Source: Promethearchaeati archaeon (lineage in GTDB: Archaea; Asgardarchaeota; Heimdallarchaeia; Heimdallarchaeales; Heimdallarchaeaceae). Taken from it: DNA of 25,269 nucleotides. Below the pieces are notes generated by a model, which was not told the origin of the DNA, ran no database searches, and saw only the letters and a list, made by a program, of their open reading frames with translations. Shown piece by piece: positions 1 through 25,269 of the stretch. The position numbers and the translations under genes are program-made. The stretch covers positions 1-25,269 of the forward strand of contig JABLTJ010000040.1 of assembly GCA_013166775.1 (NCBI GenBank). The letters run 5' to 3'. Each line of letters opens with the position of its first letter. Positions within the stretch are counted from its first letter, which is position 1.

Positions 1-1007
1 TCAGCTTTGAACAAAATTAGTTTCGAATTTGGAGATATTTCTTTAATCCTATCTGCTAATTTTTTCGTTGGTTGTAGTTTTAATTCCAGCGATTCTGAGG
101 AAGATACTTTCTTATCCAATACATTCTCTAATTCAAAATCATTCATAGCTGCTGCTAGTATAACATAATCATATTGCTCTGTTTCTAATAGATTTATCAC
201 TTCATCGTACATCTCTTTTACTGTATCCACATTTACGGTATTCTCAAGAATTAGTGGATGTTCCAATAGCGAAGAACCATAAACTAGTTTTACTTCCGCA
301 CTTCTCCTCCAAGCTTCTAAAGCAATTGAATACCCCATCTTTCCGCTTGATGGATTACTTATGAATCTGATCCCATCAATATATGCTCTAGTTGGTCCTG
401 CAGTAACTAGAATCTTCTTGTTTTTCAGAGATTTATTGTATAGTTGTCTTAAACATACCTCTACTATTTCTTCATCTTCTGGGATTTTAGCTTTCTCTTC
501 CTCTACTCTCGGAGAGATAAATGTTACTTTCATTTCTTTTAGCTTTGTTATATTTTCAATTATAGCAGGATTGTTCATCATAACCTCATGCATAGTAGGA
601 ACCATAATCATTGGGATTTTGTTTCCTAAAGCAGTTCCTGCAATTAATGTTACAGTTGTATCCATGATTCCATTAGCTATTTTTGACAGAGAATTCGCAG
701 TAATTGGCGCTAATAATACAAGATCAACTTTATCCTCAGAAAGACCTGCATATTTTACGTGCTCAACCTGCCCTTCAATTACTGTGATTGGTTTCTCTCC
801 AGTAGCCCACTCAAAGATCATAGGATCAATAAACTTTGCAGCTTCTGTAGATAAGACTGGTATGACTTTAGCTCCGTATCTCATAAGTTTTCGAGAAATT
901 TGGGGAGCTAAAAAGCATGAAATTGAACTAGTAACACAATGAAGAATTACTTTACCTTCTAGTTCATTACCTAATGTACCTACTATACCTTGTGAAGGAT
1001 GAGACAT
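1..1007 (-). CDS. coaBC: Bifunctional phosphopantothenoylcysteine decarboxylase/synthetase CoaBC (3' end runs off the left edge)
   Basis: Not in the ORF track. Hand translation from ATG at 1007 gives MSHPSQGIVGTLGNELEGKVILHCVTSSISCFLAPQISRKLMRYGAKVIPVLSTEAAKFIDPMIFEWATG..., with later APITANSLSKIANGIMD, PTMHEVM and VTAGPTRAYIDGIRFISNPSSGKMG motifs. Lies within a CoA gene cluster. Confidence 0.95.
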   Translation of the reverse strand, partial: MSHPSQGIVGTLGNELEGKVILHCVTSSISCFLAPQISRKLMRYGAKVIPVLSTEAAKFIDPMIFEWATGEKPITVIEGQVEHVKYAGLSEDKVDLVLLAPITANSLSKIANGIMDTTVTLIAGTALGNKIPMIMVPTMHEVMMNNPAIIENITKLKEMKVTFISPRVEEEKAKIPEDEEIVEVCLRQLYNKSLKNKKILVTAGPTRAYIDGIRFISNPSSGKMGYSIALEAWRRSAEVKLVYGSSLLEHPLILENTVNVDTVKEMYDEVINLLETEQYDYVILAAAMNDFELENVLDKKVSSSESLELKLQPTKKLADRIKEISPNSKLILFKA

Positions 1008-1131
1008 GTAAAAAGGAAAATATAGATAAAAATAAATTTATGGCTATAAGATATTTTTTACAAATGTGTGTGAAAAAGATGCACATACGCATAACTTTTT
1101 AAATTTAGGAGATGAGTTAGATGTAATTACT

Positions 1132-1150
1132 ATTTAGAGGGATTCTAAAT
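1132..1150. promoter_or_regulatory. 19-bp palindrome ATTTAGA-GGGAT-TCTAAAT over the ferritin RBS and start; candidate metal-regulator operator or RBS-sequestering hairpin
   Basis: Perfect 7-bp arms, downstream of a TATA-like TTTTTAAAT at 1096-1104. Confidence 0.45.
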
Positions 1151-1628
1151 GGCACAAATTGGAGAAAAACTAAACAAAGAATTTAATGATCAAGTAAGAG
1201 AAGAACTTGATTCAGCATATATTTACCTTGCAATGAGCGCATGGTTTGCAGAACGAACTCTGAACAATCTTGCAAATTGGTTCAATAAACAAGCTGGAGA
1301 AGAATACGAACATGCAATGAAGTTTGTAAATTATATACTTGAGACAGGTGGTTCAGTGAATTATGAAGCACTAAAAGAACCAAAAAGAGATTATGAAAAT
1401 ATCCTAGAAATCATTGAAGCTGCATATGAACATGAAAAATACATTACTAAAAGAATTCATCATTTATACCAAGTAGCTCAAGAAGAAAAGGAATTAAGTG
1501 CTTATCCACTTTTACTCTGGTTCCTAGAAGAGCAAGTTGAAGAAGAAGATCAAACAGCCGCTTTAATTGATAAATATAAGGGTTACAAAAATGATTTCAA
1601 TTTCGATCATCATGTAAAAAGAGACTAA
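1149..1628 (+). CDS. ftn: Ferritin (prokaryotic non-heme Ftn)
   Basis: Ferroxidase motifs EELDSAYIY, EEYEHA, EHEKYIT and WFLEEQVEEE; 159 aa. Confidence 0.93.
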   Translation: MAQIGEKLNKEFNDQVREELDSAYIYLAMSAWFAERTLNNLANWFNKQAGEEYEHAMKFVNYILETGGSVNYEALKEPKRDYENILEIIEAAYEHEKYITKRIHHLYQVAQEEKELSAYPLLLWFLEEQVEEEDQTAALIDKYKGYKNDFNFDHHVKRD

Positions 1629-1638
1629 TAATATCATA

Positions 1639-1673
1639 TTTTCTCTCTTTTTCCTTTTATTTTTCCATTTTTT
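1639..1673 (+). terminator. Archaeal-type oligo-T/pyrimidine terminator tract after ferritin
   Basis: About 35 nt of almost pure T/C just after the stop codon. Confidence 0.5.
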
Positions 1674-1711
1674 CGAAAAAACCTTTTAATTACTATATTC
1701 TCATTTTAACT

Positions 1712-2680
1712 GTGAGTAAAGATTCATCTATTCTTCTAGTTGGATTGGGAGCAATTGGTTCAGTAATGCTAGCTAGGTTCAACAAGAAGAAATACACAGT
1801 AACTTGTCTATCAACAGAAAAGGGTACAAAACTAATCCAGAACCAAGGTTTATCCGTAAAATTAGCAGATGAAGAGATTCCTCAATTACAGAACTGTGAG
1901 ATTTACTCTATCTTACCAGAAGATATGGAATTCGATATTTGTATCATTACAGCTAAATCCTGGGCTAACAGAGAAATTGTTGAAGAGATAGGTTCCAATC
2001 TCTCTTTTAATTCATCTATTCTTTTGTTTCAAAATGGTATTAAAATTGAAGAACCTTTCTTGAAAAACGATAACCAATTTATAGTGACTAGAGCTTTAAC
2101 TTCACTTGCAGCTATCAGAGAAAAAGAGAATTTAGCAGTCGAAGCTAATATTGGTGAAACAAGAATCGGAGGAGTAAATCATCAAAATGATCAAGTGATC
2201 AAGTTTTGGAACAACATTCTGACAGATATTGGTTTGAATATTAAAATTTCAAATGATATTCTAAAGGATATTTGGTTAAAAAGTATAGTTAATTGTGCAG
2301 TATTACCTTTAGGAGCAATCACAGGTTTGAAAAACGGAGAAATAATACAAGATAGAATCTTGAATACAATTATACATAATATTATTTATGAGATATTGAC
2401 GACAATCAAAGATGAAATTGCAATTACTTTTGATGAAGCGTATGATTTAGTTGATGCAATTGTAAAGCAAACATCGGATCATAAGTGCTCTATGCTTCAA
2501 GATATTGAAAAAGGAGTTAAAACAGAAATAGATACACTCAATAGAAAAATTGTTGAGATAGGAAGAGAGAAAAACATTGCTACTCCAATAAACAGAAAAC
2601 TAACTGAAATAATCAAGCAGATGTCTGAAGAAAGTATGCCTAGAGAATTAGCGATAATAGAATTAAGGACTTTGACTTAG
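1712..2680 (+). CDS. panE: 2-dehydropantoate 2-reductase (ketopantoate reductase)
   Basis: GLGAIG Rossmann motif, FQNG, IWLKSIVN and SMLQDIEKGVKTEID motifs. GTG start about 25 nt after a TATA-like CTTTTAAT. Confidence 0.93.
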   Translation: MSKDSSILLVGLGAIGSVMLARFNKKKYTVTCLSTEKGTKLIQNQGLSVKLADEEIPQLQNCEIYSILPEDMEFDICIITAKSWANREIVEEIGSNLSFNSSILLFQNGIKIEEPFLKNDNQFIVTRALTSLAAIREKENLAVEANIGETRIGGVNHQNDQVIKFWNNILTDIGLNIKISNDILKDIWLKSIVNCAVLPLGAITGLKNGEIIQDRILNTIIHNIIYEILTTIKDEIAITFDEAYDLVDAIVKQTSDHKCSMLQDIEKGVKTEIDTLNRKIVEIGREKNIATPINRKLTEIIKQMSEESMPRELAIIELRTLT

Positions 2681-2689
2681 GGTGATTTT

Positions 2690-3571
2690 ATGTCTAAATA
2701 TTGGGTAGCATCTCACATTTCAGGAATTTTTACAATTCATGATGAACATCCAGATCCTCTTTATCGAGGTTCTCAAGGTGCAGGCTTTTCAATATCGAGA
2801 GGAGCAAAAACCTTAATTGAATATTCCGATGACAAAAAACATCACTTCTATTTTAATGAAGAAGAAGTGGAAAAAGAGAAAGCGAATGTAACAAATAACG
2901 TTCTTAATCAAATTCTAGTTTTACAAAAAAATAGGGGAGAATCAGATTTTGGTATTTCTATTTACCATGATTTTGATGTGCCTCTTTCTTGTGGATTTGG
3001 AGCTAGTGCCTCAGGAGCTCTTGGATGTTCCTTTGCTTTAAGAGAATTCCTTGATTTAGAAATAACTGATAAGTATCTGTATGGAGTAGCTCATATAGCT
3101 GAAATCAATGAAGGAGGGGGACTTGGTGATATCCTTGCACTATATCAGGGAGGGTATGAAATAAGAACTCGAGAAGGAGCGCCTTTTATCGGAGATGCTA
3201 AAAATCTAATCACAAATGGATATAAAATAGCTACTCTTTCTTTTGGTGAAATAGCTACTAAATCAGTAATCAGAAATCCTAATTGGAAGGAGAAGATTAA
3301 CAATGTTGGTAGAGTGCTAATCGAGAATTTAATTGCTGAACCAACGATAAGAAATTTCGCTACTGTCTCACAACAGTTTTCTATTTCCTCCTTTCTTGCA
3401 ACTCCTCAGATAATTGAATACATGAAAAATCTGGAAACGGAAGATATCTTAGTTGGGCAGATAATGCTAGGAAATGGAATTTTTCTCCTTTACAAAGATG
3501 ATTCGAATCTTCCGAAAATAGATGGTTTAATCAAGGAAGAATTATGTTTTTCTGCAGTTAGAAAATTATAG
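2690..3571 (+). CDS. Pantoate kinase (PoK, GHMP kinase family)
   Basis: SHISGIF, GSQGAG, PLSCGFGASAS (GHMP ATP motif), AHIAE and GLGD motifs; CoA cluster context. Confidence 0.9.
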   Translation: MSKYWVASHISGIFTIHDEHPDPLYRGSQGAGFSISRGAKTLIEYSDDKKHHFYFNEEEVEKEKANVTNNVLNQILVLQKNRGESDFGISIYHDFDVPLSCGFGASASGALGCSFALREFLDLEITDKYLYGVAHIAEINEGGGLGDILALYQGGYEIRTREGAPFIGDAKNLITNGYKIATLSFGEIATKSVIRNPNWKEKINNVGRVLIENLIAEPTIRNFATVSQQFSISSFLATPQIIEYMKNLETEDILVGQIMLGNGIFLLYKDDSNLPKIDGLIKEELCFSAVRKL

Positions 3572-3572
3572 A

Positions 3573-4382
3573 TTAATCATATCTTTGATCTTCAGAAGGA
3601 AAAACACCTTCTTTCACTTCTTTGTTGTACTCTTGAACTGATTTTCTGATAACTTCTTGAACATTAGAATATTTTTTTACAAATTTGGGTTTTAAAATAG
3701 GAGTTAATCCAATTAAATCATCAACGACAAGAACTTGGCCATCGCAGAATTCTCCAGCTCCAATTCCAATAGTAGGTATCGAGAGATTCTCAGATATTTC
3801 TTTTGCTAGTTTCCAAGGTATAGATTCAAGAACAACACCAAAAATACCAGCTTCCTCTAGCATTTTTGCATCTTCTATAAGTCGTTTCGCAGCTGCTTCT
3901 TCTTTTCCTTGAACCTTGAAACCACCAAACATGTTTATGTATGTAGGAGTTAATCCGATGTGACCAAGAACTGGGATACCAATTGCTTTGATTGCTTTAA
4001 CATCCTCAATTCTTTCTCTCCCACCTTCTAATTTCACTGCTTCACATCTACCTTCTTTAACTAATCTTCCTGCATTAATTGTTGTCTCTTTAATGCTAAC
4101 ACCAAATGATAAGAAAGGCATGTCACCAATTATCAAAGATCTTTTAGATCCTCTAGATACTGCTTGACTGTGTCTTATTATGTCCTCTACAGTAACTTCC
4201 AAAGTATTTTCATACCCTAGTACAGTCATTCCTAGAGAATCTCCTACCAAAATAGAGTCTATACCAACCTCATCTAGTATCCTGGCTATTGGGAATGTAT
4301 AGGCTGAAATCATAGTTATCTTTTCTCCCTCATCCTTCATCTTCTGAAATTCTTTGATTGTTATTTTATTTCTGACTACCAT
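3573..4382 (-). CDS. panB: 3-methyl-2-oxobutanoate hydroxymethyltransferase
   Basis: LVGDSLGM, DMPF, VKLEGG, GHIGLTP and GIGAGEFCDGQVLV motifs. Confidence 0.97.
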   Translation of the reverse strand: MVVRNKITIKEFQKMKDEGEKITMISAYTFPIARILDEVGIDSILVGDSLGMTVLGYENTLEVTVEDIIRHSQAVSRGSKRSLIIGDMPFLSFGVSIKETTINAGRLVKEGRCEAVKLEGGRERIEDVKAIKAIGIPVLGHIGLTPTYINMFGGFKVQGKEEAAAKRLIEDAKMLEEAGIFGVVLESIPWKLAKEISENLSIPTIGIGAGEFCDGQVLVVDDLIGLTPILKPKFVKKYSNVQEVIRKSVQEYNKEVKEGVFPSEDQRYD

Positions 4383-4392
4383 TGTCTCATCT

Positions 4393-5178
4393 CTAATCGA
4401 TATTTTTCAGTTTTTTTAGCTCATCCTTTGCTAGTTTCTCTAATCTCTCTGAAATGAAAGTCAAAGTGATTTTTAATGATTCGCTGTTATCAAAAACATT
4501 GATTATCTTTTCTAATTCAGCTTGTTTTTGTTCTTTCAATTCCTTTGCAATTTCAATCATTTCTGGAATTGCCCTAATTACGTTATTTACAATAGCTACA
4601 TTTGCCCAGAGAGAAGTTCTAGATAAAGGATTCAAATCGACTGTAATAACTTTTTTTCCCATTTTTCTCAAAGCTGTGGTTCTATCTCCATCTTCTAAAG
4701 GTACAAAAACTACATCAGCTGAATAAATTCCTCTTCTATCGACAACTCTTCTTGAATGGGTTAGTTCAGGGATTGAAGTTTGATATTCCGCGTCTATTCC
4801 AAGGATTTGTTCTGCTCCTAAATTTAGTAGTTTATTTGCAACAATTTTCTCTCTTTCAGCTCTATTATAAAACAAATTAACCTCTAAAGGAGCTCCAGTT
4901 AGTTCAGAGAGAAGTATCAAATCCTCTGGACATAAAACCGCAACATTTCCATTTATACTAATCACTGGATTTTCTGCAAGAAGAATCATTGCTACTGCTG
5001 CTTTTTCTTGGTTTAAAGCATTAGAGGGTGTTTTTTCACCTATTAAATAATCAAAGGCCTCTCCTCTACCATGCGCAATTAAACCAGCTTCTGCTACAAT
5101 TTTGGCATGCATTCCTTCTATTACTTTTTCTCTGGTTTTAAGAGAATTAGCTCTTGGGTGATCATCAGGGATTGTCAT
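4393..5178 (-). CDS. 4-phosphopantoate--beta-alanine ligase (phosphopantothenate synthetase, PPS)
   Basis: IPDDHPRANSL, GLIAHGRGEAFDYLIGE, ISINGN, EVNLFY, VPLEDGDR and DLNPLSRT match the archaeal PPS family. Confidence 0.95.
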   Translation of the reverse strand: MTIPDDHPRANSLKTREKVIEGMHAKIVAEAGLIAHGRGEAFDYLIGEKTPSNALNQEKAAVAMILLAENPVISINGNVAVLCPEDLILLSELTGAPLEVNLFYNRAEREKIVANKLLNLGAEQILGIDAEYQTSIPELTHSRRVVDRRGIYSADVVFVPLEDGDRTTALRKMGKKVITVDLNPLSRTSLWANVAIVNNVIRAIPEMIEIAKELKEQKQAELEKIINVFDNSESLKITLTFISERLEKLAKDELKKLKNID

Positions 5179-5284
5179 TCTGCTCTAAGATAAAATTTTT
5201 CCAACATTAATAACTTTAGTCTTGGTAGTTCTAGTTTAATCTATTTATCAAAGTTTAAATAAACATACAATGAATTAGAAACTA

Positions 5285-6919
5285 ATGCAGAAAAGAATCA
5301 TTTGGAGTAAAATTAATCATATTGTTGGTTATATTTTCTATGGTTTTATTATAACCTATTTTATTTGGTCAATTATCAATATAGCGGATAGAGGGAGCAT
5401 TAATTATATTGGAACAGACAAACTAAATGCATCGGGATTAGCCTTTAACGTCATAGCTCTAATCCTTGAAGTTGTAGGATTCTTTTTTGCTCTGTATTTT
5501 GCTATACAATTAATTGATGGTGTATTAAGAGTAGGAGAAGTTCCATATGATTTAGGGAAAATCTCTGGAAAAACAAAGATATCTGTAATTGTTCCAATCC
5601 ACAACGTGCAAGCATTTGTTCTTGAAGAAACTCTAGTTGGTTTCAAGGAACAAACTTACAAGAATTTTGATCTCTGGGTAGCTGATGATAGTAAGGATGA
5701 GGAATTAAGAGCAGCATGTAAAGATGTGACAGAGAAACATAATTTCACCTACTATTTTGAAACAAATGACAATTTCAAATCTGGAATGTTAAATATTGTA
5801 ATTCCAAAAACGGATGGAGAATTACTTGCTTTCTTCGACGTAGATCATATCCCAAAACCAGATATTTTAGAGAAATTTGTAGCAATTATGGAACAATATC
5901 CAGAATTTGCATTTATCCAAGCGAAGTTTGGTTTCAGAAATGTGACTAATCTTTTACATGTTTGGGAAGCAATGAGTTTAATGCAAACCTTCTGTTCATC
6001 GAATGCTAGAAGAGAGATAGGTACAGTTCTTTATTGTGGTTCCTCAGTTGTGTTTAGACGAGAGTATGCTTATCCTATACCTGAAGGACAAATGACTGAA
6101 GACTTTGATCAATCAGTGCATATAATCAAAGCAGGGAAGAAAGGTTATTTCCTTGATGAAGTAGGAGCTATGTCTTTAGTACCTGAAACTATCTCTCATC
6201 AAATTAGTCAACTTTTTAGATGGTTTACAGGTCAATCTGGAGCAATTTATGATCATGGTTGGTCTCTGTTTAAAGGAGTCATAAAAAGAAGAATCCGATT
6301 TAGACAAGCAATCGATATTATCTTTTCGTCTTTGTTGGTAGTAGCTGCTACATCTTTTTATTTTCTAGGAATCATTTATTCGATTCTATATTTCGCAAAG
6401 ATTCCATTGGTTAGAGCATGGTGGTTGGGACAGCTTTGGCTAATAGTAATTTTATCATTAACATTCATAATTTATTTTGCTACAATTACAGCAACAACAC
6501 TATACTCAATGAAATCAGCAACTTTTCCATTAAAGTTATATCATGTTCCATTTTTCCTAACTTTCGGAAGTCTGACAGCACCATTCTTCCTAATTCCTGC
6601 ATTTAAAGGCTTAATAGGAAAAAACAAATTGATTCCTGGTAAAACACAATGGAATAAGAAAATACCAATATATAGGAATGCAACTATCTTCTCTATTATT
6701 GGATTATTTTTCATGTATTTGACTGTTGATTCAATACTACAACAATTGTGCGGAAACAATTTAATAATTTGTCATTTCTATGCTGATCCATATCTTAATT
6801 ATTTCTTCATCCTCTTTGGTATGATCGCCTTAACACTGACATTTTCTTTACCATTTATGTTCTTCGCTTCAAAAATATTTAAACCTCAAATTTATGAAGA
6901 AAAACATATTTATCACTAA
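5285..6919 (+). CDS. Processive membrane glycosyltransferase family 2 (cellulose-synthase-like)
   Basis: D,D,D,QxxRW signature (ADDS, FFDVDH, TEDF, QLFRW) plus KSGMLN. Two N-terminal and several C-terminal TM helices. Confidence 0.88.
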   Translation: MQKRIIWSKINHIVGYIFYGFIITYFIWSIINIADRGSINYIGTDKLNASGLAFNVIALILEVVGFFFALYFAIQLIDGVLRVGEVPYDLGKISGKTKISVIVPIHNVQAFVLEETLVGFKEQTYKNFDLWVADDSKDEELRAACKDVTEKHNFTYYFETNDNFKSGMLNIVIPKTDGELLAFFDVDHIPKPDILEKFVAIMEQYPEFAFIQAKFGFRNVTNLLHVWEAMSLMQTFCSSNARREIGTVLYCGSSVVFRREYAYPIPEGQMTEDFDQSVHIIKAGKKGYFLDEVGAMSLVPETISHQISQLFRWFTGQSGAIYDHGWSLFKGVIKRRIRFRQAIDIIFSSLLVVAATSFYFLGIIYSILYFAKIPLVRAWWLGQLWLIVILSLTFIIYFATITATTLYSMKSATFPLKLYHVPFFLTFGSLTAPFFLIPAFKGLIGKNKLIPGKTQWNKKIPIYRNATIFSIIGLFFMYLTVDSILQQLCGNNLIICHFYADPYLNYFFILFGMIALTLTFSLPFMFFASKIFKPQIYEEKHIYH

Positions 6920-6937
6920 TTGGAGAAAATTAACAAA

Positions 6938-7816
6938 ATGAATGATGTAAATATCCAAGATGTGGAAAATTATGTTCAATCTGAACTGTTCTGGAAAGAA
7001 TCACAGAAAGAATATATAAAAATGCGAGATGGAGCTGAGCTTCTCTGTTTTTTTACCAAAAATAGCATTGATTCAGAAAAACCAAAAATCCTATTTATAC
7101 CGGGATATGGAACTGGGATATTCAGTTGGTCAGATCTCTGGGATGAACTCTATCTAGATTATGATTTCTATGTTCTTGATTCAAGGGAAAAGGATACTTC
7201 TAAAGTAAAATGGAAACACAAAGGAGATATGAATACTTTAGGTTATGATATTAAGGAAGTAATAGATCATTTCAATTTCGATCAAAAAAAATTATTCATA
7301 ATAAGTGCAAGTTTTGGTTGTAGCATGGAAGGGAGAGCTCTTGCTCAAGGTTGGATTAATCCAGCAGGAACTCTTTTAATAGGTCCATCTCTAAAATTTA
7401 TTCTGCCAAGGAAAGTTTTGTGGTTAGCTTATATCTTACCCTCAATTATGATGAGATTTCCTGGAAAACTGATTGTGAAAACATGGGTGAAAATGATGGT
7501 TCCTCCAGGATTTCAACGAAAAGCATATCTCGACTTTATTGAAAGGGCTAATGGTATGAGATGGAAGAAAACTCTCAGTACATCTAGATGGGATGCATCT
7601 GAAGATTATTCAAAAATAAAATGTCCCACTTGGGTAACAAAAGATCCAAACGATAAATTGCATTTAATCGAATTTTCAGAAACAATCAAAAAACTACTCC
7701 CTCATGCAACTATAGTAGATGTCCCTGATTATTTGTTTATGCATCATCCGCCTGGTGTAGAGAAATTCAGTGAAATGATTAAAGGATATATTGAGGAGAC
7801 ATTTTTTAAGAAGTAA
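6938..7816 (+). CDS. Alpha/beta hydrolase, paralog 1 (alternative TTG start at 6920)
   Basis: FIPGYG oxyanion region, LDSR, nucleophile elbow SASFG, candidate Asp in DKLH and His in FMHH. Confidence 0.82.
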   Translation: MNDVNIQDVENYVQSELFWKESQKEYIKMRDGAELLCFFTKNSIDSEKPKILFIPGYGTGIFSWSDLWDELYLDYDFYVLDSREKDTSKVKWKHKGDMNTLGYDIKEVIDHFNFDQKKLFIISASFGCSMEGRALAQGWINPAGTLLIGPSLKFILPRKVLWLAYILPSIMMRFPGKLIVKTWVKMMVPPGFQRKAYLDFIERANGMRWKKTLSTSRWDASEDYSKIKCPTWVTKDPNDKLHLIEFSETIKKLLPHATIVDVPDYLFMHHPPGVEKFSEMIKGYIEETFFKK

Positions 7817-7922
7817 TTATATGAAAATAGAAATTGAGCAATGTTTTTTATGAAACTCATTTCCGATTATTTTGAGAAGAGTATTTGTCAAGTCTTTTAA
7901 AAATCCATTTTTGTTACGACAC

Positions 7923-8786
7923 ATGAAAGTGAAGATAGTTACAGATTCACATGCATGTCTTCCAATGGAATTCATGAAGAAAGAAAATATTGGTTATCTA
8001 GAGAGTTTAATGATAATCGATGAGAAAGATTACAAAGAATTAAGCGAAATAGATAGAAATGATTTCATTAAGCAAATACCTCTTTTTAATCCTTACCCAA
8101 AAACATCAATTGGTAGTCCACAACATGCTTTGGATATCTTTGAACAAGCAATAAAGGAAGGATATAAAGAAATATTCTACATCGGTGTTTCTCCTACAAT
8201 ATCAAATCAATACAATTCTGCGAAAGTAGCTGCGAAAAAAATTAATGATAAAATTAATGTTACACTCTATGAATGTGGATTAAGCACAGCAAGTCAAGGA
8301 GCTCTTGTCTTAAATGCAGTAAAACTACTTAAGAAGGGAAGAAACGTTTCAGAAGTTATAGAGGAATTAAATAAACTAAAACAACATACACATACATTGG
8401 GAATGTCCCAATCTTTTGAAGCTCTATTCAAAACTGGAAAAATCCAGAAAAAAATGTCTTTAAATGTGATATCAAAATTGATGAAACTAAAACCTATGTT
8501 TGAGGTTATCCTCGATGAAGGAGTCCAAAGCCGAGGAGCAGGAAAAGGAAACAAAAGTGCTTTACAAAAAGTATATGAAAGACTAGAAGAATTAGCTCAA
8601 GAGGGAACTGAGTATGATTTGTTTTTGAGTGATGTAAATAATACTCATCATTTTAAGACAATAGAAGAGGAACTTGGGAAAGTTATGTCAATCAAAGATG
8701 TTCATTATTGGAAAATACCTCCGGTAGTAATTCACTCATTAGGAACAGAAAGTGTTCAAGTTACTATCTCCCCGCATGTCAATTAA
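7923..8786 (+). CDS. DegV/FakB family fatty-acid-binding protein
   Basis: MKVKIVTDS N-terminus, PKTS, SPTISNQYNSA, LKP and C-terminal HSLG. ATG at 7923 is preferred over the TTG at 7872 because a TATA-like TTTTAAAA lies about 25 nt upstream. Confidence 0.88.
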   Translation: MKVKIVTDSHACLPMEFMKKENIGYLESLMIIDEKDYKELSEIDRNDFIKQIPLFNPYPKTSIGSPQHALDIFEQAIKEGYKEIFYIGVSPTISNQYNSAKVAAKKINDKINVTLYECGLSTASQGALVLNAVKLLKKGRNVSEVIEELNKLKQHTHTLGMSQSFEALFKTGKIQKKMSLNVISKLMKLKPMFEVILDEGVQSRGAGKGNKSALQKVYERLEELAQEGTEYDLFLSDVNNTHHFKTIEEELGKVMSIKDVHYWKIPPVVIHSLGTESVQVTISPHVN

Positions 8787-8830
8787 CTTTATTAAAAAGC
8801 GATACAGAATTCACTATACATTGCTGTAAG

Positions 8831-9694
8831 ATGTTGAAATCCTTGACGTTCGAAGATGAATATCCACAAGAAATGCTTTTCCTAGAAAATGCAACTAAAG
8901 AATACATTCTGATGTCTGATGAACAGGAAATATTCTGTTATCATTCTATTGATAAGAAAGATTCTAATAAATTTACAATCCTTTTTATTCAAGGATTTGG
9001 ATCTGGTGTCTACTCCTGGACAGATTTGTGGGATGAGTTGAATAAAGAGTTTAATTTAATCGTTTTAGATCCAAGAGATAAAGAAACTGTGAAACTAAAC
9101 AAAAAGAAAAAGTGCACTGTTCAAAGGATAGCTCTGGACATAGCTGAAGTTGCGCATTATTTCAAAATTGATAAAGAAAAACTGATACTTTTCGGATCAA
9201 GCATCGGAGCTTCTTATATTGCTAATAGTTTAAGAAGAAGATTAATTGACCCAAAATGCTGTTTTTTTGCTGGACCATCAGTAAAACCTAGAAATCCAAA
9301 GTTTTTACTTAAACTAGCAATAATTCTTCCATCCAACATTGTAGATATAGTTGGTAAATTTGTAGGAAGAAAGTATCTAAGAAACAAAGTAGCTGAGGGA
9401 TTTCAGAGAAAAGTATTCTATAAAAGACTTGAGAAAATTGATGTTAGGAGATGGAAAAGATGTATTAGAATCCATAATTATATTGCAGATGAGGACTTTA
9501 ACGCAATAGAATGTCCAGTTTATATAATAACTACAAAGGGAGATAAATATCATCACTTAGAATCAGTTCAAGAAGTACATGAACTAATTGAGAACAGTAC
9601 GATTGTGGACGTACCTAGTTATGAATATTATCACACAAAACCAGGAGTGATGGAATTTACAGAACGTATTTCTAAACTAATTTATGAACGATAA
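8831..9694 (+). CDS. Alpha/beta hydrolase, paralog 2
   Basis: FIQGFG, LDPR, GSSIG nucleophile elbow, DKYH and YYHT; clearly similar to 6938..7816. ATG at 8831 chosen because the track's 8708 start overlaps DegV. Confidence 0.82.
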   Translation: MLKSLTFEDEYPQEMLFLENATKEYILMSDEQEIFCYHSIDKKDSNKFTILFIQGFGSGVYSWTDLWDELNKEFNLIVLDPRDKETVKLNKKKKCTVQRIALDIAEVAHYFKIDKEKLILFGSSIGASYIANSLRRRLIDPKCCFFAGPSVKPRNPKFLLKLAIILPSNIVDIVGKFVGRKYLRNKVAEGFQRKVFYKRLEKIDVRRWKRCIRIHNYIADEDFNAIECPVYIITTKGDKYHHLESVQEVHELIENSTIVDVPSYEYYHTKPGVMEFTERISKLIYER

Positions 9695-9762
9695 ATATTC
9701 CAATTTAAGCATTTTTTACAAGTAAATTTATAAGATAGTCTGTGAGTAACGGAACGTTAATC

Positions 9763-11247
9763 ATGAGTTTGGTTGAAAAAACAAGTAAAAAAAATGTTTT
9801 ACTCTTTTCGTTCTATGATATTGCAAATACTGTTTATTCGCAAATTATTCAATCAACGATTATACTTAGGTATATCCAAATTATAGGACAAAAAGAACGG
9901 GGAATGAGTTATGATCAAGCTTATATGGTTTTTACTACAATCCAAGCATTAAGCCAAATTCTAGTAATTGCTCTAATACCCTTAATAGGAGCTATGATAG
10001 ATAGAACAGGAAGGAAAAAACCATTTGTTATAACTATCACAGGTGTTACACTAATTTCTACAGCTTTATTCTGGATACGGAAAAATATAGCAATCGTTAT
10101 GACGTTATTTATCTTAGCAAATCTTGCTTACTGGGCTGCATTATCAGCTTATGATGCAATGATACCTGCATTATCCGCTGAAAAAGATATAGGAAAAACG
10201 TCAGGTGTCGCAATGGGATTAGGTTGGATAAGTATAATCCCTGCATTAGGCATAACACTCTTAGCAGCATGGAAATGGGGAGAACCAAACGCAGATCCAA
10301 ATGCTGTAAATGAATTTGGTGAAGCAATTCCATTGGAATATGGATATTATGATGTTCCTTGGACATACATACTGACGGTACTACTTTTCATAGTATTTAT
10401 GATACCGTTCTTTTTCTCAAAAGAGAAAACAAGAAAAGGTAAAATGCCTAAATTCAAGGAACTCATGAGTGATTCTTTTGGACAGCTTTATCGAACTTTT
10501 AGAGATGTTCGAAAACACAAAGAGATGTTCAAATTCATAATAGGTTACTTCTTCATAGTAGATGTTGCTAACACGGCAAATCTGGTACTACTTAATGTAC
10601 TGCGGGATGCAGTTGGTTTTGGTGAATCTCAATCATTGATTCTTGAGATACCAGTAGTAGCGCTTGCAATTTTCATTATCCCATTAATAGGCTGGTTAGG
10701 AGATAAAATTGGACCAAAGTCAACTATATGGTCTGTTGCAGGATTATATTTTGTAGGTTTCATCTGTGGTATTTGCGCTATTTGGTTTGGAGGAAAGAAC
10801 ATTGATGTTGGCTTCAATCTGCTATTCATCCTGTGTTTATTCATGATGATTGGAGTTGGAGTTGGATTAGGTTCCACTTGGGTTGTGCAAAGAGTAATGA
10901 TATTGAAACTTGCACCGCCAGACAAAGTAGGAGAATATGTAGGTTTTTCATACATAGCTGGTCGGATGAATGCTGCTGCTGCTATTTTCATATGGGGAGG
11001 TATAATTGCTATCTTCTATCCAATATTTGATGCTAGAGGAACTGATTACAGAACATATTCCGTAGGTCTGATGTTCTTATTAGTTTTGTTAATTATAGGA
11101 CTGATTATAGTCTACTTCGTAAAAGTACCAAAAGATGAAGAAAGGAAAAAATGGGCTGAAGAATACCTGCGAGATGGTATGAGAACTCAAACAGAGAGAG
11201 AAAAAGGAAAAATAGCACCAACTGATGATTCAACTACGGGTGACTAA
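9763..11247 (+). CDS. MFS transporter, UMF1/BtlA/Atg22-like
   Basis: About 12 TM helices; FYDIANTVYS, GAMIDRTGRKK, YDAMIP, GWLGDKIGPK and LAPPDKVGEYVGF motifs. ATG at 9763 lies about 30 nt after TTTATAA (track start is GTG 9742). Confidence 0.87.
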   Translation: MSLVEKTSKKNVLLFSFYDIANTVYSQIIQSTIILRYIQIIGQKERGMSYDQAYMVFTTIQALSQILVIALIPLIGAMIDRTGRKKPFVITITGVTLISTALFWIRKNIAIVMTLFILANLAYWAALSAYDAMIPALSAEKDIGKTSGVAMGLGWISIIPALGITLLAAWKWGEPNADPNAVNEFGEAIPLEYGYYDVPWTYILTVLLFIVFMIPFFFSKEKTRKGKMPKFKELMSDSFGQLYRTFRDVRKHKEMFKFIIGYFFIVDVANTANLVLLNVLRDAVGFGESQSLILEIPVVALAIFIIPLIGWLGDKIGPKSTIWSVAGLYFVGFICGICAIWFGGKNIDVGFNLLFILCLFMMIGVGVGLGSTWVVQRVMILKLAPPDKVGEYVGFSYIAGRMNAAAAIFIWGGIIAIFYPIFDARGTDYRTYSVGLMFLLVLLIIGLIIVYFVKVPKDEERKKWAEEYLRDGMRTQTEREKGKIAPTDDSTTGD

Positions 11248-11336
11248 ACATAAAAATTACTCTTTTTTTCTTTTATTTCTACTATCCTCGATAATATGGA
11301 AATTCTTTTTTAGTTGAATGTCAAAAGACCTATATC

Positions 11337-12383
11337 TTGAAATCCAGCATTGCTTTAAAGAGAGTTCTACAACTTATTTTTATTTTATCTCTAATATTAT
11401 CCTTAATCTCAGGAATGATTAATGCAAAAACTTCTGATACAAATGAAAAGATACAACCATCTCAATCTAATGATTTACTAGTAAGATCTCATCAAACTGA
11501 AATTGATATTTACTCTCCTCAATCATTAATAGTAACTGAAACTTTTTCGATTCAGAATTTGAACACAACAATTACATCCTCTGTAGATCTGTGGCTAAAT
11601 CATTCGCTAAATACACTAGTTGTTGAGGATGTTGAAGGAGCGTTGGATTATGACTGGATTCCTGTTTCTAATGAAACACATTTTGTATCTGTAGACTTTC
11701 GAACACCATTGGAGCAAAACGATACATCCATCTTCAGCATAAGCTACAATCTTGACACAGAATTGATTTTAACTGAAAGTGAACCTTCCTTTTATTCATT
11801 CGAGTTTTACTCAACTATATCTCACTATACAAGAAAATATGCAATGTCAATGATTTTACCCGAACTAAGTTTTATTCATGAGAGTGAAGGAATTTCACCA
11901 TTTTATCCTGCTAATGCAACTCAAATTCTAATAAAGAATAGAATTGTTATATCATGGATTTATAATAATATAAGTCAAGCTTCTGAACCATTTTTCTTAC
12001 TAAGATTCGATGAGCCTATAATTCCAGAAACTGATGAACCCTTCTTTAAATCATCTTTCAATGTGTTCTTAATGGGAATATTTACAGGTATATTTCTAGG
12101 AATAAGTGGAACTTCATGGCTGATTAGGTACAGAGAAAAGAAAGCTATGAAAAAACTGGGAAGAACTCTTTTAACAGATACACAGAAAGCTCTGATAAAG
12201 ATAGTTTATGAGAAAGAAGGAAAAATTTCACAAAGAGATCTATGTGACACAACAGGTTTCTCAAAATCAAAAGTTTCTCGTAATCTTGTACCTCTCGAAA
12301 TGCGAGGATTGATTAGACGAGAAAAATGGGGGAGAACTTATGTAGTTTATCTAACCGATGATGGTAGAACAGTTATAGAGTAA
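11337..12383 (+). CDS. Membrane-anchored winged-HTH protein (COG2512-like): signal/TM, extracellular domain, TM, cytoplasmic MarR-like wHTH
   Basis: N-terminal hydrophobic stretch; about 210 aa with several N-X-S/T sequons (NTT, NHS, NET, NDT, NAT, NIS); TM VFLMGIFTGIFLGISGTSWLI; then LTDTQKALIKIV...ISQRDLCDTTGFSKSKVSRNLVPLEMRGLIRREKWGRT. Confidence 0.85.
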   Translation: MKSSIALKRVLQLIFILSLILSLISGMINAKTSDTNEKIQPSQSNDLLVRSHQTEIDIYSPQSLIVTETFSIQNLNTTITSSVDLWLNHSLNTLVVEDVEGALDYDWIPVSNETHFVSVDFRTPLEQNDTSIFSISYNLDTELILTESEPSFYSFEFYSTISHYTRKYAMSMILPELSFIHESEGISPFYPANATQILIKNRIVISWIYNNISQASEPFFLLRFDEPIIPETDEPFFKSSFNVFLMGIFTGIFLGISGTSWLIRYREKKAMKKLGRTLLTDTQKALIKIVYEKEGKISQRDLCDTTGFSKSKVSRNLVPLEMRGLIRREKWGRTYVVYLTDDGRTVIE

Positions 12384-12534
12384 AAGAAAGAAAAGATTTT
12401 TTTTAAAAGAAACTCCTATTGGATGCTATTTGTTATTAATTGAGCGTTCCTATCAAAGTAATCAAGCTCTAGATAAGTTTCAACTTGTCCTCGATCATCA
12501 ACCCGCTAAATCAGGTTTGATATCGAAGTTGGAA

Positions 12535-12604
12535 GTTTTTCAAATCGTTGCCAACTGTTGCCAACTCGTCTCAAACCGCCGCAAAACCGATTCTTCATTA
12601 ATAA
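12535..12604 (+). promoter_or_regulatory. Helically phased repeat array followed by a TATA-like box upstream of 12633
   Basis: Units GTTTTTCAAATC / GTTGCCAACT / GTTGCCAACTC / GTCTCAAACC / GCCGCAAAACC with CAA cores at 12541, 12552, 12562, 12572 and 12582. TTAATAA at 12598-12604; SD-like GGTGAT at 12624-12629. Confidence 0.6.
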
Positions 12605-12632
12605 CCCTCTGCACTAATAGTATGGTGATAAA

Positions 12633-13688
12633 ATGAAAACAACATACAAGTTTTTCATAGTCGGACTGATTGCAATATTCGTTTTGTCTTCCCTTCCCCC
12701 AACAATTGCACAACCACCAGAAGGGAAAATAGAAAATAGAGAAGGATCAGTCTTCATTGAGACTCCAGATATTAAAGTAAAATTACTAGCTGGTAAACCT
12801 GATATATTTTTCTGGTCAACACAAATGAATCAGAAAAGAAGACAAACAGCGCTATTTCATGTGGGCTTTTATTATTTAGCTGAATTATTCGGTGATGACT
12901 TAGTAATAGATAATAGACAAGAACTTGGTGGTAAGATATATAATCTTGCTTCAAGTGCGGTTGAATGGACATTAGAAATAGAAGAAGATACAGGAGATCC
13001 AAATCATATTATGGCCACTCAAACATCATCAGCTCTTGCAGATGGTGCAACAATTACATTTGTTTATCATATCTATCTTGAAGATACAATAATAACTGAA
13101 ACTCTAGATGATGAAACTGTTACTTATGAAGCTAAGGCATTATCTGAAATTAAATTCGATATTATAGTTAATAATTGGGTTTTCTCCCCTGAAGCAACAG
13201 GATTAGCTTTGCATGTTAAAATTCATGAAATGCAATATAGGCATAGAGTAAGAAAAGGAGAAAGAGTCAACGCTCCAGAAGAAGGTTACAAAATAAATGA
13301 AACTGAATCAGATAGAACAAATCGTTCAACTGAACCTGGGAGATATGGTGTAGAATTTCTTGATGGTGATGATAGAAGAGCTTATTTTGCCTGGACCCCA
13401 GAAGCTGATGTTTTCGATGAAAATGGTACATATATTGAGACTGTACAATGCACTGCTTCGTCTGCAAGTTACGGTTTTGACAATGATTTTGGAAAAGGTA
13501 AAGAATTTGCAAAAGAATTCATCAATTTATTCTTAGTATATCCTAATTATGGTGATGAAAACAAGCTTGTTCATGATCCTGTTATAGGAATAGATGATGC
13601 AAGTGGTGTTAATTCTTCTTGGTTTGCTCTATTTGCACTTCCAATTATTGCATTTGTAGTTTTGGTAAGGAAAAGAAAGAGAGCTTAA
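12633..13688 (+). CDS. Secreted, C-terminally anchored surface protein of unknown function (probably beta-rich)
   Basis: Signal peptide MKTTYKFFIVGLIAIFVLSSLPPTIA; acidic beta-strand-like body with sequons; C-terminal WFALFALPIIAFVVLV-RKRKRA. Confidence 0.8.
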   Translation: MKTTYKFFIVGLIAIFVLSSLPPTIAQPPEGKIENREGSVFIETPDIKVKLLAGKPDIFFWSTQMNQKRRQTALFHVGFYYLAELFGDDLVIDNRQELGGKIYNLASSAVEWTLEIEEDTGDPNHIMATQTSSALADGATITFVYHIYLEDTIITETLDDETVTYEAKALSEIKFDIIVNNWVFSPEATGLALHVKIHEMQYRHRVRKGERVNAPEEGYKINETESDRTNRSTEPGRYGVEFLDGDDRRAYFAWTPEADVFDENGTYIETVQCTASSASYGFDNDFGKGKEFAKEFINLFLVYPNYGDENKLVHDPVIGIDDASGVNSSWFALFALPIIAFVVLVRKRKRA

Positions 13689-13809
13689 TAACTCTCTTCT
13701 ATTTCTTTTCTATTTAATGAGTATAGGATATTGTCTAGTAGTGTTATAGTAAAATTCTTAACCATATAGAATAAAATTCCTTAATTGTAAAGAAGAGGGA
13801 ATCAATAAT

Positions 13810-14850
13810 ATGAGAAGTAAATCAATAAAATTAATGATACTAGTTCTGGTTGTAACTTCGTTCTCATCTTTTGTACAATCAGGAGAATTCAATGTAAAAG
13901 CACAAAATGAGTCAATAGATCCATGGTATTTTATCGCTTTAGGTGATTCTAGAAATTGGTATGAAAATGAATCAAATCCCTTTAGAGAAGCTATAATAGA
14001 TGATGTTGTGGAAAACAATCCAAACATGGAATTCATTCTACACTCAGGTGATATGGTTCAAAGTGGAGGGGAACAATTAGATTGGGATCGTTATTATGAA
14101 GATATAGATTTAGCAGTTCAGAATGATGTTAAATTCTACTATGCGGTAGGGAATCATGAAATATATACTTATAGGCTTGAAGATGGTTCTTATGGTCCGT
14201 CTCAAACTAATTTCTCAACTTACATGGCAAATGTAGAAATGCCTGGAAATGAAAGATATTACAGTTTCGATTTTAATCAAATACACTTTATTGTAATAAA
14301 TACAGAAGAATTCTGGGATGATGATGATTACTTCTTCGATATTACTACAGAACAAAAAAACTGGATAATTGATGATTTATCTAATGATAACTCTAACTTC
14401 ACAATTGCTCTATTTCATCGACCGATGTATTCTATACGAAGCACTTATAGAGTAGAGAATGCTCAAGAAATAAGTAAAGTTTTAGAACCTATTTTTATAG
14501 AATATGGAGTAGATTTAGTCTTTTCTGGACATGATCATTATTACTATAGGACAACAAGAGACGATATAACACATGTAGTTACAGGAGGATCAGGAGCACC
14601 TTTGTATGATCCTGAAAAAACTGGTCTAGCAATAGAAGGTGATGTTTATTTCGATAAATACCATTATGTGAATGTATCAGTTAAAGATGATGTAATTAAA
14701 CTTGAAACTTTGACTTATACAGGAGACAATATTGAATCTCCATCAATTCAAGATTCTTTTGAAATCAATCTTAATGAAACAGATAAAACAATTTTCTTCC
14801 CAATATTCATCTCTGTAATAATGATCGCACTCTTCAGAAAAAGAAAGTAG
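13810..14850 (+). CDS. Secreted/anchored metallophosphoesterase (purple-acid-phosphatase-like calcineurin fold)
   Basis: GDSR, HSGDMV, GNHE, HRPMY and SGHDHYYYR motifs; signal peptide and C-terminal TM+RKRK. Confidence 0.88.
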   Translation: MRSKSIKLMILVLVVTSFSSFVQSGEFNVKAQNESIDPWYFIALGDSRNWYENESNPFREAIIDDVVENNPNMEFILHSGDMVQSGGEQLDWDRYYEDIDLAVQNDVKFYYAVGNHEIYTYRLEDGSYGPSQTNFSTYMANVEMPGNERYYSFDFNQIHFIVINTEEFWDDDDYFFDITTEQKNWIIDDLSNDNSNFTIALFHRPMYSIRSTYRVENAQEISKVLEPIFIEYGVDLVFSGHDHYYYRTTRDDITHVVTGGSGAPLYDPEKTGLAIEGDVYFDKYHYVNVSVKDDVIKLETLTYTGDNIESPSIQDSFEINLNETDKTIFFPIFISVIMIALFRKRK

Positions 14851-15081
14851 CATTTTCTTCCTTCTCCTTTATTTTTGAACACTTAGCACTATATGCAACA
14901 ATATCAAATTAGTATCAACCAACTCTTCAATAAAGATGATTCTATGAAAATATCTATTGAACACTGTTGAAGGAAGCTTTTTTATACTTCAACATGCTGA
15001 AAAATAATTCTAAAGCACTTAGGAAAGTTTCTAAGAATGTTAGTAGTATAATTTTTATCTCAAGAATAAACTGGAATTGAA

Positions 15082-15900
15082 TCACATATCATTTGAGGGA
15101 ATCGGAGTTCCGTGATTAAATGCCCCATGATATTGGCATACTTCTGCAGCTGATATAGCCGCTCGTTTTAAGGCTTCTTTGATATTTGTTTTCCTAAGAT
15201 ATTCTACTAAAAATCTAGCAATAAAACCATCACCAGCTCCTAAAGTATCTATTATTTCTGCTTCAACTATTGGTTGAAAGTAAAATCGACCATCATATAA
15301 ATATGATCCGGAACTACCTTCAGTACAGATCACAATTTTAAGGCCCTTAGAGTAAAGTTTCTCCATAAATGATTTCATATCATTAATTTTCTTATCTGAA
15401 ATTGAAAAAGTCCCAATGTCAACATATTGTATATTCTCGTTTATATAATTTGTAGTAAATTCATCTGTAAAATCAAAGGAAATTACAGAATCTAGTTTTG
15501 AAAGCTTATCTAAGTATGGTTCCATTCTACTATAATAACTTGTATGAATGAGATTATGTTTTGATAAAAATTCCACATCAGAACTACTAAGCTTAAACAT
15601 TGAACTAGCTCCTTGTCTTACTTTACCAAATTTTCTATCCCCATCACTAAGATAAATTTCAGTATAGTTAGTAACATCTTCTTTAACATGTGTATAAGTG
15701 GTATCAACACCTTCTTCTTCTAAAGAATTAAGAATTAACTTACCATAAATATCATTACCAAGCCATCCAACATAACTAGTTTCTAATCCGTATCTTCTCG
15801 CAAGAACTGCGACATTAACTGCATTTCCACCTGGGTACATCATCCCTTGATTTACATACTTATCCACGGTATTATTCCCTAGTCCTGCTATTTTTAACAT
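15082..15900 (-). CDS. frlD: Fructoselysine 6-kinase (PfkB family)
   Basis: GNNTVDKY..MYPGGNAVNVAV, ISFDF and DTLGAGDGF motifs; coupled to frlB by a TGATG overlap. Confidence 0.8.
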   Translation of the reverse strand: MLKIAGLGNNTVDKYVNQGMMYPGGNAVNVAVLARRYGLETSYVGWLGNDIYGKLILNSLEEEGVDTTYTHVKEDVTNYTEIYLSDGDRKFGKVRQGASSMFKLSSSDVEFLSKHNLIHTSYYSRMEPYLDKLSKLDSVISFDFTDEFTTNYINENIQYVDIGTFSISDKKINDMKSFMEKLYSKGLKIVICTEGSSGSYLYDGRFYFQPIVEAEIIDTLGAGDGFIARFLVEYLRKTNIKEALKRAAISAAEVCQYHGAFNHGTPIPSNDM

Positions 15901-16919
15901 CAGTACTCAACTTCTCCCATATACCTTCTAATGGATTTATCATGACCTGTAGCTTCTGCGAAGTAATCCATTAATCTTCTAGTAGCTGCATCTAGAACAA
16001 TAACTGAGAAATAAGGTCTAATTACAGCATCTATACCTTTTAATTCATAATCTTTAGAGTCAAAATTGATGAATCCTCCACAGTAATTTTCTCCAAATCT
16101 CTTCACTCTCTCTGCTTCTTCTCTATGATCTGTTTCATCAATAAGATTGATAACAGGAAAAGAAACATCTACAAGTTCAAATGGTCCATGAAAAAATTCA
16201 GCAGCGTGTATAGGTGTGACATGAATCCATTGCATTTCCATGAAAGAATTAAAAGCTAGAATATATGCAGAATGAAACATTGGACCTGCTCCAATGACGA
16301 ACATCGATTTCTTTGAAGCAATCTGTTTTGTAACTTCGATAATCTGTTGTTTAGATTGCTTTATTACTGAAAACAGAGCTTCTGGCAAATTCTGTAAAGA
16401 AGAGAGTAGTTTATCATGAATATCCCAGTTTTCAGGTTCAAAAACTACTAGAAATCCACTCACTAAAGCACTTGTAACAATAAATCTAGAATAATCACCA
16501 AGTTTTGTGTCTCCAAAAAGTAATGCTCTCTGTACATTCAAACTTAAAGGGGAATCAGCTAGTCTAGTAATTCCTAGTGTATAACATGTTTTCTTACTGC
16601 AAAATTTGGCAGCTTCAACAATTTCTTGAGTTGTTCCAGAATATGATCCCAAGATTACAACAGTATGATCATCTATGAAGCTAGGATCTTGATTTATTAA
16701 CTCTGCGGGATAATAAGAAAAAGCACGAGTTTGAATGCACTTCTTCTCGATCCAATAAGTAATAGATGACATAATACGATAAGGAGCTCCACAACCAACA
16801 AAAACGAGTTTGTTAAAATTTTTTTCAGCTAATTCTTTACCTAATGTTACAGCTTCATCTATAAGATTTATAGCATCTTTAAGATAGGAGATAAATTGAT
16901 CTTTATCCAATACTTCCAT
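15900..16919 (-). CDS. frlB: Fructosamine (fructoselysine-6-phosphate) deglycase, double SIS domain
   Basis: SYSGTTQE, FMEMQWIH, HAAEFFHGPFE and C-terminal RRYMGEVEY are typical of FrlB. Confidence 0.85.
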   Translation of the reverse strand: MEVLDKDQFISYLKDAINLIDEAVTLGKELAEKNFNKLVFVGCGAPYRIMSSITYWIEKKCIQTRAFSYYPAELINQDPSFIDDHTVVILGSYSGTTQEIVEAAKFCSKKTCYTLGITRLADSPLSLNVQRALLFGDTKLGDYSRFIVTSALVSGFLVVFEPENWDIHDKLLSSLQNLPEALFSVIKQSKQQIIEVTKQIASKKSMFVIGAGPMFHSAYILAFNSFMEMQWIHVTPIHAAEFFHGPFELVDVSFPVINLIDETDHREEAERVKRFGENYCGGFINFDSKDYELKGIDAVIRPYFSVIVLDAATRRLMDYFAEATGHDKSIRRYMGEVEY

Positions 16920-17094
16920 TTGAAATCTGTATGAATCTAAACTGGTCAGACATATAATTTTGTTGCTAGCCCCTACAAAATGATTCTATATCAGAAGTAA
17001 ATAAATTAACGAAATTTCTTCTCCTTTATACCTTTTTTTCTTAGACTTTCTTATCCTTTGAATTAATTATATACTAAATTCTTATAATAGTTTT

Positions 17095-17110
17095 AACTGT
17101 AAAAACAGTT
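17095..17110. promoter_or_regulatory. Palindrome AACTGT-AAAA-ACAGTT between a TATA-like box and the C45 start; candidate operator
   Basis: Perfect 6-bp arms, imperfectly extendable. TTATAATA at 17082-17089; ATG at 17130. Confidence 0.35.
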
Positions 17111-17129
17111 GAATTAAGGATTTGATAAT

Positions 17130-18125
17130 ATGAAGAAAATAGAAGCTAAGGGCTCTTATTATGAGATAGGTCTTCAATTAGGGAAAGCGCTGGAAAAAGA
17201 TAAAAGCTATCCTCCAAAATTCACTGAAGAAGTACTCAAGAAGTCTCTTGTATATGAGGAAATTGCTAAGAAATATGCACCAGATTTACTTGATGAATTC
17301 AAAGGAATTACAGATCATTTGGGCATAGATTATTATGTACCTATAACTCTTGAACTAACTCCACACAGATTTGAAACTTCATGTTTAGTTTTTGCAATCT
17401 CAGGAGAACATACTACCAGTGGTAATCCTATACTAGCTCGCAGTCATGAATGGAAGGAGGAAGAGAGTGAGAATCTGCGATTATGCTATATAGAACCAGA
17501 AGGGAAGTTAAAGAGTATGGGTTTCACTTTTAGCTGGCCATTAGTTTCAAGATATGGAGGAATAAATGAAGCTGGAGTAGCTTTAGCATCAGCATCATCA
17601 AGTTTCGAGAATAACGGACCTGGGATAATTCTAAATATAGCAACTAGATGGATACTAGATAATTGTAGAACAACAAAAGAAGCTGTTACTTTCTTAGAGA
17701 AGATACCCAAAGTTTGGGGAGAAACTTATGTTATTGTTGACAATGAGAACACTATTGCAAAAGTGGAATCACACGCAAAGAAGACAAATGTGACTTATCC
17801 AGAATCAGGTTTTACATTTAATTCTCTACACTATGATTCACCTGAGATGCAAGATTTCGTTACAAAGGAGGATAGAGAATTCTTCAAAGTTCCCTTTAAC
17901 AAGAGAATGGTCTTCATGGATAACTGGTTTGAGAAGAACAAAGGTCAAATAGTTGATTCCCTGATTCAAGAAGCTCTAAAGAGTCATGAACACGATATGT
18001 GTTATCATGGACCTGTGGGACTTGAAATATGTTGGTCATACTTACTCAAACCTACAGAGAAGAAGGCTTTGGTGTGTGCAGGAAGACCGTGTAAGAATGA
18101 ATTCAAAGAGTTTCATACTTACTAA
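17130..18125 (+). CDS. C45 family autoproteolytic acyltransferase/peptidase (Ntn hydrolase)
   Basis: GSYYEIGLQLG, DEFKGI, internal nucleophile context TSCLVFA...ILARSHEW, and GGINEAGV. Confidence 0.85.
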   Translation: MKKIEAKGSYYEIGLQLGKALEKDKSYPPKFTEEVLKKSLVYEEIAKKYAPDLLDEFKGITDHLGIDYYVPITLELTPHRFETSCLVFAISGEHTTSGNPILARSHEWKEEESENLRLCYIEPEGKLKSMGFTFSWPLVSRYGGINEAGVALASASSSFENNGPGIILNIATRWILDNCRTTKEAVTFLEKIPKVWGETYVIVDNENTIAKVESHAKKTNVTYPESGFTFNSLHYDSPEMQDFVTKEDREFFKVPFNKRMVFMDNWFEKNKGQIVDSLIQEALKSHEHDMCYHGPVGLEICWSYLLKPTEKKALVCAGRPCKNEFKEFHTY

Positions 18126-18225
18126 CTCTTATTTTTGATTAAGGACATATGAATCATTAATTTCAGATATTTCAATGATTTCAAAATAGACAAATATCAA
18201 GTTTGAAGAAATTTCAGAAAGCATC

Positions 18226-20136
18226 TTATCTAGATTTTATTTTTTCCATCATTTTCTTCGCAATTTCATTCTCTTTATCTATTTTTAGTAAGGTTTCGAA
18301 ACAAATTGATGATTCTTCTAATTTCCCAAGAGCATAAGTCCTTCTACCCAATATGCTGTAGATTTCTTTGAATTCTTTGTCAATTTCGACCACCTTAGAT
18401 ATTAAGCCAAGAGCTGTTTCAAAACTTTCAGTTACATATAAAATATTTACAATTGATGATATAGCTCCACGATATTTATCATGTTTTACTTCTGCAAGTT
18501 TTATCTTCTCAACAATCATATCTAAATTTAATTCTACCTTTCTTGTTGGAATATTTCGATTTATTATTCTATTCTTTTCCAAAATTACAACTTCGCCATC
18601 CACCGTAAAATAGATATTATCTTTATAGTGATGTAGTTTTAGACAGTCATTATTAATTAAGTAGAGATGATCATTAATTATGGTTAGAGCTACATAGTAC
18701 TCTCTTCCATAACTCTTTTGAATATAGATTCCAATAGATTCTTTCCATTCTTCCTTTTTATAGCCTTGTTCATCTCTTTCACTATCATTGTATTTTACCT
18801 GTGAAGGAAAAAGTGGATGGTCGTAATAGAAGGATTTGGGATTTCCTTTCATATCTAGTTCAAAACTGATTGACTCTCCACCCTTCGTAACAAAATTGAT
18901 AGCATCTTGAGTAAATAATTCTATTTCAGAATAGGTTGTTGGATATATGATTAATCTATCTTTCTTAAAAACCACATTGAAAAGAGGCATTCTATAAGTT
19001 TTGTATGTTCCTTCTAACCTTTGTAATAATTTAGCTTCAATTAATTTGTTGTGTGGAAGATTATTTTGTTCGATATATAGTTCAAGAGTTTTTTTAGCAA
19101 TTTTCCCGACAGAAGAGTGGTTCATATCATTTGTTAATACCACTACACCAATATTGTAATCAGGTACCCATTTCATAATTGTCTGATATCCATAACCACC
19201 ACCACCATGCTCGAAGGCTTGAGAATCTTTGATGTGTTCTAAAGAATAAATTCCTAATCCGTATCCATATTCTTTAGTTTCTTTGTATTGAATTTTGTAC
19301 ATATCAGCAAATAATTCAGGTTTTATGAATTCTTTATTACCTATTTTTCCTTTATTGAGATGAAATGAGACAAACAGTGCAACCTCTTTAGCACTGATAT
19401 AAAGACCTCCTGCAGGTAACATGGGAACTTGTTCATCTGGTGTGGAGTATAAACCACTATGTCCATGTGCAAAAGATGATTGTAAGGCTTTCTTAATGTT
19501 GTAAGTGGCGTTATTTATTCCTAAAGGGGTAAATAATTCATCTTTAATCACTTCCTCAAATGATTTATTTACTGTCAACCCCATAGCATAACCTGTTAAA
19601 TCTACGCCAATGTTAGAATAAGAATGTTCAGAACCAACTGGATTTTTTAACCAGCTTTTATTTATACTTTCTATATGCTCTTCGAATGAACATGGTGTAT
19701 CATCGAAATTGTTTCCTAGAGGTGCTTCATGTGTAAAACCAGCCCAATGACTTAACATTCTTCTGAAAGTGAGTTTTCTAATTTCTTCCTCAGGATTACC
19801 AAATTTTGTGTTTATACTGAAATCTGGATAGTATTTCCGTATCGGATCATCCAAATTAATGATTCCTCTAGTTGCTAGAATCAAGAAAGTAGTTGCAGTA
19901 AAGCACTTACCCATAGACTGAGTACTAAATAAGGTATCTGCAGTCACTTCTTCCTTTTTCTCAAGATCAGTATATCCAAAACCTTTAGACCAAATAATCT
20001 CTTCATCGTTAACTAGAGCAAAAGACAAACCAAGGATGTTATTTGTATCTATTTCTTTTTCTATAAAAGCTGTTATCTCTTTTTCTAATTCATTATTTGA
20101 TTTGATAATGTTTACCTTTTTTTTCATTTCATTCAT
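18226..20136 (-). CDS. Serine hydrolase, beta-lactamase class C-like (AmpC/PBP fold), with C-terminal extension ending in a TPR-like motif
   Basis: SxxK (QSMGK), LSHWAG, YSN, PAGGL and HGGG motifs; no signal peptide; C-terminal LGRRTYALGKLEESSICFETLLKID. Confidence 0.87.
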   Translation of the reverse strand: MNEMKKKVNIIKSNNELEKEITAFIEKEIDTNNILGLSFALVNDEEIIWSKGFGYTDLEKKEEVTADTLFSTQSMGKCFTATTFLILATRGIINLDDPIRKYYPDFSINTKFGNPEEEIRKLTFRRMLSHWAGFTHEAPLGNNFDDTPCSFEEHIESINKSWLKNPVGSEHSYSNIGVDLTGYAMGLTVNKSFEEVIKDELFTPLGINNATYNIKKALQSSFAHGHSGLYSTPDEQVPMLPAGGLYISAKEVALFVSFHLNKGKIGNKEFIKPELFADMYKIQYKETKEYGYGLGIYSLEHIKDSQAFEHGGGGYGYQTIMKWVPDYNIGVVVLTNDMNHSSVGKIAKKTLELYIEQNNLPHNKLIEAKLLQRLEGTYKTYRMPLFNVVFKKDRLIIYPTTYSEIELFTQDAINFVTKGGESISFELDMKGNPKSFYYDHPLFPSQVKYNDSERDEQGYKKEEWKESIGIYIQKSYGREYYVALTIINDHLYLINNDCLKLHHYKDNIYFTVDGEVVILEKNRIINRNIPTRKVELNLDMIVEKIKLAEVKHDKYRGAISSIVNILYVTESFETALGLISKVVEIDKEFKEIYSILGRRTYALGKLEESSICFETLLKIDKENEIAKKMMEKIKSR

Positions 20137-20227
20137 TATAGGAACAATATCGATATTTATAAACTAGTGTCACAATATGTAATTCAATTTTTCAGATTAG
20201 TGGAATAAGTTGGAAAAGTATAATAGC

Positions 20228-20359
20228 CATGATATGTCTTTTTATGGACCAGCAGGTTAGGAAATCTGTTGAACATACTTCCTCAAATTAAGCTAGAAGA
20301 AAGCTCTAGTTAGAGCTGGAAGACCAAGTAAAAATGAATATAGAGCATTTGAAATATAT
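20228..20359 (+). pseudogene. Decayed remnant of the 3' end of a C45 peptidase paralog
   Basis: Reads HDMSFYGPAG*EIC*TYFLKLS*KKALVRAGRPSKNEYRAFEIY against HDMCYHGPVGLEICWSYLLKPTEKKALVCAGRPCKNEFKEFHTY (17991-18122). Hand count: 26/44 identical, ungapped, three in-frame stops. Confidence 0.9.
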
Positions 20360-20389
20360 TTGATTATTATATAACTTAATATTGTTCTT

Positions 20390-22009
20390 CTATTTCTTTA
20401 TTTTTTCGAATAATTTGGATACAAAATCAGTTTTGATCTCTGTATCATTCCATAAATCATAAATTTTGAATTTATTCTTCTTCCACCCTAAAACCTTTGG
20501 AGATATTTTAGGATCCCAGTACTTCGAAGAAAATAAACTCCATAATTTTCCATCAAAGAATTTTGAATATCCATCATCGTATCTACTATGTGCTCTAATT
20601 ATAGTTTCAATATCCGATTTTGTACAGAATTCTTCTACAGCTCTTCTTCCGAATACTCTAGTTTTTGTCATTCTCAATCCCCTACCAAAGAATTTGTGTT
20701 CATCATCAAAATCTTCGGAAGGATCATTCCAAAGTACTTGAAACATATCTCCTTCTAAATCGTCATTTTTCTTGAAATTTCTTATCTCCGGAAGTTGCAC
20801 AACTTCTCCGTTTTCCTTACTTCCAATCCCTCCATGAGTGCAAAAAACCCTATCATCTATAACAGCTGCAATAGGCATTTCCTTGAACATCTTTAAGGAG
20901 ATATCATAAATCTCCTTGCTGTGACGTAAATGAGTTTCTATAGCGAAACCATAGAAACTAGAGATAGTTTTAGTTTCATGATTTCCCCTAAGTACATGTA
21001 CTTTTTCAGGAAATTCTAGCATAAGATTTGTAATTAAAGTAAGACATTCCAATTGCTGATTTCCATAATCAACTATATCTCCTATGAAAATTATGTGTTC
21101 ATAGTTTTTCTTCCAAATTGAAAGAGTTCGTACTAATGCTTCTAAATCTCCATGAATATCTCCAACAAACAAATAAGAATCAGATGGTAAATCTAAAACA
21201 ATTGGTTGACTAGCAAACTTCTTTGTTGATTCTTTCAAAATTTCAATAACTTTTTCTAAATCGAGATTGAATTCTTCTATTATTTTGGGAGTTATTGAGG
21301 ATCGTTTATAGGAAGAAAACATTTCTTTATAGGTTTCTCTTGCTTTATCATACTGCTCAGCTAAGATTTGAATTCTTACTAAATTCCTATAGTGAATGCG
21401 AATATTATCTCCAATATCGAGTTCATGTGCGATTGTTATAACTTCCTCAGCTATTCTCAATAAATCTGATTGATTCTCTTTGTATCTTAAAGCAAATAGA
21501 ATTGTATACCCTGCTCTTATTCTATGCCAATGATAATCCTGCATAAATGGTGAATTATAAATGAATTCAAAATATTCCGAGGATTTTTGGAATTCAGCTA
21601 ATCCAAGATACGAGGAAGCAAATATAATAAGGACTAATATTTTCAAGCTTTCAACTTCGATATTCTTCTCTGAATCTTGTTTGGATATAATGCTATTTGC
21701 TATTTCAGTTAATTCCAAACTTTCCTGGAATTTATGTATCTTCATCATACTGAATGCTTGGGCACATAATGAACCAACAGATAATAATTCGTCATCTACC
21801 TCTCTTGCAGTTTCATGCAATTTCTTTGCTTCTGTTAAAACCTCCTCTTTTCCTTGTTCTGAAAGGATAATAAGTTTCCACATATCGATTTTATTTTTTG
21901 GTAGATCAGATATAGTATTCAGAATTTCTAGTCCTTCTTCGAATTTTCTTAGAAAATAATAGTTAATAGCTTTCAAAACAATTGATTCTGAATTATCACT
22001 TACATCCAT
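20390..22009 (-). CDS. PPP-family Ser/Thr protein phosphatase with an N-terminal TPR-like region
   Basis: GDIHGD, GDIVDYG, LRGNHE...FYGF, MPIAAVID.RVFCTHGGI, LWNDP, IIRAH..DGY and LWSLFS motifs; about 240 aa of helical TPR-like repeats at the N-terminus. Confidence 0.87.
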   Translation of the reverse strand: MDVSDNSESIVLKAINYYFLRKFEEGLEILNTISDLPKNKIDMWKLIILSEQGKEEVLTEAKKLHETAREVDDELLSVGSLCAQAFSMMKIHKFQESLELTEIANSIISKQDSEKNIEVESLKILVLIIFASSYLGLAEFQKSSEYFEFIYNSPFMQDYHWHRIRAGYTILFALRYKENQSDLLRIAEEVITIAHELDIGDNIRIHYRNLVRIQILAEQYDKARETYKEMFSSYKRSSITPKIIEEFNLDLEKVIEILKESTKKFASQPIVLDLPSDSYLFVGDIHGDLEALVRTLSIWKKNYEHIIFIGDIVDYGNQQLECLTLITNLMLEFPEKVHVLRGNHETKTISSFYGFAIETHLRHSKEIYDISLKMFKEMPIAAVIDDRVFCTHGGIGSKENGEVVQLPEIRNFKKNDDLEGDMFQVLWNDPSEDFDDEHKFFGRGLRMTKTRVFGRRAVEEFCTKSDIETIIRAHSRYDDGYSKFFDGKLWSLFSSKYWDPKISPKVLGWKKNKFKIYDLWNDTEIKTDFVSKLFEKIKK

Positions 22010-22075
22010 AAGCTGAGTTAAATTTCGCTTATAAAAAGCTTATATAATTTTCTGAAAAAAAAAGAAGATACGATT

Positions 22076-22528
22076 CTAATAATCTCTTATGTCTTGAATT
22101 CTTACACCTTCTTCAGCTTTTTTTTCTTCCTCTTCAAGAAATTTATCAAATCCTTCTTTTTCGATGAATTTGATGTGATCAAATAGATAGGAGTATCTAT
22201 TTCTTTGATAGTCTGTATAAGGACAATTAGCAAATTCATCACATACAAGGCAGTTATCAACAATGTCTTGTTGTATTTTTTCACATTTCTTAACATCACA
22301 CCAACTTTCTGATGAATTTCTACAACCTGGACATGTTGAGTTAATGAACCATTCCAAACCTTTTAGAAAATTCTCATAATCAAACGATTCTTCTACATCT
22401 TTCAACCAACTATAATCTTGCTCTACCCATTGTTTGAATTGTTTAGCTAGGTCAGTAACCTCCTCAGTGAATCCTCTACACTGACCACAGTATACTCCAC
22501 ATCTTGCTAATTTTTGATTAAAAGACAT
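22076..22528 (-). CDS. Cys-rich DUF3795-like protein (putative metal/Fe-S binding)
   Basis: CGVYCGQC...CPGC...CDVKKC...NCLVCDEFANC pattern. Confidence 0.78.
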   Translation of the reverse strand: MSFNQKLARCGVYCGQCRGFTEEVTDLAKQFKQWVEQDYSWLKDVEESFDYENFLKGLEWFINSTCPGCRNSSESWCDVKKCEKIQQDIVDNCLVCDEFANCPYTDYQRNRYSYLFDHIKFIEKEGFDKFLEEEEKKAEEGVRIQDIRDY

Positions 22529-22573
22529 AATGGAACATCGAGAAATTCTTATTTAAAGTTAACTTGCTTTTTT

Positions 22574-22596
22574 GCTTGAAATCTTGCGTTTCAAGC
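22574..22596. promoter_or_regulatory. Inverted repeat GCTTGAAA-N7-TTTCAAGC between divergent genes
   Basis: Perfect 8-bp arms. Confidence 0.35.
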
Positions 22597-22726
22597 GGAA
22601 ATATTGATAGATTAAGAATAAAACGAATACTGTGAATCATTTCTTTTTGCATAATGAGAAATAGATTAACCATTTGACAAACTTTTAAAATAGGTTTTTT
22701 CTTTTCAATTTATCTTTAATCGAGGA

Positions 22727-24514
22727 ATGGGTATGGATAAAGGAGAAAAACCTAAGGTAAAGAATCCTTATGTAAAATGGTTCTTTGTTCATACCTTGAA
22801 TCATAAAGTACTTTTTATTATTAATTTCATAGGGATAGTTGCAGTAACCTACACACGGACGATTATACCAATTCGCATTGGAGCCTTAACTGATGATATT
22901 GTACTCAAGCAAGCTACTCAGAATCTATTAATAACTATGGGAATTCTGTTAACATTCTATTTCCTCAGAAACATAGTTGAGTACGCTACTTGGATGATAG
23001 GGCACCAATTGGGTTCAAAAACTGAACAATCGATGCGAAGAGAATTTTTCGAAAATGTTCAGAACAAACCTTTGAGTTTTCATGATAGGATTAAAACAGG
23101 TGATTTGTTAGCTTTAGCAACAAATGATTTACGAGTAGTAAATACGCTAATAGCACATGGTTCATTTTACGTTTACCCCTTTATTCAAACCGTTGTTACT
23201 CTCATACAGATTCAAACATTTAATTATAGAATGGCTTTACTTACTATACCTTTTTTGGGATTGTATGTCTATTTTGTACTTAGATATCGTAAGCATTTAC
23301 TTCCTTATTCGAAAGCATCTCTAACAAAACATGCAGATATTGCAGTTTCTTTACAAGAGAGTTTAAACAGTGTTCAAGTTGCAAAATCTTTTTGTGCGGA
23401 AGAAGTGGAATATAGTAAATTTAAGAAAACTGTTCAAGCATTCAGAAACAATAGATTAGGGGAAATTAGAATTCAAGCACGATTTTATCCCTTACTAACT
23501 CTATATGCTGCAATCGGAGTTTCAATAGTTTTTGGAGTAATACTAATCAGAAATAATGGTATGACTATAGGAGAATTGACAGCTGTTCTGCTCTTATTAA
23601 TCGCTCTCATTCATCCCACACAAATGATTTTCTGGGCTACAAGAGATATGATTAGAGGATTTGGGGCAAGTGAGAGACTGTTCTCTATTATTGATGTTGG
23701 TGAAGTCGAGCTTCTACCCTCTAAAAGAACTGCTTACTCTAATGTCTTTGAAGGTTCACTTGAATTTCAAAATGTTTCATTTACATATCCCAACGATAAT
23801 CCTAAAAATCCACAAATTTTAAAGAATTTAAACTTCAAAATTAAACCTAATCAAACTGTAGCTTTAGTAGGTCCAACAGGTTGTGGGAAAACAACTTTAG
23901 CTAAGCTTTTGTTAAGATTATATGATCCTCAAGAAGGAACTATTTTGTTAGATGGAAAACCAATTTATGAATATCCTTTAGAAATGGTTAGACAACAAGT
24001 TTCCTTAGTTGAGCAAGATATCTATCTATTCTCTCAAACAATAGAGGAAAATATTAAGTTTGGCTTTCCTGAAGCATCAAAAGAGAATGTTATAGACGTT
24101 GCTAAACTGGCTAATGCACATGATTTCATCGACGGTTTTGAGAAAGGTTACGATACTCTTGTAGGAGAAAGAGGAATGACTCTTTCTGGAGGAGAAAAGC
24201 AACGCATTGCAATAGCACGAGCTTTTCTTACAGATCCTGATGTTCTGATTCTTGATGATTCAATGAGTTCTATAGACAGTGAAACTGAGGAAAGAATAGG
24301 CAAAGCTATCAAGAATATTTTGAAAGGTCGAACCAATTTAATAATCACTCACCGGTTACATAGTATTCGAACTTCTGATTTGATTTTAGTTATGAAAAAT
24401 GGTGAAATAGTAGCTCAAGGAGAACACGAAGAACTACTGATAAGTTCCGAAGATTATAGAAAAGTATTCGGAAAGCAATTAGAAGACAGTTTTATTTCAC
24501 AGGGGGTAAATTAA
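22727..24514 (+). CDS. ABC exporter (type IV, TMD+NBD), subunit 1 of a heterodimer
   Basis: TMD, Walker A GPTGCGKTT, signature LSGGEKQR, Walker B LILDDS (Asp in place of the catalytic Glu) and H-loop ITHRL. Confidence 0.93.
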   Translation: MGMDKGEKPKVKNPYVKWFFVHTLNHKVLFIINFIGIVAVTYTRTIIPIRIGALTDDIVLKQATQNLLITMGILLTFYFLRNIVEYATWMIGHQLGSKTEQSMRREFFENVQNKPLSFHDRIKTGDLLALATNDLRVVNTLIAHGSFYVYPFIQTVVTLIQIQTFNYRMALLTIPFLGLYVYFVLRYRKHLLPYSKASLTKHADIAVSLQESLNSVQVAKSFCAEEVEYSKFKKTVQAFRNNRLGEIRIQARFYPLLTLYAAIGVSIVFGVILIRNNGMTIGELTAVLLLLIALIHPTQMIFWATRDMIRGFGASERLFSIIDVGEVELLPSKRTAYSNVFEGSLEFQNVSFTYPNDNPKNPQILKNLNFKIKPNQTVALVGPTGCGKTTLAKLLLRLYDPQEGTILLDGKPIYEYPLEMVRQQVSLVEQDIYLFSQTIEENIKFGFPEASKENVIDVAKLANAHDFIDGFEKGYDTLVGERGMTLSGGEKQRIAIARAFLTDPDVLILDDSMSSIDSETEERIGKAIKNILKGRTNLIITHRLHSIRTSDLILVMKNGEIVAQGEHEELLISSEDYRKVFGKQLEDSFISQGVN

Positions 24515-25269
24515 ATGGGACTATTCAGAAGCTCAATGAGACAAGAAGATGAACGTCAGTATAAAGATAGAGAACTATTCAAAAGGTTCATAGATCGAAT
24601 CGCACCTTATCGAAAAAATATCATGTTAATCGCTTTATTCATAGTTTTTCAAGCAATAGCAGCAATTACAGCTCCTCTACTAGTTGGTTTTGTTACTGAT
24701 GAATTAATTCGAGCTACTCCTCGTTATGTTTTAACCATAATAGCATCTGTAGGATTTCTGTTACTATACTTACTTAACTGGGGTGCATTTTCTATGCAAC
24801 AAGTACAATCAGGAAAATATGTTCCATATTTCTTAGAGGATTTACGTCTTGATCTATTCACTAAATTACAAGAACAAGATATGACTTTCTTCGACGAACA
24901 TATGAGTGGGAAACTCAATAGTATTGTAGTCAATGATACTTTAGATTTTAGTAACACAGCTGTACTCATTAGCAATACAGTTGGCAGTCTTGTGATAGGA
25001 GTCGGTACTCTTGGTATACTTTTTTACTTCAATTACATTCTCGCCTTGATTACTCTTGCTGCAATCCCTGTTCTGTTCTTGTTAATGTTTGCTCTCCGTA
25101 ATCTTGCTAAACGAGTGAGTAAATCTTACAGAGAAGCAATTGGTAGTGTAAATTCAGCTATGGTTGAAGCAATAGAAGGGATTCAAATATCCAAAAGTTT
25201 CGGTCAAGAAATCAACGTTGCTCATCAATTTGAAGAAATTAATGAAAACTATTTCCGTGCATGGATGCG
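24515..25269 (+). CDS. ABC exporter subunit 2 (TMD only; runs off the right edge)
   Basis: Not in the ORF track. ATG directly follows the previous TAA: MGLFRSSMRQEDERQYKDRELFKRF...DLRLDLFTKLQEQDMTFFDEHMSGKLNSIVVND...EAIEGIQISKSFGQE. Confidence 0.9.
   Translation, partial: MGLFRSSMRQEDERQYKDRELFKRFIDRIAPYRKNIMLIALFIVFQAIAAITAPLLVGFVTDELIRATPRYVLTIIASVGFLLLYLLNWGAFSMQQVQSGKYVPYFLEDLRLDLFTKLQEQDMTFFDEHMSGKLNSIVVNDTLDFSNTAVLISNTVGSLVIGVGTLGILFYFNYILALITLAAIPVLFLLMFALRNLAKRVSKSYREAIGSVNSAMVEAIEGIQISKSFGQEINVAHQFEEINENYFRAWM

Follow-up and report, generated by a model that had tools for sequence, protein, structure and literature searches.

A putative transmembrane winged-helix regulator and a helically phased box array ahead of a surface-protein gene in a Heimdallarchaeial genome

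Two adjacent genes in a 25,269-nucleotide stretch of Heimdallarchaeial DNA (the window) raise the question whether an archaeal protein predicted to sit in the membrane could regulate, from there, the promoter of a neighbouring surface-protein gene. Gene 1 (11337..12383, plus strand; 348 amino acids, TTG start) encodes a putative transmembrane transcription regulator of the DUF7343 family, and gene 2 (12633..13688, plus strand; 351 amino acids) a predicted surface protein that is secreted and anchored at its C-terminus and whose ectodomain has a GLMP-like supersandwich fold. On the basis of the sequence, we assign a probability of about 0.55 to the reading that gene 1 encodes a transmembrane regulator which binds, from the membrane, an array of short boxes between the two genes and controls, probably activates, gene 2.

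Predicted architecture of the two proteins

The AF2 model of the gene 1 product (pLDDT 84) revealed an ectodomain, a transmembrane (TM) helix and a winged helix-turn-helix (wHTH) domain, with helices at residues 3–28 and, as a long one, at 240–278. The N-terminal hydrophobic segment (11343..11432, plus strand; residues 3–32, from hydropathy and the first AF2 helix), a predicted signal peptide or signal anchor, is kept in homologues; database gene calls beginning at M27 leave it out. The TM helix (12051..12125, plus strand; residues 239–263) was predicted by hydropathy and AF2; beyond it, on the cytoplasmic side, comes the basic stretch RYREKKAMKK. An all-beta ectodomain (11466..12026, plus strand; residues 44–230) was recognised as a beta-sandwich by AF2, whose all-beta part spans residues 47–225, and by VIA and Foldseek structure matches. 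It contains every one of the six N-X-S/T sequons of the protein, and all 33 homologues keep the sequon at N88.

The predicted cytoplasmic wHTH domain (12165..12380, plus strand; residues 277–348), supported by Pfam, by AF2 for residues 281–347 and by MarR structure matches, begins about 15 residues past the membrane and is the best conserved portion of the protein. Residues 278–339 matched DUF7343 (46.5 bits, 3.4e-12; cut-off 27.6), MarR_2 (30 bits, 6e-7; cut-off 27) and HTH_24 (24.3 bits; cut-off 21.9) above cut-off. Superposition with the structures of MarR and the HpaR-DNA complex gave Z values of about 13.3–13.5 and an rmsd of 1.1 Å over 71 residues. The MarR-family wHTH core is present, with SKSKVSRNL as recognition helix and KWGRTYVV as wing, but the N- and C-terminal dimer-interface helices of MarR are absent, because just MarR residues ~36–109 align; in the AF2 model, the wing and a single short helix form the end of the chain. 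As MarR-type domains normally work as dimers on palindromes, the lack of these helices counts against the proposed regulator.

The ectodomain resembles, as judged from the structural model, the membrane-proximal lumenal domain of Ost1/ribophorin I. The VIA match to residues 228–448 of 6ezn_A (Z 18.9, rmsd 2.2 Å, 176 residues) headed a list whose top eight entries were all Ost1/RPN1, the next fold being the LTA4H N-domain with Z 14.4, and Foldseek matched Ost1/ribophorin I with an E value of 2.8e-10. In both proteins this beta-sandwich sits right before a single TM helix. Sequence similarity is faint: gene 1 showed no match to Pfam Ribophorin_I (PF04597) at E up to 0.1, and hhalign against the genome's own PF04597 protein gave a weak alignment (40% probability, E 3e-4, 66 columns). 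Ost1 homologues are known from Asgard archaea (PMC10307638).

This likeness raises the alternative that the gene 1 product is no transcription factor and instead assists glycosylation or translocation, its winged helix binding to ribosomes or RNA like the cytosolic domain of mammalian ribophorin I. The best structure match of the ectodomain and its equivalent place before the TM helix agree with such a role. We nevertheless consider it very improbable, since the cytoplasmic part of gene 1 is a predicted DNA-binding wHTH of the canonical MarR type, since Ost1/ribophorin I has two tandem lumenal beta-sandwich domains and gene 1 one ectodomain of ~185 residues, and since a separate Pfam-level Ribophorin_I protein is encoded elsewhere in the same genome. 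The presence of several gene 1 paralogues per genome, each beside a different surface-protein gene with boxes of its own, also argues against it.

In the AF2 model of the gene 2 product (pLDDT 75.6), a signal-like helix at the N-terminus precedes a beta-rich ectodomain, and the C-terminal TM helix is followed by RKRKRA. Its best structural match was the luminal domain of GLMP (6nyq_C; VIA Z 18.4, rmsd 3.5 Å, 240 residues; next match Z 14.0), and 264 residues, the TM helix included, aligned with 8r8q_B (Z 17.2). The glycosylated lysosomal membrane protein GLMP is an accessory subunit of the MFS transporter MFSD1, and the supersandwich fold is frequent among carbohydrate-active enzymes. Gene 2 and GLMP have in common the luminal fold and a type I arrangement, with the TM helix at the C-terminus; at the sequence level, a profile of 21 homologues retrieved no PDB chain at E up to 10. 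It belongs to no Pfam or NCBIfam family, and its homologues are annotated as hypothetical throughout. In this locus and in about eleven orthologous ones, a gene for an MFS transporter is located upstream of gene 1; other loci lack it, and its synteny with the gene pair is only partial. This transporter is Atg22/UMF1-like, with no detectable link to MFSD1 and no notable PDB sequence match.

The preliminary description of the locus had proposed a sequon-rich ectodomain, one TM segment and a cytoplasmic wHTH for gene 1, and a secreted, C-terminally anchored product for gene 2. The former agrees with hydropathy, AF2, Pfam and the sequon scan, the latter with the signal-like helix and the C-terminal TM helix with RKRKRA.

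The spacer: gene relic, box array and promoters

Downstream of gene 1, a run of eight T (12397..12404, plus strand), read from the sequence, is likely an archaeal-type termination signal. Next, on the minus strand (12422..12544), comes what remains of an alpha/beta-hydrolase gene, namely its last 41 codons, interrupted by an in-frame stop; this relic was recognised by tblastn, DNA alignment and ORF analysis. The relic shares 61% amino acid identity (tblastn E 9e-15) with the C-terminus of the intact hydrolase, identified by Pfam, in the closest relative (L005:2574-3281, minus strand). By sequence comparison, the upstream half of the spacer is thus a degraded 3' remnant of a deleted hydrolase gene and lies outside the operator.

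Other elements of the spacer were discarded. A near-palindrome at 12475–86 is former coding sequence, as it sits in the relic, and was therefore rejected as an operator. A 9-nt inverted repeat (12432–40/12597–605), of which one arm lies inside the relic, was taken as chance. The reading of the spacer as an RNA was also rejected: the Rfam snoZ223 match on the minus strand (12461–12556, within the gene relic) was sub-threshold, scoring 24 bits (E 0.18) where the gathering score is 45, and fold z-scores of -1.9 and -2.1 were unremarkable.

The candidate operator (12546..12594, plus strand) consists of four to five CGTTGC-like boxes on the plus strand, namely CGTTGCC (box 1, 12546–52), TGTTGCC (box 2, 12556–62), CGTCTCA (box 3, 12567–73), CGCCGCA (box 4, 12577–83) and the weak CGATTCT (box 5, 12588–94), and has counterparts in orthologous loci. 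Successive boxes are spaced by 10, 11, 10 and 11 bp, that is one helical turn, so that all of them would face the side of the DNA that can lie against the membrane. TRF recovered an exact 2 x 10 bp core only, and the tandem GTTGCCAAC pair occurs a single time in the 3.85 Mb genome. Boxes 3 and 4 are degenerate, with five of seven matches each, which weakens our reading.

Adjacent to the array lies the TATA-like box CATTAATAAC (12596..12605, plus strand; containing TTAATAA at 12598–12604), the counterpart of the TCATATA box of orthologues and, judged by its position and conservation, probably the promoter element of gene 2. The Shine-Dalgarno-like GGTGAT (12624..12629, plus strand) is found 4 nt 5' of the gene 2 ATG and recurs as GGTGAT or GGTGTT in orthologues. 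With the presumed TATA box 32 nt 5' of the ATG, transcription would start inside this GGTGAT; this speaks against our reading, in which both the TATA box and the start are predictions. An array abutting the TATA-like box of gene 2 and phased with the helix had been described before. The array is real, phased and abutting, but the range given for it (12470–12610) was too wide: it occupies 12546–12594, and half of the region named is the hydrolase relic.

Gene 1 has a promoter-like box of its own, ATATGGAAATTCTTTTTTAG (11294..11313, plus strand), located ~25 nt 5' of the TTG start and near-identical in the orthologous loci of the genus. This conserved region contains no GTTGC boxes, and the TTG start is kept in almost all orthologous loci of the genus. 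A separate, conserved, box-free promoter together with a conserved weak start codon suggests a low constitutive expression of gene 1. Autoregulation through GTTGC-like boxes was considered and is unsupported, because the conserved promoter of gene 1 lacks them.

Conservation of the gene pair and the candidate box binder

In 27 of the 28 orthologous loci, gene 2 comes right after gene 1 and in the same orientation. The reversed gene order, often tandemly duplicated, was found in another Heimdallarchaeial family (G048, G054, G058, G060), where an AAC(C/T)GTTGC-like box lies directly 5' of a TTTATA box ahead of the gene-2-like gene. The preliminary description had pointed to conserved synteny and to a repeat motif shared by homologous spacers as checks on the proposed circuit; the synteny extends across Heimdallarchaeia in both gene orders, and the phased motif precedes a conserved TATA-like box in every orthologous spacer, so that the proposal withstood these checks. 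In the circuit as first proposed, the membrane wHTH would oligomerise on the array and activate gene 2, whose product might in turn be its ligand or feedback partner. In a metagenome scan, relatives with 80–90% identical proteins (P0006/P0084) were not retrieved, and further loci were found only at 55–60% identity.

The orthologous spacers are otherwise unalignable, and all of them carry GTTGC/GTTTC boxes at about -105 to -44, spaced by 10–11 or 20–21 bp and just 5' of the conserved TCATATA box. Neighbouring boxes on the same strand are 10, 11 or 19–21 bp apart in nine representative spacers. In these nine, GTTGC is the top-enriched 5-mer (14 observed, 0.72 expected, P 6e-14), and 28 GTT[GT]C sites were counted where 2.4 would be expected (P 2e-20). 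The 3.85 Mb genome contains five instances of the arrangement GTTGC-N5/6-GTTGC, two of them at the 3' end of gene-1-family genes (C20:12547, C75:23457); a looser scan for clusters of at least four GTT[GT]C sites returned mostly coding-sequence noise. In a paralogous clade, the gene-1-like regulator is followed by a NosD/beta-helix membrane protein, with phased boxes at the equivalent position. Box type and recognition helix vary together: SKSK(I/T)SRN and KSRISRN occur with GTTGC-type boxes and TR(S/A)KTSRN with CTCCCG/GTCTC-type boxes.

These results lead to the following model. The gene 1 product would expose its ectodomain outside the cell and hold, by a single TM helix, a MarR-type wHTH close to the membrane on the cytoplasmic side. 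Presumably made at a low constitutive level from its own box-free promoter, several copies may bind the CGTTGC-like boxes at 12546–12594 and, positioned right upstream of the TATA-like box, would control the transcription of gene 2. The signal perceived by the ectodomain could be a glycan, a glycoprotein or the state of envelope proteins, which is a guess. We infer the wHTH to be the array binder from the architecture of the protein, the gene pairing, the phylogenetic footprint, the genome specificity of the motif, the boxes of the paralogous and reversed-order loci, and the precedent of ToxR. Two points count against this assignment: co-location alone does not name the protein that binds the boxes, and the covariation of box and recognition helix could reflect mere shared descent of neighbouring sequences.

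The array might be a true cis-element of gene 2 bound by another, soluble factor, with the wHTH of gene 1 acting elsewhere or not on DNA and the adjacency of the genes reflecting a partnership of their proteins only. In favour of this explanation, and against ours, genome G031 contains gene-2 homologues and an upstream GTTTC-N6-GTTGC pair, and no gene-1 family member was detected in this assembly, which is just 85% complete. We regard a soluble binder as unlikely, as phased boxes follow gene-1-family genes whatever lies downstream, GLMP-like or NosD-like, and as two of the five GTTGC tandems of the genome flank family members.

As to the direction of control by gene 1, activation appears somewhat likelier than repression. 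A repressor acting through the same boxes would occupy the proximal box adjoining BRE/TATA and block TBP/TFB until a signal from outside lifts the block. Among the MarR-type regulators that have been characterised, the majority are repressors, and the proximal boxes end 3–14 nt from the TATA-like box in the window and in orthologues. Most orthologous boxes, however, lie far upstream of the TATA box, at about -105 to -54, in the usual position for archaeal activators such as Ptr2-type and EarA-type regulators, and the multi-site upstream array parallels that of the activator ToxR; repression is hence a minority option, albeit one to reckon with.

Finally, a signal might trigger cleavage near the TM helix and thereby release a soluble wHTH, as for SREBP/ATF6 or in regulated intramembrane proteolysis. 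General precedent among membrane-bound transcription factors exists for this route, but nothing specific to it was found in this locus, and we consider it quite improbable: no conserved protease gene was found in the locus, the released piece of ~85 residues would be devoid of any dimerisation element, and the helical phasing of the boxes on one face suits a binder that stays in the membrane.

Significance and comparison with known membrane regulators

How membrane-bound regulators control promoters is poorly understood in bacteria and nearly unstudied in archaea. Among the archaea most closely related to eukaryotes, the locus provides a compact system for such studies, with a defined regulator, a candidate 50-bp operator of clear consensus and helical phasing, and a target promoter. 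Natural variants in dozens of genomes and a paralogous clade with other box types could be used for specificity swaps. Two folds of this archaeal locus also have a bearing on where eukaryotic secretory-pathway proteins came from, namely the Ost1/ribophorin-I lumenal fold, here in a presumptive sensor and not in the OST complex, and the GLMP-like one. One can speculate, with small prospects of being right, that a ribophorin-I-derived ectodomain monitors the glycosylation or folding of exported proteins and signals to DNA via its own wHTH, its target being a GLMP-like accessory which in some lineages cooperates with the neighbouring Atg22-like MFS transporter as GLMP does with MFSD1. The locus would then unite prokaryotic forerunners of eukaryotic endomembrane proteins in one circuit, an archaeal analogue, working without a kinase, of the signalling from ER to nucleus in which membrane-bound factors take part.

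Among catalogued families, gene 1 belongs to Pfam DUF7343 (PF24034), archaeal wHTH proteins whose function is undescribed. Atlas clusters of this family (~280–380 residues) come from Thor-, Heimdall-, Aenigm- and Woesearchaeota, Methanobacteriota, Thermoproteota and Nanobdellota, and several of them have the ectodomain fold of gene 1 in common. A literature search found no mention of DUF7343, and a search on COG2512 yielded unrelated papers only.

ArnR and ArnR1 of Sulfolobus are membrane-bound one-component activators of the archaellum, likewise a surface structure. In ArnR the HTH is at the N-terminus and precedes HAMP-like segments and TM segments at the C-terminus; ArnR is not known to contain a large ectodomain and belongs to another family than gene 1.

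The best-known systems of comparison, ToxR, CadC and TcpP of Gammaproteobacteria, are one-component membrane sensor-regulators, as proposed for gene 1. In the toxT promoter, ToxR occupies tandem or inverted sites with a spacing of 10 bp, and it ties the DNA to the membrane (PMC10629549). Multiple, helically phased upstream sites are thus shared with the boxes of gene 2, which are 10–11 bp apart; this likeness concerns the mode of action and not ancestry. CadC reportedly works in the same manner as ToxR. In ToxR and CadC the wHTH is N-terminal and the sensor C-terminal, and the opposite topology noticed at the outset for gene 1 was borne out, as its wHTH is C-terminal and MarR-like rather than of the N-terminal OmpR type. 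The OmpR/PhoB-type Trans_reg_C domain, the wHTH of ToxR/CadC, was absent among the Pfam matches of gene 1 at E up to 0.1. Nor are the sensor domains related, and the bacterial proteins address bacterial RNA polymerase, whereas gene 2 has an archaeal TBP/TFB promoter.

Transmembrane transcription regulators (TTRs) are frequent in archaea: 1,384 were found in 404 species, about four per genome, with single-pass proteins being the commonest (Demey et al. 2023, PMC10269533). They combine a DNA-binding domain and at least one TM region in one polypeptide and presumably act on chromosomal DNA while staying in the membrane. In gene 1, the former was predicted by Pfam and MarR structure matches and the latter by the hydropathy windows at residues 3–32 and 239–263 of the same protein. 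That survey is a census of domain content and differs from the present analysis in that the ectodomain, operator and target of the gene 1 family are not described there. The putative regulator is of the TTR kind already known, and ToxR and CadC, which are alike in their way of working, are unrelated to it.

Domain organisation of the two proteins

Gene 1 (11337–12383, plus strand) on contig C20 of the heimdallarchaeial source genome (a MAG of 3.85 Mb, 88.7% complete, ~31% GC) begins with TTG and encodes 348 residues; its homologues bear names such as Candidatus Heimdallarchaeaceae. Hydrophobic segments were found at residues 3–32 and 239–263, the second being followed by a basic stretch, and the Pfam families DUF7343, MarR_2 and HTH_24 all exceed their cut-offs at residues 278–339. 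The AlphaFold2 model, computed with 33 homologues as input (mean pLDDT 84.4), predicts an N-terminal helix, an all-beta domain (residues 47–225), a single long membrane-spanning helix (240–278) and a winged helix (281–347). The six N-X-S/T sequons all fall within the beta domain; that at N88 is retained in 33 of 33 homologues. Database gene calls starting at M27 (322 residues) truncate the protein and lose the conserved N-terminal hydrophobic segment.

In structural comparison, the ectodomain (residues 44–230) matched yeast Ost1 and human ribophorin I best, through their membrane-proximal lumenal domain (Z 18.3–18.9, RMSD ~2.2 Å, ~178 residues); these two proteins occupied all of the top eight positions, followed by the N-domain fold of LTA4H and other M1 aminopeptidases (Z 14.4). 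Gene 1 showed no match to the Pfam family Ribophorin_I, and an hhalign comparison with the Ribophorin_I protein of the source genome (698 residues) gave 40% probability over 66 columns of the equivalent region; the putative sequence link is weak. This bona fide Ribophorin_I (PF04597) is encoded at G000:C54:33330–35426 (L073:334–2430), where the Pfam model covers only residues 390–537 (HMM positions 291–435) and assigns nothing to the long N-terminal part of the protein. The winged helix of gene 1 superimposes on MarR and the HpaR–DNA complex with an RMSD of 1.1 Å over 71 residues.

Gene 2 (12633–13688, plus strand) starts with ATG and encodes 351 residues with a signal-like N-terminus, a beta-rich body, a C-terminal transmembrane helix and an RKRKRA end. 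Structurally, its ectodomain comes closest to GLMP's luminal domain (Z 18.4, 240 residues); with the transmembrane helix counted in, the MFSD1–GLMP complex gives Z 17.2 over 264 residues. The runners-up are generic galactose-mutarotase-like supersandwiches of glycoside hydrolases and lyases (Z ≤14). No relation to GLMP at the sequence level was found by Pfam or PDB sequence search, and all homologues are 'hypothetical' proteins from Heimdallarchaeia. A calcineurin-like metallophosphoesterase (13810–14850, plus strand), which some relatives also have in synteny 3' of gene 2 (L039, L046, L043), carries a signal peptide and, at its C-terminus, a hydrophobic anchor with an FRKRK end. Its anchor is of the same kind as that of gene 2, a proline-bearing hydrophobic helix before an R/K cluster, and this element, common to both C-termini, might act as a sorting motif.

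A box array in a composite spacer

The spacer between the genes carries five boxes, CGTTGCC (12546–12552), TGTTGCC (12556–12562), CGTCTCA (12567–12573), CGCCGCA (12577–12583) and a weak CGATTCT (12588–12594), with start-to-start distances of 10, 11, 10 and 11 bp. They are followed by TTAATAA (12598–12604) and by GGTGAT (12624–12629) ahead of the gene 2 ATG. TRF detects only the exact 2 × 10 bp core of the array, and the tandem GTTGCCAAC occurs once in the source genome. Hydropathy, Pfam and the structure models bear out the preliminary description of a membrane-tethered winged helix and an anchored surface protein, and the phased array that completes the described module was confirmed as well.

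With 249 nt, this spacer exceeds the 88–123 nt of most orthologues two- to threefold. An alpha/beta-hydrolase gene in convergent orientation shares homology, at its 3' end, with the 5' part of the spacer; G006, the closest relative (gene 1 86% identical), still has this gene in intact form at L005:2574–3281. The relic (12422–12544, minus strand) still reads as the C-terminal 41 residues (61% identity), one tryptophan codon being replaced by a stop, and ends exactly where the repeat array starts; the remaining 194 codons were lost from the spacer, and no intact copy was found elsewhere in the source genome. The relic explains the GC-richer patch, a spurious 68-residue ORF and a weak, sub-threshold snoRNA-like Rfam match; a near-palindrome (12475–12486) also falls within this formerly coding sequence.

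The stretch 11294–11339 takes in a strongly conserved promoter-like box of gene 1 (ATATGGAAATTCTTTTTTAG), free of array-type boxes, and the start codon. The TTG start lies ~25 nt 3' of this box and is kept in nearly all orthologues with no obvious Shine-Dalgarno sequence before it, hinting at an mRNA that is leaderless or poorly translated. The conserved, box-free promoter and TTG start would fit weak constitutive expression of a sensor. Immediately 5' of gene 1 lies an Atg22/UMF1-like MFS transporter gene (9742–11247, plus strand), also present in about eleven orthologous loci; at the others, an alpha/beta hydrolase resembling that at 8708–9694 (plus strand) takes this upstream position, and such hydrolases recur near the gene pair, G006 and G031 included.

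Conservation and the proposed link between regulator and boxes

Among 30 genomes of the same family, orthologues of gene 1 were detected in 29 and of gene 2 in all 30. Gene 2 lies directly 3' of gene 1 on the same strand in 27 of 28 orthologous loci; in the sole exception, G006, gene 1 is followed by the hydrolase gene and then by the contig end. The orthologous spacers form about eight mutually unalignable groups. Every spacer contains GTTGC/GTTTC boxes, direct or inverted, at about -105 to -44, with a conserved TCATATA-type box on their 3' side ~38 nt ahead of the start codon, and three metagenome loci share this layout. When 5-mers were counted without bias in nine representative spacers, GTTGC ranked first (14 versus 0.72 expected, P = 6e-14), followed by overlapping pieces of aCGTT(G/T)CA. 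GTT[GT]C sites numbered 28 versus 2.4 expected (P = 2e-20), same-strand neighbours being 10 bp (seven cases), 11 bp (two) or 19–21 bp (four) apart. Conserved synteny and a repeat motif are therefore present at homologous loci. Site number and orientation turn over while motif, phase and position stay, the look of a putative functional binding-site cluster.

Circumstantial evidence from several directions supports a connection of the boxes with the regulator family. The 3.85 Mb genome has five instances of GTTGC-N5/6-GTTGC, two of which lie at the 3' ends of members of the gene 1 family (C20:12547, in the present spacer, and C75:23457). In a paralogous regulator clade (35–40% identity) the next gene encodes a NosD/right-handed beta-helix membrane protein, not gene 2, and the same elements recur in the same order (stop codon, phased boxes, AT-rich box, next gene). 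This clade is found at G000:C75:21967–25941 (L003) and at loci L075–L094; in the C75 copy, the regulator frame has a C-terminal extension that encloses both the phased GTTGCA boxes and the AT-rich box, 13 nt ahead of the next gene. Recognition helices of the types SKSK(I/T)SRN or KSRISRN pair with GTTGC-type boxes and TR(S/A)KTSRN with CTCCCG/GTCTC-type boxes, a co-variation that is suggestive, though common descent of neighbouring sequences could also account for it.

Another family of the class has the order gene-2-like to gene-1-like, often tandemly duplicated, with an AAC(C/T)GTTGC-like box directly 5' of a TTTATA box ahead of the gene-2-like gene. A counter-example is G031, with a GTTTC-N6-GTTGC pair 5' of gene 2 homologues and no detectable gene-1 family member in this 85% complete genome. 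Short spacers between the two genes of the reversed-order loci L064, L065 (12-bp stem) and L068 contain GC-rich hairpins which may be attenuators or processing sites. The source genome's 'paralogous' gene pair at G000:C8:6078–9005 (L004) shares 92% DNA identity, over 2.5 kb that include non-coding upstream sequence, with G048:C95 (L063) of this other family, so that contig C8 is probably mis-binned, or else reflects recent transfer. A further gene 1 paralogue at G000:C14:69304–70293 (L002:1507–2502, minus strand) has an in-frame TAA within the winged helix after EKWGRI and is probably a pseudogene.

Proposed mechanism and known systems

In the model, only ~15 helical residues separate the transmembrane segment from the winged helix, which would therefore necessarily bind DNA at the membrane surface. 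One-turn spacing would place all boxes on one face of the DNA, a geometry that permits several tethered molecules to sit side by side. Sites upstream of a TATA-like box favour activation by archaeal regulators, and the array has this position. Occupancy could instead repress gene 2, a possible alternative as the proximal box lies right against the BRE/TATA region. As signal, envelope glycans, glycoproteins or peptides are weakly suggested by the Ost1/M1-N-domain fold of gene 1 and by gene 2's glycan-enzyme-like fold. The envelope-sensing circuit proposed in the preliminary description is partly supported: pairing and phased motif are conserved, and the regulator–box link is circumstantial. The locus is a well-defined, conserved, putative regulatory module.

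ToxR shows such side-by-side binding at sites exactly 10 bp apart on the toxT promoter, in tandem and inverted modes, with the DNA membrane-tethered (PMC10629549). Gene 1 is not a member of the ToxR/CadC family; its topology is reversed, as previously noted, with a C-terminal winged helix of another type by Pfam. It belongs to DUF7343, which is not mentioned in the literature searched; atlas clusters combining DUF7343 with the gene 1 layout span many archaeal phyla. Asgard Ost1 homologues are already known (PMC10307638), and no Ost1-type fold fused to a winged helix was found in the literature searched. With a DNA-binding domain and a transmembrane region, gene 1 has both features defining the transmembrane transcription regulators, of which 1,384 archaeal examples from 404 species were surveyed by Demey et al. 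2023 (PMC10269533).
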